The notes beneath the pieces were generated by a model. It was not told the DNA's origin and searched no databases. It worked only from the letters and a program-made list of their open reading frames with translations. Position numbers and translations under genes: made by a program. 64,000 nt of DNA from Candidatus Omnitrophota bacterium. Lineage in GTDB: Bacteria; Omnitrophota; Gorgyraeia; Zapsychrales; Zapsychraceae. The DNA lies in contig JAGQKV010000018.1 of the NCBI GenBank assembly GCA_020429915.1, positions 69,770-133,769 of the forward strand. Direction: 5' to 3'. Shown piece after piece: positions 1-64,000 of this stretch; position 1 is the first letter of the stretch, and each line of letters starts with the position of its first letter.

Positions 1-507
1 CCGCTCGCCGAAAAGACCGAGATAATGTGTGACCAGCCTGTCGGTGTCCACTCCGCCTGTCAGGCAGCCGTCCTCCGCCGCCTTGCTGACCGCCAGCACC
101 TTGTCGTACAAGTTATAAATATGCCGCGCCCAGGTCTTCCCTTTGTATTCCGGGATATTGTGGACCGAGCACAGCGTGCGCGCCACCCCCGCCCGCCGCG
201 CGAGCAACGGGATCCACATCTTGACAAAGCGTTCGGCAAAATGAGCATGCACTAAAACCGGCCGAACTTCACGCAGCACCTGACGCACGGTCGTATAAGC
301 GCCGAATACCGACAGCGGGACGGGCCTGACCAGGATCCGCGCGTCCAGTCGGCTTAAATCCTTCAAATAATCCGCGGACTGCGGCATCGATTCGTACTGC
401 AGGACTGTAAGATATCCCTTTTCACGGCAGTACTTGACCGACTCCCGGAAATATGCCTCCACGGCCCCGTATTTGGTCGAATGCATGCATGAAAATTGTA
501 ATATCAC
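1..507 (-). CDS. glycosyltransferase family 4, N-terminal portion (gene runs off left edge of window)
   Basis: Minus-strand open frame from ~507 (GTG) / 486 (ATG) to position 1 with no stop; absent from ORF track because it is incomplete. Translation ..KVILQFSCMHSTKYGAVEAYF..VRPVLVHAHFAERF..IPLLARRAGVARTLCSVHNI..YDKVLAVS.. resembles a GT4 N-terminal domain. Exact start uncertain. Confidence 0.45.
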   Translation of the reverse strand, partial: MILQFSCMHSTKYGAVEAYFRESVKYCREKGYLTVLQYESMPQSADYLKDLSRLDARILVRPVPLSVFGAYTTVRQVLREVRPVLVHAHFAERFVKMWIPLLARRAGVARTLCSVHNIPEYKGKTWARHIYNLYDKVLAVSKAAEDGCLTGGVDTDRLVTHYLGLFGER

Positions 508-547
508 CTTGTCCGTAGTCACGGCTTGAAAATTCCTTCTCAGTCGA

Positions 548-1699
548 TTATAACGACTTCAACAGCGTTACATAAATTTCCCGCAAAGCGGCCGCGTGGC
601 CGTCGATGCTGAACTTGTTCTTGGCGGAAAGGTAACCGCTGGCACCCAACTTGCGGCGCAGCTCTTCGTCCTTGAGTAGCCGGATGACCTTGTCCGCCAG
701 CGCGGACGGGTCCTCAGGCGGCACCAGAAATCCGCTCTTACCGTCCTCGATAGCCTCGACGTTTCCCGAGACGGCGGTAGCCACCATCGGCTTCTCCATA
801 TATTGCGATTCCACAATGACCCGGCCTAACCCTTCGGCAAGCGAGGCCAGGACACTGACGTCCATCAACTGCAGAAAGGCGTAAAAGTCTTTGCGAAACC
901 CCGTCAGCAGGACATCCTTTTCCAGTCCGTGTTCGGCAATGCTCCGGCGCAAATTCTCTTCGTACTCATCCCGATGGCTTTTGCCGATGATGAGAAACTT
1001 TGTTTTGGGCAGCGCCTGCTTGACCTCGCGCGCCATCTCGACAAAATACTCGCACCCCTTACGAGGGATCACTTCGGAAAGCTGGCCCACCACCTGATCA
1101 TCCTCGGCGATACCGAACTCGGCGCGCAGGACCGCGATCTGTTCGTCGGTGAACTTGTGCGTGTTTTCGGAAATCCCATCGTAGACGCAGTGGATATTCT
1201 CCGGCTTCAGGCCGGTCGCCAGCTCGGGGATGCCTTCCAAATGTTTTTTCGCGGCCAGTGAACAGGTAATCAGCAAATCGATCTTGGAAACAAAATTGGA
1301 ACTGATGTCATAGTCATTGTACACGGTCGTTGTCACCTGGCCGATGACCGGCACATCGCTCATTCGCGCCGCCGGCAGGCAGAATTGATTCGGATAAATA
1401 CCCGAACAATGCACCACATGAATACCGTCCGTCTGAATCAATTTCTTTACGGCAAACACCGTCTTCAAGTACGGGACCGGATTGAGCTTTTTCAAACGCG
1501 GCATGGGAATGTGCCGAACCGAAAAATCCTCCTTCTTCACCAAGGCACTGAAATCGCCCTCCTCGGGAAGCAAAAGGGCACACTCGGTCCCACCGATGCG
1601 GCGCAGACCGATCATCCGCTCCAACAGCGAGAATTCCTGCCCCGTCAGTTTGTTATTGGGATGGACAAACAGAACCTTAATGGGACTGGGGACCCTCAT
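548..1699 (-). CDS. glycosyltransferase family 4
   Basis: 383 aa; C-terminal GT4 signature ..ASLAEGLGRVIVESQYMEKPMVATAVSGNVEAIEDGKSGFLVPPEDP.. (EX7E-type motif); 4-nt overlap with upstream gene (operon). Confidence 0.8.
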   Translation of the reverse strand: MRVPSPIKVLFVHPNNKLTGQEFSLLERMIGLRRIGGTECALLLPEEGDFSALVKKEDFSVRHIPMPRLKKLNPVPYLKTVFAVKKLIQTDGIHVVHCSGIYPNQFCLPAARMSDVPVIGQVTTTVYNDYDISSNFVSKIDLLITCSLAAKKHLEGIPELATGLKPENIHCVYDGISENTHKFTDEQIAVLRAEFGIAEDDQVVGQLSEVIPRKGCEYFVEMAREVKQALPKTKFLIIGKSHRDEYEENLRRSIAEHGLEKDVLLTGFRKDFYAFLQLMDVSVLASLAEGLGRVIVESQYMEKPMVATAVSGNVEAIEDGKSGFLVPPEDPSALADKVIRLLKDEELRRKLGASGYLSAKNKFSIDGHAAALREIYVTLLKSL

Positions 1700-3168
1700 C
1701 CGGCGATGAGCTCCTTCCCTTGGTTACCTCCGAGCGACACCGGGGTCGCACGGAAAACCGACGCGACGCCGGTACGTTCGGGCAGTCGGCAGAACATGGC
1801 GACGGACACAATACCAGCAACGACTAGTGTCAGCGCAAGAAGAACACTCTGCAAATAGCGCTTACGGTATTCTGCATAGCTCATTTTGTTCTGTGTCGGA
1901 TCCGTTTCACCAACCACTTCACCGCTTTCCCCATTCGCATAAAAAGAATTTGCTGCCGCCAGCAAGGCCAGAACTATCCAGAAAGTACCCACCACATTGT
2001 CCCGAAAGAAATTCGCATAGAACATATTTACTACAACAAAACCTATCATCATCCCCACAGCACCAACACCTATATAATTGAAGTCCGTATTAATAAGTCG
2101 AAAGGCTTGCCATGTCACAGCAAATATTAACCATATAAACACCATGATTCCCAGGATACCCATTTCTGCCGCAATCAATACAAATCCATTATGCGGATCA
2201 TGTCCGAGTTGAAATTGCACCTGTCGAAATCCGATCCCGGTAAGAGGATGTGTAGTAAAAAAACTCAACCCCTGTCTCCATGCATGCATTCTCAACTGAG
2301 AACTTAAATCCAATACACTTTCACCGGTCTCATCCGTAAGTGATGCGTCTACAAACTCCATATCATCCTCATCAGCGACAATCGTCCCCTCAACCCGCGC
2401 AATAATCGATGGAGGAACCCAAGCCTTCCACATAACGCCACCGATTACCAGACCGATAAAAATAACTAAGAAGTTAATCTTTGAAGCTTTTGCCAACTGA
2501 CGTGACCCCACAAAAATCATTCCCAAACAGGCAAAAAGTAATGCCATCATTGAACCTCGGGAATATGTTGTCATTAGTCCCAAACCACACAATCCCACAC
2601 CGATAGCGCTTATGAATTTTAAAAGCGGTTTGCGAACAAAAAAGAAATAGGCAATCAATAAGGGCGTAAACGTGGCCAAAAATCCACCGGCGATGTCAGA
2701 TGCTCGCCAACCCCAGCCGAATGGACCACTTGAACGTTTATGCAGAGCGAAATTCGCGCCCGCCAACACACCGTTATAATACGTATTTTGACCGCAAAGC
2801 ATCAAGCAAAGTAAGACCCCAATTAAATAAATATAAAGCTCACGTTTGTCTGCAATACATCGGGAAATGATAAAATATACCCATGGCAATAAGAATAACC
2901 GTTTAAATTCACGGGCAATTTCCATGCGGGGCATCCCGTCTGTAAACATACATGCATAGATAAAAGACATGGTCCAAATTACAAGAAATATTATCAGCGG
3001 AGTCTCGAAGGCAGGCCGTTTGAAGCCGGGGTTGCGCGATGTAGCCATTACTCCTAACATGAACAGGGCAAGTATATTTATCGCTGGAAAATGTGGCCAG
3101 TTGGGAAGCTTTAATTGGAGTGGCAAATAAAAGATCAGGCTGAGAATCACTAAATATTTGAATTTCAT
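1696..3168 (-). CDS. O-antigen ligase / Wzy_C-family polysaccharide polymerase-like integral membrane protein
   Basis: 490 aa, ~10-12 hydrophobic segments; Wzy_C-like motifs TYSRGSMMALLFA and HPLTGIGF..HDPHNGFVLIAAEMGILG in a large periplasmic loop. Confidence 0.6.
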   Translation of the reverse strand: MKFKYLVILSLIFYLPLQLKLPNWPHFPAINILALFMLGVMATSRNPGFKRPAFETPLIIFLVIWTMSFIYACMFTDGMPRMEIAREFKRLFLLPWVYFIISRCIADKRELYIYLIGVLLCLMLCGQNTYYNGVLAGANFALHKRSSGPFGWGWRASDIAGGFLATFTPLLIAYFFFVRKPLLKFISAIGVGLCGLGLMTTYSRGSMMALLFACLGMIFVGSRQLAKASKINFLVIFIGLVIGGVMWKAWVPPSIIARVEGTIVADEDDMEFVDASLTDETGESVLDLSSQLRMHAWRQGLSFFTTHPLTGIGFRQVQFQLGHDPHNGFVLIAAEMGILGIMVFIWLIFAVTWQAFRLINTDFNYIGVGAVGMMIGFVVVNMFYANFFRDNVVGTFWIVLALLAAANSFYANGESGEVVGETDPTQNKMSYAEYRKRYLQSVLLALTLVVAGIVSVAMFCRLPERTGVASVFRATPVSLGGNQGKELIAG

Positions 3169-4280
3169 AATTTACCTTTTAGCAATGCCGTAAATAGTTT
3201 TTCTGTTTTCTTCGTACTATTCTGAATTGAAAATTCCCGCCCCACCACTTCGCGACCGCGCGCGCCCATGCTTTGGCCGCCGTCGGGCAGCCGCCGTAAA
3301 CGGAGTATAGCATCCTTCAGCGCCTCCGGCCGCCGCGGTGGTACGATAAAGGCGGTTTCACCGTCCACGGCCAGTTCGGCCGTTCCTCCGACATCGGTCG
3401 CGATGACCGGCCGGGCCGCGGCCATGGCTTCCAGCACACACAAAGGCAGCCCCTCGAATACGGACGGCAGGATCAGCGCGTCGACCAGTTGTAAAAGCGC
3501 AGGGATATCCGCGCGTTGCCCGGTGAATCGCAGCATCGGCATGATCCCGAGTTCATTGGCCATGGCTTCCAGGCGCGTCCTGTCTTCGCCTTCCCCCACA
3601 ATCAGAATCCTGAGTTCCGGCAGCGTGCCGGACAATTCTTTCATCGCCTGGAAGAGGTACGGATGCCCTTTCTGATGGTTCAGGCGTCCGACGCAGGCAA
3701 GAATGAAATCCTCGGCCCCGACCTCCAGTTCCTCATACAAATAACCGATGTCGCCCGGGTCCCGGTAACGCTCCACATCGATGGCGTTGGGGATGACCGT
3801 AATCTTTTCTTCCGGAAACCCCACGCAGTGATGATAATATTCCTTAACCGCCGCGGAAACCGCGATCAATTGATCGGTCCGGCCGGCCAGCCACCGGTCG
3901 ACGGCCCGGTGATGCCACTTCTTCCATACATCCACGTTCTGCGCGGTGGAGACAACGACCGGAATCCCGCACTGAAAAGCGGCAACCCGGCCCATCACGT
4001 CCGCGGCCCACAGGTGGGTGTTTACGATATGATATTCGCCTTCCTTAATTATATTCTTCAACCGGCGAAAGGCGTCCAGATCAAGCCCCCCCTTTTTTTC
4101 CAGGGCAATCACCTTAAGCCCCTTGGCCTCCAGCGGTGCCGCCCATTCCCCTTTCCAGTTCAGGCAGCATAAAGTCGGATCAAACTTGCTGCGATCGAGA
4201 TGTTCCAACAGTCCCGCCAGAAAACGCTCAGCCCCGCCGCGTTCGAGGCTCCAAATAACGAACAGGCATTTAATCCGCAC
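3165..4280 (-). CDS. glycosyltransferase family 4
   Basis: ORF track gives 3165..4382 but the first 34 codons overlap the upstream gene and look non-protein-like; GTG at 4280..4278 gives N-terminus M/V-RIKCLFVIWSLERGGAERFL typical of GT4. C-terminal ..FEGLPLCVLEAMAAARPVIATDVGGTAELAVDGETAFIVPP.. Confidence 0.75.
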   Translation of the reverse strand: MRIKCLFVIWSLERGGAERFLAGLLEHLDRSKFDPTLCCLNWKGEWAAPLEAKGLKVIALEKKGGLDLDAFRRLKNIIKEGEYHIVNTHLWAADVMGRVAAFQCGIPVVVSTAQNVDVWKKWHHRAVDRWLAGRTDQLIAVSAAVKEYYHHCVGFPEEKITVIPNAIDVERYRDPGDIGYLYEELEVGAEDFILACVGRLNHQKGHPYLFQAMKELSGTLPELRILIVGEGEDRTRLEAMANELGIMPMLRFTGQRADIPALLQLVDALILPSVFEGLPLCVLEAMAAARPVIATDVGGTAELAVDGETAFIVPPRRPEALKDAILRLRRLPDGGQSMGARGREVVGREFSIQNSTKKTEKLFTALLKGKL

Positions 4281-6414
4281 CTTTACTCCCCACGGACTCC
4301 GTGATTTCTTGACGCACCTGCAAATGCTGGCGGAATATCTTGGAGGAGTCCGACCAATCCCGCCCCACCAGGCCGGCGTCATCGGTGAACACGGAATTCC
4401 GGTCGTAACCGGTCAGTTTCTGCCACTGTTCGAAATTCTTGATCCCCTTATCGCTTCTGAAGGAATCGTGCCCCGGGAAAGAATAGATGTTGCGGTCGAC
4501 GTCCAGGACATCGAAATCGGTCCCGCGGATGTACACCAGATGATGTCGTCCGTCGGTATTATCCGCGCCGATCACCCGGTTGCGCCGGATCACCGTGCCG
4601 AAATCCACCCCCTTACGGGCCCGCAGTTGCATGCCGGCACTGTCCGAATAAAGCAACCAATCTCGATCCTGGGCCGTCATAAGGACAATGACGTTATCTT
4701 CAATAATATCGTCCGCGAATCCGGCGGTAGGAACTTCAAAATACCCGTTTATCCCATTCCAACAACCAATAACATTGTTATGATGTATATGATAGCCGCT
4801 TGGCATCGAATCAATCCCACCTTTTTCATAGGCAATTGTTATTCCATTGGGGTGCATTTTTACATAGTTACGTTGATATCCATTGTAGAAATCATCCAAA
4901 TAAAATCGGTCCAAAGCATCCGTAGGTCGGTATCCGGAAAATATAACATCATTGCCGGATATCTCATACCGCTCATTGTATCCGGCAATAGGACCAACGT
5001 ATACGTTCATGCTGTAATTGTCGGCCGTTATGTTGTCCTTGAAAACGGCAACATTGTGCATCCCCTCACCACCGCTATTCAGAATAATATTACCGATCAT
5101 TTCCGAATCTGCCGTCACAGCGTCACCGACGGCATCCGGCCACCCACCGGACCCACCCCAAGTCCTCCCGCGAGGCCAATTCAACATGACGGTTGCATAA
5201 AAGAAATTCTTTATCCATTTTACGGACTCTAGACCTTTTCCAAATTGGGTTGCCGCATGCTTTCCTGTAAATAGAAAACGACATTTCTCGAAAACAACAT
5301 TCTGTCCTTCGCCGACCGTCATCACTCCGATCGATGGAGCGCCGACAAAAGTTAAACCATAAAAATAGAAATTCTGACCTTGCAAATAAATGGGAATCTG
5401 GGCATTATCCCTGTCATCTCCATTGGCAATTAAATTTCTTTGACGAGGTTCCGCCTTTACCGATTTGATATAAAAAGTATTTCCGACATTGGCAAACCGC
5501 CCATCTAAATCCAACTGATAAACCGCATATTGGTCACCCGGATTAAAGACATTTTTTTGTCCTCCGGTTAACGGCGTCAAATTCAGCGTGTCGTTCTTTT
5601 TGTGCGAAGTGGCAACCGAGGTTACCTTGGCCCAGGATCCGTCGGTAATATTCCATACGGTGGCCCCGATAAAATCCGTCGGCCCTTTTCCGTGTTCCTT
5701 TTTATACTCCGTGAAATCTTTGGTTGAATCGACGAGCTGCGCCGTCCGGCCGCCCTTTTTGCCGTTATCGGTACCGTTATATCCTATGGCCTCACGACAG
5801 CAGCGATGGTTCCAGTCCATCACGGCCCAGTCGACATTGCTGGTCGGATGGGCAAACCAATTCTCATTGACCTTGGCCATCCATACGTCGCCGTCAAAAA
5901 CGGTGAATTCATCCAGGCCCCTGGTATCGCTGAGATCGAGGACCACTTCCCCATCGCCGTACGGAGCGAAAGTCGTCACATGATCTTCATCCACCGTTCC
6001 GGTCAGATTTCCCAGACCGAATCCCTCCCGGTAGTAGCCGCCGCGAATGAGCACACGCTCCCCGTGTTTGTGATTGTCGTATCGACCGGTCGCCTTGGAG
6101 ATGGTTTTGTAGGGGCCGTTGTCGCCGTGCGTGTGGCGGGGAAAAAGTCCGTTCCACTCATCGTTGCCGTTGGTACCGTCAATAAAATATGTCCGCTGAT
6201 CATTTGTATTCGGCGGCAGGGACAATCCATCTATCTCCGATGGATTGTAGTGGCGCTCGTCCATGTAGGACTTGATCTGCTCAGGAATCTCGATCTTGAT
6301 TAATTCTCCGTGGGCTGCCGGCACGGCCACAGCCAGCAGAACGACAAGAACGGGCAACGTGCAGCGCGCGGCGCACGGGAATAAATCGCGACGGAGTATA
6401 GATAGCAACATCAT
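4270..6414 (-). CDS. secreted right-handed parallel beta-helix repeat protein (pectate-lyase-fold; probable polysaccharide lyase/hydrolase/epimerase acting on the EPS)
   Basis: 714 aa; N-terminal signal peptide MMLLSILRRDLFPCAARCTLPVLVVLLAVAVPAAHG; repeated N-x-x-I/V-x-N-x beta-helix coils (NVVFEKCRFLF, IGNIILNSGGEGMHNVAVFKDNITADN, IHHNNVIGCWNGINGYF); embedded between glycosyltransferases. Confidence 0.5.
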   Translation of the reverse strand: MMLLSILRRDLFPCAARCTLPVLVVLLAVAVPAAHGELIKIEIPEQIKSYMDERHYNPSEIDGLSLPPNTNDQRTYFIDGTNGNDEWNGLFPRHTHGDNGPYKTISKATGRYDNHKHGERVLIRGGYYREGFGLGNLTGTVDEDHVTTFAPYGDGEVVLDLSDTRGLDEFTVFDGDVWMAKVNENWFAHPTSNVDWAVMDWNHRCCREAIGYNGTDNGKKGGRTAQLVDSTKDFTEYKKEHGKGPTDFIGATVWNITDGSWAKVTSVATSHKKNDTLNLTPLTGGQKNVFNPGDQYAVYQLDLDGRFANVGNTFYIKSVKAEPRQRNLIANGDDRDNAQIPIYLQGQNFYFYGLTFVGAPSIGVMTVGEGQNVVFEKCRFLFTGKHAATQFGKGLESVKWIKNFFYATVMLNWPRGRTWGGSGGWPDAVGDAVTADSEMIGNIILNSGGEGMHNVAVFKDNITADNYSMNVYVGPIAGYNERYEISGNDVIFSGYRPTDALDRFYLDDFYNGYQRNYVKMHPNGITIAYEKGGIDSMPSGYHIHHNNVIGCWNGINGYFEVPTAGFADDIIEDNVIVLMTAQDRDWLLYSDSAGMQLRARKGVDFGTVIRRNRVIGADNTDGRHHLVYIRGTDFDVLDVDRNIYSFPGHDSFRSDKGIKNFEQWQKLTGYDRNSVFTDDAGLVGRDWSDSSKIFRQHLQVRQEITESVGSKGAD

Positions 6415-6421
6415 GCCTGCC

Positions 6422-7627
6422 CTAAAAAAGTTTGGCCAGTTGTCTGGCGTTCTTGGCGATATCGAATTCTCTTTCTATCCGCTCCCGTCCCCGCGTCGCC
6501 AACCGCGCGCGCAGGTCTTTATCGGAAAGCAGATGCCGGATCTTGTCGGCCAGCACATCCACATCGCCGGGTTCGGCCAGCAATCCGGTCTGCCCGTCGA
6601 TCACGAGCTCAGGTATTCCCGAAATGCGTGAAGCCACCGCCGGCGTGCCTACCGCCAGGGCCTCCATCAGCACCAACGGGATACCGTCCTGGCCGTCGGC
6701 GTCGTCCCACACCGAAGGCACGGCGAAGATGTGCGCCTCCTTGATCCGTTTGCGGACCTCCGCGCTGTCGAGGACCCCTTCCAGGACGACGCGCCCCTCC
6801 AATCCGTATTCCGCGATCAGTTGCTCAAACCGGGGCCGCAGATCGCCGTCGCCTACGATATGACAGCGAAAGTCGTGCTCATTCTTGATCAGGTTCAAAG
6901 CATGGATAAGATTCTCAAACCCCTTCATCTGGGTCAACCGGCCTACGCACACGATAGACGGCGGATGATGCCCGTTGGGATGCGGATGGTAATCCCACTC
7001 GGACAGGTCCAGTCCGCAGTGGACGATATGGATTTTGGGAAGGATGTCTTCACCGCAATGTTCGGCCAGATAGCGCCGGTTGTATTGCGAAATCGTGGCA
7101 ACGGCCTTGGCCGCCTCAATCTTCTCGCGCAACAGGGTCTTGTCGAGAAAGATGTCGTGGGCGTGGGTGGTCAGCGTGTATTCGATCCCGGTGAGCTTGG
7201 ATATCACGGTGGCTACCAGGGCCGGATAAGTGGCGAAATGTGCATGGAGGTGCTTCAAATCCTCCTCCCGTGCCAGTTCGGCAAAGTAAGCGGCGACCAG
7301 CACACACCAGATATTCTTGTGAAATATACGAACATTGCCGAGACTGGCCGACATGACCTTGAGAGTCCACGGCACAAGCACCCCCGGTTTACGCAGCAGC
7401 CACCGGAAATAGGACAACACCATCCCACCTACCTTTATATAGTGCGTACGGGACAGGTAGGGTTTTGCCTTTTCCTGAGTGTATTTCTCCAAGTCATTAC
7501 GGATGGAGAAAATGGTGATGTCGTAGCCGGCCTTGCTCAGCTCGATGATTTCATTGAGAATAAAGGTTTCCGACCAGCAGGGAAACAGCGATACCACATA
7601 TCCGATTTTTTTCTTTTTTGCCTTCAT
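6422..7627 (-). CDS. glycosyltransferase family 4
   Basis: 401 aa; ..FAVPSVWDDADGQDGIPLVLMEALAVGTPAVASRISGIPELVIDGQTGLLAEPGDVDVLADKI.. Confidence 0.8.
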   Translation of the reverse strand: MKAKKKKIGYVVSLFPCWSETFILNEIIELSKAGYDITIFSIRNDLEKYTQEKAKPYLSRTHYIKVGGMVLSYFRWLLRKPGVLVPWTLKVMSASLGNVRIFHKNIWCVLVAAYFAELAREEDLKHLHAHFATYPALVATVISKLTGIEYTLTTHAHDIFLDKTLLREKIEAAKAVATISQYNRRYLAEHCGEDILPKIHIVHCGLDLSEWDYHPHPNGHHPPSIVCVGRLTQMKGFENLIHALNLIKNEHDFRCHIVGDGDLRPRFEQLIAEYGLEGRVVLEGVLDSAEVRKRIKEAHIFAVPSVWDDADGQDGIPLVLMEALAVGTPAVASRISGIPELVIDGQTGLLAEPGDVDVLADKIRHLLSDKDLRARLATRGRERIEREFDIAKNARQLAKLF

Positions 7628-8718
7628 TATCCGTTCAGGAGTTCATTGTAAAACGTTTTGTAGCGTTCGACCATATGTTTCAGTGTAAAATGCGCCTCGA
7701 TCTTGGCCCGGGCCCGCTCTCCCATCGCCCGCAAATCCGGACGGCGGGCGGCGTAGGCCAAGATCTGTCCGGACATCTGCGCCGTATTCCGGGGCTCGAC
7801 CAACATCCCGTTGACACCGTCATCTATGATCTCGAGATTTCCCTCCAGGGCATTGGCCAGGACGGGCACGCCCATCGCCATCGCCTCCAGCACGGCATTG
7901 GAAAACCCTTCTGTATGCGACGGCATGACAAATATGTCGAACTTGCGGACTTCGGAAGGCACGTCCGAGGATCGACCGCGAAAATCAACGACCGGCCGTA
8001 TTCCCTCCTGGTCCGCGAAGCGCTCCAGCTCCGGCCGCAAGTGCCCGTCACCCACGATAACAAAACGGATCTCCCTGTTCTTGCGGTAGACTTCGCGCGC
8101 CACCTGCAGAAAATCCATATGCCCCTTCTCCACGCGGTCCGCGGAAGCCACCATGCCCACCGTCAAAGCGCCTCCACGGGAAGCATCCCGCTGCGGCGCG
8201 GTCGGGACTTCCACCCCGCTGTACAACACCACGGCCTTGGCCGGGTCAAGGCCTTCGTTGGCCACGGTCTGCTGTTTGACGGCCTCGGACACGCACACCA
8301 CGCGGTGACAAAATTTGTTGGACCAGCGTTCCATGGCCGCGATGCGACGCGATCGGAAACGGCCCATATCACGTCGCGATGTCACGATGATCGGAACCTT
8401 TGACTGTCGTGCCGTATAGCCCCCGAAGACATTTGAAGTATTCAGATAGGTATGCACGATGTCGGGTTTGATGGCCCGCACCGCATGACGGACTTTTTGA
8501 TAACTGAGCCAGAAGCCGGGCTTCCAAATGCACATCATCGGGAAAACAGCCACACGGCGGGCACCGATAATCTGCATCAGACGCGGATGAGTGTCGCCCA
8601 GGGCTAAGACACGCAAATCAAAATCCTGGTCTCCCAGTCCGTGAACCAGCCGCGCCAGTTGCATTTGCGCGCCGCCGATCAACAGATTGTCCACCAGATA
8701 CAATATTTTCGGCCTCAT
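7627..8718 (-). CDS. glycosyltransferase family 4
   Basis: 363 aa; N-term MRPKILYLVDNLLIGGAQ; C-term ..PSHTEGFSNAVLEAMAMGVPVLANALEGNLEIIDDGVNGMLVEP.. Confidence 0.8.
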   Translation of the reverse strand: MRPKILYLVDNLLIGGAQMQLARLVHGLGDQDFDLRVLALGDTHPRLMQIIGARRVAVFPMMCIWKPGFWLSYQKVRHAVRAIKPDIVHTYLNTSNVFGGYTARQSKVPIIVTSRRDMGRFRSRRIAAMERWSNKFCHRVVCVSEAVKQQTVANEGLDPAKAVVLYSGVEVPTAPQRDASRGGALTVGMVASADRVEKGHMDFLQVAREVYRKNREIRFVIVGDGHLRPELERFADQEGIRPVVDFRGRSSDVPSEVRKFDIFVMPSHTEGFSNAVLEAMAMGVPVLANALEGNLEIIDDGVNGMLVEPRNTAQMSGQILAYAARRPDLRAMGERARAKIEAHFTLKHMVERYKTFYNELLNG

Positions 8719-9863
8719 GCGGTGAGCTCCGCCGTGTACATATCTTGCATGGTCTTGACCACCTGGCGTACGTCAAAACGCTCTGCGGCCCGCTGCCGTC
8801 CGCGCTCCCCCATTTGCCGGGCGAGTTCCGGATCATCCAGCAATCGCCGGATAGCAGCGGCGAGGGCGTCCACATCTCCCGGTGGGACAATATAGCCGGT
8901 CCGATCGTGATCGATGATCTCCGGCGGCCCGGGAATATCCGTCGCCACGGCCGGTTTGCCGAGGACCATAGCCTCGATGATCGAATTCGGCAACCCTTCG
9001 GGAAAAGTGGTGCTGGCCAGCACCAGTACGTCCAATCCGTGCATGATCTGTTTAACGTCGGTGCGCCACCCCGTAAGAATCACCTTGGATTGCAGATGTT
9101 CGCGGCGCACATAATTCTTCAGTTCTTCATAGTAGGCCGTATCGGAACCCTTGGCATCACCGACGATGAAGAAACAGGCGTCCCTGTGCCTTTTGCAGAC
9201 ATGTTTCGCCGCCTGCGCAAACTCCAATTGCCCCTTCCCTTCGACGATACGCCCGACCAGGCCGACCACCTTCATGCCTTCCAGGTTAAACTCTCCCCGA
9301 AAAGACTTGCTGGACAGCCCTTCAAATTCAGACAGATCAACACCGTCCGGGACCACATGCAGTTTAGCGGCGGGGATGTCCTTGCCGTAAATCTCCACGG
9401 CCGCCTGATTCAGGATAAAAAATTGATCGACCTTCGGCACCATCATTCGTTCGCGGCGGATAAGGGCACGGGATTCCCTGATGTAGCAGAAAACTTTCTT
9501 CCCCAGTTTGTTGGCGGCAAGGATCATGGGCATCCCCAAGGAAATATTGGTATTGATGTGGACCAGATCCACGGACTTTTCCTTTAGGAGCGCGGTCAAT
9601 CGCCGCACCAGCGGATTCAACGCCGTGAATCCCAACCGGATCAGTTTGAGCCCCCCGGCACAATTGAACGCGTCCATCCCTGCGTAAGGGATTTTTATGA
9701 CCTCCACCCCCAGCGACCGGATGCGTTCAAACTGATCGCCGTCTTTGTGGACGACCACGATTGGCCGGAACCGTTCCTTATCCAGCTGCCTGAGAATGTG
9801 GTACAGGTTCGAACTGGAACCGCCGAAACCCGAACTCGGTTCATAGTAACAAATCGTTTTCAT
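8715..9863 (-). CDS. glycosyltransferase family 4
   Basis: 382 aa; ..ASTTFPEGLPNSIIEAMVLGKPAVATDIPGPPEIIDHDRTGYIVPPGDVDALAAAIRRLL.. Confidence 0.8.
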   Translation of the reverse strand: MKTICYYEPSSGFGGSSSNLYHILRQLDKERFRPIVVVHKDGDQFERIRSLGVEVIKIPYAGMDAFNCAGGLKLIRLGFTALNPLVRRLTALLKEKSVDLVHINTNISLGMPMILAANKLGKKVFCYIRESRALIRRERMMVPKVDQFFILNQAAVEIYGKDIPAAKLHVVPDGVDLSEFEGLSSKSFRGEFNLEGMKVVGLVGRIVEGKGQLEFAQAAKHVCKRHRDACFFIVGDAKGSDTAYYEELKNYVRREHLQSKVILTGWRTDVKQIMHGLDVLVLASTTFPEGLPNSIIEAMVLGKPAVATDIPGPPEIIDHDRTGYIVPPGDVDALAAAIRRLLDDPELARQMGERGRQRAAERFDVRQVVKTMQDMYTAELTA

Positions 9864-9864
9864 G

Positions 9865-11343
9865 TCAGGATTTAATCACCATTTGCTTAATGTCCCAAAT
9901 GAACTCTTTTTCCTTGATCCAGATAACCGCCCCGAATGCCGCGCTGATGATCGTAGAATTAAGCAGGAATTTGACGATAGCGTGTGCTTCCAGGGCCATC
10001 ACGTACGGATTGGTTAGGGCAAAGGCGATTCCCATCGCGGCACAGGCCCACAATGTGGAGCTTAGAACTGCCAACACCTCGGACCACTTCACTTTTATGA
10101 GATTCAGTGTAATTGATTGTCCAATGAAAAACATGACAATGGTCAGAACTAAAATAAACCAGGATACGCCGACAATACCGTACGTTCTTGCGACCGGGAT
10201 CAAGGCGACAAACAGGATGACGGCCTTGATGCTCCCAAGAATAAATCCTATCTTCGGCTTATTCAAGCTCAGCAAAATAGGCCCTTTGGCATATCCCATT
10301 GCAGTAAACAGACCGCAAAACGCCAGAATCTGTAACAATGGTACGGCATCAATCCACTTCGATCCATATGCAACGACCAGAAAGTCGCCTCCGATAAGAA
10401 ATAGCCCTAAAGTTACCGGCGCACAAATCATAAACACCACTTTATAGACTCTCAAGAAAGCCATCTTCATATTATATAGGTTTCCCTGAAGCTTCGAGTA
10501 GGTAGGAAATAATACGTGACTCACTTTCACTCCAAGAAAAGCGGCTGGTATGCTAGCCAAATTGTTAGCAATCGAATAGACGCCCAGCGTGGATATATCG
10601 ATGACTTTGGGGATAATGATCTTGTCGAAACTCCTTTCCAAAAACCAGATCAATGAACTCAAGAAAACAAACTTTCCGAAATGAAGCATCTCTAAGGCAA
10701 CTTTTTTATCAAAAGTAAAAGACGGCCGCCAAGGTACCGCCCGCCAAAACAAAATGCATCGTATGCATTCCGTTGCCAAATAGGCAACGACCAGACTCCA
10801 CACACCGCAACCACTGAAAGCCAAAGTCAGTGCTGTAACGGAATAAAATACCTGTGAAACTACAGTTATTCTCGCAATGACATCGAACTTTATATCTTTT
10901 TCAAGTAAAGTTAATGGAACCTTACTTAAAGTAAAAATAACAAAGAACAGACCTAGGGCCCTCAATACCTCAGGTAAATCGATGGCCTCTGGATAAAAAC
11001 TCGCGACAAATGGAGTAATCACCCATAGGACTCCGTAGAGAACGATTCCCATTGGTGGTATGATGAGAAATGCCGTGTCGGTAGCCTTGTCCAGATCTTT
11101 AGTCCTCTGGATCAAGGCTTTATCGATACCGATACTCTTAAAGAGCCCTAAACCGTCGATGACGACAAACGCCAGGGCGTACAACCCGAAGTCTTCCTTA
11201 TCCAGCATGCGGGCCAGGAAAATCGTGACCACCATGCTGGAAATCTTCAGCACCACTTCCGCCATGGTCGTCCACTTGACGGAGCGGATCGCCTTCATCT
11301 TCAGACTCGGTTCTTCTTTGGGTATGTTCTCGGTATTGCCCAT
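9865..11343 (-). CDS. Wzx-type polysaccharide flippase (MOP/PST family)
   Basis: ORF track 9865..11460; first 39 codons overlap the upstream gene. ATG at 11343 lies 1 nt after that gene's stop and gives MGNTENIPKEEPSLKMKAIRSVKWTTMAEVVLKISSM.. followed by ~12-14 TM segments typical of PST flippases. Confidence 0.7.
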   Translation of the reverse strand: MGNTENIPKEEPSLKMKAIRSVKWTTMAEVVLKISSMVVTIFLARMLDKEDFGLYALAFVVIDGLGLFKSIGIDKALIQRTKDLDKATDTAFLIIPPMGIVLYGVLWVITPFVASFYPEAIDLPEVLRALGLFFVIFTLSKVPLTLLEKDIKFDVIARITVVSQVFYSVTALTLAFSGCGVWSLVVAYLATECIRCILFWRAVPWRPSFTFDKKVALEMLHFGKFVFLSSLIWFLERSFDKIIIPKVIDISTLGVYSIANNLASIPAAFLGVKVSHVLFPTYSKLQGNLYNMKMAFLRVYKVVFMICAPVTLGLFLIGGDFLVVAYGSKWIDAVPLLQILAFCGLFTAMGYAKGPILLSLNKPKIGFILGSIKAVILFVALIPVARTYGIVGVSWFILVLTIVMFFIGQSITLNLIKVKWSEVLAVLSSTLWACAAMGIAFALTNPYVMALEAHAIVKFLLNSTIISAAFGAVIWIKEKEFIWDIKQMVIKS

Positions 11344-11344
11344 T

Positions 11345-12460
11345 TTAAATCTTCCCGTTGACTCCCATGTGCTCCAAAAACCGGTCGGCAATTCGCGACC
11401 AGCGAAACGGTTCGGCATGCGCCACCACCGCGGCGCGGTCAAAGCGCACCTCACCGTCAAAAAACTGCCTTAGCCGGCGCCGGCAATTCTCGACGTTTGG
11501 TTCATCCACAAATATCCCACTGACGCCCTCCTTCACGGCGCTGCTCGACCCGTTGCCACGACTGGCCAGCACCGGAGTCCCGCTGGCGTTGGCCTCCAGA
11601 TACACCATACCGAAACCTTCCACATCAACCGACGTAGTATAGGGAACCAGCACGAATAAATCGGCGCTGCGGTAACACTGCTTCAATTCATCAAAGGCGA
11701 CGCGGCCTTTGATATGCACCCGTCCCTGCAAACCGGACTCCATGACCAATTCTTCCAGGGCCGGGCGCATCATGCCGTCCCCGATAACCGTATATTCAAA
11801 GGAATAGTCGTTCTTCAAGAATGCCAGGGCCTTGATCACACTGCCGATATTCTTGCGGGGATTGGTCAACCGCGCCACACTCATCAGGGAAAAGGTCCCG
11901 TTCGGCGCTGATTCGTGCTCCTGAAAGAAACTGGGATCCACACCGGGATTAATCACATGGACCTTGGGTTCCAGTTCGGGAAACATTTTGAGAAAACGGT
12001 CTCTGGTAAATTCACTGTTCGGAAAAATCCCGGTGACCTTGGGCAGATGTTTTCTGCGTACTGGCCGAAAAATAGTCTTTTCGATTTGAGGCCGCAGGCG
12101 CCAGATGCCGCGCTGATGAAGCCAGGGCAATTCGTACGTCACCCAAGGCGACAGAAAATCATTTCCGTGCGCACACACATAGACATTCGGTTTGTGCCGC
12201 GCCAGCATACTGTAAGAAGAATTAATCCCCAACCAGACATCCATGTCATGTCCGATCAATTGCGGCAAGTCATGATTCAGGTCCTTGGTCAGGACCTTAT
12301 GCGCGGTAACACCCGGGACAGGTTCACCCGTCGCTTTGATGAACAGGTGGACATCATGACCGCGGTCGCGGAAATTCTCCACCAGCTGCGCGGCATAGTT
12401 TTCCATTCCTCCGATCTCGGGAAAAAAATCTACGGCAATTACTCCGATTTTGCGGCCCAT
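11345..12460 (-). CDS. glycosyltransferase family 4
   Basis: ORF track 11345..12604; internal ATG at 12460 is preceded by AGAGAGGA Shine-Dalgarno and gives MGRKIGVIAVDFFPEIGGMENYAAQL..; C-terminal ..TTSVDVEGFGMVYLEANASGTPVLASRGNGSSSAVKEGVSGIFVDE.. Confidence 0.75.
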   Translation of the reverse strand: MGRKIGVIAVDFFPEIGGMENYAAQLVENFRDRGHDVHLFIKATGEPVPGVTAHKVLTKDLNHDLPQLIGHDMDVWLGINSSYSMLARHKPNVYVCAHGNDFLSPWVTYELPWLHQRGIWRLRPQIEKTIFRPVRRKHLPKVTGIFPNSEFTRDRFLKMFPELEPKVHVINPGVDPSFFQEHESAPNGTFSLMSVARLTNPRKNIGSVIKALAFLKNDYSFEYTVIGDGMMRPALEELVMESGLQGRVHIKGRVAFDELKQCYRSADLFVLVPYTTSVDVEGFGMVYLEANASGTPVLASRGNGSSSAVKEGVSGIFVDEPNVENCRRRLRQFFDGEVRFDRAAVVAHAEPFRWSRIADRFLEHMGVNGKI

Positions 12461-13407
12461 GCGCGCGTCCTCTCTTCTGTTCGTTGTGCTGTCTTTCTCG
12501 CTCCCTGACAATATCCGCTCATCCACATCAGTTTGCACCAGGACTCTAATCGTCTTTGACTGCTGAAACCGTTGACCATCAACCGCCCGCTGCGCTGCAG
12601 CCATTCCTTGACCAAATACGCCGGAACACCAGCGAACCGCCGCTCACAAAGCCGCAGACTGTCTTGATGCGACCGGGCAATGCTGTAGCCGTGGCGGAAA
12701 AACCAGTTCGTCACATAGCCGAATGTCATCCGGTGCGGCTGATGCAAATGCTCAACCACGGACCGCGCCGAATAATACACCCTGCCCTTGGCGGCAATAC
12801 GCCGGAACAAATCGGTATCCTCACCGCCGACCGGCGCGTCACTTCCCGGCCCCAAATCTTCGCTGAATCCGCCGACGCGCGTCACCATGTCCCGGCGGAC
12901 CGCCATGTTCGCGCCCACGAACGGCAGCATGTGCTCAGTGTAATACCGACTTTCGTCTCCCTCATCGCGGAAGACGATCGGGCCGTTTAAAAACTGCCGG
13001 TGTTCCTTGATCCAGGCCGGCGTCCCGGCGGGATAGACCGGCAGGACCTTGCCGCCAATCGCGTCACAGCCGGTCTGTTCGAATACATCATAAAGACCGC
13101 GGACCCATTCGCTCTGCGGCAGGACATCATCGTCGGTAAAACCGAGATAACGTCCGGTCGCAGCTTGGATGCCCGTATTGCGGGCCGCGGACAATGACGG
13201 AAGGCTTTCGGATAGAATCCGGACAGGCAGTCCCGTACGTGCGCGTACGCCTTCTGCGACGACCAGCGATTCATCCGTGCAGTTGTGGTCCACCAGGATG
13301 ACCTCCCAGTTCAGACCGGACAACCCCGTCTGACTACTGAGCGCGGTCAGCGACTGGCTCAGCAGGTGAGCCCGGTTAAAAGTCGCCATTATGATACTGA
13401 TATCCAT
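12439..13407 (-). CDS. glycosyltransferase family 2
   Basis: 322 aa; MDISIIMATFNRAHLL.. DxD region ..GFTDDDVLPQ..; classic GT2-A fold signature. Confidence 0.8.
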   Translation of the reverse strand: MDISIIMATFNRAHLLSQSLTALSSQTGLSGLNWEVILVDHNCTDESLVVAEGVRARTGLPVRILSESLPSLSAARNTGIQAATGRYLGFTDDDVLPQSEWVRGLYDVFEQTGCDAIGGKVLPVYPAGTPAWIKEHRQFLNGPIVFRDEGDESRYYTEHMLPFVGANMAVRRDMVTRVGGFSEDLGPGSDAPVGGEDTDLFRRIAAKGRVYYSARSVVEHLHQPHRMTFGYVTNWFFRHGYSIARSHQDSLRLCERRFAGVPAYLVKEWLQRSGRLMVNGFSSQRRLESWCKLMWMSGYCQGARKTAQRTEERTRAWAAKSE

Positions 13408-13521
13408 CGCAAAGGCTTAAAAAAAATCTCAGACCCTGCCCTCCGGCTCCGATGGACGGATGTCGCCTACACCTTTCACGGTGATGTCATCAAAGCCTGC
13501 TGAGAGAGTCTGAGATTGTGA

Positions 13522-14307
13522 TTAAAGGTAGCGGTAAATGTACTCCGGCAAATGATACTCGATATTTGTCAACACATGCCCCAAAATTTTGGAGTGTGAT
13601 TGAAACAGCAATTCTTCAGCCCGCTTGACGATCCCACGCTGGGTCCGCCCGGCCTGGATGACCAGGATAACACCGTCGGTTTGGGCTCCGACAATACCCG
13701 AGTCCGTAACCGAAATGATCGGCGGTGTATCGATGATGATGTGATCGAACTCGCCGCGCATCTGGTTCAAAAACCTTTTGAAGGAGTCCGACGCGAGCAG
13801 TTCGGAGGGATACTCCGGAACCTTACCCGACTGGATCAACGCCAGATTTTCGATGTCCACATGGAACAACGCGTCTTTGGCTTCGGCTTCACCCGAGAGA
13901 ACCTCGGACAGACCGATTGTCGGCTCGGTCCCCAGATACTTGGCGACCTTACCTTTTCGCAAATCCGCGTCCACTAACAGAACACGCGGCTTGTGGACGG
14001 CCTGCGCCAGTGACATCGCCAGGTTCAAGGACGTAATCGTCTTCCCTTCGGAATGGATCGAGCTGGTGATGACAAAGGTCTTGGGCGGCTTACCTTTATT
14101 CATGGACAAAACGTTGGTTCTAAGAATTTTGTACTGCTCGCTGATCAAGGCCTTGGGATCGAAATATGTGATGATACTGGGATCGACCTTCGATTCCCCG
14201 ATCTTCTTGACGATCAGTTTGTCCCGTTCCCGAATCTGTGAGACCTTTTCAATCCGTTGAATCCGTTCCTCAGCCGCTTTCTTCAATGCATTCGTAATCT
14301 TACCCAT
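13522..14307 (-). CDS. exopolysaccharide tyrosine autokinase, stand-alone BY-kinase ATPase domain (MinD/ParA-type P-loop; EpsG/CpsD-like)
   Basis: 261 aa; Walker A VITSSIHSEGKTITSLNLA, Walker A' LLVDADLRKG, Walker B HIIIDTPP; C-terminal Tyr-rich tail ..EYHLPEYIYRYL. Confidence 0.8.
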   Translation of the reverse strand: MGKITNALKKAAEERIQRIEKVSQIRERDKLIVKKIGESKVDPSIITYFDPKALISEQYKILRTNVLSMNKGKPPKTFVITSSIHSEGKTITSLNLAMSLAQAVHKPRVLLVDADLRKGKVAKYLGTEPTIGLSEVLSGEAEAKDALFHVDIENLALIQSGKVPEYPSELLASDSFKRFLNQMRGEFDHIIIDTPPIISVTDSGIVGAQTDGVILVIQAGRTQRGIVKRAEELLFQSHSKILGHVLTNIEYHLPEYIYRYL

Positions 14308-14416
14308 CCTTGATCATCTCCTATTCTCAAGATCGTCTCGGTGACGTCGTGTTAATCCAAGATTACCACAGCGGCTGGCCATCGGCCAGCCGCCTTGGTC
14401 CATTAGGTTCCCCAAC

Positions 14417-14827
14417 CTAATTCGCTTCCCGTCTTAAATACTCAAATCCCCCGAAAAGACAGAGTTTCTCGACCATACCCCGCCCTTCCTCAAACATTTT
14501 CTGAAAGTAATCCGCTGTCACGTAATTCCACTGCCTTGCGATGTACAGTTGGGCGATAGTTTCGTGGACCGCCTCCACGGCATTTCTCAAGCATGACTCC
14601 AGTGCGTGTTGGGACCGGCTGCGGGAGGCCTTGGCCACCCGATCGGCGATCCGGACGGAGGACGCCAGGATCTTATCTTTCAGACCGCGCTTGGCATCAT
14701 CCGGCATGGTGACGGCGACGCCGTTGATCCGGTTGATGAACTCGACCGCTTCCTTCCATACATCCAGGGTGTCCCGGCGAAGAGAGGGATCAAAACGGCT
14801 GAATTGTCGGTCGTTGATGGAGTACAT
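14417..14827 (-). CDS. hypothetical protein, possible four-helix-bundle protein
   Basis: ORF track 14417..14893; ATG at 14827 sits 1 nt after the stop (14829) of the upstream ATPase gene. All-helical prediction from composition; weak resemblance to TIGR02436-type four-helix-bundle proteins. Confidence 0.35.
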   Translation of the reverse strand: MYSINDRQFSRFDPSLRRDTLDVWKEAVEFINRINGVAVTMPDDAKRGLKDKILASSVRIADRVAKASRSRSQHALESCLRNAVEAVHETIAQLYIARQWNYVTADYFQKMFEEGRGMVEKLCLFGGFEYLRREAN

Positions 14828-14828
14828 G

Positions 14829-15695
14829 TTAGTTCCTTTGTATAAAGGGCATTTCTTCGGATGTCGCGTTCGGATTGACTTCGCCGATGACAACCATCGG
14901 TGATTCGTTAATAACTTCCATCATCAGCGTGGCGTTGATCAGCGGAACCTCGCGGATGTAGCCGGTCAACAACGCGCTGTCGCAAATTTGATTGATCAGG
15001 CGCGGTGTCCCCTTCGAAAAGCGGTAGACCAGCTCCAAGGCATCGGGCGTAAAATACTCCCGGTCACTGTTGCTCGCCACCTTAACACGGTGACGAATAT
15101 AATTGATGGTGTCTTCCCGGGTCAACGGCGTGAGGTGATAAAACACCGCGATCCGTTGCCGCAACTGTTCCAACCGCGGTAGCGCCAGCTTCTGACGTAA
15201 TTCCGGCTGACCGAGGAACAGGATCTGAATCAGTTTCTCGTTCTCGGTCTCCAGATTGGAGAGCATGCGGACCTCTTCCAAAACCGACGGCTTCAGGTTC
15301 TGGGCTTCATCAATGATCAAAACCACATTGTTGTCCATACGCAGCTCTTCAATCAAGTAATCGTTGAGCTGAGCAATAAGCCGGGATTTGGACCCGGGGA
15401 CAAAGTCCACTTCGAATTCTTCGAGAATGGAGGTCAGCAGATCCTTCCCGCTGATGTGAGTGTTGGTGATCAGCGCAGTTTTGGTATTCGGATCGAGCTG
15501 ATTCAACAGGGTTCGACAGACCGTGGTCTTTCCGGAACCGATATTCCCGCTGACGACCACGAATCCCTTACGCTCTTTAATGGCATAGAGCAATGTGCTC
15601 AGGGCCTCGGAGTGCTTCTCGCTTTCGAAGAAGAAGCGGGAATTCGGCGTCAAATTAAATGGCGCTTCAGCAAAACCGTAGTAGTTAAAATACAT
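14829..15695 (-). CDS. ExeA/GspA-like AAA ATPase (EPS/PEP-CTERM-locus secretion ATPase, EpsI-like)
   Basis: 288 aa; P-loop ..GFVVVSGNIGSGKTTVCRTLLNQL.., Walker B ..NVVLIIDEAQNL..; architecture matches ExeA-family ATPases found in exosortase-associated EPS loci. Confidence 0.7.
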   Translation of the reverse strand: MYFNYYGFAEAPFNLTPNSRFFFESEKHSEALSTLLYAIKERKGFVVVSGNIGSGKTTVCRTLLNQLDPNTKTALITNTHISGKDLLTSILEEFEVDFVPGSKSRLIAQLNDYLIEELRMDNNVVLIIDEAQNLKPSVLEEVRMLSNLETENEKLIQILFLGQPELRQKLALPRLEQLRQRIAVFYHLTPLTREDTINYIRHRVKVASNSDREYFTPDALELVYRFSKGTPRLINQICDSALLTGYIREVPLINATLMMEVINESPMVVIGEVNPNATSEEMPFIQRN

Positions 15696-15708
15696 ATCCG
15701 TCGCATCC

Positions 15709-17010
15709 TTAGATAATGGTGGTCAAGGCGGTCGTCACCACGATGGCGATAATCCCGCCGAGGATCACCAAACTGTATAACCAACTCAATCGTTCCCGTT
15801 CCTTACGCAAACTCGCATCCGTATTGATCTTGGAAATGGCGCCCAACAACGGTTGTCCAAAGAACTTGTTGGCGTCCTCCACATCGATAAACGACTTGTC
15901 CAGAAATTCCAGACCGAAGACCAGCACGATACCGAACATCGCGCCGGCAGCGGCACCGGCGATCCCGACCAACACTTTGTTCGGCCGGATCGGCTTCAAC
16001 GGCAGACGCGGGGGGTCCAGGATCGTATACTTGGTTCCTTCTTTGGAGGCCTGCAAACGCTGGGTAATCTTGGCCGTCTCGGCGCGTTGCAGCAACGTGT
16101 TGTAAATCTGATTGTTGACCTGGACATCGCGGGCCATGACGTTATCCAGCCTGTCCAACAACATCAGCTTGTAAGCGTCCTTCTGGATTTCATCGGCCTT
16201 ATTAGGCTGTCCGCTGGCCAGACTGATTCCCGCGACCGTGCCGCCGTCGATATTATCGAGGGCCTTGCGGATTTCATCGATAATCGGCCGGGTGGTGGAC
16301 ATGTCCAGCGCGGCCGCCTCGCTAAATTCGAGATTCTCGCGCTCGAGCTCCTGCTCCTTCGACTTGATTTGCTCCCGCAGCTCTCTCACCCGCGGATGCC
16401 GTTCGGTCGAATCAATCAGGAGCGCGTTCAACTGGTCCCGCAACTGAACGATCTCGGCGGATTTGATCTTGCCCCGATAGACCCGCAATTGCTCTTCGAT
16501 AAACTGGATGGCGTCGGCCGTTTCCCGGTTTTGAATATTCACGTTGCGTTCGATGAAGATCTCGGTGATATTCTTGACCACCGCCTGCGTTGTTTCCGGC
16601 GTCGCACCGACATAGGAAAGGTCGATGATGTTACGGCCTTTCAGATTGATGTCGATCTTATCCCGGATACCGAGGATGAGTTTTTCCAATTCCTGGGGTG
16701 TTTTGATTTCCTTATCCATTTCCAGGCGTTTGACCAGCTCCACCAAGCTGTTCCATCCCAGCATGGATTCCCGGATGGTGGCCAGGCGTTGATTCACGGT
16801 CGTGGATACGGCGATATTATTGAAGAGCGGATTGTCGCTCTTGCCGTCCTCTATCAGCAAAGTCGTCGAGGACTTGAACTTCTTGGGAAGAATGATCCCC
16901 GCGCAGATCCCCAGAATCAAGCCCGTGAAGACCGGGATAATGAAGTATTCCTTCCGGCGGAAGAAAATCTTCAGATAGTTCATAATGGATAGTTCAGCGT
17001 GTCGTGACAT
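15709..17010 (-). CDS. polysaccharide chain-length determinant (Wzz/GumC-like co-polymerase)
   Basis: 433 aa; N-terminal TM (IIPVFTGLILGICAGIILP), long coiled-coil periplasmic region, C-terminal TM (LSWLYSLVILGGIIAIVVTTALTTII); immediately upstream of the kinase as in Wzz + BY-kinase split systems. Confidence 0.7.
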   Translation of the reverse strand: MSRHAELSIMNYLKIFFRRKEYFIIPVFTGLILGICAGIILPKKFKSSTTLLIEDGKSDNPLFNNIAVSTTVNQRLATIRESMLGWNSLVELVKRLEMDKEIKTPQELEKLILGIRDKIDINLKGRNIIDLSYVGATPETTQAVVKNITEIFIERNVNIQNRETADAIQFIEEQLRVYRGKIKSAEIVQLRDQLNALLIDSTERHPRVRELREQIKSKEQELERENLEFSEAAALDMSTTRPIIDEIRKALDNIDGGTVAGISLASGQPNKADEIQKDAYKLMLLDRLDNVMARDVQVNNQIYNTLLQRAETAKITQRLQASKEGTKYTILDPPRLPLKPIRPNKVLVGIAGAAAGAMFGIVLVFGLEFLDKSFIDVEDANKFFGQPLLGAISKINTDASLRKERERLSWLYSLVILGGIIAIVVTTALTTII

Positions 17011-17047
17011 TTATGGCAACCTCTCCTCTATGATATTCTCACAAATT

Positions 17048-17848
17048 TTAGAATCCGCCCGTGGTAACGGTACGGCCTACTCCCGCTCCGGTAGTAATCG
17101 GCGCGGCCACCGGCTGAATCGTGCGCATGACCTTGGTCATAGCCGTCGGCGGTATAAACAACGTGTCGCCGGGTTTCATGACGAGATTCTCGCGCAAATC
17201 TCCTTTGTACAGCAGGCTCTTGACGTTCACTTTCTTTTGCTCGGGCACGCCATTGGCTGAGGGCGTGAACAATTTCGACTTCTCGACCTTGGCGGTCAGT
17301 AAGGGAAGTCCGGCCTGCAATAAAGCTTCCCGGACGGTGATCGTGTCCCCGCGCATAAAAATCTTTCCCGGTTGACCGACCTCGCCGATCACGTAGACCA
17401 CCTTGCTGTTGTAGCCAATGATCTTAACGGTCACTTCCGGTGAAATAATAAATTCGGTCAATTTCTCCTGCAGCGTATCCGTTACCTCATCCTTGGTTTG
17501 TCCGGCCACATGCACATCGCCGGCAAATTCGTACTGGATCTTGCCTTCCTGGTTGATGATGTACTGGCCGCTGACTTCCGGATGGCGCAGGACGGTCACT
17601 TCAATCACGTCGTTAACCCCCAGCGTGTAACGGCTGTCGCTCGGGACTTCCATATTAATGATGCCCGGATCAACCGGTTGGGCTCCCGCTTCGGCATATG
17701 TCTGCAAGACTTGCTGATTGATCAATTGCTGCTGTCGTTCCAGCTCTTCGGGAGTCATGGCTTGCTCCTTGGCGTGGGCCGGACCGGGGACCGCGATCAA
17801 CGCTGTCAAAAATACAATCATTTTATAGTGTCTCAGTAACTTCGTCAT
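17048..17848 (-). CDS. polysaccharide export protein (Wza/EpsE-like, poly_export + SLBB domains)
   Basis: 266 aa; signal peptide MTKLLRHYKMIVFLTALIAVPGPAHA; ..LGVNDVIEVTV.. and ..YVIGEVGQPGKIFMRGDTITVREALLQAGLP.. typical of Wza-type periplasmic export components. Confidence 0.7.
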   Translation of the reverse strand: MTKLLRHYKMIVFLTALIAVPGPAHAKEQAMTPEELERQQQLINQQVLQTYAEAGAQPVDPGIINMEVPSDSRYTLGVNDVIEVTVLRHPEVSGQYIINQEGKIQYEFAGDVHVAGQTKDEVTDTLQEKLTEFIISPEVTVKIIGYNSKVVYVIGEVGQPGKIFMRGDTITVREALLQAGLPLLTAKVEKSKLFTPSANGVPEQKKVNVKSLLYKGDLRENLVMKPGDTLFIPPTAMTKVMRTIQPVAAPITTGAGVGRTVTTGGF

Positions 17849-17882
17849 TTCTCAGACTCCCCTTGGTGTTAAATTTTGTCGC

Positions 17883-18056
17883 TTATACTTCGACAATGGT
17901 TTCGCGGAATTGCTTGATGCTCTCCAAATCGTCCTCATCATAAACGCGCCAACCGCGCCAGTCGCGTTTTGCCTTGCGGACTTTTCCGACCTTTTCCCAA
18001 CGAACGATCGTCTTTGGAGAAATGCCGACAATTTCAGCGACTTCGGTGATAGTCAT
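17883..18056 (-). CDS. small MerR/excisionase-type helix-turn-helix DNA-binding protein
   Basis: ORF track starts at a TTG (18173) that overlaps the sigma-54 promoter; first ATG at 18056 gives MTITEVAEIVGISPKTIVRWEKVGKVRKAKRDWRGWRVYDEDDLESIKQFRETIVEV (HTH_17/MerR-like). Confidence 0.45.
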   Translation of the reverse strand: MTITEVAEIVGISPKTIVRWEKVGKVRKAKRDWRGWRVYDEDDLESIKQFRETIVEV

Positions 18057-18169
18057 TCGTTTGTTCACTGTCTTCCTCCCTTTCGTTTTCCCTACATTAC
18101 TCGTGGCTTCATATCCGGTTGTTATCTCTGACCCCAAGGGGTCTGCGCTGCAATCACCTAAACTAGGGA

Positions 18170-18184
18170 GCAATTAGCGTGCCA
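18170..18184 (-). promoter_or_regulatory. sigma-54 (RpoN) -24/-12 promoter, perfect consensus TGGCAC-N5-TTGC on minus strand
   Basis: Plus strand reads GCAA-ttagc-GTGCCA at 18170-18184 (reverse complement TGGCACgctaaTTGC). ~115 nt upstream of the HTH gene ATG and at the head of the HTH-wza-wzz-ATPase-kinase-GT operon; rpoN is the next gene. Confidence 0.6.
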
Positions 18185-18524
18185 AACCCGGACAATGCCG
18201 GTCATCAAAATACTACGACTCATAAACATATGCAGTAGAAAGGTTTGTAAGGAAGGTTGAAACAAAAGCAGAAAAGATTGGACTTCACCTGTGTTTCTCG
18301 ATGTTTAAAAGAATAAACATTACAGTCCCGGACACACCCGGACACACTCGGAACGGCGTATTATATCAACAACTTACGGCAATGTCTATTTTTATCACCA
18401 TCCGCCGCCCCCTCCAGAATTGCAAGAAAAGGCATTTTAGAGCGATCCTGGCACTCCTGTCTAATATAGGTCTATAAATTAATAGAATTTGTAAATAATA
18501 ATCATTGTGGTATACTTTTTGCGT

Positions 18525-19898
18525 ATGGCACTTAACACCTCACAAATTCAGATCCAAAAGCAAATTCTGGCCCCGACCATGCAGCAATCGATCGAGGTCC
18601 TGATGCTCCCTATTATCGAGCTGAATACGGCCATCGACCTGGAGCTGCAGGAAAATCCCTGCCTGGAGATCGATGAAGAAAAGACCGCGCGCGAACGCAA
18701 GCAGCTGGACGATATCATCCAGAATGCCCTGCGCCACCGGGCGGACCGCGCCTACAGCACCAGTGATGAATCCGAGAATGTCGATGATGACCTGCCCGAT
18801 GAAAAGCCGATTCCCGGGGCGGTCCATATTGATGACCACCTGCTCAATCAGCTGCGCCTGGAGACCAACGACCCCCTGGCCGATGAAATCGGAGAACTGA
18901 TTATCGGCAGTCTGGATGAAGACGGCTATTTGACGGTTAGCTGTATGGATATCGCCCGCACGCTACGGCTGGATTCAGTCGAACCCGTGGAAGACGTCCT
19001 GCGGATGATTCAGGGTTTTGATCCGATCGGCATTGCCTCCCGCAACCTGCAGGAATGCCTGCTGGCACAGATCAATACTCAATTCAACGGGCATGCCGAC
19101 CTGGCCCGCGCGATCGTCACCGATTGTCTGGATGAGCTCGGGCGCCGCCGCTACCAGGATATCGCCCGAAAACTCAAGAGTTCGCTGGAAGACGTCAAAC
19201 ACGTAGCCAAATCGATATCGCATCTCGAACCCAAGCCGGCCCGCAAATACCAGCCTTATAACAGCAACATCTATGTCAAACCCGACATCATGATTACCAA
19301 GGACAAGGAAGAACAGTTCCAGGTCCAGGTGAATAACGAAAATGTCCCCAGCCTGCGTATCAGCGCCACCTATGAGAAAATTCTCAAGCAGCCCAACCGC
19401 TCGGCGGAGGAAACCGAGTTTATTCGGGAAAAAATCAAGAATGCGCTGATGTTCATTCGCAGCATCGAGCTGCGCCGGGAGACCCTGAAGAAGATCGCGG
19501 AGTACATCCTCAACCACCAAAGAGCCTTTTTCGTAAATGAACAGAATCCGCTGAAACCCATGATCCTCAAGGATGTCGCCCAAGCGGTGGAACGCAATGA
19601 ATCGACGGTCTGCCGGGCGATCAACAATAAGTATATCCAGACACCGCACGGCCTGTACCCCGTGAAATACTTCTTCTCCCAAGCGGTCAATGACAATGCC
19701 ACCGGCGAAAACGTGGCCAGCCGCAGCGTCAAGGAAGAAATCAAGAGCCTCATTGACGATGAGGACAAGACACACCCCCTCTCCGACCAGGCCATCCAGG
19801 CCCACTTCGAGAACAAAGGCATGAAGATCGCCCGCCGCACGATCAGCAAGTACCGGCAACAATTGAATATCCTGCCCTCGCATTTGCGCAAAATCTAA
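18525..19898 (+). CDS. rpoN: RNA polymerase sigma-54 factor RpoN
   Basis: MALNTSQIQIQKQILAPTMQQSIEVLMLPIIELNTAIDLELQENPCLE (region I), core-binding region, C-terminal HTH and RpoN box ..ARRTISKYRQQLNILPSHLRK. Track start 18507 is 6 codons upstream. Confidence 0.9.
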   Translation: MALNTSQIQIQKQILAPTMQQSIEVLMLPIIELNTAIDLELQENPCLEIDEEKTARERKQLDDIIQNALRHRADRAYSTSDESENVDDDLPDEKPIPGAVHIDDHLLNQLRLETNDPLADEIGELIIGSLDEDGYLTVSCMDIARTLRLDSVEPVEDVLRMIQGFDPIGIASRNLQECLLAQINTQFNGHADLARAIVTDCLDELGRRRYQDIARKLKSSLEDVKHVAKSISHLEPKPARKYQPYNSNIYVKPDIMITKDKEEQFQVQVNNENVPSLRISATYEKILKQPNRSAEETEFIREKIKNALMFIRSIELRRETLKKIAEYILNHQRAFFVNEQNPLKPMILKDVAQAVERNESTVCRAINNKYIQTPHGLYPVKYFFSQAVNDNATGENVASRSVKEEIKSLIDDEDKTHPLSDQAIQAHFENKGMKIARRTISKYRQQLNILPSHLRKI

Positions 19899-20163
19899 CG
19901 TCTCCCCTTGGACCGGAACCCATCAACAGCGGATAGTGTTCAGCGAACAGCGGCAAGTGCTCATGTTTGAGATACGCGTACCTCTGGCATTTAGCGGTGA
20001 GCGGCTGGCGGCGAGTGTTCAAGACGTACCTTCCGGGATTAGAATCGGGCGGATAGTCACCGGAGAAGAGTTTGGCGGCTAATTTCTCTATTCCCGGAGC
20101 CCACGACCATCTGACCGCTGATCCCTGTCTGGTCTCTAGCCGCTGGACGCTGTCCGCTGAATC

Positions 20164-21693
20164 TCAGCGATAAATCAGCACATCATCCAGCCACAACTTG
20201 TTGAGATTGCCATCGTGCGGCGGGATCACCAGCTCCAATTCCTTGATCGACTTGTTGGCACTCAGCAGGGACTGGATCTCGCCGATCACGTCGATTTGCA
20301 GTTGATGCCATTGGCCGTCATTGGACAGGGTCCGCATGGCGGGGATGCGGGGATGTTCGCAGAGAGCCCCCGTGGTCGCTCCCAGGCAGACCCATTCACC
20401 CAGCTGCGTCCTGGCGCGCAGAATCATGGGCTGGTCCGGCAGCATCTGGTAGGTGAATCTGAGCTTGGGATACGCGGTAAAGGGTTCGGGCGGGAGCTTG
20501 ATCGAAGCGTTGCGGATCGTCAGCCGGCCGCTCTCCAGCTGGTAACAGCGGCCGTGATCCGGCTTGAACACAATGGCGCGGTGCATGTCCGTGGCCACGG
20601 CCAGCCGGGTGTCGGTGTCTTCAAAATTCTCGTTGATAAAGACATCCTCGCCGGGCGGCAGCTGAAATGAGTCGCCAGGTTGCCCTTCTCCCGCCGCGCG
20701 CGCCGCCGCTCCGGGCGTAATCCGCTTTTGGACCATGGCAAACATCGGCCTGTGGTCGCCGCCCAGCTGCGGCCCGGGTTCGGCTTTCAGGACGGTCCAG
20801 GCGGGGTCCGTGAGGATATGATCTATCCGGACACCGTACCAGCGGGTAAACTTGCTGTGGCCGAATCCCTTGCCCATGACCAGGAAGGCGTTTTGCAGGT
20901 GCCCCCAATACTTTCGGTAAATCGGATTGTTAGCGGGCAGATTAAAATCGCCGGCGACGATGATGTTCTTCGAACGCGGAATGAGCGTCGAAGCGGTCGC
21001 CGATTCGTACAGCTGAACGTCGGTGGTGCCTTGCATGTCGTAACGGCCGATGATCCCCCGGTGAATCAGGGACTCCACCCCCTCCCGCGGGGTTTCCAGG
21101 TGGACACCGTAGATCATCAGGTCGCCGCCGTCGGTCGCTACCCGGGCACCGATCAGATAGTGCTCATGAAAATCGGTATCGATTACCGGAAATTTGGTCG
21201 CCAGAGCCAGCCCGTTGTTGGAAATGAACTCCCACCCGCTCTCCAGAAAATGCTGCGCAATAATCCCTTTGGCCACATCATCATAAAACTCCTGGAACAG
21301 GATCACATTGGCATCCATGCGGTCGGCATAACCGTAGAAGGCCTTTCCCGGGATCCCCTCCATGTTGACGGTGATCACCCGCAACGTCAGGGTGTCCCCG
21401 TACAACCGTTCCGGAGTCTTCAAAGGTATACGGAAATCCATCAGAAAATAGACAAAGAGGATAATAACAAAAGAATGAAAATAGACGCCCTTAATCGAAT
21501 TGACCCGGAATCCCATCACGAGGAGCAGGATCAAGGGGATCAGCAGGACCCACAACGGCGATATCAGGACCAGGTTCGGAATCCACCAGTATTTTTCCGG
21601 AAGATACTCCCCGAAGTACATCGCCGCCAGAAAAGCACCGTAGGCGAGGGACAAAAACCAGAATATAAATCGGGATACGGGTTTATCAGCCAT
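20164..21693 (-). CDS. endonuclease/exonuclease/phosphatase (EEP) family protein with N-terminal transmembrane region and C-terminal unknown beta-rich domain
   Basis: 509 aa; 3-4 N-terminal TM helices; EEP motifs ..VITVNMEG..ILFQEF.. ..GDFNLPANN.. ..RIDHILTD..; ~180-aa C-terminal extension without recognisable motifs. Confidence 0.55.
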   Translation of the reverse strand: MADKPVSRFIFWFLSLAYGAFLAAMYFGEYLPEKYWWIPNLVLISPLWVLLIPLILLLVMGFRVNSIKGVYFHSFVIILFVYFLMDFRIPLKTPERLYGDTLTLRVITVNMEGIPGKAFYGYADRMDANVILFQEFYDDVAKGIIAQHFLESGWEFISNNGLALATKFPVIDTDFHEHYLIGARVATDGGDLMIYGVHLETPREGVESLIHRGIIGRYDMQGTTDVQLYESATASTLIPRSKNIIVAGDFNLPANNPIYRKYWGHLQNAFLVMGKGFGHSKFTRWYGVRIDHILTDPAWTVLKAEPGPQLGGDHRPMFAMVQKRITPGAAARAAGEGQPGDSFQLPPGEDVFINENFEDTDTRLAVATDMHRAIVFKPDHGRCYQLESGRLTIRNASIKLPPEPFTAYPKLRFTYQMLPDQPMILRARTQLGEWVCLGATTGALCEHPRIPAMRTLSNDGQWHQLQIDVIGEIQSLLSANKSIKELELVIPPHDGNLNKLWLDDVLIYR

Positions 21694-21723
21694 GCGAATA
21701 GAAGGGATTGGGACGCCCGGCGA

Positions 21724-22098
21724 TTATATGCCCGGATCGCCCTGCCGCTGTCCGGCGTAGTCATCCTGAAGGCGTTCGATATCATCCTCGGAGAGCAGTT
21801 TGCCGCAGGCGACTTCGATAAAGACCAGTTTGACCGTACCGGTGTTGGCGATCCGGTGGACGGTGCCGACCGGCACATCAATCACCGAGCCGGCCTGTAC
21901 CTTGACGATCTTGTCGTCCAGCGTGACCTCACCGGAGCCGGTGACGACGTTCCATTTTTCTGAACGATGAAAGTGTTTCTGCAGACTGAGGCGGGCACCG
22001 GGCTTGACCTCCACACGCTTGACCCACACCCCTTCCTCCTCCAGAAACTTAATATAATGCCCCCAGGGGCGCTCCGTGACATTGATTTTGATATCCAT
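21724..22098 (-). CDS. cupin domain protein (mannose-6-phosphate isomerase type II C-terminal-like)
   Basis: 124 aa; ..RPWGHYIKFLEEEGVWVKRVEVKPGARLSLQKHFHRSEKWNVVTGSGEVTLDDKIVKVQAGSVIDVPVGTVHRIANTG.. matches the ManC C-terminal cupin pattern. Confidence 0.7.
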   Translation of the reverse strand: MDIKINVTERPWGHYIKFLEEEGVWVKRVEVKPGARLSLQKHFHRSEKWNVVTGSGEVTLDDKIVKVQAGSVIDVPVGTVHRIANTGTVKLVFIEVACGKLLSEDDIERLQDDYAGQRQGDPGI

Positions 22099-22133
22099 AC
22101 TGAAACCTCTCTACGTAATAAAACTACTCAAAT

Positions 22134-23054
22134 ATGGTAAACCATACCATATGCGGACTGAAGCTGTCCACCAAAGATTTGCATCCCTCACGCGGGCGTG
22201 ATAAACTCTTGGAAATTTACCCCTTTAATCTGTCGAACCGGGAGGCGCGCGTGCCCACGATTGACGAAAATAAAAAGAATTGGGAAGACTATCACTGGGA
22301 TACCCACGGCGACATATGGTCCGAGGGCTGGGGCACGGTAGATATGCAGTGGTACGGCACCTTGCTCCCCCGCCTGCATCAGTTTGTCCCGGCCGGAACG
22401 ATCCTGGAAATCGCTCCGGGTTATGGGCGCTGGACCCATTATCTGCAGAATTTAGGTGATAGTATTATCATCGTGGACCTCGTGCAAAAGTGTATCGAAT
22501 ATTGTCAGGAACGATTCCGGGAATCAAAAAATATATCCTATCATGTCAATGACGGAAAATCCCTGGCCATGATTCCAAACGGCAGCGTCGATCTAATCTT
22601 TAGTTTTGACTCACTTGTTCACGTCGAAGAAGATGTTATCCAGAATTACATAGGGGAGTTTGCTCGAGTCCTCAAGCCCGGTGGGTATGGCTTTATCCAT
22701 CATTCCAATCTTGGAGAGTATGCGGATTATTTCAAATTCGTGGATAAACTGGCATTTGCTCATGATGCCCTATACCGTTTGCGGCTAATAGATCATTACA
22801 AGCATTGGCGCGCCTCCAGCATGACGGCCGACAAATTCGACCGTTTCGCCTCAGAAGCGGGTCTGCAAGTCCTAACGCAAGAAAAAATCAATTGGGGCCG
22901 GTCTCTGCTGATTGATTGTATCAGCACTTTCACTACTAAAAATGCTCCCCACGCTCGAACACGACGGGTTATCGCCAATCCGCACTTTCGTCGCGAGTCC
23001 GACTATCTGAGGGACCTGAGCGGGGCGTATCAGCTTACCGACAAGCAGAAGTAA
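22134..23054 (+). CDS. class I SAM-dependent methyltransferase
   Basis: 306 aa; motif I ..ILEIAPGYGRW.., ..VLKPGGYGFIHHSN..; a GTG at ~22251 preceded by GGGAGG may be the true start. Confidence 0.65.
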   Translation: MVNHTICGLKLSTKDLHPSRGRDKLLEIYPFNLSNREARVPTIDENKKNWEDYHWDTHGDIWSEGWGTVDMQWYGTLLPRLHQFVPAGTILEIAPGYGRWTHYLQNLGDSIIIVDLVQKCIEYCQERFRESKNISYHVNDGKSLAMIPNGSVDLIFSFDSLVHVEEDVIQNYIGEFARVLKPGGYGFIHHSNLGEYADYFKFVDKLAFAHDALYRLRLIDHYKHWRASSMTADKFDRFASEAGLQVLTQEKINWGRSLLIDCISTFTTKNAPHARTRRVIANPHFRRESDYLRDLSGAYQLTDKQK

Positions 23055-23099
23055 CTACGTTCCGATTGATTTGCTCCCAGCATGAACGGCGACCTAACA

Positions 23100-23200
23100 G
23101 GGTGATGAGTGATGATCCGGTCCGTGTCCGGGGGATGATTCTTCCGGTGCGTGGAATGCACCAAATACGACCACTACTTACCGCCCATCACTCATCACCC
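23100..23200. repeat. palindromic repeat element copy A (15-bp perfect terminal inverted repeat GGGTGATGAGTGATG / CATCACTCATCACCC)
   Basis: Intergenic between convergent genes; arms 23100-23114 and 23186-23200 are exact reverse complements; related copies at 23262-23400 and 32672-32769. Confidence 0.6.
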
Positions 23201-23261
23201 TATAATCCTATTGCCCGTCAATATCCGATATTCTGGTGACTATGGGACTGGTCACAAGGGT

Positions 23262-23400
23262 GGTGAGTGCTGTAGCCGGGCAGTACACTTAGTGATGAGT
23301 GATGATCCAGTCCGCGTTTGGATGATGATCCCGATTGTGCTTGGAAAGCGCCTCATACGACCATCACTCACCTCCCATCACTCATCACCCTAATGTTCTC
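23262..23400. repeat. palindromic repeat element copy B (tandem to copy A)
   Basis: Shares GGTGAGTGCTG, AGTGATGAGTGATGATCC, CATACGACCATCACTCACC and CCCATCACTCATCACCC blocks with copies A and C; nested inverted repeats. Confidence 0.6.
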
Positions 23401-23407
23401 TTGCCAG

Positions 23408-24571
23408 TCACCATCCAATCAGCTGCCGGCTGCGGCGCGGGAAAGTCCTGCGAATCGCGGCGGCGATGAGAAAAGCGCCGGCACCGATCACCACCGTCCA
23501 TCCCCCCCACATCACGATACCCGGCAGCTGATGGAAAAGCGGCAGGTCCGTCAGGCCGGATTTCTTAACGGCCAGGATCAGTACCGGATGCAGAAAGTAC
23601 ACCGCGAAGCTGGCGGCGGCCAGGGTCTTCAACCACGGCCAGTTCCGGTACTCGAACCGGTTGAGAAATACGTAGAAAAACAGGCAGCCGAGCATCTTTT
23701 GCACGAGATTGATGTCCAGCCCGGCCCAGACCAGGGCCGGTTTGTGCATATTGGCATATTCTGGATACAGCATCACCTGCTCGAGGGACAACGCCAGCAT
23801 CATCAGGGCGATCACCCACTCCTTGCCGGTCAGGTGCTTGATCACCGCGGCCCGGTCCAACGACACGCACATCCCCAATAGATACACCGGCAGGTAATAG
23901 ACCACCGCCTGCACGATCGCGATATTATGCACCGGCCGGTGGATGAGCATGGCGATCAGCAGCGCCCCGCCCAGGCCCGCCAAACGCGCGCGGCGCGGCA
24001 GGGTCAGATAATTCAGGAACAACGGCGAGAGCGCGAAGACGATCATGATAAACGGAATGTACCAGTAGGCGTCGAAAAGCCGGCCGGTACTCAGATAATT
24101 CCACGCCGGCAACAGATAATCGGCGACCACCCCCGTCCCCGCCGTATACATCAAATCCGCATGCGGCCCGCCCTGGCGGATGCCGACGTAATAAATTACC
24201 AGCGGCGTGCAGACGACCAGGTACGGCATGAGGACGTTGCCGATCTTCTTTGACATAAAGCGCCGGTAGTTAAAATTGCGGCTGAAGATGTGGTGGAACA
24301 GGAATCCGGAGATAAAGACGAAGAACGCGGTCCCGCCCTTGACGAGGTTGACGATCACCTTTTCGTAGGCCGCGTCGGTGTGCCAGCCGGCCAAGGTAAA
24401 GGCATGCCCGGCAACGATAAAAAGAATCGCCAACCCGCGGAAGTAATTCAACGAATTAAGATAGACCGGCTTGCGGGATTGCGGTTCGGGGACCGAATCC
24501 ATCCGCTGCTGCACCGCCGGCGGAACGGGGTCCAGTGAAGACTGTTGGGTATTTTTGTGATCAGATTCCAT
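23408..24571 (-). CDS. acyltransferase family 3 membrane protein (O-acyltransferase, OpgC/OatA-like)
   Basis: 387 aa, ~10 TM; N-terminal ..LNSLNYFRGLAILFIVAGHAF.. typical of Acyl_transf_3. Confidence 0.6.
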   Translation of the reverse strand: MESDHKNTQQSSLDPVPPAVQQRMDSVPEPQSRKPVYLNSLNYFRGLAILFIVAGHAFTLAGWHTDAAYEKVIVNLVKGGTAFFVFISGFLFHHIFSRNFNYRRFMSKKIGNVLMPYLVVCTPLVIYYVGIRQGGPHADLMYTAGTGVVADYLLPAWNYLSTGRLFDAYWYIPFIMIVFALSPLFLNYLTLPRRARLAGLGGALLIAMLIHRPVHNIAIVQAVVYYLPVYLLGMCVSLDRAAVIKHLTGKEWVIALMMLALSLEQVMLYPEYANMHKPALVWAGLDINLVQKMLGCLFFYVFLNRFEYRNWPWLKTLAAASFAVYFLHPVLILAVKKSGLTDLPLFHQLPGIVMWGGWTVVIGAGAFLIAAAIRRTFPRRSRQLIGW

Positions 24572-24655
24572 GTGTAACGGGATAGCGTGTTAACGAAGCT
24601 TTTTAACACGGATACGCCGATGGGGCAATGGAATAATTCTGTGCGAGCATGGAAA

Positions 24656-25573
24656 TTATTGACTACCGGGCTGGCGTTTTCCGAACAGCGTGTGGCGGAC
24701 TTTGTACCACAGGCTGCGCATTAGGCACTGGATAAACAGCTGGCGGTCGGGATTCGGATGATGATGAATCTCGCGGGCGTAGTCCCAGAATTTGCGGGCG
24801 TAGAGTGCGTTGAGCGCCGGATCACGGCGGACGGCATCGGGCGCGTACTCGATCATGATCTTGTAGCCGCAGCGCAGGGCCTCCATGTAGCGCGTCTTGG
24901 TCACGCTGTCGAGCGTCTTGCGGTACAGCACCAGCGGCTCGTTGATAATCGCCAATTGATAACCGTTCTTGGCCAGACGCAGCCATAACTCATAATCCTG
25001 ACTGAGGCGCAGGTCCTCGCGGAACCCTCCCACGTTCAGCAAGGCCTCACGGGTCGCGGCCACGCGCGAAGCGCCGCCCAGATAATTGCCGACGATCAGG
25101 CTGTCATAGACGCTTAGTTCCCGGTTAAAGAGTTCGCGATGACGCTGAATATTCACGGTCTCGATGACTTCGTCGTGTTCGTTGCCGTCCGCGTCGACCG
25201 TGACCTTGCAGGCCGCAGTCACCGCCCACTGACAGCTTCCGTCGGCCAGGGCATTCACCACGCGCGTGACAAATTCCGGCGACCATTCATCATCCGAATC
25301 GAGAAAGGCAATGATCTCTCCCTTCGCCTCCCGGATCCCCCGGTTGCGCGCCGCTGCCGAACCCTGGTTTTCCTGATAATAGTAGCGGATCCGGTCGGGA
25401 TGTTCGTGAATGTGCTTCTCAACGACCGCACGCGTATCATCCTGTGACCCGTCATCGACAATGATCAACTCGAAGTCCGGATACGTCTGCGCAAATACCG
25501 TGCGTACCAGTCCTCCGATATACTGGCACCGGTTGTAGGTGGGGGTAACGATACTGACTTTAGGTGAACTCAT
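24656..25573 (-). CDS. glycosyltransferase family 2
   Basis: 305 aa; MSSPKVSIVTPTYNRCQYIGGLVRTVFAQTYPDFELIIVDDGSQDDT.. ..AFLDSDDEW.. Confidence 0.8.
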   Translation of the reverse strand: MSSPKVSIVTPTYNRCQYIGGLVRTVFAQTYPDFELIIVDDGSQDDTRAVVEKHIHEHPDRIRYYYQENQGSAAARNRGIREAKGEIIAFLDSDDEWSPEFVTRVVNALADGSCQWAVTAACKVTVDADGNEHDEVIETVNIQRHRELFNRELSVYDSLIVGNYLGGASRVAATREALLNVGGFREDLRLSQDYELWLRLAKNGYQLAIINEPLVLYRKTLDSVTKTRYMEALRCGYKIMIEYAPDAVRRDPALNALYARKFWDYAREIHHHPNPDRQLFIQCLMRSLWYKVRHTLFGKRQPGSQ

Positions 25574-25670
25574 TGATTCGGCTTGCCGGTACTAGTCCTT
25601 AAGGATTTCCTCAGGTTCAGGGGATTCGGTTGACGTTGACCGTTTTCGGAAAATAACGCAATGGCGCCGT

Positions 25671-26066
25671 TTATTCGGCAAGAATCTGTCCGTCCTTCTT
25701 CCACGGCCACAGCAGCATAGGGAGCCATTCGGGCTTGCGGGACTGAATGATGTGATAAGCGTAGGCGCGGGCCTCGGGCCGCAGGCGGGCAAAATCTTCC
25801 ACGGACGGGCATTCATCGAGGCCGGCCCAGACAATCCCCAGATCCTCGCCACACTCTTCCACCAGCTCCCTGGATTCGTCCGGATCACAGGCGACCCGCA
25901 GATACGCCGCGACCGTATCCGGGCCGAATTCCCGTTTGAGCAGGGCTTCGGCGGCCGCGTCGCGGTGGACATAGTCCAGGTTTTTGTCCAGAAGATTGCT
26001 GATATCGTTTTCCCTGGAACCGAAGATCAGATACGCGACTTTGTCGAGTATGGTCCCCATGTGCAA
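25671..26066 (-). CDS. hypothetical protein
   Basis: 131 aa acidic protein, no recognisable motif; codon usage consistent with neighbours; divergent from glnS. Confidence 0.35.
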   Translation of the reverse strand: MHMGTILDKVAYLIFGSRENDISNLLDKNLDYVHRDAAAEALLKREFGPDTVAAYLRVACDPDESRELVEECGEDLGIVWAGLDECPSVEDFARLRPEARAYAYHIIQSRKPEWLPMLLWPWKKDGQILAE

Positions 26067-26080
26067 TACGCCCCGTTGGG

Positions 26081-26111
26081 TTGACTTTTCTGTCCCATTT
26101 TATGCTATAAT
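26081..26111 (+). promoter_or_regulatory. candidate sigma-70 promoter of glnS (-35 TTGACT, extended -10 TGcTATAAT)
   Basis: TTGACT ~26081-26086, 19-bp spacer, TGCTATAAT ~26103-26111, ~75 nt upstream of glnS ATG. Confidence 0.4.
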
Positions 26112-26185
26112 AGCCTCCATTTCACGAAAAATTTCGGATCGGTGTCCCGGTCCGGTTTCTTTAATTCTCAAGAACTAGGTCGGTT

Positions 26186-27880
26186 ATGAACGAACCCAAC
26201 GTAGGCGAACCCAAGAAAGAATCGGTCGATTTCATCCGTCAGCAGATCAGTGCGGACGTCAAAAAGGGTAAACACGACGGCCGGGTGGTCACCCGCTTCC
26301 CACCGGAGCCCAACGGATTTCTACACATCGGGCACGCCAAGTCGATCTGCCTGAATTTCGGCGCCGCGCTGGAGTTCAGCGGCCGCTGCCACCTTCGCTT
26401 CGACGACACCAATCCCTGCAAGGAAGAAACCAAGTATGCCGAAGCTATAGAGGACAACGTCAAATGGCTGGGATTCTCCTGGGGAGATCACCTTTACTAT
26501 GCCTCGGACTATTATCAAAAGCTGTATGAGTACGCCGTTGATTTGATCACGCGCGGACTGGCTTATGTGGATGATCAGTCCCAGGAAGAGATCCGCGCCA
26601 ACCGCGGGACCCTCACAGAGCCCGGCGTCAACAGCCCGTTCCGGGACCGCAGTGTGGAGGAAAACCTGGCGCTGTTCGAGAAGATGAAAAACGGTGATTT
26701 CGAGGAAGGCCGTTGCGTGCTGCGCGCCAAGATCGACATGGCCTCCCCCACCATCGCCATGCGTGATCCCGCTATCTATCGCATTATCAAACGCGTGCAA
26801 CACCACCGCACGGGTGACCGCTGGTGCATCTATCCGATGTACGACTTCGCGCATTGCCTTTCCGACGCCATTGAAGGCATCACGCATTCGTTGTGCACGC
26901 TGGAGTTCGTCAATCACCGGCCGTTGTATGACTGGTTCCTGGAAAAACTCGAGGTCCCGCACCGTCCCCAGCAGATCGAGTTCGCGCGACTGAACCTGAA
27001 TTATACCGTAATGAGCAAACGCAAACTGCTCAAACTGGTCGAGGAGCATTATGTAGACGGCTGGGACGATCCGCGCATGCCGACCATTTCCGGTCTGCGC
27101 CGCCGCGGTTACACACCGGAGGCGATCCGTGCGTTTTGCGATATCATCGGCATCGCCAAGTTCGACAGCACCGTGGACATGGCCCTCTTAGAGCATTGCC
27201 TGCGTGACGACCTGAACCGGCGCGCCCAGCGTGTCATGGCCGTCCTGCGGCCGCTGAAGATCGTCATCACCAATTATCCCGAAGACAGCTTTGAAGAACT
27301 GGAATGCGTCAATAATCCGGAAGATCCCGAGGCGGGCTTCCGTTACGTCCCCTTCGCGCGCGAGTTGTACATCGAACAGGAAGACTTCATGGAAGAGCCG
27401 CCCAAGAAATTCTTCCGCCTTGCTCCGGGCCGTGAGGTGCGCCTGCGCTATGCGTATTACATCACGTGCCAGGAAGTGGTCAAGGATGCCGACGGCAACA
27501 TCACCGAGTTACGCTGCACCTACGATCCGCAGACCAAAGGCGGGCAATCGGCGGACAACCGCAAGGTCAAGGCGACCCTGCACTGGGTCAGCTGCCAGCA
27601 CGCGGTGCCGGCGACCATCCGCCTGTATGACAGGCTGTTCGTGAAGGAAAATCCGGACAAAACCGAAGACGGCAAGGAATTTACCGATTATCTCAATCCG
27701 GATTCAGTGGAAATCCTGGAGGAATGCCAACTCGAACCGAGCCTGAAGACGGCCACGCATTTCGAAAATTTTCAGTTTGAAAGGCTGGGATACTTCTGCG
27801 TCGACACGGATTCGAGCATGGAGAGCCTGGTCTTTAATCGCGCCGTGTCTCTGCGGGACCAGTGGGCGAAGTTTAAATAG
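26186..27880 (+). CDS. glnS: glutamine--tRNA ligase
   Basis: 564 aa; class I aaRS HIGH motif ..[16 protein letters not shown].., KMSKS-type ..VMSKRK..; GlnRS anticodon-binding beta-barrel region at C-terminus. Confidence 0.9.
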
Positions 27881-28001
27881 CAGCCAACAAAAAAACAGCG
27901 ACAGACGCCAATTACCCAAGGGAATCCATTTGTTAATTGGTATCTGTCCCTGTTTTCTTATCCCTGTCTCGTCTCTAACCGCTGGCCGTTTAGCGCTGCT
28001 T

Positions 28002-29471
28002 TTACCAACTGCACTCGCGCACCTCTCCTTTGGAAACGAGTTTGATAAACACGCACTTGCGGAACCAATACGGGTTGGTGTCCATCAACTCCGGGTTCCA
28101 GGCGGCGTCGTCAACGGTTTCGACTAGTCCGCCGCGCCGGTATTTCAGATAGATCCGCGCCCGGCTCGTGCGCACCCGGTCCTGCACCATTTGTTTCAGC
28201 ATGGTCCAGGCCACCAGCCTGTTTTCATAGACCAGTTTTTGTCGCCATTCCGGCACATTGGTGTCGATGATTTCCACCATGTCGTCCCCGTAGGGAAATA
28301 CCTTCCACCCGTTCCCCCGCAGGACCATATGATTATTCTCGCCGTTGAGGGTATTGAGATTGCTCCACATGGCCATGGTATCCACCGTCTTCAGCCCTAG
28401 ATAAGGCGCCAGACAATTCAGCATGAACACCGGCACGACCGCGTAGGCGGCGAACCACCTCGTGCGAAACAGTTGGTCGCGTTGAATGCGGTAATAGCCG
28501 TGACGGATCACAAAAAAGACCGTCATACCGAAGACGGCGGCCGCCAGAAGCCACCACACCCGCAACAGCGGCCACAGCGCGGATTGATCGGCGTAGGCCC
28601 CCCAGCGGTAATGTCCGATCTCCCGGCTGTAATCATGCAGAAAGGCCAAGACGGAGCCGAGCGTCATCACCACCGCCTGCAGGATCAGCGCACCGATCAC
28701 CCCGAAACTGTCCTGACTGATCCGACGGATCAATGTCTCGAACTTTTGCGTCAACGGTCTCGCCGCGCCCTTGGGTATAAAAAGAAAATACAGCGCGCAA
28801 ATCAGCACCGGAAAGTGCCGCATGATCAGACCGGTCATCAGGTGAAACCCGCCGCCCACGATCAGCGCGACAAACCACGTCCGCCGCATGGACAGCAGGA
28901 CCGGGATCGTCAATTCGATCAGCAATGTTCCATAGATCAGGAGGTGACGGAACCATAACGGCGGATCGGCGGGTAGCGGCAACATAAAACCGCCGGAGGC
29001 GATCTGTTCCCATATATGTACGGCGCAACTCACCTGCGGATCGAAGAAATCCGTGTTGAGCTTGTGAAAAACAGCCATGAAATACATCAATACCACCAGC
29101 AAGCGGATGACCGGAAAGACCTTCTTGGGATACTCCGTATCAATCGGAGCATTATTGAAGCGGTCGCGCACGATCTGCCACCCCAGGGTACACAGCAGCA
29201 GGCCGCTGAGGATCATGCTGAAAAACCAATGATTCGCCGTCACCGGCATATCCTTGAAGCAGGACAGCATCTGGAAAAGACAGACCGCGGCCATCACATA
29301 TTTGGAGCGGGCGAAAAACAGCCCGGTGTAGGCCGTCAGGATACTCAGGACGTGGTACGGAGAATCGCGCCAATTGAACATGTTGTCGTACTCGGCGATG
29401 ATCATCAGACACCACAGCATCATAAAAAGGGATGTGTAGCTGAGATTAGACCGGGTCTCAGAGGGGGTCAT
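28002..29471 (-). CDS. multi-pass integral membrane protein with C-terminal soluble domain (possibly HTTM/vitamin-K-carboxylase-like family)
   Basis: ORF track 28002..29768; ATG at 29471 preceded by AAGGA Shine-Dalgarno gives MTPSETRSNLSYTSLFMMLWCLMIIA..; ~9-10 TM segments then ~160-aa hydrophilic C-terminal domain. Family assignment tentative. Confidence 0.5.
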   Translation of the reverse strand: MTPSETRSNLSYTSLFMMLWCLMIIAEYDNMFNWRDSPYHVLSILTAYTGLFFARSKYVMAAVCLFQMLSCFKDMPVTANHWFFSMILSGLLLCTLGWQIVRDRFNNAPIDTEYPKKVFPVIRLLVVLMYFMAVFHKLNTDFFDPQVSCAVHIWEQIASGGFMLPLPADPPLWFRHLLIYGTLLIELTIPVLLSMRRTWFVALIVGGGFHLMTGLIMRHFPVLICALYFLFIPKGAARPLTQKFETLIRRISQDSFGVIGALILQAVVMTLGSVLAFLHDYSREIGHYRWGAYADQSALWPLLRVWWLLAAAVFGMTVFFVIRHGYYRIQRDQLFRTRWFAAYAVVPVFMLNCLAPYLGLKTVDTMAMWSNLNTLNGENNHMVLRGNGWKVFPYGDDMVEIIDTNVPEWRQKLVYENRLVAWTMLKQMVQDRVRTSRARIYLKYRRGGLVETVDDAAWNPELMDTNPYWFRKCVFIKLVSKGEVRECSW

Positions 29472-29643
29472 GGTTATCCTTATCGATTGTCCACGGACCG
29501 TTTGGCGAAGCCGGCCCGGATCGTATATACTTGAAGCGTCGTCTGTCGGGTCTTCTCCAGGCCGCCGACGCCGACCGTAAACGGTGGAGAACTTTCTCCA
29601 TTTTAACATCAACTTCCAGACGAAATGTGATAAGATTGGGATT

Positions 29644-30291
29644 ATGCATATGAAAATTCTATCTCTTTTCGCTGCCTTCCTGCTGCTCGCCTCCCCCGCT
29701 TGGGCGCGACCACCGTCGAAGATAACAGCACAGTACGACCAGTCCAAAGGGGTCCTGATGCTGGACATCTACCATCTGTCCCGGGACAACGTCAAAGAAT
29801 ACATCAAGCGGGTGGAAATCAGCAAGAACGGCGGCAGCCCGGTCGTCAAGCGGCCCCGCCAGCAGATCAATCCCAACGTCCAGTACGTTGACATCAGCCT
29901 GAAGGCCGAAAAAGGCGATGTCCTCACCATCACGGCCGAGTCCTCACTGGGCGGGGAATTGACGCAGGAACTTGAAATCACCGAAGAACTGCTCAAGGCC
30001 GAGATTCAGCCTCGCCAGGCCCCGCGCCGCGCCGTTTCCACGCATCCCGCGGACAAGAGCAAACTCAAGGCTGCGGTCCCGCGCAGAGACAGCGATGTGG
30101 TCACGGCGGCCGTACCGAAGGACCCGGACAAATATTCCTCTCCCCATCCCGCGGATGCCTCGAAATTGCGTCCTGCTGTTCCGCGCGGGTCAGATGTCAT
30201 GAAACCGGCCGTGAACCCCGAGGTCTCTACTTCCGCACATCCCGCGGACAAATCCAAATATAAACCGGCCAACGCCGGATATAACCGCTAA
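29644..30291 (+). CDS. secreted protein with N-terminal beta-sandwich-like domain and three C-terminal HPAD(K/A)SK(L/Y)(K/R)xAVPR repeats
   Basis: ORF track starts at 29584; ATG at 29644/29650 gives signal peptide M(HM)KILSLFAAFLLLASPAWA; repeats STHPADKSKLKAAVPR / SPHPADASKLRPAVPR / SAHPADKSKYKPANAG. Confidence 0.55.
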   Translation: MHMKILSLFAAFLLLASPAWARPPSKITAQYDQSKGVLMLDIYHLSRDNVKEYIKRVEISKNGGSPVVKRPRQQINPNVQYVDISLKAEKGDVLTITAESSLGGELTQELEITEELLKAEIQPRQAPRRAVSTHPADKSKLKAAVPRRDSDVVTAAVPKDPDKYSSPHPADASKLRPAVPRGSDVMKPAVNPEVSTSAHPADKSKYKPANAGYNR

Positions 30292-30395
30292 CATCGTCTA
30301 TTTGCGGACGAGGCTTGATAGAGGGCTCGCTAACACAATAACGTGCGCCCCGGGACAGATTCATTGGTACCAACGCGTGTGGCCTGTGCTCAGCT

Positions 30396-30438
30396 CAAAA
30401 AAAATCCCCTTGGTGAATCATCACCAAGGGGATTTTGC
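30396..30438. terminator. bidirectional rho-independent terminator (15-bp perfect stem AAATCCCCTTGGTGA / TCACCAAGGGGATTT, loop ATCA, flanked by A8 and T4)
   Basis: Between convergent genes 29644..30291(+) and 30467..31327(-); on the minus strand the hairpin is followed by an 8-U tract. Confidence 0.7.
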
Positions 30439-30466
30439 TGTCTATCTTTCGTAAGCCGTTTGAGAA

Positions 30467-31327
30467 TTACTTGCGACGGCGGCGCAATCCCATCATACCG
30501 GCGAATCCACTGCCCAGCAGCAGAAGTGATGCCGGTTCCGGAACCACGGTTTCATCCTGGGACAAACGGGAGATCAAAAAGATCGTATCGTTATAGTCGC
30601 CGTCGAAACCGGCCTGTGTCGCCGGACGGTCTTCCCAGCCGAACAGGAATGTGTTGGCACCGAAGGTGACGGTATCATCGGCGACGTTGTCTCCGTCCAA
30701 ATCGATGTCGATGCTCAGCCCGTTAAGTCCGGGCAGACCGAAAGCGAGGACGTGATCAACCAAATCCGAATTCAGCGTGGGATCGGAGTACCAGATATCG
30801 GTCGGGAATCCCGTAGGTTGCGATTGAAGCGCGAAGCCGAAATCGCCGGCGATGTTGATCACACCCCCAGGGAACGGGTTGCCGCCGGTTCCGAACAAGG
30901 TGAATCCGGTTTGTGCCGGGATGATATAGCTCACTGATCCGGGATCACCGAACGGAAAGACGCCCAACTGATTGGTGCGCGCGGCGCCGATCGCGATGAC
31001 CGCGACCTTGGACGGCGTCCCGCCACCCAATTGGCTCCAGTATCCGTTGCTTCCCAGAATTTGGCGACTGTCCGTCTGAGCGTTGTTGGCCAGAGGCGCG
31101 AAAGGCGCTCCGGTCACGTCCCAAATGTGGTTAATCGCTTCGTAAATTTGCGGATTGACATCCACCTGACAAGGTGTCGCAACTCCGGCAATCCCTCCAG
31201 GACCGGTTTCACAGCTGTCGGTCGCCATATCACCGGCATACGGTTGGGCAAACGCCAACGGAGCCGTTGCGAGTACAATGCCTCCCATCAAGAGCATCAT
31301 TCCAAACACGTTTCTTGCAGTCTTCAT
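30467..31327 (-). CDS. PEP-CTERM sorting-domain surface protein (exosortase substrate) with DUF4114-like region
   Basis: 286 aa; signal peptide MKTARNVFGMMLLMGGIVLATAPLAFA; C-terminus ..VPEPASLLLLGSGFAGMMGLRRRRK (PEP motif, TM helix, basic tail); ..FGWEDR..DGDYNDTIFLI.. preceding it. Confidence 0.85.
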   Translation of the reverse strand: MKTARNVFGMMLLMGGIVLATAPLAFAQPYAGDMATDSCETGPGGIAGVATPCQVDVNPQIYEAINHIWDVTGAPFAPLANNAQTDSRQILGSNGYWSQLGGGTPSKVAVIAIGAARTNQLGVFPFGDPGSVSYIIPAQTGFTLFGTGGNPFPGGVINIAGDFGFALQSQPTGFPTDIWYSDPTLNSDLVDHVLAFGLPGLNGLSIDIDLDGDNVADDTVTFGANTFLFGWEDRPATQAGFDGDYNDTIFLISRLSQDETVVPEPASLLLLGSGFAGMMGLRRRRK

Positions 31328-31578
31328 CGTAATTATCCTTTGTTGTTGGATTTTTGGCGGAGCGGTCTTCTTGAAGGGATTATTAAAAATTCCGTTCTCA
31401 GTAGCCTGCTACCGGAACCGAGCTTGTATTATGGATGTAGCGCCCGGTTCAAATTTCGCTAGATTATATAATATGGGGTAGCTTATTCAAGGAGAAATCT
31501 TGCATTAGAGTTGTAGTTTTTTGCTATTTGGTGTTTTTTGCCTGTCCGGGGTGAATGGCTCCGGGAACGGTCAATTAA

Positions 31579-32631
31579 TCAGCGCCATCCCCTCGCCTCC
31601 GCTTCCCGCAGCAGGCGCTCATACCCGGCCTTATTCCGGCCGTTTTCGTCCCGCAATCCCAGTGTTCCCAAAAATTCCCGGAAATGCGGCTGGTTCAGGC
31701 CGTAGTACTCCTCCCATACGTCCAGCTGAGATTCGGACTGGTCGTTCATCCAGGTGAATTCCATATACTCGATCCGGCCGGCGTAGCGATCCCACATGCG
31801 AAAGGCTTCACTGATAAATCGGGCCTGTGCGACCTGGGAACTGCCCAGCTCCGCCCCGGAGGGATAGCCGATTTCCATCACATAGACCGGCTTCTCCGGG
31901 TAGAGCGCGGTCAACTCGGCAAAGGCTTTATGAACCGTGTCCGGGGCTTCCACGCTAAAATCCTCATTGAGCGGATAATAGGTGACCATGACCACATCGG
32001 CGTGCCGGTTGATACGCTGGAATTCCGCGGCAAACCGTCCGGTCAATCCGGCCATCATTCCCTTGGTCCCGACACGCAGACCGGGCCAGAAACGGCGCGC
32101 GTATTCGGCGGTTGCCTTGAAGAATTTCTCATAGGCCGTCCATTCTTCCGGGCTTTTCAATACCCCGTCAATCTCATTACCGATGGTCAGCGAATTCAAT
32201 TCCAGCGCGCTGACTTCCATCAGGGCGAAATCGAGGAGCCGCTTGTAGCGCTCAATAACCTCGGGATCGTCCCAGGAACGGCCGCGCAAGTCCTCAGGCA
32301 GACGGACATTGACCGTATCGATCGGATTAATGCCCAGCGAAAGAATCAGGCCAGTGCCGACATAATAACGGTTCGCGATTTTGAGAAGATTCGGGCGCGG
32401 CCGGAAGACGCCGGGAGCGGTTTCGAGGTCATCCCAATTTTGCGAAAGACTGACGGCCATAATCCCCGCTTGCTGCGCGTCGGACAGGGCCTGATCGTAG
32501 CCGACGGCATCCGTTTCATTGACGGACACCGACAAGATACGTTTTCCGCGGAGAACCGGATTCTCGGCCCATACGGCCGAACCCGGAAGGACGGTCAAAA
32601 AGAGCAAGCTTATCAGCAGCTGCGGACGCAT
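31579..32631 (-). CDS. secreted glycoside hydrolase, clan GH-A TIM-barrel (GH5/GH113-like)
   Basis: 350 aa; signal peptide MRPQLLISLLFLTVLPGSAVWA; acid/base ..SLTIGNEID.. and nucleophile ..VYVMEIGYP.. motifs. Confidence 0.55.
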   Translation of the reverse strand: MRPQLLISLLFLTVLPGSAVWAENPVLRGKRILSVSVNETDAVGYDQALSDAQQAGIMAVSLSQNWDDLETAPGVFRPRPNLLKIANRYYVGTGLILSLGINPIDTVNVRLPEDLRGRSWDDPEVIERYKRLLDFALMEVSALELNSLTIGNEIDGVLKSPEEWTAYEKFFKATAEYARRFWPGLRVGTKGMMAGLTGRFAAEFQRINRHADVVMVTYYPLNEDFSVEAPDTVHKAFAELTALYPEKPVYVMEIGYPSGAELGSSQVAQARFISEAFRMWDRYAGRIEYMEFTWMNDQSESQLDVWEEYYGLNQPHFREFLGTLGLRDENGRNKAGYERLLREAEARGWR

Positions 32632-32671
32632 GATGGGATTATACCGGAAGCGCGGGCAGGGGGCAATAAAT

Positions 32672-32769
32672 GGGGATTGAGTGATGTGTGGTGAGTGCTG
32701 AGTGATGATCCGGAAAGGCGACCACCGTACGGAATACGATCATCACTCAGCATCCACCACTTAATCCCC
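32672..32769. repeat. palindromic repeat element copy C (same family as 23100-23400)
   Basis: GGGGATTGAGTGATGTGTGGTGAGTGCTGAGTGATGATCC ... GGAATACGATCATCACTCAGCATCCACCACTTAATCCCC; imperfect ~35-bp inverted arms around central CCGTACGG. Confidence 0.55.
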
Positions 32770-33162
32770 TCACGCGGGCAAGTACGGATTCAGAATATCA
32801 TAGACGCTCAGGACATACTCGATCACACGATGAGCCTGACGCGGAGTGATGCGATCCTCAACACAACCGGCCTTGATTCGGCAGTCATGCGCGATAATCA
32901 TACGGCTCAGACCTTCAACCACACCGTCGTCGATGTAGACGATTTCCTGCACTTTCTTCAACAAGGCCACGCTGCCCAGGTCATAGGGCTGGACATCGTA
33001 GAAGGCCAAGAAGCTCAAGGTCAACTCGTCCAGAGCCATCAGGCTTAACTTGTACACCACCTCGGGTGTCACCAGCTCCGTCCCGTTGTCTCCGTGGATC
33101 ATTCCGAGATAGCCGTTCACTTTTTTGTCGTGTTCATCCTGGTAGGTCATCTTGGTGTCCAT
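32770..33162 (-). CDS. hypothetical protein downstream of hoxH
   Basis: ORF track 32770..33339 overlaps hoxH; ATG at 33162 with AAGGAGG Shine-Dalgarno 6 nt upstream gives MDTKMTYQDEHDKKVNGYLGMIHG.. (130 aa); no recognisable family; not a HoxW-type protease. Confidence 0.4.
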   Translation of the reverse strand: MDTKMTYQDEHDKKVNGYLGMIHGDNGTELVTPEVVYKLSLMALDELTLSFLAFYDVQPYDLGSVALLKKVQEIVYIDDGVVEGLSRMIIAHDCRIKAGCVEDRITPRQAHRVIEYVLSVYDILNPYLPA

Positions 33163-33236
33163 GGCATGCCTCCTTGTCGGGACCGGCGTTATCCCTTTTG
33201 AGCGTAAAACCGGTCGGTGGGAGGACGCAAAAGGGA

Positions 33237-34679
33237 TTATCCGCCGCGGGCCAGTGTTCGGACAATTTTCCCGCGATGATCCTTCAACTCGATCAGCAGC
33301 GGCATCTGGCCAGCCGCATGGGTAGAACAGGATAGACACGGATCATAACAGCGGATCGCGCCTTCAACCCGGTTGAGCGCTCCTTCCTGCACGTCGTCAA
33401 GTCTGACGTATTTTTCGGCCACCTGCTTGATCGATGTATTCATCGCCGGATTGTTTTGCCCGGTGGCAATGAGGAGATTCACCTTAGTTAGCAGTCCGTT
33501 GTCGTCCGTCGTATAGTGATGGAACAGGATGCCGCGCGGGGCCTCGGTGCAACCGACCCCGTCGTGCTGGTTGCGTTCTCCGCGGGCCCAGGTTTCGGTC
33601 GACAGGATCTGGGGATCATTGAGAATGTCGCGGGCCTGCTCGACGGAACTCAGCATTTCTATCAACCGGGCGTAATGGAAATGGAAGGTCCCGTGGATCA
33701 CCTTTCCGTCTTCCAGCTGGCGGAATAGTTCAAACTCCTTTTGCGCCAACGGAGTGGGCATGCGTTCGGCGACATTGAGCCGCGCCAACGGGCCGACGCG
33801 ATAGAAGCCTTTTTCAAATCCGTACGGTTTGTAGTACGGGTACTTGAGATAGGACCAGGCGATGGGATGTTCGGCGATATACTGGGCGAAGTCCGCCGGA
33901 TTGAAGCCGTCCTCCACGATCTCCCCTTTTTCATCAACGAGGCGGACTTTGCCGTCGTAGAATTCATGTGTACCGTCGGCCTGCACGAGTCCCATGTACA
34001 TCGTTGGATGATACGCAAAGACATTGAGTTCTTCCTTATTCTTCTCGTAATAGCCTTTGTACAACTCAAGAGACATATCGAGAGTTTCCAGCGCCTCCGG
34101 GATCCACTTCAGCAGGGCTTCCCTTGCCTCTTCTTTGAGGGGGATGCTCATACCGCCGCACACCACGCCCATCGTGTGAATTTTCTTCCCGGTAATGTAC
34201 ATGCTGATTTCCTGTCCGAATTGCCGTAACCGGATTCCCCGGCGGACCAGATCGGGAAACTGTTCATACATCCCCACGATGTTGCGTTTGTCCGGGTCGC
34301 AATCCCAACCCATCAGCATGTCCGGCGAGGACAGGTGATAAAAACTCAGCGCGTGCGAAGATATCATTTGGCCGAGTTGGATCAACCGACGCAGCTGATC
34401 ACCGATGCGCGGCGGTTTGATGCGCATGATACCCTCGCCCGCCTTGGCACTGCAGACGGCGTGACTGACCGGACAGATCCCGCAGATGCGCGGGGTGATG
34501 GCCGGCATTTCCGTAAAATAGCGGCCTTCGCAGAACTTCTCGAACCCGCGGAATTCATTGACATGAAAGCGCGCTTCGTCGAGCTTGCCTTTGGCATCGT
34601 ATTGCAGCGTGATGCGGGCGTGGCCCTCGATCCGGGTCACCGGACTGATAGTGATTTTCTTGCCTTTGGTTTCAGCCAT
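33237..34679 (-). CDS. hoxH: [NiFe] hydrogenase large subunit, bidirectional NAD-linked type (HoxH-like, group 3)
   Basis: N-terminal Ni-binding ..RICGICPVSHAVCS.., C-terminal ..DPCLSCSTHAAG.. followed by a cleavable extension; probable start MAETKGKKITISPVTRIEGHA at 34679 overlapping hoxY stop by 8 nt (track start 34721). Confidence 0.85.
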   Translation of the reverse strand: MAETKGKKITISPVTRIEGHARITLQYDAKGKLDEARFHVNEFRGFEKFCEGRYFTEMPAITPRICGICPVSHAVCSAKAGEGIMRIKPPRIGDQLRRLIQLGQMISSHALSFYHLSSPDMLMGWDCDPDKRNIVGMYEQFPDLVRRGIRLRQFGQEISMYITGKKIHTMGVVCGGMSIPLKEEAREALLKWIPEALETLDMSLELYKGYYEKNKEELNVFAYHPTMYMGLVQADGTHEFYDGKVRLVDEKGEIVEDGFNPADFAQYIAEHPIAWSYLKYPYYKPYGFEKGFYRVGPLARLNVAERMPTPLAQKEFELFRQLEDGKVIHGTFHFHYARLIEMLSSVEQARDILNDPQILSTETWARGERNQHDGVGCTEAPRGILFHHYTTDDNGLLTKVNLLIATGQNNPAMNTSIKQVAEKYVRLDDVQEGALNRVEGAIRCYDPCLSCSTHAAGQMPLLIELKDHRGKIVRTLARGG

Positions 34680-35208
34680 TCTTGAGCCCTCCTTCCTTCT
34701 GCAAATCCGGCACACGGTCATTAAGGATTTCGTTGAGCACGTAGAATATCATATCCCCCGTCGGCGGACAGCCCGGGATGTAATAGTCCACCTTGACGAT
34801 GTCATGCAGCGGCACGACCTTCTTATCCAGCGTCAGGATATCCTCGCATCCGGGTATCTGCGGGGCATCGTTGGTGTCGCTGTCGGCATAGGAGCGCTCG
34901 AGCGCGTCCTGCACCGTGTAGAAATTGCGCATCGCCGAAATATTCCCGTTGATTGCGCAATCCCCAAGCGAAACCAGGACCTTCGACTGCTTGCGGATGT
35001 GTTTGATTTCCTCGATATGCTCATCGGCTCCCACCGCGCCTTCCACCACGGTGACATCCACCTCCGGCAGCTTTTTGCCATCGACGATCGGGCTTTTCAC
35101 GATGTCGGCCACCGCCAGCACGTCCAGGATCCGTTCGTCCATATCGAGCAGGGACATGTGGCATCCGGAGCAGCCGGCCAGCCATACGGTTGCAATCTTC
35201 TTTTTCAT
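34672..35208 (-). CDS. hoxY: [NiFe] hydrogenase small subunit (HoxY-like)
   Basis: 178 aa; MKKKIATVWLAGCSGCHMSLLDMDERILD.. proximal cluster Cys ligands ..GDCAINGN.. ..YYIPGCPP.. Confidence 0.85.
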   Translation of the reverse strand: MKKKIATVWLAGCSGCHMSLLDMDERILDVLAVADIVKSPIVDGKKLPEVDVTVVEGAVGADEHIEEIKHIRKQSKVLVSLGDCAINGNISAMRNFYTVQDALERSYADSDTNDAPQIPGCEDILTLDKKVVPLHDIVKVDYYIPGCPPTGDMIFYVLNEILNDRVPDLQKEGGLKNG

Positions 35209-35915
35209 CAGTGGATCCCCCTCTTTTCTATCAAATCGGTGATCTTCTCCGGAAACTTATCCAATTTTCCCTGCACCGATCCCTTCGCCCACAAGGCCCC
35301 GGTCGGACAGACGTTCAGGCACTTGCCGCATGACGTGCAGGTCTCCGACTCGCCCCACGGCTGGTCGAAGTCGGAAATGACCCTGGCATTATAGCCGCGG
35401 TTCTTCACGTCCCAATTATGCGCGCCTTCGACTTCGGAGCACACCCGGACACACCGCGTGCACATAATGCAACGGTTATGATCGATGACGTACTTGGGAT
35501 GCGAGGCATCAACTGCGCATTCCTGATTCAGAAACGGAAAACGCACATGCTGCATCCCCACTTCCGTGGCCATGTCCTGCAGTTCGCAGTTGGTATTGGC
35601 CACACAGATCGAACACATGTGATTACGTTCGGAGAAAAACATCTCCACAATCACCCGGCGGTACTCCTTCAACTTCTCGGTGTGAGTCTGTATCTCCATA
35701 TTCTCCGCTACCAGCGTGGTACAGGCGGGCAGCAGCTTGTTATAGCCTTTGACCTCGCAGAGACACAGTCGGCACGCGCCGACATCCGTCAGCCCCGGGA
35801 AATGGCACATGACCGGGATGTGGATGTCGTTCTCTTTACAGACGCTGAGGATGGATTTGCCCTCTTCTGTTTTGATCTCTGTTCCATTAATCGATATCGT
35901 GATCTTATCTGGCAT
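35208..35915 (-). CDS. hoxU: hydrogenase diaphorase subunit HoxU (2Fe-2S and 4Fe-4S ferredoxin, NuoG N-terminal-like)
   Basis: 235 aa; 2Fe-2S ..CHFPGLTDVGACRLCLCEV.., 4Fe-4S CxxCxxC ..CIMCTRCVRVC.. ..CTSCGKCLNVCP.. Confidence 0.8.
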   Translation of the reverse strand: MPDKITISINGTEIKTEEGKSILSVCKENDIHIPVMCHFPGLTDVGACRLCLCEVKGYNKLLPACTTLVAENMEIQTHTEKLKEYRRVIVEMFFSERNHMCSICVANTNCELQDMATEVGMQHVRFPFLNQECAVDASHPKYVIDHNRCIMCTRCVRVCSEVEGAHNWDVKNRGYNARVISDFDQPWGESETCTSCGKCLNVCPTGALWAKGSVQGKLDKFPEKITDLIEKRGIH

Positions 35916-35926
35916 GAAGGCCTCCT

Positions 35927-37579
35927 TTATACGTTAGCCAGCGCACTGTCCTTCAAATGCTGGATATAATCTTCCTTGAAAAACCGCAAAGTGCTCAACA
36001 GCGGATTGGGGGCGGACATGCCCAGTCCGCACAGGCTGGTGTCTTTGACCACATGCGCCAGCTGCTCCAGGGTGGCCAGATCGATGTCGGTCGCCCGCCC
36101 CTCATAGATCTTGGTCAACAGGTCAAACATCTGTTTGGTCCCGACGCGGCAGGGAATACACTTTCCGCACGACTCGTCGACGCAGAATTCCATGAAATAC
36201 CGGGCTACGTCGACCATATCCGAGGTCTCGTCCATAACGATCAACCCGCCGGACCCCATGATCGAACCGAGCTCCTGCAGGGATTCATAATCCACCGGAT
36301 GGTCGAGATGCTGTTCCGGGATACACCCGCCGGACGGTCCGCCGGTTTGCGCGGCCTTGAATTTATGGCCGCCGGGAATCCCCCCACCGATCTCAAAGAT
36401 GATGTCGCGCAGGTTAGTCCCCATCGGGACTTCGATTAATCCCGAAATTTGTACTTTGCCGGCTAAGGCGAATACCTTGGTCCCGGCGCTCTTGGGAGTC
36501 CCGACTTCACCGAAGGCTGTGCCGCCGCTGATAACGATCGGGGCGATATTCGCGAACGTCTCCACATTGTTGATCAGAGTCGGCTTTCCCCACAGGCCGC
36601 TTTCCGCAGGGTACGGCGGGCGCGGGCGCGGCGTACCGCGCTTGCCTTCGATGGACGCCAGCAACGCGGTCTCTTCGCCGCAGACGAACGCCCCGGCGCC
36701 GATACGGATCTCCACATCAAAGGAGAAGTCACTGCCCATAATACTGCGGCCCAGGAATCCTTTTTTCCTGGCCTGCTTGAGAGCTTCTTCAAATCGCTTG
36801 ATCGCCGCCGGATACTCCCCGCGGATGTAGGCATAGCCCTGTGTCGCGCCGATTGCGTAGCCGGCCAGGATCATTCCTTCGAGAACGCGGTGCGGGTCGC
36901 CCTCCAGGATACTGCGGTCCATAAACGCACCCGGATCCCCCTCATCGGCATTACACACGACATATTTCTGGTCGGCGACGTGACGGTACACGGTCTCCCA
37001 TTTGAAACCGGTCGGATACCCGGCCCCGCCGCGGCCGCGCAGCCGGCTGAGCTTGATCTCGCCGATAATATGCTCGGGGCTCGACCGGTGCAGCGCGTAG
37101 GCCAGCGCCTGATAGCCGTTGACGCCGATGTAATCCTCGATGCTTTCGGGATTGATGCGTCCGCAGTTCTCCAGTACGATCCGCTTCTGTCGCTTGAAAA
37201 AAGGATCTTCCCGGGAGTCGACAAAAGGTTTGTCGCGGTACTCACTGAACAGGAGCTTATCCTCCTGAGGCGTATCCTTCACGATGTGGTCGTCAACCAG
37301 CGCTTCGACGGCATCGCCGTCGAGCTTTTCATAGATGGTTTCCTCGGGCAGGATCTTCACCAGCGGCCCCTGGTTGCAGGGCCCCATGCACCCCGACGGG
37401 ATCACCTGAACCGTACTCTCCAGCCCCTTGTCTTTGATAGTCTGCTTCATCGACTCCAGAACGGCTTCACTTCCCGAAGACAGGCATCCGGCGCCGCAGC
37501 AGACGCAGACTTTCTTTTTGAATGCTTTACCTTCTTCGACGATCTTTTCGCTCAGCTCCTTGAGTTCATTGGTATTCAT
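35927..37579 (-). CDS. hoxF: hydrogenase diaphorase subunit HoxF (NuoF-like NAD(H)- and FMN-binding Fe-S subunit)
   Basis: ORF track start 37816 adds 79 Arg-rich junk codons overlapping hoxE; real start MNTNELKELSEKIVEEGKAFKKKVCVCCGAGC at 37579 (GGGGGA Shine-Dalgarno); NuoF motifs ..GRGGAGYPTGFKWE.., ..ESCGKCIPCRVG.. Confidence 0.85.
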   Translation of the reverse strand: MNTNELKELSEKIVEEGKAFKKKVCVCCGAGCLSSGSEAVLESMKQTIKDKGLESTVQVIPSGCMGPCNQGPLVKILPEETIYEKLDGDAVEALVDDHIVKDTPQEDKLLFSEYRDKPFVDSREDPFFKRQKRIVLENCGRINPESIEDYIGVNGYQALAYALHRSSPEHIIGEIKLSRLRGRGGAGYPTGFKWETVYRHVADQKYVVCNADEGDPGAFMDRSILEGDPHRVLEGMILAGYAIGATQGYAYIRGEYPAAIKRFEEALKQARKKGFLGRSIMGSDFSFDVEIRIGAGAFVCGEETALLASIEGKRGTPRPRPPYPAESGLWGKPTLINNVETFANIAPIVISGGTAFGEVGTPKSAGTKVFALAGKVQISGLIEVPMGTNLRDIIFEIGGGIPGGHKFKAAQTGGPSGGCIPEQHLDHPVDYESLQELGSIMGSGGLIVMDETSDMVDVARYFMEFCVDESCGKCIPCRVGTKQMFDLLTKIYEGRATDIDLATLEQLAHVVKDTSLCGLGMSAPNPLLSTLRFFKEDYIQHLKDSALANV

Positions 37580-37593
37580 ATCGGATCCCCCGC

Positions 37594-38088
37594 TTAAAAG
37601 GTCAGTTCTTTTTCCATTTGTTCCGGCGCTACTTTGCCGAGGACCCGGTCGTCGATCACGACGGCCGGCGCCAGACCGCAGGCACCAAGACAACGGGCCG
37701 TTTGCAGTCCGAGGCTTTCGTCGGCGGTGACTTCGCCCGGACGGATGCCGAACCTGTCGGCAATCGCGTCGAGCACCGCTTGCGCGCCCTTGACATAGCA
37801 TGCGGTACCGGTACAAACCATACAGGTATGATCTCCCTGCTTGTTGAGATTGAAGAAGTGATAGAACGTGATCACACCGTAAACACGGCTCGGCGGCAGG
37901 CGCAGCGCGTGGGTGATGTGACGGACCACGTCCATAGGCAGATAACCGTACATATTCTGCGCCACGTGCAGCACCTGGATGAGCGCGTCGGGTTGCGATT
38001 TGTTCTTCTTGATCGCTGCATTGATGAGTTTTAGACGCGGATCCGCCTTAACGTCTCCGCCTTTTTTATCTGCAACCGCTTGGGTCAT
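37594..38088 (-). CDS. hoxE: hydrogenase diaphorase subunit HoxE (NuoE-like thioredoxin-fold 2Fe-2S protein)
   Basis: 164 aa; ..LIQVLHVAQNMYGYLP.. ..CMVCTGTACYVKGA.. ..CLGACGLAPAVVID.. Confidence 0.8.
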   Translation of the reverse strand: MTQAVADKKGGDVKADPRLKLINAAIKKNKSQPDALIQVLHVAQNMYGYLPMDVVRHITHALRLPPSRVYGVITFYHFFNLNKQGDHTCMVCTGTACYVKGAQAVLDAIADRFGIRPGEVTADESLGLQTARCLGACGLAPAVVIDDRVLGKVAPEQMEKELTF

Positions 38089-38126
38089 GTTCCCATCCTC
38101 CGTTTGAGGTGTTCCCCATATAATAT

Positions 38127-38753
38127 TTATTCGTCCCTGGCATAGGCCTGCGCGAAGTAGTTCACCGTTTCCAACTCCAGCACGAGATTGATACTGTCGA
38201 CGAAGACCTCCTCGGGAGCCTTGAGTACCACCGGTGCGAAATTGAGGATCCCGCGGATGCCGGCCCCGACCATTTTGTCCATCACCTGCTGGGCCGCAGC
38301 GACCGGAACGGCGATGATCCCCGTTATGATGCCCTCCCGCCGGACGAAGGCGCTCATGTCGTCAAAAGGCAGGACGGGAATACCGGCGCCAGCATCGTGC
38401 CGGGCGGGATCAATATCAAAGGCAGCCACCAGCCGGATTCCCTCCCGTGAAAATCCGTCGTACTGCAAAAGAGCCCGGCCGATGTTTCCCGCGCCGACCA
38501 GGATGGCCTCCTGGGTTTCGTTCTTGCCGAGTTTGTTATTAAGCTGGTTGATGAGTTCCGCCACGACATAGCCGCCGCGCTTGTTACCGCTGATTGCAAA
38601 GAGCGAGAAATCCTTCCGGACCTGGACGGCCGTCACGCCGATGGCTTCGGCCAGATCATCAGAGTAGATCCGCACAAAGCCCAGTTTTTGCAGCCGGAAG
38701 AGCGCCTGCCGGTACTGATAGAGGCGCTTGATGAAGTGTTTGGGTGTCTTCAT
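38127..38753 (-). CDS. rex: redox-sensing transcriptional repressor Rex
   Basis: 208 aa; winged-helix ..YSDDLAEAIGVTAVQVRKDFSLFAISGNKRGGYVV.. and Rossmann NADH-binding ..ILVGAGNIGRALL..; heads the hoxEFUYH operon. Confidence 0.85.
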   Translation of the reverse strand: MKTPKHFIKRLYQYRQALFRLQKLGFVRIYSDDLAEAIGVTAVQVRKDFSLFAISGNKRGGYVVAELINQLNNKLGKNETQEAILVGAGNIGRALLQYDGFSREGIRLVAAFDIDPARHDAGAGIPVLPFDDMSAFVRREGIITGIIAVPVAAAQQVMDKMVGAGIRGILNFAPVVLKAPEEVFVDSINLVLELETVNYFAQAYARDE

Positions 38754-38820
38754 TTGTTGTTCTGAGCAGTCACAATATTTATGATTATTCTATTCTAATC
38801 ACATGTGATTGTCAATTATT

Positions 38821-38839
38821 ACGTGAATTTTATCACTTT
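38821..38839. promoter_or_regulatory. candidate Rex operator (ACGTGAA-TTTT-ATCACTT, near-match to TTGTGAA-N4-TTCACAA)
   Basis: Imperfect inverted repeat ~70-85 nt upstream of rex ATG; a second perfect 14-bp palindrome AATCACATGTGATT lies at ~38797-38810. Confidence 0.4.
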
Positions 38840-38927
38840 AAAACGCATTAAATCACACCATGAACAACGCATCGCAGTTTGGCAGGAATTTCTTTTTTAA
38901 GATTCAGGAGCGGTTATTCGACACGGA

Positions 38928-39599
38928 TCATTTACGCCGGTTTCGTTCAAACATGCTGCGGGCCTCGCCGATGTTACGGGGCTGCTTGGCTGCCTTCTTT
39001 CCGTTATCGTCATCATCGTCATCACCGCCGCGTAACTGCGTGGCACGTTCATGCGATTTGACAATCCCACCGGCACGGCCACGGCTGCTAAACTTAGGCT
39101 TGTTGCCCAGTTCGGATTTTCCTTCAAACGGCGGAATGCTGCGCGAACCGCGGCGAACGGTTTCTTCGACCGGCTCAACGACTTTGTCGGCCTTGGTCTT
39201 GGCGGTAGTTTTGGTAGTTTTCTCTTTGGGGGGAGCTTCTTCGTAATAATAGTTGTCGAGGTTACCCTTGCGGGCGGCCTCCTCATCCCGGAGCTTGGTA
39301 ACCTGTTCTTGATAGTCGTCGAGGATCATTTGCTTACGCTTGCGAAACTCCCGCTCGAGATCCTGCTTTTTCATCTGCAGGGTGAGATCGGCCGGCCCCG
39401 GATTCATCGCATTGATGCGGGCCGTGTAATCCTTCTCGACCTCCTTTTTCAGCTGGAGATAGTCTTCGCGCAACTGAGCGCGGAGCTGATCGTAGTCGGG
39501 CATCTCTTCTTCCACCGCGACCGGTTCCGCCGCGATATCTTCGGCGGCCGCGGGATTCACGGTCAAAAACAGAATGAACAACGGGAGGAAATAACGCAT
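38928..39599 (-). CDS. secreted Lys/Glu-rich coiled-coil protein, hypothetical
   Basis: ORF track start 39620; probable start MRYFLPLFILFLTVNPAAA (signal peptide); highly charged helical region, DDDDDD run, basic tail; directly downstream of giant gene. Confidence 0.5.
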   Translation of the reverse strand: MRYFLPLFILFLTVNPAAAEDIAAEPVAVEEEMPDYDQLRAQLREDYLQLKKEVEKDYTARINAMNPGPADLTLQMKKQDLEREFRKRKQMILDDYQEQVTKLRDEEAARKGNLDNYYYEEAPPKEKTTKTTAKTKADKVVEPVEETVRRGSRSIPPFEGKSELGNKPKFSSRGRAGGIVKSHERATQLRGGDDDDDDNGKKAAKQPRNIGEARSMFERNRRK

Positions 39600-39791
39600 A
39601 GCAATACTCCTTTTTGACACGGAAAATGGGCCCTCGCGGACCTCTTAAAGCATAACATCTTCTTCCCGTATTGCACTCATTAAATTGCGGTTTCGGGCCG
39701 ATAAAGTCATACGGGATGCAGTGTGCCGCGAATGTATTCGCGAAACATAGATATTCTTAAGATGCTGTAATTAATAACTTTATGATGTGAA

Positions 39792-42700
39792 CTAAAGAAG
39801 CGTGTCTTCTTCTCGTAAGGCACTGATCAGCTGGGGCTCTGAATCGTCTTCCGGCAATTCGGTATTGGCACCGAGCAGCAGCGGGAGATTGGTCGGCAGC
39901 ACGTTGAGGATGACCGGGTAAAACCCTTCCACGGGAATGGAATCAAGCGTGGTCGTATCCAGCGGAATGGCCGTAACGCCGTTATCACCGCTCACTTCCA
40001 GATCGATACGGTTGGGGTTCAGATCGATACCCCCGACCTCCCGGGAAGGTTGACTTAATACGGCGGAATCCGATCCCGGCTGTTGTTTTCGCTGACGGGC
40101 TGCGGTATCGACCTCGCGGATGAAGACCTCCATCTCCTCCGTCGAACGAGTGAATTCGGCCGTGAAATCACCGGTCAAACCGGTCAGAAAGGCGTCGATC
40201 GCACGGCCCATGCGAATACCGAAACGCTGATCATTACGCGGATCCAGACCTTCAATGTCCGTGTCATCATGATGGGTGTGATCGCCCGGTTCCTCAAACT
40301 GCGGCAAATGCTGGGACTCATGGAACAGCGTTTCCAGAAAATTCCACAGCTCGTTCCCGGCTTCGGCACTGGACAGAAAGACCTCCAGCTGCTCGGGATT
40401 GTTCCGTAACGCCAACAACTGGGCAAACACGCGCTCGTTATAAGCGAGATTCCACCGCATGCCGCCGACGCCGGAACTGGCCGAGGCGCTATCCAGCCGA
40501 TTGTAAAATTCAACGGCGGGCATGTCTTCTCCTACGACGGGCTGCAGGAAACGTCGGATAAGGTAATCCAAAAAGAGCCGACCGCCCGCCGGGAGTCGAT
40601 CCCACACTTCAGCCGGGTCGAGACGCCTGGATTGCGCGGCGGAGATAAACCCCTGCAATCGGCCTCCGGTGATACCCGCGGCGTAATCCGAAAGGTTGCC
40701 GATCGATTCCTCCAGGTCGGCGGCAAACTCGCCGCGCGGTTTGAAATCGGATTTGAGCCGGGTCCGCTCATCGATCTGCACCGCTCCCGCCGTCCGGGCA
40801 CGTATTTGGCTGCGCTCGATAAACCGTTCGCGGATTTCGTGCAAGGTCATTTCCCCGCTGTAGGCGTCCGACTCGAACGGCAGATAGGACAGCAACGCGA
40901 ACAAACGCGTGGGTGTCTCTAAGTATTCCGACAAGACTTGTTCATCAATCTCCCCGTAGCGTCCGGTGTACATCTTGCGGACCAGGTCCTGCGCATCTGC
41001 TCGCTCGATCTTTCGGAAGTTATCAAAATAATCGGCCGGCATCCCCGGGATTTTCCGGCCGTCGTCGACGTAATCACGCAGGACCGTCTTGAGTATGTTA
41101 TGCAGAACCGTCAGTTGCAATTCCTTGATGAATTTGTGCTCTTGCGAATACCCGGTGCGGGGAATGTTCAACTGGATGCTGCGCGGCAGGGCAATGTGCA
41201 GCCCTCCGCGGCGCTCAAAGGCCGCCAACAACCATGTCGGGACAAAACGCAATTCCTTTTGGTCCGGTTCCTTGATAAAGATGCCGTCCTGCATAACGCG
41301 CTTCTTGAAGCGTTCATCGGCGCGGCCCACACTGACCTCGCCCCATTGTTCTCCCATACTGGTGACGGCCACGGTATCGATTTCGTCCGTAAAAGTCTCG
41401 CCGTTGTAGTTAATGCGGACATCGCGCACATTCGGCGCTTCATCGCGGTTGGCGCGCTGTTCAGGCGACGTGATCCCGCCGGCAAAGCGTTGCAGCGCTT
41501 CCTGGATAAACAAACTTTCCAGCTGGGGATCACTCTTTTGATTGTTCTTGATCCGCCGGATCTCTGTTCCCCGCTCGACCCCGCTTAAGACCTCCCAGCT
41601 TTCGATGACCGGACCGCGACGCGCGTCCGGGACGATCTGCAGTTCGTGGATAACGCCGTCACCCGTCGAGGTTCGGATGAACACCCGGTCAAAATCGGCA
41701 AACAGCGTGTAGTTACCCTGCCCGAGATTCCCGGTGTCCGTAAGATAATCCTTGGATGACTGGTCCAGCGGGAAGAAATAGCGGATCAAATGGAACAGAT
41801 TCATCCCGGTCCCGCGGTCCCGCACAGCGAACACCCAGTCATTTCCTTCCATAAAATTACGGATCTCGATATCCCCGTCGGTGACGGCCAGTGTATTTTC
41901 CTCTCGGGCTCGCCGGGTAGCGTCACGGGCATTCTGGACGGCAATCTCCCGCACCCAAGCCCGCTGCGTCTTGTCTTGCCCTTCAATTGCGGAGCGGATA
42001 ATGCCGACATAGTCTTCCAAATTCCGTCCGCGCAACTGTTCCACCATGGCCAGAAATTCGGTGAAACCGATGTCGGGATTCTCCTGAATCGTTCGCGAGA
42101 AAGTTTCATACAGATTATTGAGCAGGGCCAATGACACCGGCTCGCTTAACCGGTCGGTCACCCGCCAGGCCGGATTACGGGGGGTGGCCTCCTCTTCCTC
42201 AAGAAGCGTGACGTCTTCCTCTCTTAGGAATCGTACGACGGCGCGCAGCAGTCCCGGCAGCCCGTCCAGCCGGTCCCGCGGATTCAGGGCGGCGAATCCG
42301 GTGCGCCGTTCGGTGGGATTGATCAGGTCCTCCATATCCCAGATGCGCATCACTCCGTCGGAGCCCGTCGTGGAAATCAGCCCTTCGGCCGCCGTGATAT
42401 CAAAGGCCTCCATAGTGCCGTCGTGCGGCTGCCACTCATGGATGATTTCGCCTGTAGCAATGTCACGGATGCTGAGTTGGTCCATAGCGGTGTTAACCAT
42501 AATTATATATTTATTATCCGGACTGATCTTGATCGCCCAGTGACCATCTTCAACGGTGTGCGCCAGACGGTTGTCAAACAGGTCCCAAACCTGCGTCGAC
42601 ATGTCCGTGGTGGTGTAAAGGAGAAACCGTCCGTCGTTGCTGACCCGCCAGGGGAACACGGAGCGCATCTCTTCCATCAAGGGCGGTCCGGTATCAAAAT

Positions 42701-45700
42701 CGTTCTCCGCGATTCCCGTCTCGAGGTCCACCACCTGAACATGCGGCTTATCCGACCGTTCCACCACGGCGACGGGCACATTAGGCAAAATCTCGGCGCG
42801 CAGCACCCCATCAAGAAGTTTGACCTGCCGTCTTTCCTTAAGGTCCCAGATCTCCCAGCGCGACACATTCATCCGTGATGGAAGCATCATAAAGCGACCG
42901 TCGCTGGACAGACGGAAATTGTCGTTGACGCTTATTTCCGCCGGGATGACATATGAGCCCGCATTACCGTCGACGTCAAAGATGACCGTGTCCCGCGTGC
43001 CGCGGTCGGTCACAAACACCAGTGTTTTACCGCCCGCGTCGGTGAGAAAACGCGGGATTTGCTCGGCGCTGAACCGTGACCTGACCCGCTGGTCATGCGT
43101 CGAGCGGAGCAGGATGTCTGCGCCTGCTTCGATGTAGTATTTGCCGTCGGACGAATACTGCATCAATTCCGGCCCCACACTGTGCCGCAACAGGGACGTA
43201 TTTCTGTCCCATACCTCCAGCGTATTGTCTTTGGAGTGAATCGCAATAGCGTCCTCAATAAATTTAACACTTCTAATATTGGACACCTCAATTTCCGAAC
43301 CGTGGATCATCGCGCTGATTTCTCCGGTCCGCACATTGCGGATCCGGATCGCCCCGTCCGCGTCCGCCGTGGCGATGTGATCTTTGTCCGCGCTGCCTAA
43401 ATAGTTTTGCTGTCCGTCACGTTCCGCCAACAGCTCGGTCAAGGGCTGAACCAGGTCCATCGGCCGATAAACATGCAGCAGATCCGCGTCCTCGTCTTCC
43501 GAATGAGACGCGGTGATGATCCATTCCCCTTTCGGACCGACAAACGTGGTTTGGGCCCGCTGGTCGGCGAGATCAAGGACCTGCTCCGGTTTATCGGTCG
43601 CGTCAAATCCGGTATCCTCACCTTCGGGCGGCCGCAGGTTCCAGATCTTGATTTTACTGTCGCTGCCGAGGGAAACCAGCTGCCGCCCGTCTCCCGTCAC
43701 CCCTAAATAATCGACTGTGTCCGTATGACCTTCATAAACATCCACGGCATCCAGGGTCGCCACATCAAACACGCCGATTTCATGAGTGCCCGCCATGATA
43801 TCGGTCATCGGCAGAACCAACCGCTTGCCGTCCGGTGTCAGGGTGGCCACATTGCGGGAGCTACCCCAACCCCGCATGTGCTTGATCTCACCGCCGGCAA
43901 ACAGCGGCAAGACCGTGACCTCCTCACCGATGCGTATGGCGAACCTCCCATCCGGCGTGGTCAGCAGTTGCCGCGACGTGGACGGTAAACTTTCCCGCGT
44001 CCCGGAGATGCGGTTCATTGTGTTGCCGGTCAAGTCGAACTGCCAGATTGAGGAGTCCGCGGTCATCACCAGAATCTGCTCCTCATGATCCGCATTCGCC
44101 TGCGCGAACACAATATCAGCCCTCCGGCCCGTGTCGGCAACGAGAACGTTCAGCAAAGTTCCGGTGCGCGCATCCCACATACGGACCGCGCCGTCAAACG
44201 TATGCGTCACCAGGACATTTCCGCTCGGATTGGCCTTCATCGAGAGCACAATCTGAGAATTTTCAAACTCGGTCGCGACGGTCCCGTCGGCCAAGTTCCA
44301 TTTCACAATACCGGTCCCGCGCACGGTCGTGTACAGGTATTGTCCGCCGGGCGCGATCTCCATCTGATCCCGGGATCGGACCGTGGCCAAACGAGGATCG
44401 CTCACGCTCAGCAGCGGGCGTCCGGTAGACGGATCGGAAACTGTCAACGTTTCGCCGTCGATACTGATCAGACGTTTGCCGTCCGGTGTTACCGTCGCCG
44501 CGCTGAACTGCGTCGTCCGGGCTAATTGAAAGTTCGTCACGGCGGGACCGAGATCCTCCTGCGTGGCGTAAACCTGTCCGAGACGGTCGGCAAAGGACTG
44601 CGCGGCCTTCGGGTCCTGGTCGTAGATCCGCAACCAACGGGAAATCACCCGTTTGATCCCGTCTCCCGAAACATACGGCACCGCTTCGTTGATAGCCGCA
44701 AAGGCCTCTTCCATACTCTCCAGGTTGCGGTTCCGGAAAATACGTCCGACAGTCTCCACCACCTCGGCGTCCACGGCCTCAAGCCCCATTTCATCAAGTT
44801 GGGACAACACGCGGTGAAAGTCCGCGTCGGATGCCTGTTCAACCAGCCCAGCGCCCAACAACAAATTTCCGAGATAGCGTTGCAGCCGTTGCGGATGATC
44901 CCGGTTGAGAAAATAAGCCGCGTTCACACTGAGAAACTCGGTATCCGGCGGCAGGATGCGTTCCAGATTTTCCAGCAGGTTCTCAAACAGCGCTCCCGAG
45001 TTCCCCTCCAGCGGAATGATCCACCGCCACTCGACACTGTCGCGCATATTTTCCGGGACCGCCGCGACAAAGGCATTGAGCCGGGCAAAGAGTTGTCTGA
45101 CCCGCTCCTCCGACGCATCGACCTCTTTGTTGACGGAGATGAATTTGGTTTTCATCGTCTCCCACCGGCGTTCCTCGTCGCTGAGAATAGCTTTATCTGT
45201 ATCTCCCCGCCCGATTTGCCGGGACAAAGCCTCAAATCTTTGTATGTCTTCCAATGTGACATTGGGAATTCGGCGTTCTCCGCGCTGGATCTGTTCGTAA
45301 AGTTCGGCCAGGGTGGGTTCCGACCGCTGCTTGAAGTACCGCTGCAACCAGCTCGCCTGGCCGGCGTTCACCACCGCGCTGAGCTCTTTAAACTCGTCCA
45401 GCATGGGCAGAACGTCAGCGGCCTCCGGCTGTTCGGCAGCTTCTGCCGTCGGCTGCAAAATCGTCCCCCGGGGAGATTGCCGCCGGCCGTAACCCCTGTA
45501 GTAATTCAGGCGAAGATTGAGCAGCATCGGTTGGTACTTGTACTTTTCGTACACCGCCCGGTTGATCAGCAGGTACGGCCCGGCCTCCAGGAATGTCACA
45601 TCCGCGCCGGTCTTAAACGGCACCACATAAGCCTTGCTGAATCGGCCGGGACGGAACGATTTTTCCAGCGACTCGGCCCCGGGGATCTGGTCCGGAGAAA

Positions 45701-48194
45701 TGCGATAAGTCAACTCCTCATGCAGGAAGAGTGTATCGGCGGGCACATCCATCTGCCGGAAAAGTTCATCGTTGGGTAAAATCAGCCCCTGCCTTTTCAT
45801 GATGAAAGGGATAAACACTTCCTTGGCCGTGTCGACCAGCGGCTGCAGCGCTTCGACGCGGGTATTGGATGCGTCCAGCAGTTGGACGGCCTCCATAAAT
45901 CCGTTCATCAAGGCGATCTGGTGTATCGGCTGACCTTCCACGATCTTGCGGGCCAAGGCCCGCACCGCGGTGTGTGTGCTTTCGTCGATCTCGATCTTAT
46001 CGCGGGATACCGTCAACTTAGTCGTCGAGGGCAGCTGAATGATCATCTCCCGCGGAAGTCCGTAGCCTTCAATTTCAGTGGCTTGAATATTAATCCCGCC
46101 AACCTGGAACACGACCCGCGTGTTGGACCGTTGCGCGGCCGACTGCGGCCCCTTGTAAAATACATGCACTTCCCGTCCGATCTCATCGGACGACTGGACC
46201 CGGGCGAAATCCTGATTCTCACCGCGACGCGGGATCAGGTACTTGTCCAATATGACACTGTCGCTCATACCGGATCCGCTGTCCTCCACGACAATCTGGT
46301 TCGTTCCGATTTGCACCCGCACTTCGGCGTTGGGGACATCATAGCGGACCTTGTCCCCGTTTAGAAATATATGATCGTCCAGCGGATTGATCATGATGCC
46401 GTTCAGTATGACCGGCATTTTGGTGAAAAGGTTGGTCCGTTCTTTAACGAAGGCGGTAATCAGCTCGCGGGTCGGGGCATCGAGTCCGCCGGGAAAGATA
46501 ATCCGCACGGCCGTTCCCGGGGTCGTCCGGGTACCGGCCAGAATGTTGAACTTGACATGTCCGTCCTCTCCCTTGAAAAACTGGATTTGACGGGCCGCTC
46601 CGTCAGACGTCTTGGTATCGACAACCACATGCGCCCCGGCACTCAACGCCGCATTGTTCTCATCAAGGACAAAGGCCAGCATCTGCAGGGCCCCCACCCC
46701 GAACCGGCCGATCGAAGTCGCACGGCCGGTGATCGCGTCGGCGGCGTTAGCGATCAGTTCCAAAACCGACTGCTGGATCGGCGCCTGGCGGGTGATCAGA
46801 AAATCGATCTTGGCCGGTTCGCGAGTGTCGCGTCCGGCGTTAACCAAGGACTGGAAGAGTTCCGGTTCCCCCACCGCGGGCAATGCATTGCGCCCTTGTT
46901 CGGCCCCCGATAGGAACAGTTTGCGGTACGTAATGAAATCACCCAAATCGACGGCGCTGGTGGTACTGAGAATGGCGGCGTCCCGCAGCGGTTGGGAAAC
47001 TTCCTCCGGTCTGACCGGATTCATATTGGTCGGCAGCGTCAACAGACTACCCCGCGTATCTGCCTGGGCCGCGAGGACCGCCCGGTCCGCGTTGACCTCC
47101 TCCACTTCCAGGACATCCGAGAATATATCCGCACCGAACCGCATCCCGCCGGAAAAGTATTTGCGCGGAATGACTTCCTGCAAGTCAGGATCAAATTCCT
47201 CGCGCACGAAATTGTACACACCTGTCCGGAAGGCCTCCAGGTATTGCCGGTAAATCCGCTCCTTGGCCGTCTTCTCGTCGATATCGATACCGTTAATCTT
47301 GTTTTCCCCGACATACACCTTCGCCAGGTAACTTTCGCGCAGATTTTGTTTAAACCATGTGGCCAGGATCAGCGAATGATAAATTTGTCGTAACGGGGCA
47401 AAATGTTCCCCTTTGTTGACTTCCTCCTCGATGACCGGAATCAGGACTTCTTTGATCATCTGCTCCGAAACATCCCGCATCTGCTCACTGCGTCCGCGCG
47501 CGGCCTCCTGTTCCCCGGGCTGATGTTCCAGCGCGTTATTCGCCAGGGCGAGATAGTCCTTTTCCATCATCACCTTCAGCCGGCTCTCCACGATAAAAGC
47601 CACGTCACCGCTGCGGTAGATCTTGGCCTTCTCAGGAACCACCCAAACCTTATTAAAAGTATCCACGGAGATATCGGTGTTGCCGAAGAGTTGCTGGGAT
47701 TTCCGATAAACACGGTCCCAGAAATCCTTGCCCAGCTTCTCCTCCGGATACATTATTGAGGCTGTCAGTTGTTTGAGAATATAGTCCTGCGCGAGCAGGT
47801 CTCGGCCCATGTCCGTGATGCCGAAGTTGTCGGGAATGATGCGGTCTTTTTCGTACGGCGAGAGATTCACCCACAACTCGTCATCCGGCACGGTGAGGGC
47901 GGTCAGAAAATACTTGATCAAAGTGGCGGCTTGCGGTTTAAGCGTGTCGGGGTCGGACTCGGCTGACCCGGTGTCCACGATGAAGTCAAACTGGAGCGGG
48001 TTGTCGGGATGAACGCGGATTCCCTTGACGATGACAGGATCGTACTCGGCGGAAGGGCGCACCATAGAGCCGGGCGCAGGAAGGGTTAGGCTTACGCTTT
48101 CCGAAGGAGTTTGAGCCAAGGCCGGAGCGGTCTGTTGTACCGCCAGCATAACGGCCAGTAATGTCGATAAAATGCGCCGCATAGAAATCCTCAA
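39792..48194 (-). CDS. giant secreted multidomain protein (2800 aa): two GHKL/Hsp90-sacsin-like ATPase motifs, PD40/WD40 beta-propeller repeats, HExxH motif
   Basis: Single uninterrupted ORF; signal peptide MRISMRRILSTLLAVMLAVQQTAPALAQTP; Bergerat N-box ELIANAADA + GRFGVGALQ..EDSGSGMS (aa ~478-645); blades ending VRMWD, IKIWN, IRIRN, LEVWD, EIWDL, TQVWD, MRIWD with TPDGKRL/SSDGRF/SNDGRF PD40-like motifs (aa ~1235-1960); second GHKL QNARDA..DRGTGMN..GNLGQGNYTLFADFDRVFIRT (aa ~2085-2180); FHESQHLPQFEEPGDHTHHDD (aa ~2624-2645). Confidence 0.75.
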   Translation of the reverse strand: MRISMRRILSTLLAVMLAVQQTAPALAQTPSESVSLTLPAPGSMVRPSAEYDPVIVKGIRVHPDNPLQFDFIVDTGSAESDPDTLKPQAATLIKYFLTALTVPDDELWVNLSPYEKDRIIPDNFGITDMGRDLLAQDYILKQLTASIMYPEEKLGKDFWDRVYRKSQQLFGNTDISVDTFNKVWVVPEKAKIYRSGDVAFIVESRLKVMMEKDYLALANNALEHQPGEQEAARGRSEQMRDVSEQMIKEVLIPVIEEEVNKGEHFAPLRQIYHSLILATWFKQNLRESYLAKVYVGENKINGIDIDEKTAKERIYRQYLEAFRTGVYNFVREEFDPDLQEVIPRKYFSGGMRFGADIFSDVLEVEEVNADRAVLAAQADTRGSLLTLPTNMNPVRPEEVSQPLRDAAILSTTSAVDLGDFITYRKLFLSGAEQGRNALPAVGEPELFQSLVNAGRDTREPAKIDFLITRQAPIQQSVLELIANAADAITGRATSIGRFGVGALQMLAFVLDENNAALSAGAHVVVDTKTSDGAARQIQFFKGEDGHVKFNILAGTRTTPGTAVRIIFPGGLDAPTRELITAFVKERTNLFTKMPVILNGIMINPLDDHIFLNGDKVRYDVPNAEVRVQIGTNQIVVEDSGSGMSDSVILDKYLIPRRGENQDFARVQSSDEIGREVHVFYKGPQSAAQRSNTRVVFQVGGINIQATEIEGYGLPREMIIQLPSTTKLTVSRDKIEIDESTHTAVRALARKIVEGQPIHQIALMNGFMEAVQLLDASNTRVEALQPLVDTAKEVFIPFIMKRQGLILPNDELFRQMDVPADTLFLHEELTYRISPDQIPGAESLEKSFRPGRFSKAYVVPFKTGADVTFLEAGPYLLINRAVYEKYKYQPMLLNLRLNYYRGYGRRQSPRGTILQPTAEAAEQPEAADVLPMLDEFKELSAVVNAGQASWLQRYFKQRSEPTLAELYEQIQRGERRIPNVTLEDIQRFEALSRQIGRGDTDKAILSDEERRWETMKTKFISVNKEVDASEERVRQLFARLNAFVAAVPENMRDSVEWRWIIPLEGNSGALFENLLENLERILPPDTEFLSVNAAYFLNRDHPQRLQRYLGNLLLGAGLVEQASDADFHRVLSQLDEMGLEAVDAEVVETVGRIFRNRNLESMEEAFAAINEAVPYVSGDGIKRVISRWLRIYDQDPKAAQSFADRLGQVYATQEDLGPAVTNFQLARTTQFSAATVTPDGKRLISIDGETLTVSDPSTGRPLLSVSDPRLATVRSRDQMEIAPGGQYLYTTVRGTGIVKWNLADGTVATEFENSQIVLSMKANPSGNVLVTHTFDGAVRMWDARTGTLLNVLVADTGRRADIVFAQANADHEEQILVMTADSSIWQFDLTGNTMNRISGTRESLPSTSRQLLTTPDGRFAIRIGEEVTVLPLFAGGEIKHMRGWGSSRNVATLTPDGKRLVLPMTDIMAGTHEIGVFDVATLDAVDVYEGHTDTVDYLGVTGDGRQLVSLGSDSKIKIWNLRPPEGEDTGFDATDKPEQVLDLADQRAQTTFVGPKGEWIITASHSEDEDADLLHVYRPMDLVQPLTELLAERDGQQNYLGSADKDHIATADADGAIRIRNVRTGEISAMIHGSEIEVSNIRSVKFIEDAIAIHSKDNTLEVWDRNTSLLRHSVGPELMQYSSDGKYYIEAGADILLRSTHDQRVRSRFSAEQIPRFLTDAGGKTLVFVTDRGTRDTVIFDVDGNAGSYVIPAEISVNDNFRLSSDGRFMMLPSRMNVSRWEIWDLKERRQVKLLDGVLRAEILPNVPVAVVERSDKPHVQVVDLETGIAENDFDTGPPLMEEMRSVFPWRVSNDGRFLLYTTTDMSTQVWDLFDNRLAHTVEDGHWAIKISPDNKYIIMVNTAMDQLSIRDIATGEIIHEWQPHDGTMEAFDITAAEGLISTTGSDGVMRIWDMEDLINPTERRTGFAALNPRDRLDGLPGLLRAVVRFLREEDVTLLEEEEATPRNPAWRVTDRLSEPVSLALLNNLYETFSRTIQENPDIGFTEFLAMVEQLRGRNLEDYVGIIRSAIEGQDKTQRAWVREIAVQNARDATRRAREENTLAVTDGDIEIRNFMEGNDWVFAVRDRGTGMNLFHLIRYFFPLDQSSKDYLTDTGNLGQGNYTLFADFDRVFIRTSTGDGVIHELQIVPDARRGPVIESWEVLSGVERGTEIRRIKNNQKSDPQLESLFIQEALQRFAGGITSPEQRANRDEAPNVRDVRINYNGETFTDEIDTVAVTSMGEQWGEVSVGRADERFKKRVMQDGIFIKEPDQKELRFVPTWLLAAFERRGGLHIALPRSIQLNIPRTGYSQEHKFIKELQLTVLHNILKTVLRDYVDDGRKIPGMPADYFDNFRKIERADAQDLVRKMYTGRYGEIDEQVLSEYLETPTRLFALLSYLPFESDAYSGEMTLHEIRERFIERSQIRARTAGAVQIDERTRLKSDFKPRGEFAADLEESIGNLSDYAAGITGGRLQGFISAAQSRRLDPAEVWDRLPAGGRLFLDYLIRRFLQPVVGEDMPAVEFYNRLDSASASSGVGGMRWNLAYNERVFAQLLALRNNPEQLEVFLSSAEAGNELWNFLETLFHESQHLPQFEEPGDHTHHDDTDIEGLDPRNDQRFGIRMGRAIDAFLTGLTGDFTAEFTRSTEEMEVFIREVDTAARQRKQQPGSDSAVLSQPSREVGGIDLNPNRIDLEVSGDNGVTAIPLDTTTLDSIPVEGFYPVILNVLPTNLPLLLGANTELPEDDSEPQLISALREEDTLL

Positions 48195-48355
48195 AACGGG
48201 AACAACGCGATCGGGGAAGCTTTTTAAGTATAGTATAAATACTATAATTGGTCAAAATATCATTACTCAATCAAAGCGGGTGTGTAACGGGCCAGGAGTA
48301 TAGCCACAAGCCTTTTTCTTACAATATGTTATGTGCCTACCGGTGAGATGGCTTA

Positions 48356-49480
48356 TCAGGAGTGATAAAGTTCAAGATAACGGGCGGCCATGGAGGAAAT
48401 GGAGAAATCTTTTTGCACATGGAGACGGGACTGGACGCCCATCTCTTTGGGGAGGGTCTTTATGGCGTTTAGGCGCATGATGGCCGAATCGATGCGTTCG
48501 GGAAATCCGCACGGCACCAGATAACCGGTCTGCCGCTCGAGAATCACTTCGGCATTGGCACCGATCTTGGTGGCGATGACCGGCGTCCCGGAGGCCATTG
48601 CCTCCAGCAGCGTGAACGGATAGGCCTCTTTGTGCGCACAGTGCACCAGGACATCGAAGAGTTGCAGAAACTCAACCCGCGACAGACGCCCGGCGAGGAA
48701 ATGCACGCGATCAGCGACCTTGTAAAGCTGAGCCTTTTTTTCCAAATCTTTGCGCAGCGGCCCTTCACCCGTAAAGATCAACTCCGCGTTCATCCCCTTG
48801 GCGCGCAGCTTGCGAAACGCCTTGAGCAGCGAAGCCTGGTCCTCCTCCTTCACCAGTGCCCCCGTATTTCCGAGGATAAAAGAATCCGCCTGCAAGCCGA
48901 GCTTTTCGCGGTTAACGTTTTCGGCATTGATTCCGAAATTCTGCATATACATCTGCTCGTCGATCCCGTCGTAGATGATCTTCATTTTCCTGTCCTGCAG
49001 GTATTGTTCCTTAAACAGCTTGCGCTGGACGAATTCGGAGGTGGTGACAATGTGATTGTTCAACGCGCGGACATAGCGCGACAGCGGTTTGGCGGTCAGC
49101 CAGTGACAGGAAAATATAGATTTGGCGCGGCCGATCTTGGCCGCGATCGCCGCATGGACGGCAATTTCGGGGCTGTGCGCGTGGACGATGTTAAAACCAT
49201 GGGAGCGGATAAACTTCCCTAGCTTGAACATCAACCGGATATCCGGCCCTTCGGCCTTGGTGTAGGTGTAGACGTTGATTCCGCGGATCTTCAAGACGTG
49301 GGCGATGTCGGTCTCGCGGACGACGTGAATAATCTCGGCCTCCGCCCCCTGTTCCTGCTGCTTGTAGATCAGAGCGGCAATGAGATCTTTCAGATCGGAG
49401 CGTGTGATGGAGTAGGCAATATGCGCGATTTTGTCCATGGCTGTCGGGTCCTGTTCCCCGGGGAACACACCTGCCAGCAA
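48356..49480 (-). CDS. glycosyltransferase family 4
   Basis: 374 aa (alternative ATG at 49438); ..KEAYPFTLLEAMASGTPVIATKIGANAEVILERQTGYLVP.. Confidence 0.75.
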   Translation of the reverse strand: MLAGVFPGEQDPTAMDKIAHIAYSITRSDLKDLIAALIYKQQEQGAEAEIIHVVRETDIAHVLKIRGINVYTYTKAEGPDIRLMFKLGKFIRSHGFNIVHAHSPEIAVHAAIAAKIGRAKSIFSCHWLTAKPLSRYVRALNNHIVTTSEFVQRKLFKEQYLQDRKMKIIYDGIDEQMYMQNFGINAENVNREKLGLQADSFILGNTGALVKEEDQASLLKAFRKLRAKGMNAELIFTGEGPLRKDLEKKAQLYKVADRVHFLAGRLSRVEFLQLFDVLVHCAHKEAYPFTLLEAMASGTPVIATKIGANAEVILERQTGYLVPCGFPERIDSAIMRLNAIKTLPKEMGVQSRLHVQKDFSISSMAARYLELYHS

Positions 49481-49483
49481 CGG

Positions 49484-50164
49484 TTACGCGTCAGGCAGGT
49501 ATTGTTGATGTTCGCGAATAAACTGGGCGGTATGTGCGGCCTCCACCCCGCCCGCCAGCACGTGGCCGCGGAACTTGAGCAGGGCCGCGATGGTATCGAT
49601 ATCTTCTTTCTCGGATAACAACGATACATTATGCTCGATTTGACGGACTTTTTCAAGCGTCTTGCTCAAAACCGTTGGTGTTCCCCAGTCGATATCCGCA
49701 AACGGCTCCGGCCGCAGGACATTCATGCCGATCAGATAGTATCCTCCGTCCGCCGAGGGCCCGACGCAATATTCCGTCCGTTCCAAATCAGCAAAAGCCT
49801 GCTTGATATCAACCCCTGTCACCTCCAGACAATCCGTTCCGATAATCGATACCCGACGGTAACCCAGGGCAAAGCAGTCGCCGGCAGCCCGGTACATCCG
49901 TGCGCCGAGGTCTTCTCCCTGCTGCGGGACGACCGGACACCGCGCGCGGAATTCCGATAAAAACGGCGGGTCGGCGTCGTCATCGGCAAAATAGAGGAAC
50001 GGGGACCAGTCGCCCGGCCGCAACGCCAGCGTCATCACGTCCTGAATAAAGGCGCGGTACAATCCGGTCACGAATCCCGTGTCAAGATCCGTCAAAAGCC
50101 GGGTCTTAACCTTGCCGGGTTTCGGTTCCCGGGCGAAGATGATCAACGCGTTGGAATGGGTCAT
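49484..50164 (-). CDS. DUF2064 family protein (TIGR04282-like nucleotidyltransferase-fold protein)
   Basis: ORF track start 50260 overlaps upstream GT2 by 155 nt; ATG at 50164 gives MTHSNALIIFAREPKPGKVKTRL.. characteristic of DUF2064. Confidence 0.55.
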   Translation of the reverse strand: MTHSNALIIFAREPKPGKVKTRLLTDLDTGFVTGLYRAFIQDVMTLALRPGDWSPFLYFADDDADPPFLSEFRARCPVVPQQGEDLGARMYRAAGDCFALGYRRVSIIGTDCLEVTGVDIKQAFADLERTEYCVGPSADGGYYLIGMNVLRPEPFADIDWGTPTVLSKTLEKVRQIEHNVSLLSEKEDIDTIAALLKFRGHVLAGGVEAAHTAQFIREHQQYLPDA

Positions 50165-50822
50165 AATTTTGATAACGGTCTTTGAAAAAAGGGATGCCGG
50201 TCCACAGCTGAAGATAGGCCAGTGAATACTGTCCGAAGGTGGCCATGAATCCGCGTTCATCCCACTTGCGGGCGGAAACCTCTATCCGGGAATTCAATAC
50301 GGTGATGGGATAATGCCGGCGCAACCGTTTGGAAAACACGATGTCGTCCATGATGATCAAACGGTCGAATCCGTGCAGCGCCTCGAAGACGTCACGCCGG
50401 ATGAACATACCGAGATCCGCATCAATGATGCCGTGACGGACGGCCCGGTGATTGACGACCCACTCATACAGCCGGAACATGGCTCCGGGGTGACGGATGT
50501 GCATGGTGTAACAGCCGGCCTGCGCGCCGTGACGGAAGGCGTCGGCGGTTTGGTGGATCATTTCTTCGGATATGAAGGAATCGACATTCAAAAACAACAG
50601 GAAATCGCCGTCGGTGACCTGCACGCCGTAGTTTTTCTGGTAGGCGCGACCCGGGCGGGTTTGCAGCACCTCGCCGAAGCGGCGGGCGCGCGTCACGGTC
50701 ATGTCGATACTTCCTCCGTCGACAAATACCAGGTTGGCGTTCCGGCCGAGCATCCGGTAATACGTCTGCCGTTCGTCCAGGATCATTTCTTCGTTCAGTA
50801 CGGGAATGATGATATCCAGCAT
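50106..50822 (-). CDS. glycosyltransferase family 2 (TIGR04283-like)
   Basis: Probable start MLDIIIPVLNEEMIL (track start 50852); ..LVFVDGGSIDMT.. ..FLNVDSF..; still overlaps DUF2064 gene start. Confidence 0.65.
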   Translation of the reverse strand: MLDIIIPVLNEEMILDERQTYYRMLGRNANLVFVDGGSIDMTVTRARRFGEVLQTRPGRAYQKNYGVQVTDGDFLLFLNVDSFISEEMIHQTADAFRHGAQAGCYTMHIRHPGAMFRLYEWVVNHRAVRHGIIDADLGMFIRRDVFEALHGFDRLIIMDDIVFSKRLRRHYPITVLNSRIEVSARKWDERGFMATFGQYSLAYLQLWTGIPFFKDRYQNYDPFQRVDHLRPGTETRQG

Positions 50823-50829
50823 ACGGGCG

Positions 50830-51879
50830 TCAGCAACACCCTCCGGCGGCATCTTCCTCGGCGGTGATCATCGGCGTCTCCCCGCAGCCGGCGAACAAAC
50901 CGAAGTGCTCTGAGGTATCCCCGTGGATGTCGAAGTGCTTGTGCAGCCGGGTGTCCTGCAGCATGAAGGCTGTGTTCGAACAGACCGGCAGCGGCCGGTT
51001 GCGTTCAAAGACATGATGATTGTCGAGCATAAAACGGTGCCGGCTCTCGGGGATTGTCCCTTTGTAGACCGCGGACTGGCCGTAATCTTCACAGGCCGTC
51101 TCCAGTTGCGGCAATTTGAATAAACGGTAGGTGATGGAATTGAAATTGGCGAAACCGATCTTGTCGATCGTCTCGGGATCAAGGAGATCGATTTTCGAGT
51201 TGGCAAAGACCCGCGGATCGATAAAACCGATGCGGTTGGCCAGCCGTTCGAAATCTTTCCAGTACAGCGCACCGCCCAGGCATTCGCCCAGCAGGACCTG
51301 ATCTTCCTTGGCCCAAGCGGGCAGGCGCCGGTCGACGTAAACGTCGGAAAAGAAGAATTCGCCGCCTTCTTTGAGGACTCGGTAGACTTCACCCAGCACC
51401 GCTTCTTTGTCCGGGGAGAGATTGACCACGCAATTGGAGACGACGATATCGAAATAATCGTCCGGCAAGCCGAGCGATTCGAGGTCTTCGATGTACCCCT
51501 TAATGAAGCGCACGTTGGGTTTTTGAAAACCGAACTTTTCCATCTGCACGGGAAGGTACTTGCTACCCACCTCAAGCTGTTCGTCGGTCATATCAATGCC
51601 GACGACCTCTCCCTCCTGCCCCACGAAGAAAGACAAAACAAAGCAGTCGCGTCCGGTACCGCAACCAAGGTCCAGCACCTTCATGCCCTCGAGCACAAGC
51701 GGGAACGGTGCGCCGCAGCCGTAAAACTTGGTCTGAATCTCATCCTCGATCAGCTTCAACGGTTCGCGGACATAATCCGGCACCTTGTCCAAGGCGCAAC
51801 AGGCGCTGGTTTTCAAATCGCGCTTTGTCTGCAGGACCTTACCGTAATACTCGCTCACTTTCTGATGAGTCAACGTGCT
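50830..51879 (-). CDS. AS3MT/ArsM-family SAM-dependent methyltransferase (arsenite methyltransferase homologue)
   Basis: Colinear with animal AS3MT: ..EYYGKVLQTKRDLKTSACCALDKVP..EIQTKFYGCGAP..VLDLGCGTGRDCFVLSFFVG..GIDMTDEQLEVGSKYL..VSNCVVNLSPDKEAVLGEVYRVLKEGGEFFFSDVY..WGECLGGALYWKDF.. and C-terminal ..AAGGCC; start at MSTLTHQ (51879), MKERP (51897) or 51957. Confidence 0.8.
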   Translation of the reverse strand, partial: STLTHQKVSEYYGKVLQTKRDLKTSACCALDKVPDYVREPLKLIEDEIQTKFYGCGAPFPLVLEGMKVLDLGCGTGRDCFVLSFFVGQEGEVVGIDMTDEQLEVGSKYLPVQMEKFGFQKPNVRFIKGYIEDLESLGLPDDYFDIVVSNCVVNLSPDKEAVLGEVYRVLKEGGEFFFSDVYVDRRLPAWAKEDQVLLGECLGGALYWKDFERLANRIGFIDPRVFANSKIDLLDPETIDKIGFANFNSITYRLFKLPQLETACEDYGQSAVYKGTIPESRHRFMLDNHHVFERNRPLPVCSNTAFMLQDTRLHKHFDIHGDTSEHFGLFAGCGETPMITAEEDAAGGCC

Positions 51880-52053
51880 CATGGGCCTCTCCTTCATGTT
51901 TGGCCGGACAGGGATGCCACGCTGCCGGGCAGCGTCGACGGCGATATTTGGCGACAAACGTCCCTAGTTTAGCCAATTTCATCGATAGTGTCAAAATTTT
52001 TCCGGACGTAAGGTCCGGACACATCCCGCTAACAGAAGCCCGCGTGCGAATAT

Positions 52054-53601
52054 TCAACGGACCTGTAAATAGTCAGGCCGGCGACGGACTTCCCACACCA
52101 AAACCAGAAAGAACGGCACATAAATAAAATAGCTGAGCGCCGGGATCCCCCACCAAATCCAGTCGACAAATGGATAGACGGATTGAAAGTTCAGATAACT
52201 GAGAATCAATGTCCCGGACAGCAAGATCCAGGAGCGGTAGGGAAACAGGCACAGGAACGGGATACACCAACAAAAGTACCACGGGTCTCCCACGGGATTG
52301 ATGAGGAAGAGTCCGGCCACGGCCAACAGGCAGCGATGCAACCGTTCCGTGGCACCGGCGCACGGCCGGACGCTGAGCCAGAGAATTCCGGCCCCATACA
52401 AGACCGCGGCCACGACTTTCGGCGGGATCAGGGTCCGCACCCAGTCCGCATTCATTTCTTCCATCACCCGGTAGATGACGGCAAACACACTCGAGTTGTA
52501 CGACCACTCCGCATTGTACGTGGACAACCCGCGGAAGATCTCCGTGAAACTAGCGTCATTCCACAACAAAAAAGGAACATAGGCAAAGGCGATCACGGCA
52601 AAAAAAGCCGGTATGCCGCGCCGGCGGCCCGCCCCGGCAAACAGCGGCAGCAAGACTACCGAGAAAAACTTCGACAATGTGGCCAATGCCAGGGCAACGA
52701 ACCCCTTTAATGCGCGATCGGTCACCAGCCAATAGACGGCCAGCAGCGTAAAGAATATGGCCACCGGATCAAAATGTCCCGCATTCGGAAATTCCTTGAG
52801 GACCAGCGGCGACCAGGCATAAATGATCACCATGGCCGGATTCCGTCCGCCGTGGCGCAGCAGCAAGACGGTCAGTGCGATGACGCCCAGATCAAACAGC
52901 ATAAAAATGAATTTCATAAAAATAAAAGAATCCGGCCGCAACCAGCTAATCATCGCGAATACCGCCTGCGCTACTGGCGGATAAATAGTAGGGACCTGCC
53001 AATGACCGATGCGGTCATAAAACAGACGGTTGGCGTCACGCAGCTCGAGCAACCGGTCCAGCCGGGTCATGTCCGCTCTCTCCCGTGTCCGCGCCGAAAG
53101 AACGACGCCGCCGATGTCGTCGTAATAGTCCTCGGTATAATGATATTCATGCATGAAAAGATCGCTGGGCGCGTACTTGTAGGGATTGATCCCGTGAACC
53201 GTCGCTTTACCGTCCCACAGGTAACGGTAAAAATCATTTTCATGAATGGGCTCACCCGGCAGGAGGATCAACCGGAACACAATGGCGAAAGCGAGTACTG
53301 TGCCGAACAGCCACGGATCGGCCTGCGACCGTTCGATGCGCAGCGTCAGATAGGCCACCAGCAGAAAGGCGATGAAAAACACGACCAGAAAGGCCGTGGT
53401 CGGCATGGCGTTATTGTCGACCTGATAGTAAAATCCGTTCTCCATGGCCATGACGGACGACGTAAACAGACCGCCGGTTGCCCGGTCGATGATTTGACAC
53501 CACAGTTTGGGCAGTCCCTTGGACATGGCCGTGACCGATCCCCACAGGCCGCACAGGATCACTCCGATCACGATCAGTTCGGCGCGCAGGCGTCTCAACA
53601 T
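52054..53601 (-). CDS. GT-C fold integral membrane glycosyltransferase (DUF2029 / PIG-M mannosyltransferase-like)
   Basis: 515 aa, ~11-13 TM; first periplasmic loop ..PGEPIHENDFYRYLWDGKATVHGINPYKYAPSDL.. typical of DUF2029/GT87-like enzymes. Confidence 0.5.
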   Translation of the reverse strand: MLRRLRAELIVIGVILCGLWGSVTAMSKGLPKLWCQIIDRATGGLFTSSVMAMENGFYYQVDNNAMPTTAFLVVFFIAFLLVAYLTLRIERSQADPWLFGTVLAFAIVFRLILLPGEPIHENDFYRYLWDGKATVHGINPYKYAPSDLFMHEYHYTEDYYDDIGGVVLSARTRERADMTRLDRLLELRDANRLFYDRIGHWQVPTIYPPVAQAVFAMISWLRPDSFIFMKFIFMLFDLGVIALTVLLLRHGGRNPAMVIIYAWSPLVLKEFPNAGHFDPVAIFFTLLAVYWLVTDRALKGFVALALATLSKFFSVVLLPLFAGAGRRRGIPAFFAVIAFAYVPFLLWNDASFTEIFRGLSTYNAEWSYNSSVFAVIYRVMEEMNADWVRTLIPPKVVAAVLYGAGILWLSVRPCAGATERLHRCLLAVAGLFLINPVGDPWYFCWCIPFLCLFPYRSWILLSGTLILSYLNFQSVYPFVDWIWWGIPALSYFIYVPFFLVLVWEVRRRPDYLQVR

Positions 53602-54344
53602 ACCCGGTCCGCCACGGAGGCCACGGGTCCGCGGCCCGGATGGCGGAAGAATTTGTATTTGAAAATCGTATGGAGAATTTTGTGCCCCGCCAGGATGGTT
53701 CCCGTCACGGTCCCTGATATTTTGGAGACACCTGTGCGGCGACGGTAATCGACGGGAACTTCCGTGGTGCGGACCCCCTTTTCGACGGCCCGAATCTGCA
53801 TCTCGATGGTCCAGCCGAAATCACGGTCGGTCATGCCGACCTGCTCCAAAGCACGGCGGGTTATGGCGCGAAAAGGGCCGAGATCGGTATAAACGGCCCC
53901 CCAGAATAGTTTCATCAGAAAACAGGCGAGCTTGTTTCCGTAATAAGCCTGCGGGGTCATGGCACCGCATTCCCTGTTTCCCAACGCTCGTGAACCGATG
54001 ACAAAATCGTGGCTACCGGAAAGAATCGGCTGAATCAGCCGTGGTAATTGATCCGGATGATCGCTGTAATCGCCGTCGACAAAGACCACGATATCGGCCG
54101 CCGGATCCAGCGCCGCAATCCCGGCCAGACAGGCTTGCCCGTAACCACGACGGTCCTCCCGGATAACGCGGCAGCCCAGCTTGGCTGCGACCGAGGCCGA
54201 CCCGTCGGTGCTGGCATTATCGACCACAATAATTTCGCGCAGGAGATTTTTCGGAAGATCGGCAATCACCTTCGGCAGGGACGCCTCTTCATTGAAGACG
54301 GGGATGATGACGGAGATCGTGTGCTGAGAATTGGGCATGGTCAT
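53595..54344 (-). CDS. polyprenol-phosphate sugar synthase-like GT2 (DPM1/ArnC-like)
   Basis: Probable start M(T)MPNSQHTISVIIPVFNEEASLPKVIADL.. ..VVFVDGDYSDHP.. ..FGWTIEMQIRAV..; 7-nt overlap with GT-C gene. Confidence 0.7.
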   Translation of the reverse strand: MTMPNSQHTISVIIPVFNEEASLPKVIADLPKNLLREIIVVDNASTDGSASVAAKLGCRVIREDRRGYGQACLAGIAALDPAADIVVFVDGDYSDHPDQLPRLIQPILSGSHDFVIGSRALGNRECGAMTPQAYYGNKLACFLMKLFWGAVYTDLGPFRAITRRALEQVGMTDRDFGWTIEMQIRAVEKGVRTTEVPVDYRRRTGVSKISGTVTGTILAGHKILHTIFKYKFFRHPGRGPVASVADRVC

Positions 54345-54426
54345 ATAACTGTGGTATCCCGATCGATATGGTTCCCGCTGAGCCGCCGTCCCCAACAGGT
54401 ACGGGTATGCCTTTATTCAAAGCCTT

Positions 54427-54819
54427 CTAGATCCGGGCGGCAATTGCGCGCTCAATGCGCAAAGATTCCGCCTCGTCCCCGAAGGTCCCCAGACGAATCT
54501 TGATCTTGGAAGCCTTAAGGGTCAGAGATTCGATCGTGATCTTGATGTGCCGGCCGTCGGGGTGTTTGGCGTTGATCTCGGATCCCTCCTGTCCCAGATC
54601 CTCACTGACGATCATCGCGCCGATATCCTGGCGCAATGCATCCAGGGCGGCACCGTGTAATTCGGCGTAGTGGGCGTCGACGTTCTGTTCCAGCGCACCG
54701 GTGACATACGCGTATCCGCCGACTCCGACGGCAGCACCGGCCACCAGCATGCAACCCTGAGCGCTGGCAACCGTCACCCCCAGTAAAACTGTCCTTACCC
54801 ATGAATTCGTGGATCGCAT
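54427..54819 (-). CDS. small secreted/lipoprotein, tandem paralogue 1 (glycine-zipper GxxxGxxxG)
   Basis: Start MRSTNSWVRTVLLGVTVASAQGCMLVAGAAVGVGGYAYVTGAL..; ~60% identical to downstream paralogue. Confidence 0.55.
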   Translation of the reverse strand: MRSTNSWVRTVLLGVTVASAQGCMLVAGAAVGVGGYAYVTGALEQNVDAHYAELHGAALDALRQDIGAMIVSEDLGQEGSEINAKHPDGRHIKITIESLTLKASKIKIRLGTFGDEAESLRIERAIAARI

Positions 54820-54854
54820 ACGGTATCCTTTCCGGGATGAGGCAGGCCGCATCC

Positions 54855-55244
54855 CTACAAGCGGTTCATGGTCGCGTTTAAGATGCGCAGAGACTCAGCT
54901 TCATTACCGAACGTCCCGTAACGGATCTTGATCTGTGCCGCCCGTTCCGTGAGGGCCTCGATATCGATCTTGATGGTCGTTCCGTCCTCACTCTCGGCAT
55001 GAATATCCGCGGACGACTGGCCGATCGATTCCTTGACCACAAATGCACCGATGTCACGCAGTCCGTCCAACGCCGCCGAATGAACGTCGGCATAATTCGC
55101 GTCCACGTTCTTGGCCAGCGCACCGGTGACATACGCGTATCCGCCGGCCCCCACCACCGCTCCGGCCACCAGCATACAACCTTGAGCGCACATAACGGTC
55201 AGGCTCAACAACGCCAACGACAACAAACTCGTAAATCTTTTCAT
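54855..55244 (-). CDS. small secreted/lipoprotein, tandem paralogue 2
   Basis: MKRFTSLLSLALLSLTVMCAQGCMLVAGAVVGAGGYAYVTGALAKNVDANYADVHSAALDGL..; same architecture as 54427..54819. Confidence 0.55.
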   Translation of the reverse strand: MKRFTSLLSLALLSLTVMCAQGCMLVAGAVVGAGGYAYVTGALAKNVDANYADVHSAALDGLRDIGAFVVKESIGQSSADIHAESEDGTTIKIDIEALTERAAQIKIRYGTFGNEAESLRILNATMNRL

Positions 55245-55266
55245 CGCCTCTCCCTTCGATAATCGG

Positions 55267-56565
55267 TCACGGCCGGAAAAACTCCTTCAAGGCGTCGGCC
55301 AGATTCTTGAGATCCTTTTTCGAATGCACACCGCTCACAAAGAAAGCCTCCAAATCGGCCGGGGGCCAGTAGATCCCGCGCGCCAACAAGTGGTGGAACA
55401 ACTCACCGTAGCGCTCGTGACCTTGAGCAGTTTGGGCATCGTGATAATTATAGACAGGATCCGACGAAAAACGAAGGCTCATCATGGAAAAATAATCACA
55501 GATATGAGCGGCAATGCCTTCGTCCCGGAAGAAGGTGTTCATTTCAGTGGCAAAAGCGTTGCACCGCGTATTCAGGGCCTGATAGAATTCGTCCGAGAGC
55601 AATTTGAGCTGGGCCAGTCCGGCGCGCATCACCACCGGGTTCCCTGAGAAGGTGCCGGCCTGGTAGACCGGCCCCAGCGGCGCCAGGTGATCCATAATCT
55701 CCGCCCGCCCGCCGTAGGCCCCGATCGGAAATCCGCCGCCGATGATCTTCCCCAAACAAGTCAGGTCGGGTGTGATGCCGACGTCGGCCTGCACCCCGCC
55801 GCGTTGCGGCCGGAATCCGCTCATGCACTCGTCGAAAATAAGTACCGTTCCGTGCCGGCTCGTCTCATCCCGCAGGCTCCGCAGAAACTCCAGCCGTGCC
55901 CGGATCACCCCCATGTTTCCCGCGACGGGTTCCAGAATGACGGCGGCAATCTGATCGCCCTGTTCGCCCATCACCTTTTCAAAAACGGCGGTGTCGTTAA
56001 ACGGCAGGCTGATGGTATTCTCGATATGGCTTTGCGGGATCCCCGCGGAAGATGATTCAGCCAGGGCCGCGACGCCGGACCCGGCCGTCGTCAACAAGTC
56101 ATCCACATGACCGTGATAACAGCCGTCGAACTTGATAATTTTGGCCCGGCTGGTGTAACCCCGCGCTAGCCGCAGCGCGCTCATCGTGGCCTCGGTCCCG
56201 GAATTGACGAAACGAATCTTCTCGATCGACGGCATGCTCTCCACAATAAACTCGGCAATTTCCACTTCGGCCCGTGTCGAGGCGCCGAAACTGATACCGC
56301 GTTCGGTCAGCTTCTTTGTCTGGAGAATGACATTGCGATGGGCGTGACCGGTAATTAGCGAACCCCATGACAGGCAGTAGTCGGTGTACTCATTGTCATC
56401 CTGGTCGGTCAGCGTGGCGCGGTGCGCCGACTTCATGACCAGCGGATGGCCGCCGACCCCCTTAAAGGAGCGTACCGGGGAATTGACGCCCCCGACCATC
56501 ACGGCGCACGCCCTCTCGTAAATTTTGTCGGAATTTGTCTGTTTGACCGTTGCGTGCTCAGCCAT
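55267..56565 (-). CDS. hemL: glutamate-1-semialdehyde 2,1-aminomutase
   Basis: 432 aa; ..YERACAVMVGGVNSPVRSFKGVGGHP.. aminotransferase class III, PLP-lysine region ..TPDLTCLGKIIGGGFPIGAYGG.. Confidence 0.9.
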   Translation of the reverse strand: MAEHATVKQTNSDKIYERACAVMVGGVNSPVRSFKGVGGHPLVMKSAHRATLTDQDDNEYTDYCLSWGSLITGHAHRNVILQTKKLTERGISFGASTRAEVEIAEFIVESMPSIEKIRFVNSGTEATMSALRLARGYTSRAKIIKFDGCYHGHVDDLLTTAGSGVAALAESSSAGIPQSHIENTISLPFNDTAVFEKVMGEQGDQIAAVILEPVAGNMGVIRARLEFLRSLRDETSRHGTVLIFDECMSGFRPQRGGVQADVGITPDLTCLGKIIGGGFPIGAYGGRAEIMDHLAPLGPVYQAGTFSGNPVVMRAGLAQLKLLSDEFYQALNTRCNAFATEMNTFFRDEGIAAHICDYFSMMSLRFSSDPVYNYHDAQTAQGHERYGELFHHLLARGIYWPPADLEAFFVSGVHSKKDLKNLADALKEFFRP

Positions 56566-58606
56566 AAATCATCATCTCGCTTTCGTAATTATGTTCCCGC
56601 AATGCCTGCTGCGTCACCGGACCTTTGCTGAGAATGGTCCAATCCGCCGGGATCGATTGATATTTGTCTAAAAAGCTATTCACCGTCGACGGGCTGGTAA
56701 AAATGATCTTATCCACTTGACCGGCGGGCAGCTCCGCCTTCGCAGTGGGCTCGTTGACGTAAACGGTCAGCTGGGTGACGTGCGCCCCCAGCTTTTCCAG
56801 TTCGGTTTTCAAATACGGATTGGGAAGATTGGAGCGCGGAAAGAGGATGCGTTTCCCCTGCACATCATACTTCTGCGTTAAAAGTCTGAACAGGCCGCGG
56901 GATGTTTCATCGGACGCCACATAACGAGGATGATAATCCGCGTCCATCAATGCCTGAGCCGTATCTTTGCCGATCACTACGATATCCTTCTCGGCCAGCA
57001 ATCCGCACATAGCCGGCCGGCGGCGCGCCAGTTCGAGAAAATGGACGACCGCAAAGCGGCTGGTCAGCAGAATGATGTCATACGCGGGGAAATCTGCGGC
57101 CAGCTGGTCGGCCTGCTCGCCGGTGATCTCGGCGGGTGAGATCTCGATCATCGGCAAATGGATAAGGCTGCCCATCGAGCGATATTTTTCCGGGTGGGTC
57201 CCCGTGTAAACAATCGTTTCCCGGTCCCGTTCGGGCCGATAAAATGTCACGACCTTGCCGATCACAATGAGTGCCGGCGGCTGGGCGTTCACCGCGCGGG
57301 CGCGGTCAACAATATTCTCGAGGTCGCCGGTCACGATCGTCTCATCATAACGGGTGCCCCGGGAAATGATCGCGACAGGCGTCGCGATGTCGCGCCCGGA
57401 GCCGCGCACAGCAAAGACGATCGCCTCCAGCTTGCTGAGCCCCATCAAAAATACCAGCGTGTCCACTCCCTGCGGGACATGAATCGCGTCGTTGCGGATG
57501 GATGTCTCCTCGGCCTGATGGGCGCTGAGAAACGCCACGGATGAGGAATAATCACGCGCCGTCAACGGCATCCCCAATCGCGACGGGATACCAGTGGCGG
57601 AGCTGACACCGGGGATGACATTGACACGCATATGATATTTGCGCAGATAACCGATTTCGTCGGCCCCGCGACCGAATATCAACGGATCGCCGCCCTTGAG
57701 CCGTACAACCTTCTTCCCCGCCATGGCCTGCTGACGGATCAACCGGCACAGCTCCTGCTGCAAAAGGGTGTGATCCCCTTTGCGTTTTCCGACATAGACC
57801 TTCTCGGCCTGCGGCGCATGCTCCAGAATGGCTTTATGGACGAGATAATCGTACATGACGCAATCCGCCGAGCGCAGGGCCTTCATCCCTTTTAAGGTGA
57901 TCAAATCCGGATCACCGGGACCGGCGCCGACCAAGGTGACTTCACCGTATTCGCGGCGCACGTCGAACGGTTCAAAAAACCGGCGCAACGCCCGGTTATC
58001 CCGGCGGCCGACCACGGCCAGCTGCCCTTGCAGCGGAAATCCTTCCCACGGCATGATGCCCGTAATCCGGTCTTCCAGGCCGAGGCGTTTCAGGGCCACG
58101 GTGGCGACGATCAAGCCGTCCAGTTCGCCGGCATCGATCTGAGCCAGCCGTTCTTCGATCGTGCCGCGCACGGCTACCAGTTCGCAGTCCGGTCGCAGAC
58201 GGGCGACCGACTCACGCCGCAAACCGCTGCTGGTACCGATGCGACTGCCCGCGGGGAGCCTGCCAAGGCTTTGCCGCCCGACGAAGGCGTCCGTCTCGTC
58301 GGGGCTGCGGGTCAGCGCGAGTATCATTAAATCAGCAGGCAGTTTTTCGGGAAGATCCTTGGCGCTGTGGACCGCCACGTCAATCAGGCCGTCCAGGACG
58401 GCCTGATCGAGAACATCGGTCCATAAATTGTCCTTTTTGTTCTGCATGAGCGACGTTTTTTTGTCGAGATCCCCGGCCGATTGAAACGTCTCATGCGTCA
58501 CGGAAATATCACGGCAGGCCTCGGCTATCATCGCCCGTAGCTCATCGACCTGAATAACGGCCAAGCGGCTGGCGCGCGAGCCGATATGTAGTTTTTGAAT
58601 AGGCAT
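56558..58606 (-). CDS. trifunctional fusion: porphobilinogen deaminase (HemC) + uroporphyrinogen-III C-methyltransferase (CobA/SUMT) + uroporphyrinogen-III synthase (HemD)
   Basis: 682 aa; N-terminal MPIQKLHIGSRASRLAVIQV.. (HemC), middle ..VTLVGAGPGDPDLITLKGMKALRSADCVMYDYLV.. (SUMT), C-terminal ~240 aa HemD-like; 8-nt overlap with hemL. Confidence 0.75.
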   Translation of the reverse strand: MPIQKLHIGSRASRLAVIQVDELRAMIAEACRDISVTHETFQSAGDLDKKTSLMQNKKDNLWTDVLDQAVLDGLIDVAVHSAKDLPEKLPADLMILALTRSPDETDAFVGRQSLGRLPAGSRIGTSSGLRRESVARLRPDCELVAVRGTIEERLAQIDAGELDGLIVATVALKRLGLEDRITGIMPWEGFPLQGQLAVVGRRDNRALRRFFEPFDVRREYGEVTLVGAGPGDPDLITLKGMKALRSADCVMYDYLVHKAILEHAPQAEKVYVGKRKGDHTLLQQELCRLIRQQAMAGKKVVRLKGGDPLIFGRGADEIGYLRKYHMRVNVIPGVSSATGIPSRLGMPLTARDYSSSVAFLSAHQAEETSIRNDAIHVPQGVDTLVFLMGLSKLEAIVFAVRGSGRDIATPVAIISRGTRYDETIVTGDLENIVDRARAVNAQPPALIVIGKVVTFYRPERDRETIVYTGTHPEKYRSMGSLIHLPMIEISPAEITGEQADQLAADFPAYDIILLTSRFAVVHFLELARRRPAMCGLLAEKDIVVIGKDTAQALMDADYHPRYVASDETSRGLFRLLTQKYDVQGKRILFPRSNLPNPYLKTELEKLGAHVTQLTVYVNEPTAKAELPAGQVDKIIFTSPSTVNSFLDKYQSIPADWTILSKGPVTQQALREHNYESEMMIYG

Positions 58607-58630
58607 GTGAAGGGAGATTGGTTGCGACGC

Positions 58631-59116
58631 TTACGGTTGCTGGTTATTCGGCATTATGTGCAGGAGATCGCCCACGGGGATATGTTTGATGTACGTCCGG
58701 ACCGGACGCTTAAAGTAAAACTGAATTCCCTGCAGGGTTTTTTGAACCCAATAAACCTCCCAGCGGTCCTGGCCGTAACTGTTGAGCTGTTCGGAAAGCT
58801 GTGCCTCGCTGCCGGCCGGCAGGGTGACGATCAGGTATTCCCAATCGCCGATACCCTTGATATCGTTAACGATCCAGTCTTTGCCTTTCTCACCCGCCTC
58901 ACGGGACTTGTCATACCAGGACTGAAAATCCTGCATCAATTGTTTCTGCTTTTCCGAAAACTTGTCCTCAAATTCCGCAAACGGATCCGCGGTCTTTTCC
59001 TGAGAGGCCTCGGCTGCGGATTCGGTATCTGCCTCACCGGCCGCTTTATCTTCAGCGGCTCCGACTGTGGTGATGAAAAAACCGACGATGAGTACGGTCA
59101 GCAGGGTCCTGTACAT
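58631..59116 (-). CDS. secreted DUF4177-like hypothetical protein
   Basis: ORF track start 59314; ATG at 59116 with AGGAG Shine-Dalgarno gives MYRTLLTVLIVGFFITTVGAAED.. (signal peptide), acidic linker, C-terminal ..DWEYLIVTLPAGSEAQLSEQLNSYGQDRWEVYWVQ.. Confidence 0.45.
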   Translation of the reverse strand: MYRTLLTVLIVGFFITTVGAAEDKAAGEADTESAAEASQEKTADPFAEFEDKFSEKQKQLMQDFQSWYDKSREAGEKGKDWIVNDIKGIGDWEYLIVTLPAGSEAQLSEQLNSYGQDRWEVYWVQKTLQGIQFYFKRPVRTYIKHIPVGDLLHIMPNNQQP

Positions 59117-59204
59117 CACAACTTCTCCTTGATACGGCGGATAATCTTGAGATGACATTATAGCAAATATTTGCGGGAAGGAAAATATCGTGAGTGTAAA
59201 GGTG

Positions 59205-62200
59205 TTACCAGCCGCCGCCGATCGACTTGATGAGCTGAACCGTGGCCAGCAGCCGCTGGGAAAGGATTTGCGTGGCCTGGAGTTCGGCATCCAACCGGGA
59301 CCGTTCGGCGTCAATAACCTCCAGGAATGTCACAAGCCCTTCCCGGTAGCGGGAAATGGAGAGTTTGGCCGTTTCCCGGGAGGACGTGAGGACACTGTAT
59401 TGAACCTTGGCCTGCTCCTGGTAATAATTGATATTGCTCATGGACGTCTCCACGTCACCGATCGCCTCCAGGACCGTCTGCCGGTAATCTTCGACTGTGC
59501 CGAGGTACTCGGACTCACTGGCATTGAGGTTGGCCTTATTGCGGCCGCCGCTGAAGATCGGCCACTCCACCTCCGGGCCGACCGCCCAGAAACGGCTTTC
59601 CCATTCGCCCAGATTGTCAAACTCAACGCTGCGCACTCCGCCGCTGGCGGACAAGGTCACCCGCGGAAAAAACGCGGCTTCCGCCACACCGATGCGCGCA
59701 TTGGCGGCGGCCACCTTGCGTTCGGCCATCGCGATATCCGGCCGTCTTTCCAGCAGATCCGACGGCAGGATCACCGGGACATCCGGGACGTCCTCTATCT
59801 TTAACGGCTTCTTGTCCACCTTGAAGTCGCCGGGCAGCTGTCCGCAGAGGACCGCCAGCGCGGTCTCGATTTCCCGGCGCCGGCGCATAATATCCACCCG
59901 GTCCGTCTTGGCCTTGGCTAGCTCGGTCTTGGCCCGGTTAAAATCGAGTTCACTGGTGACGCCTCCCTGGACCCGCTCCTGCACGACGTCCACCGCATAC
60001 TGACGGAGCTTTATAGCTTCATCAATAATATCGATCTGGCTGTCCAGCTGGCGCAGCTGAAAATAATTGGCCGCGACATCCGCTGTAAGAATCAGACGGA
60101 CGGAATAGAGTTCCGCCCGGGTTACCTCGGCCTCGGCCCGCGCGGATTCGAATCCGCGGCGCACACGCCCCCAAAAATCCAGTTCGTAACTGAGATCAAA
60201 GGGCGCACTGTAGAAACTGCTGGCAAAACTCTTCGTCCCGGCCGATGTGGAGTTGAAGCTGTTCTTGGTTGTCCGGGAACGTTCGTATTTCGGGTTGAAA
60301 TCTATCTCAGGATAGAATTCGCTTTGGGACACCCGCGCCAAAAACCGAGCGCGTTCGACATTCGCCACCGCGCTTTTCACATTATGATTGTTGGCCAGTG
60401 CCAATTCCTGCAGATCGTTGAGCCGCTCGTCCTTGTAGATTCTCCACCAGCGACCGCGGTCGGTATCGTCGCCCGGACTGGCGGCCTTCCAGCGGCCGCG
60501 CTCCGTCAGGCTCCAGTTGGAAGGAATAGTGAGTTCCGGACGCTGATAGTCCTTTCCGACCAGCGGTTGACATCCGCTCGCCGTCAGGCAAAGTATCAGA
60601 ATAACAGCAGCCGCGGCCTTAACCGGCGGGGTCGTCTGCTTGGCTGCAGGGGGGACATTCTTGGTCCGCCGGCGACGGTTCAGTAAGACGTACACGGCCG
60701 GTATAACAAGCAATGTCAAGAAGGTTCCCAGAGCGATCCCGCCCACGGCAGCCACGCCCAGCGGCCGGCGGCTCTCCGCCCCCGCGCCGAAACCGATAGC
60801 GATCGGCAATATTCCGGCAATCGTGGAAAAGGCGGTCATCAGGATCGGCCGGAAGCGCATCTTGCCGGCAGCCATCATGGCGCGCGCGGCATCCTTACCC
60901 TTATTCATTTCCTGATTGGCGAAGTCGACCAGCAGGATCCCGTTCTTGGTCACGATACCGATCAGCATGATCATCCCGATCTGACTGAAGAGATTGATGC
61001 CCATAGCCGGGATCCGCGGCCACGATGCCAGGAAAGATTCCGAACCTACCGCCGCCACAATCGCTGCGTCGAGCTTGGCCATCAGCCACAGCGAGCCCAG
61101 CGCTCCGAAAATCGACAACGGTAACGTGAACAGAATTACTAGCGGATCCTTCAGACTTTCGAACTGTGCGGCCAGCACCATGTAAATGATCAAGATCGCC
61201 AGCAAAATTACGAACAGCGTTTCGCTGCCGGCCTCGCGCAAATCTGCGGCCTCTCCGTTCCAGTCATACCTCAGCCCGCGCTCGTCAAGCTGGGCCAACA
61301 GAGCCTCTGTCCGAGTGATCGCCTCGCCCATCGGCACATCCCGGGGCGTGGCCTCGATCGTCGCCGAGCGCAGCCGATTAAAGTGATTGATCGTACTCGG
61401 GCCGCCGCCGGCTTCGTAGTCGATCAGATTAATCAGCTGGATCAATTTTCCTTCCTGATTGCGTATGTATATATCCTCCAAATCTGTCGGCGACAGACGT
61501 GATTTACGCTCCAGCTGGACGATCACATCATACTCCTTGCCTCCCAGGTTGACCCGGGCTAAATCGAGTCCACCGAACAGGATTTGCAGGACCTGGCTGA
61601 TGTCCCGCACCGACACTCCCAGCACAGCCGCCCGGTCGCGGTTGATACGGATCCGCAGTTCGGGTTTGTTCAGTTCAAAGGAGGAACGGACATTGGCGAG
61701 ATACCCCGCTTGACGGAGAGTCTGGCTGAACTCGGTGGCAATGCGGTTCAACTCATCCAGGTCCTGATGTTGCAGGACCAGCTGAAACGGCTGAGAAAAA
61801 CCGCGGCCGATCGCTTTCGGAATGATGGGGATGACCAGTGCGCCTTCGATGTTCATAAAGAATTGTCCGGCCAGCCCGGTCGGACCGTTGACGATGTCGC
61901 GAACGTGACGGTCACGGTTTTCCTTGAGACGGATAAAGGACAGCCCCTGCGAGGCTTGTCCGGGGCCGCCGCGCGCCAAGGCCACCGCCGAAAAGAATCC
62001 CTGAACTTCCGGCGTATTGCTGATAATGTCTTCCATTTTGCGCACCATGCGGTCGGTGTATTCACTGGTCGCCCCCTCCGGCGCGATGGCGATAATAAAC
62101 AATCTTCCCTTGTCTTCCTCAGGGAGAAATTCGCTGTCGAGATGATTATAAAAATAGAACGCTCCGGCGACCACGCCGACACAAAGCAACAAAATCAGGA

Positions 62201-63779
62201 AGGAATAACGCAACGTAAAGCCGAGCATTTTGACATAACCTTTGCGCCGCCGGTAGAGCCACTCTTCGAATCGGATCAGTAGGCCGCGTTTCTTGGTCTC
62301 GTGATGCGACTGCAAGATACGCGCGCACATCATCGGTGCCAGCGTCAGCGCAACGAATGTCGAGATGATGACGCTGAATGAAATGGCGACGGCAAATTCA
62401 ATGAACAGCCGACCGGTATCGCTTGTCTGAAAGGCCATCGGCAGAAAAACCGCGACCAGCGCCACGGTCGTCGCGATAACCGCGAAACCGATCTCCTTCA
62501 TCCCTTTGTACGCCGCTTCACGGGGCGGCATACCGTCTTCGATATGCCGGTGAATATTCTCTAAGACCACAATGGCATCGTCCACCACCAGTCCGATAGC
62601 CAGTACGAAGGCCAGCATGGTGATCACGTTGATCGAATAACCGAACATGTAGAGGATCCCGAAGGTGGCGGCAATGGACACCGGGATCGTGACCGCCGGA
62701 ATAAGCGTAGCGCGGAAATTGTGCAGAAAGATATAAATGACGAAGACCACCAGGAAGAAAGCCATCCCGAGCGTGATCCATACTTCCTTGATCGATTTCT
62801 CAATAAAGACCGACTCGTCGTAAGCGATATTGTAGTTGATCCCCTCCGGCATCAGCGGAATGATTTCCTCCATCTCCGCCTTGATGCCGTCGGCCACCTC
62901 AATGATATTGGCCTTGGACTGCTTAATGATCCCCAAACCGACGGCCGGTTCGGTATTGTAACGGGCCGCGGACCTCTCGTCCTCGACCCCCACTTCCGCA
63001 AAACCGATATCGCGCAAGCGCACCAGCTCATCACCCTGGCGCAGGATAACCATATTATCGTACTCCTCAGGGGTCTTGAGCTGAGCCTGGGTCTCGATGG
63101 CCAGTTCGCGCTGAAGGCTTTCAACACGCCCGCTGGGCAGCTCCACGCTTTGCTCGTTCAAGGCCCGCTGAACGTCCAACACGGTGACGCGGTGGGCCGC
63201 CATTTTGTCCGCATCCAGCCGGATGCGGATGGCAAAACGTTTGGATCCTCCCAAGATGACGGAACTCACCCCCGGCACGGTCTGCAGGCGGTCCTTGAAT
63301 AAATTCTCGCCGATGGTGGTCAACTCAAGAGTCGAGAATCGTTCGCTGTACAAGGCGACCCAGATGGAAGGACTCGCGTCGGCGTCTTGCTTGGACACGA
63401 TCGGCTCTTCAATATCGTCCGGCAACCTTCCCCGCACACGGGCCACGCGGTCACGCACGTCCTGGGCGGCGATGTCGACATCCTCTGACAGATCAAACTC
63501 GATGGTGATGGAACTCAGCTGCTCGCGACTTTCCGAAGTGATCTTCTTGATCCCCTCGACACTGGACAGGGCGTCCTCCAAAGGCTCGGTGATCTGGGTC
63601 TCGATGACCGCGGCATTCGCACCGGGATAAACCGTCTGCACGTTTACGATCGGCGGATCGATATCAGGCAGCTCGCGTACCGGCAGACGGGTCAATCCCA
63701 CCACACCGAACAACACCAGCAGGAGGCTCATCATCGTCGCCAGAACCGGACGTTCAATGCTGATCTCAGATAATTTCAT
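59205..63779 (-). CDS. RND efflux permease (AcrB/HAE1-like, ~1050 aa) continuous in-frame with an outer-membrane factor (NodT/TolC-family lipoprotein, ~470 aa)
   Basis: Single 1524-aa ORF. N-terminal part MKLSEISIERPVLATMMSLLLVLFGV.. with 12 TM and two large periplasmic loops; after ..VLLNRRRRTKNVPPAAKQTTPP the frame continues into VKAAAAVILILCLTASGCQPLVG.. (signal-like segment + lipobox Cys at ~60572) and two TolC-like coiled repeats. No in-frame ATG/GTG/TTG or stop at the junction (~60570-60700). Confidence 0.7.
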   Translation of the reverse strand: MKLSEISIERPVLATMMSLLLVLFGVVGLTRLPVRELPDIDPPIVNVQTVYPGANAAVIETQITEPLEDALSSVEGIKKITSESREQLSSITIEFDLSEDVDIAAQDVRDRVARVRGRLPDDIEEPIVSKQDADASPSIWVALYSERFSTLELTTIGENLFKDRLQTVPGVSSVILGGSKRFAIRIRLDADKMAAHRVTVLDVQRALNEQSVELPSGRVESLQRELAIETQAQLKTPEEYDNMVILRQGDELVRLRDIGFAEVGVEDERSAARYNTEPAVGLGIIKQSKANIIEVADGIKAEMEEIIPLMPEGINYNIAYDESVFIEKSIKEVWITLGMAFFLVVFVIYIFLHNFRATLIPAVTIPVSIAATFGILYMFGYSINVITMLAFVLAIGLVVDDAIVVLENIHRHIEDGMPPREAAYKGMKEIGFAVIATTVALVAVFLPMAFQTSDTGRLFIEFAVAISFSVIISTFVALTLAPMMCARILQSHHETKKRGLLIRFEEWLYRRRKGYVKMLGFTLRYSFLILLLCVGVVAGAFYFYNHLDSEFLPEEDKGRLFIIAIAPEGATSEYTDRMVRKMEDIISNTPEVQGFFSAVALARGGPGQASQGLSFIRLKENRDRHVRDIVNGPTGLAGQFFMNIEGALVIPIIPKAIGRGFSQPFQLVLQHQDLDELNRIATEFSQTLRQAGYLANVRSSFELNKPELRIRINRDRAAVLGVSVRDISQVLQILFGGLDLARVNLGGKEYDVIVQLERKSRLSPTDLEDIYIRNQEGKLIQLINLIDYEAGGGPSTINHFNRLRSATIEATPRDVPMGEAITRTEALLAQLDERGLRYDWNGEAADLREAGSETLFVILLAILIIYMVLAAQFESLKDPLVILFTLPLSIFGALGSLWLMAKLDAAIVAAVGSESFLASWPRIPAMGINLFSQIGMIMLIGIVTKNGILLVDFANQEMNKGKDAARAMMAAGKMRFRPILMTAFSTIAGILPIAIGFGAGAESRRPLGVAAVGGIALGTFLTLLVIPAVYVLLNRRRRTKNVPPAAKQTTPPVKAAAAVILILCLTASGCQPLVGKDYQRPELTIPSNWSLTERGRWKAASPGDDTDRGRWWRIYKDERLNDLQELALANNHNVKSAVANVERARFLARVSQSEFYPEIDFNPKYERSRTTKNSFNSTSAGTKSFASSFYSAPFDLSYELDFWGRVRRGFESARAEAEVTRAELYSVRLILTADVAANYFQLRQLDSQIDIIDEAIKLRQYAVDVVQERVQGGVTSELDFNRAKTELAKAKTDRVDIMRRRREIETALAVLCGQLPGDFKVDKKPLKIEDVPDVPVILPSDLLERRPDIAMAERKVAAANARIGVAEAAFFPRVTLSASGGVRSVEFDNLGEWESRFWAVGPEVEWPIFSGGRNKANLNASESEYLGTVEDYRQTVLEAIGDVETSMSNINYYQEQAKVQYSVLTSSRETAKLSISRYREGLVTFLEVIDAERSRLDAELQATQILSQRLLATVQLIKSIGGGW

Positions 63780-64000
63780 AGAATTTCTTTTCGCTAAGGT
63801 CTTCGAAACGGACGTTCACTTTGGATCCGGGGCCGATTTTTTGATAGCCTTCGGTCACCACAACCTCATCGGCCTCCAACCCGGTGACGATCTCCACCAT
63901 CCCCTCGCGGCGGGTCCCGACGGTTACCTGTTTCAGGGCCACGGTGTCATCTTCTCCGACCGTGTACACCGAGACACTATCCCCTTTAATAATCAGGGCG
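63766..64000 (-). CDS. RND efflux membrane fusion protein (periplasmic adaptor), C-terminal end; gene continues beyond right edge
   Basis: ..GDSVSVYTVGEDDTVALKQVTVGTRREGMVEIVTGLEADEVVVTEGYQKIGPGSKVNVRF.. typical MFP C-terminal beta-barrel/MP domain; 14-nt overlap with permease start. Confidence 0.65.
   Translation of the reverse strand, partial: ALIIKGDSVSVYTVGEDDTVALKQVTVGTRREGMVEIVTGLEADEVVVTEGYQKIGPGSKVNVRFEDLSEKKFYEII

Follow-up and report, generated by a model that had tools for sequence, protein, structure and literature searches.

An RND efflux permease and a NodT-family outer-membrane factor encoded in a single reading frame of an uncultured Omnitrophota bacterium

[quoted passage not shown] Reviews present these pumps as three separate proteins, and no RND-OMF fusions appear in the available part of a 2021 Chem Rev review. 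In the 64,000-nucleotide stretch of DNA analysed here (hereafter designated the window), a single minus-strand ORF, starting with ATG, contains both an RND permease (aa 1–1034) and a complete NodT-family OMF (aa 1070–1524), raising the question of whether the two are really made as one polypeptide and, if so, how the OMF part would arrive at the outer membrane. The ORF and its two modules are as follows.

59205..63779, minus strand: RND permease::OMF fusion ORF, 1524 codons (ORF listing of the window; NCBI MCA9394794.1).
60678..63779, minus strand: RND (HAE-type, RND_permease_2-like) permease module, aa 1–1034, delimited by profiles, hydropathy, and motifs.
59205..60572, minus strand: NodT-family OMF module in its predicted mature form, aa 1070–1524 plus the stop codon, delimited by TIGR01845, OEP repeats, and PDB matches.

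The sequence-only reading had described permease and OMF as one continuous 1524-aa ORF, and the minus-strand translation indeed reproduces its quoted text exactly (..VLLNRRRRTKNVPPAAKQTTPPVKAAAAVILILCLTASGCQPLVGKDYQRP). The strand (minus) had been missing from that reading; the plus-strand translation of 59205..63779 is riddled with stops. Since two full-length, high-scoring domains lie in a single frame, the fusion is no chance product. In the permease module, ACR_tran and RND-permease profiles (Pfam, NCBIfam) span aa 1 to ~1042, with 961 bits (E=6e-289) for PF00873 (ACR_tran) and, over aa 6–1035, 1016 bits for NF033617 and 845 bits for NF000282, both under the strict 1250-bit naming cut-offs, so that the subfamily assignment is loose. 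Hydropathy analysis gave 12 hydrophobic segments, the last at 1015–1033, and one extra at 1052–1070. The motifs VVDDAIVV (TM4), TKNG (TM10; VTKNGILLV), and RFRPILMT (TM11) are those of the proton relay, which we take, by motif recognition and not by structural alignment, to correspond to D407/D408 (TM4), K940 (TM10), and R971 (TM11) of AcrB. Homology to AcrB/MexB together with the basic tail RRRR-K suggests that the permease is oriented with its C-terminus in the cytoplasm.

The OMF module is likewise complete, as it matches profile positions 2–460 of 460 of TIGR01845 (outer_NodT; 379.7 bits, the cut-off being 210.05) over aa 1062–1523, contains two OEP repeats (PF02321, two stretches), and aligns over the full length with 6u94 (2.8e-56), OprM (1wp1; 2.2e-54), OprJ, and CusC. 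It lacks the N-terminal signal peptide of a separate precursor, the signal-peptide-like sequence being internal, at aa ~1035–1069. Upstream of the pump ORF lies another gene, whose stop overlaps the start of the pump ORF by 14 nt.

63766..64000, minus strand: 3' end of a membrane-fusion (periplasmic adaptor) protein (MFP) gene, its translation ending with ..RFEDLSEKKFYEII and a stop; cut by the window edge.

The identical contig L001 supplies the full 371-aa MFP, in which BSH_RND, HH_MFP_RND, and Beta-barrel_RND domains are recognised, as well as an upstream MarR gene, and no separate OMF gene was seen in the operon. The operon is a genuine two-gene tripartite pump, consisting of a MarR regulator, MFP, and then RND::OMF. 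It resembles mexA-mexB-oprM of Pseudomonas, or acrAB with a NodT/OprM-family OMF, in the same order of regulator, MFP, RND, and OMF, in the proton-relay motifs of the permease, and in the full-length NodT lipoprotein homologue of OprM, OprJ, and CusC. In contrast to those operons, no stop or start separates RND and OMF, and the OMF signal peptide is placed internally after 12 TM segments; therefore, two structural genes are found here against three in the canonical operons.

The junction itself runs from the basic tail through a 15-residue hydrophobic core to the lipobox ASG/C.

60624..60677, minus strand: basic tail (predicted cytoplasmic) and linker, aa 1035–1052, RRRRTKNVPPAAKQTTPP, read from the sequence.
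60573..60623, minus strand: 13th hydrophobic segment, the predicted signal-peptide h-region, aa 1053–1069, VKAAAAVILILCLTASG, from hydropathy.
60570..60581, minus strand: lipobox A-S-G-C, aa 1067–1070, a PROSITE-style lipobox pattern match.

Aa 1035–1052 would serve as the n-region of an internal signal peptide. The h-region has a 15-residue uncharged core following K1054, and the 13th segment shows Kyte-Doolittle values of 1.86 (19-residue) and 2.38 (15-residue); the median h-region of 33 other fused junctions is 16 residues. Cys1070, encoded by TGT at 60572–60570 and followed by Gln at position +2, is predicted to be lipidated and to be the residue before which cleavage occurs. The signal-peptide-like 13th hydrophobic segment with a lipobox Cys, noticed in the sequence-only reading, is thereby borne out by hydropathy and by the lipobox match (..LCLTASG/C), the Cys being codon 1070.

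From this anatomy, we consider it likely that the ORF encodes a polyprotein, in which the internal lipoprotein signal peptide is a 13th helix only transiently, Lgt and LspA then releasing a lipidated OMF. A single polypeptide would be made, its 12-TM permease inserting co-translationally and ending in the cytoplasm with the basic tail, whereupon the 15-residue hydrophobic stretch would insert N-in/C-out like a lipoprotein signal peptide and carry the OMF across the inner membrane. Cys1070 would then receive diacylglycerol from Lgt, and the chain would be cut before this residue by signal peptidase II (LspA). The freed OMF would be N-acylated, transported by Lol to the outer membrane, and assembled as a normal OprM-like trimer, and what stays on the permease would be a C-terminal stub in the form of a short 13th helix; cleavage, lipidation, and outer-membrane sorting of the OMF part are all predicted from the sequence. 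Such a fusion may be tolerated and recurrent because the OMF gene usually comes after the RND gene and the topologies fit, with a signal peptide coming next to a permease C-terminus that lies in the cytoplasm. A lost stop codon or a frameshift would therefore do no harm, and permease and OMF would be strictly equimolar.

A similar device is reportedly used by FbcH, the cytochrome b-c1 polyprotein of Bradyrhizobium japonicum (said to be the work of Thony-Meyer et al.), in which an internal signal peptide is cleaved to give two subunits at 1:1. Both have a polytopic module that ends in the cytoplasm and is followed by positive charges, a hydrophobic core, a signal-peptidase site, and an exported module, and this FbcH-like anatomy is present in the window and in at least 33 other fused proteins. 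FbcH, however, is said to be cut by signal peptidase I, with both products remaining at the inner membrane and with its processing shown, whereas signal peptidase II and an outer-membrane destination are predicted here and the processing is only predicted. SecDF of Bacillus subtilis is a natural RND-superfamily fusion of two inner-membrane modules. Adjacent genes of one membrane machine have been merged in both cases with the function unchanged, but the proteins fused here are destined for two different membranes, and proteolytic separation would therefore be required.

An uncleaved fusion, in which a permanent 13th TM helix holds the OMF covalently to the permease, had been entertained by the sequence-only reading, and we regard it as unlikely. 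Although cleavage is a predicted step and the hydrophobic segment does score as membrane-spanning, the 15-residue core has the length of a signal peptide and not of a TM helix. Moreover, Cys1070 is at most 2 residues from the lipidated N-terminus (Cys1) of mature OprM among the aligned OprM residues and at most 7 residues from the conserved DYQRPE motif, and no linker is long enough for the inner-to-outer membrane distance. Solved OMF structures have this N-terminus fixed at the outer membrane, over 100 Å away from the inner one. With the lipobox Cys at the start of mature OprM and no periplasm-spanning spacer, release by signal peptidase II is therefore the natural reading, and a permanently tethered OMF is geometrically implausible. 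The lipobox Cys is also invariant across the alignment (A1), and all 33 scored NodT-type partners retain the hydrophobic segment and the lipobox Cys, the +2 residue never being Asp, whereas the TolC-type partners P0138, P0202, and P0215 have junctions that we read as signal-peptidase-I-like, for example AKA/E (P0138) and LAA/QQQ (P0215). Retention of a lipobox or AxA-type site at independent fusion junctions is sensible only if the site is used. As a rarer variant, some fused forms, such as the Cys-less Verrucomicrobia type, might nevertheless remain tethered or be released in another way.

It is more improbable still that the OMF is mainly produced separately, from an internal CTG, ATT, or ATA start or by frameshifting or slippage at a C6 run, with the long ORF being incidental.

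60649..60654, minus strand: C6 homopolymer, adjoining an out-of-frame ATG at 60658–60656 (sequence read, insertion simulation).

Non-canonical codons do occur in the junction (CTG at 1033, 1061, 1065, and 1073, ATT at 1060, and ATA at 1062), the C6 run conforms formally to X_XXY_YYZ, and some fused homologues keep an in-frame ATG at the signal-peptide start (P0181, P0146) or a TTG 20 codons before the Cys (P0121), so that dual expression is possible in those. In the window, however, no in-frame ATG, GTG, or TTG occurs from the GTG codon 1029 (inside TM12) to Cys1070. A canonical in-frame start near the junction is likewise absent from allele L084 and from Sphingobacterium L166, and 18 of the 33 fused junctions have no Met 12–40 residues ahead of the Cys. 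With a start at codons 1060–1062, the Cys would be preceded by no more than 10 residues and a charged n-region would be missing, and neither a promoter-like site on the coding strand nor a Shine-Dalgarno-like motif was seen at the junction. The alternative frames stop within ~20 codons and cannot give the OMF. Non-canonical starts are very weak in bacteria, while equimolar amounts of the OMF are required. The window and L084 have no candidate start in common, and the earlier suggestion of a non-canonical internal start is not supported as the main route to the OMF.

Returning to the polyprotein, its authenticity can be judged from other assemblies. The assembly collection records the identical protein in 42 of its blocks, and all 24 contigs read carry it; the fusion protein was also seen on 31 contigs, and it has an NCBI accession. 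Contigs L001 and L002, one from an ENA and one from a Logan assembly, show 0 nt differences from the window ORF. In allele L084, 420 of 4575 nt (9%) are changed with the frame intact, the codon changes being 375 synonymous and 33 non-synonymous. The corresponding dN/dS values are 0.017 for the permease and 0.025 for the OMF (dS 0.27), and the linker (aa 1035–1069), at 0.39, is the fastest-evolving part of the ORF. These results show that the fusion is genuine and maintained by purifying selection. A neutral or decaying recent fusion, that is, an incipient pseudogene yielding no functional OMF, would fit the patchy presence among close relatives, but the low dN/dS of the OMF at this dS, its complete and high-scoring NodT match, and the want of a separate OMF gene in the operon make it very improbable.

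For the suspicion that a single-base error had erased the permease stop, the C6 run offers a definite site, since one C added to the C6 run in simulation gives a permease ending with ..NVPPCSQADDPAG-TAA and an overlapping OMF, starting with MSPPAAKQTTPPVK.. at the ATG 60658–60656, that would carry a textbook lipoprotein signal peptide. Nevertheless, such an artefact, with a one-base deletion concealing two real genes (which are indeed separate in L003, the nearest relative found), is essentially refuted by the 42 blocks, by the two fetched contigs identical at every base, by L084, in which the site reads AAA GAT AAG CCC CCC GCA with neither ATG nor TAA and yet the frame is intact with a dN/dS of about 0.02 in each half, and by linkers that differ among fused homologues at 50–61% identity. 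Because the C6/ATG pattern is absent from L084, it may be a remnant left by the fusion or may be fortuitous, but it is not an error.

Among the relatives, P0121 (61% identical) is also fused and lies in the same MarR-MFP-pump context; L085, L086, and L087 are fused as well. The fusion is missing from L003 (Omnitrophota MAG GCA_020430025.1), whose identity is 76% over the C-terminal third of the permease and 61% over the OMF, and from a further relative, L088. The L003 permease ends with ..LLNKRKRKNK and a TAA stop, followed by a 17-nt spacer and a separate ATG (MKSILMSF...), whereas its lipobox (FLFLTGC/ALVGDDYTRPE) is at the homologous position. The orthologue comparison proposed by the sequence-only reading, looking for a stop and an ATG at the junction, therefore has a divided outcome: both are found in L003, and L084, L085, and L087 are fused. 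With the nearest relative found being unfused, the fusion is patchy and recurrent, and, judging from L003 and L088, dispensable for function.

In a HMMER search space of 1.84 billion proteins, ~51 of the best 150 representatives span the junction, at least 19 of these being 1372–1557 aa long, and the architecture is common to at least ~50 fifty-percent-identity clusters. The fused form occurs in Omnitrophota, Verrucomicrobiota, Kiritimatiellota, Acidobacteriota, and Bacteroidota, with named members in Kiritimatiellota B12222, Sphingobacterium sp. SYP-B4668, Prevotella, and Acidobacteriota. Those of Sphingobacterium sp. SYP-B4668 and Kiritimatiellota B12222 are in finished genomes, apparently of cultured isolates, which offers tractable systems. 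Tentatively, and with considerable doubt, the device may be adaptive and not a tolerated accident, coupling synthesis, membrane targeting, and 1:1 stoichiometry, independently selected in at least five phyla, and may supply signal peptidase II with its first natural internal substrate; a literature search found no documented precedent for such a natural internal site.

From a permease::OMF polyprotein, one would predict that a signal peptide lying behind 12 TM helices is accessible to the lipoprotein-processing machinery. The polyprotein is also a natural experiment in whether joint synthesis and a 1:1 ratio have a bearing on how the pump assembles and how specific its partners are. Were cleavage absent, much greater surprises would follow for the architecture of the envelope. 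The same architecture, recurring in several bacterial phyla, has so far gone unremarked. The statement that the fusion has no known precedent stands for the literature, as a full-text search found no paper describing an RND permease::OMF fusion, but not for the sequence databases, where the architecture recurs. At NCBI, the fusion protein of the window is labelled only 'efflux transporter outer membrane subunit', and other fused proteins bear only the name 'RND permease'. Naming after one half only is a warning for annotation; IMG already gives such fused proteins a double name.

The fused pump gene lies on the minus strand; its plus-strand reading was ruled out because the translation is full of stops. 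The minus-strand product contains ..AVYVLLNRRRRTKNVPPAAKQTTPPVKAAAAVILILCLTASGCQPLVGKDYQRPE.., an exact match to the text quoted in the sequence-only reading. That reading of one continuous permease-OMF (outer-membrane factor) ORF without a stop or canonical start codon at the junction, in which the strand was left unstated, was confirmed in full. Features of the gene are as follows.

59205..63779, minus strand: fused pump ORF, 1524 codons, ATG start
60572-60570, minus strand: lipobox Cys, codon 1070 (TGT), from the minus-strand translation
60649-60654, minus strand: C6 run in the linker, from the sequence

Pfam matches in the fused protein were ACR_tran (E = 6e-289) and a pair of OEP repeats. 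The NCBIfam RND-permease profiles aligned along their whole length with aa 1 to ~1042, and TIGR01845, the NodT OMF profile, matched aa 1062-1523 with 379.7 bits (cut-off, 210 bits; profile positions 2-460). The permease half has the features of an RND permease, and the OMF half has those of a NodT protein, except that it has no precursor of its own with a signal peptide at the N-terminus. From GTG codon 1029 (inside TM12) to Cys1070, no further in-frame ATG, GTG, or TTG was found, and CTG, ATT, and ATA were the only in-frame alternative-start-type codons.

Hydropathy of the fused protein revealed the permease helices as expected, the last at 1015-1033, and one further segment at 1052-1070, preceded by a basic tail (RRRR-T-K, K1047, and K1054). 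The uncharged core after K1054 comprises 15 residues, a signal-peptide rather than TM length, and closes with A-S-G-C, a match to the lipobox pattern, with Gln at +2. Moreover, alignment to the chain of mature OprM (PDB 1wp1) pairs K1076 with OprM residue 5, and Cys1070 is therefore at most 2 residues from the lipidated Cys1 of OprM. Hydropathy, lipobox pattern, and OprM alignment together bear out the signal-peptide-like segment with a lipobox Cys noticed earlier at ~60572; the junction has every part of a lipoprotein signal peptide. The median hydrophobic core across 33 other lipobox-type fused junctions is 16 residues, Asp occurs at +2 in none, and in 18 of them no Met lies 12-40 residues ahead of the Cys. 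Where the fused OMF is of TolC type, there is no lipobox Cys, and the junction resembles a signal peptidase I site (AKA↓E, LAA↓QQQ). The Verrucomicrobiales-like metagenomic NodT-type fusions P0001, P0002, P0004, P0008, P0123, and P0125 have lost the Cys and carry AxA-like signal-peptidase-I sites (SANA↓G, SAQA↓G, SEA↓A) just before the conserved GPDY motif. At these junctions, the cleavage-site type tracks the exported-partner type, as would be expected were the site used.

This fusion is real as well as conserved and recurrent, and its product is most likely a self-separating polyprotein with predicted cleavage. We infer that the permease would insert with its C-terminus left in the cytoplasm, and that the hydrophobic segment would then insert N-in/C-out, exporting the OMF part; Cys1070 would be lipidated by Lgt, LspA (signal peptidase II) would cleave before Cys1070, and the mature OMF would be sorted to the outer membrane, the short 13th helix staying on the permease. 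Because the permease and signal-peptide topologies are compatible, losing the stop codon would be harmless. The usual gene order, in which OMF follows RND and the junction is often short or overlapping, would favor recurrent fusion. A membrane-fusion protein (MFP) gene lies immediately upstream of the fused gene. Functionally, the pump is an ordinary tripartite pump of the MexAB-OprM kind. Fusion, which may be adaptive or simply tolerated, would also yield the two trimeric partners in strictly equimolar amounts. The closest mechanistic analogue known to us is FbcH, a cytochrome b-c1 polyprotein of Bradyrhizobium japonicum that signal peptidase I splits at a signal peptide inside the chain.

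The proposal that a 13th TM helix carries an uncleaved OMF permanently tethered to the permease is unlikely. In solved OMF structures, the outer membrane anchors the N-terminus >100 Å from the inner membrane, and the fused protein has no spacer between the membrane segment and the conserved DYQRPE motif; such a tether is thus implausible on geometry, and retention of the cleavage site also argues against it. Production of the OMF from a non-canonical internal start, also raised earlier, or by frameshifting at the C6 run is unsupported: no start codon is conserved between the alleles, no Shine-Dalgarno-like motif was seen at the junction, the junction, scanned for promoters and terminators, gave nothing on the coding strand, where a promoter-like site is thus missing, and the alternative frames terminate within ~20 codons.

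The idea that a single-base sequencing error, the loss of a C in the C6 run, removed the permease stop deserved a serious test, because one C added in simulation gave a tidy two-gene layout, in which the permease ends ..NVPPCSQADDPAG-TAA and the OMF, from ATG 60658-60656, bears a textbook lipoprotein signal peptide, MSPPAAKQTTPPVKAAAAVILILCLTASGC. It was refuted by four observations. First, the fused protein (NCBI MCA9394794.1, Candidatus Omnitrophota MAG) is on 31 contigs; in the assembly collection, the identical 1524-aa protein was listed in 42 blocks (24 contigs read), including one 528-kb ENA contig and one Logan contig, and these two copies showed 0 nt differences from the window ORF at the DNA level. 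Second, a diverged allele in a second MAG (L084, GCA_020429985.1), with 98% protein identity and 420 of 4575 nt different (375 synonymous and 33 non-synonymous codon changes), keeps the frame intact. The dN/dS values between the two alleles (Nei-Gojobori) were 0.017 for the permease and 0.025 for the OMF part, showing that both halves are under purifying selection and therefore translated in the fused frame and functional, and 0.39 for the linker and hydrophobic segment, a junction rate as fast as is usual for signal peptides. Third, the L084 junction reads AAA GAT AAG CCC CCC GCA, in which the out-of-frame ATG and TAA are both missing; restoration by a C7 run was thus discarded as a sign of error, and the two-gene layout in the window may at best be a scar left by the fusion. 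Fourth, a more distant homologue (P0121, GCA_964477075.1; 61% identical) is likewise fused, in the same MarR-MFP-pump context. A decaying pseudogene is refuted by the dN/dS of both halves.

Separately, dS between 59205-63779 and L084:3001-7575 was 0.57 in the permease part and only 0.27 in the OMF part, a gap that may reflect recombination or differing codon constraints.

The nearest relative found (L003, GCA_020430025.1; identity, 76% in the permease C-terminal third and 61% in the OMF) is unfused; a spacer of 17 nt separates the TAA stop from an ATG of its own for the OMF. The suggested comparison of orthologues for a stop and an ATG at the junction was thus answered both ways: L003 has both, whereas L084, P0121, and the metagenomic loci L086/L087 are fused. 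Indeed, the subfamily of the window is patchy, P0121, P0122, and L086/L087 being fused and L003 and L088 unfused; L086/L087 and L088 were the only informative relatives that the metagenome scan added. In NJ trees (the permease tree without the L003 permease fragment), fused and unfused members form a patchy pattern compatible with repeated fusion or fission, of which repeated fusion is the simpler reading. The P0121 locus (L085:6001-10539) has an in-frame TTG 20 codons before the lipobox Cys, which, if used, would make MKEPVKALTILLVAAIFFSGC, a perfect stand-alone signal peptide, and which may be a relic of the OMF's own start codon.

With the junction region (aa 880-1260) as query, HMMER was run exhaustively against 1.84 billion cluster representatives and gave ~51 matches spanning both sides of the junction among the best 150, at least 19 of the ~51 being full-length (1372-1557 aa); a few GC-rich matches were gene-calling junk. 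The genome collection scan covered GTDB representatives, a set outside which the window's species falls. From that scan, L051 and L075 were rejected as cross-junction matches, being unfused loci whose separate HSPs had been summed.

Fused homologues
Kiritimatiellota bacterium B12222: WFB35000.1, 4.43-Mb genome, cluster look-up; locus L167 (CP120722.1, L167:5001-9512)
Sphingobacterium sp. SYP-B4668: WP_270090608.1, 5.4-Mb genome, cluster look-up; locus L166 (CP115483.1, L166:5001-9566)
Prevotella sp.: 33-member cluster, cluster look-up
Acidobacteriota/Bryobacteraceae: 10-member cluster, cluster look-up
Verrucomicrobiales: protein search

Fusion partner types
RND_permease_2 + NodT: window
RND_permease_2 + TolC-type, non-lipoprotein OMF: P0138, P0202, P0215
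RND_permease_1 + NodT: P0146, P0309, P0278

Since the partner pairs vary, the fusion arose several times. In both finished genomes (B12222 and SYP-B4668), an MFP gene is followed by the fused RND::OMF gene. No canonical internal start was found at the Sphingobacterium junction; at the Kiritimatiellota junction, an in-frame Met is kept 31 residues ahead of the Cys. Cleavage at the fused junction is a clear, testable prediction, for which these two loci are usable experimental systems. A full-text literature search found neither a natural RND-OMF fusion, an absence there that is not proof of absence overall, nor an internal signal peptidase II site or internal lipobox processing, and RND-OMF fusion goes unmentioned in the available portion of a 2021 Chem Rev review. 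The earlier remark that no described precedent was known thus holds for the literature searched, but the architecture recurs in databases, where IMG gives fused proteins the double name 'HAE1 family protein/NodT family OMF'.

Other observations concern the permease and the neighboring genes. A ~25-residue insertion, AKLDAAIVAAVGSESFLASWPRIPAMG, between TM9 and TM10 (~61000-61080, minus strand; aa ~900-925) interrupts the matches to Pfam and NCBIfam near residue 912 and is common to L003 and P0121, longer in P0138, and missing in P0122. Directly downstream of the fused gene, a 161-aa ORF (58631-59116, minus strand) with a hydrophobic N-terminal segment, MYRTLLTVLIVGFFITTVGAAE, had no Pfam match and keeps its position in L084. 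Two genes downstream of the pump, a 682-aa ORF (56558-58606, minus strand) is another multi-gene fusion by Pfam, joining porphobilinogen deaminase (HemC), uroporphyrinogen-III methyltransferase (TP_methylase), and uroporphyrinogen-III synthase (HEM4). The ORF at 54855-55244 (minus strand) and the next minus-strand ORF downstream are tandem DUF3568 (PF12092) paralogues of ~130 aa each.
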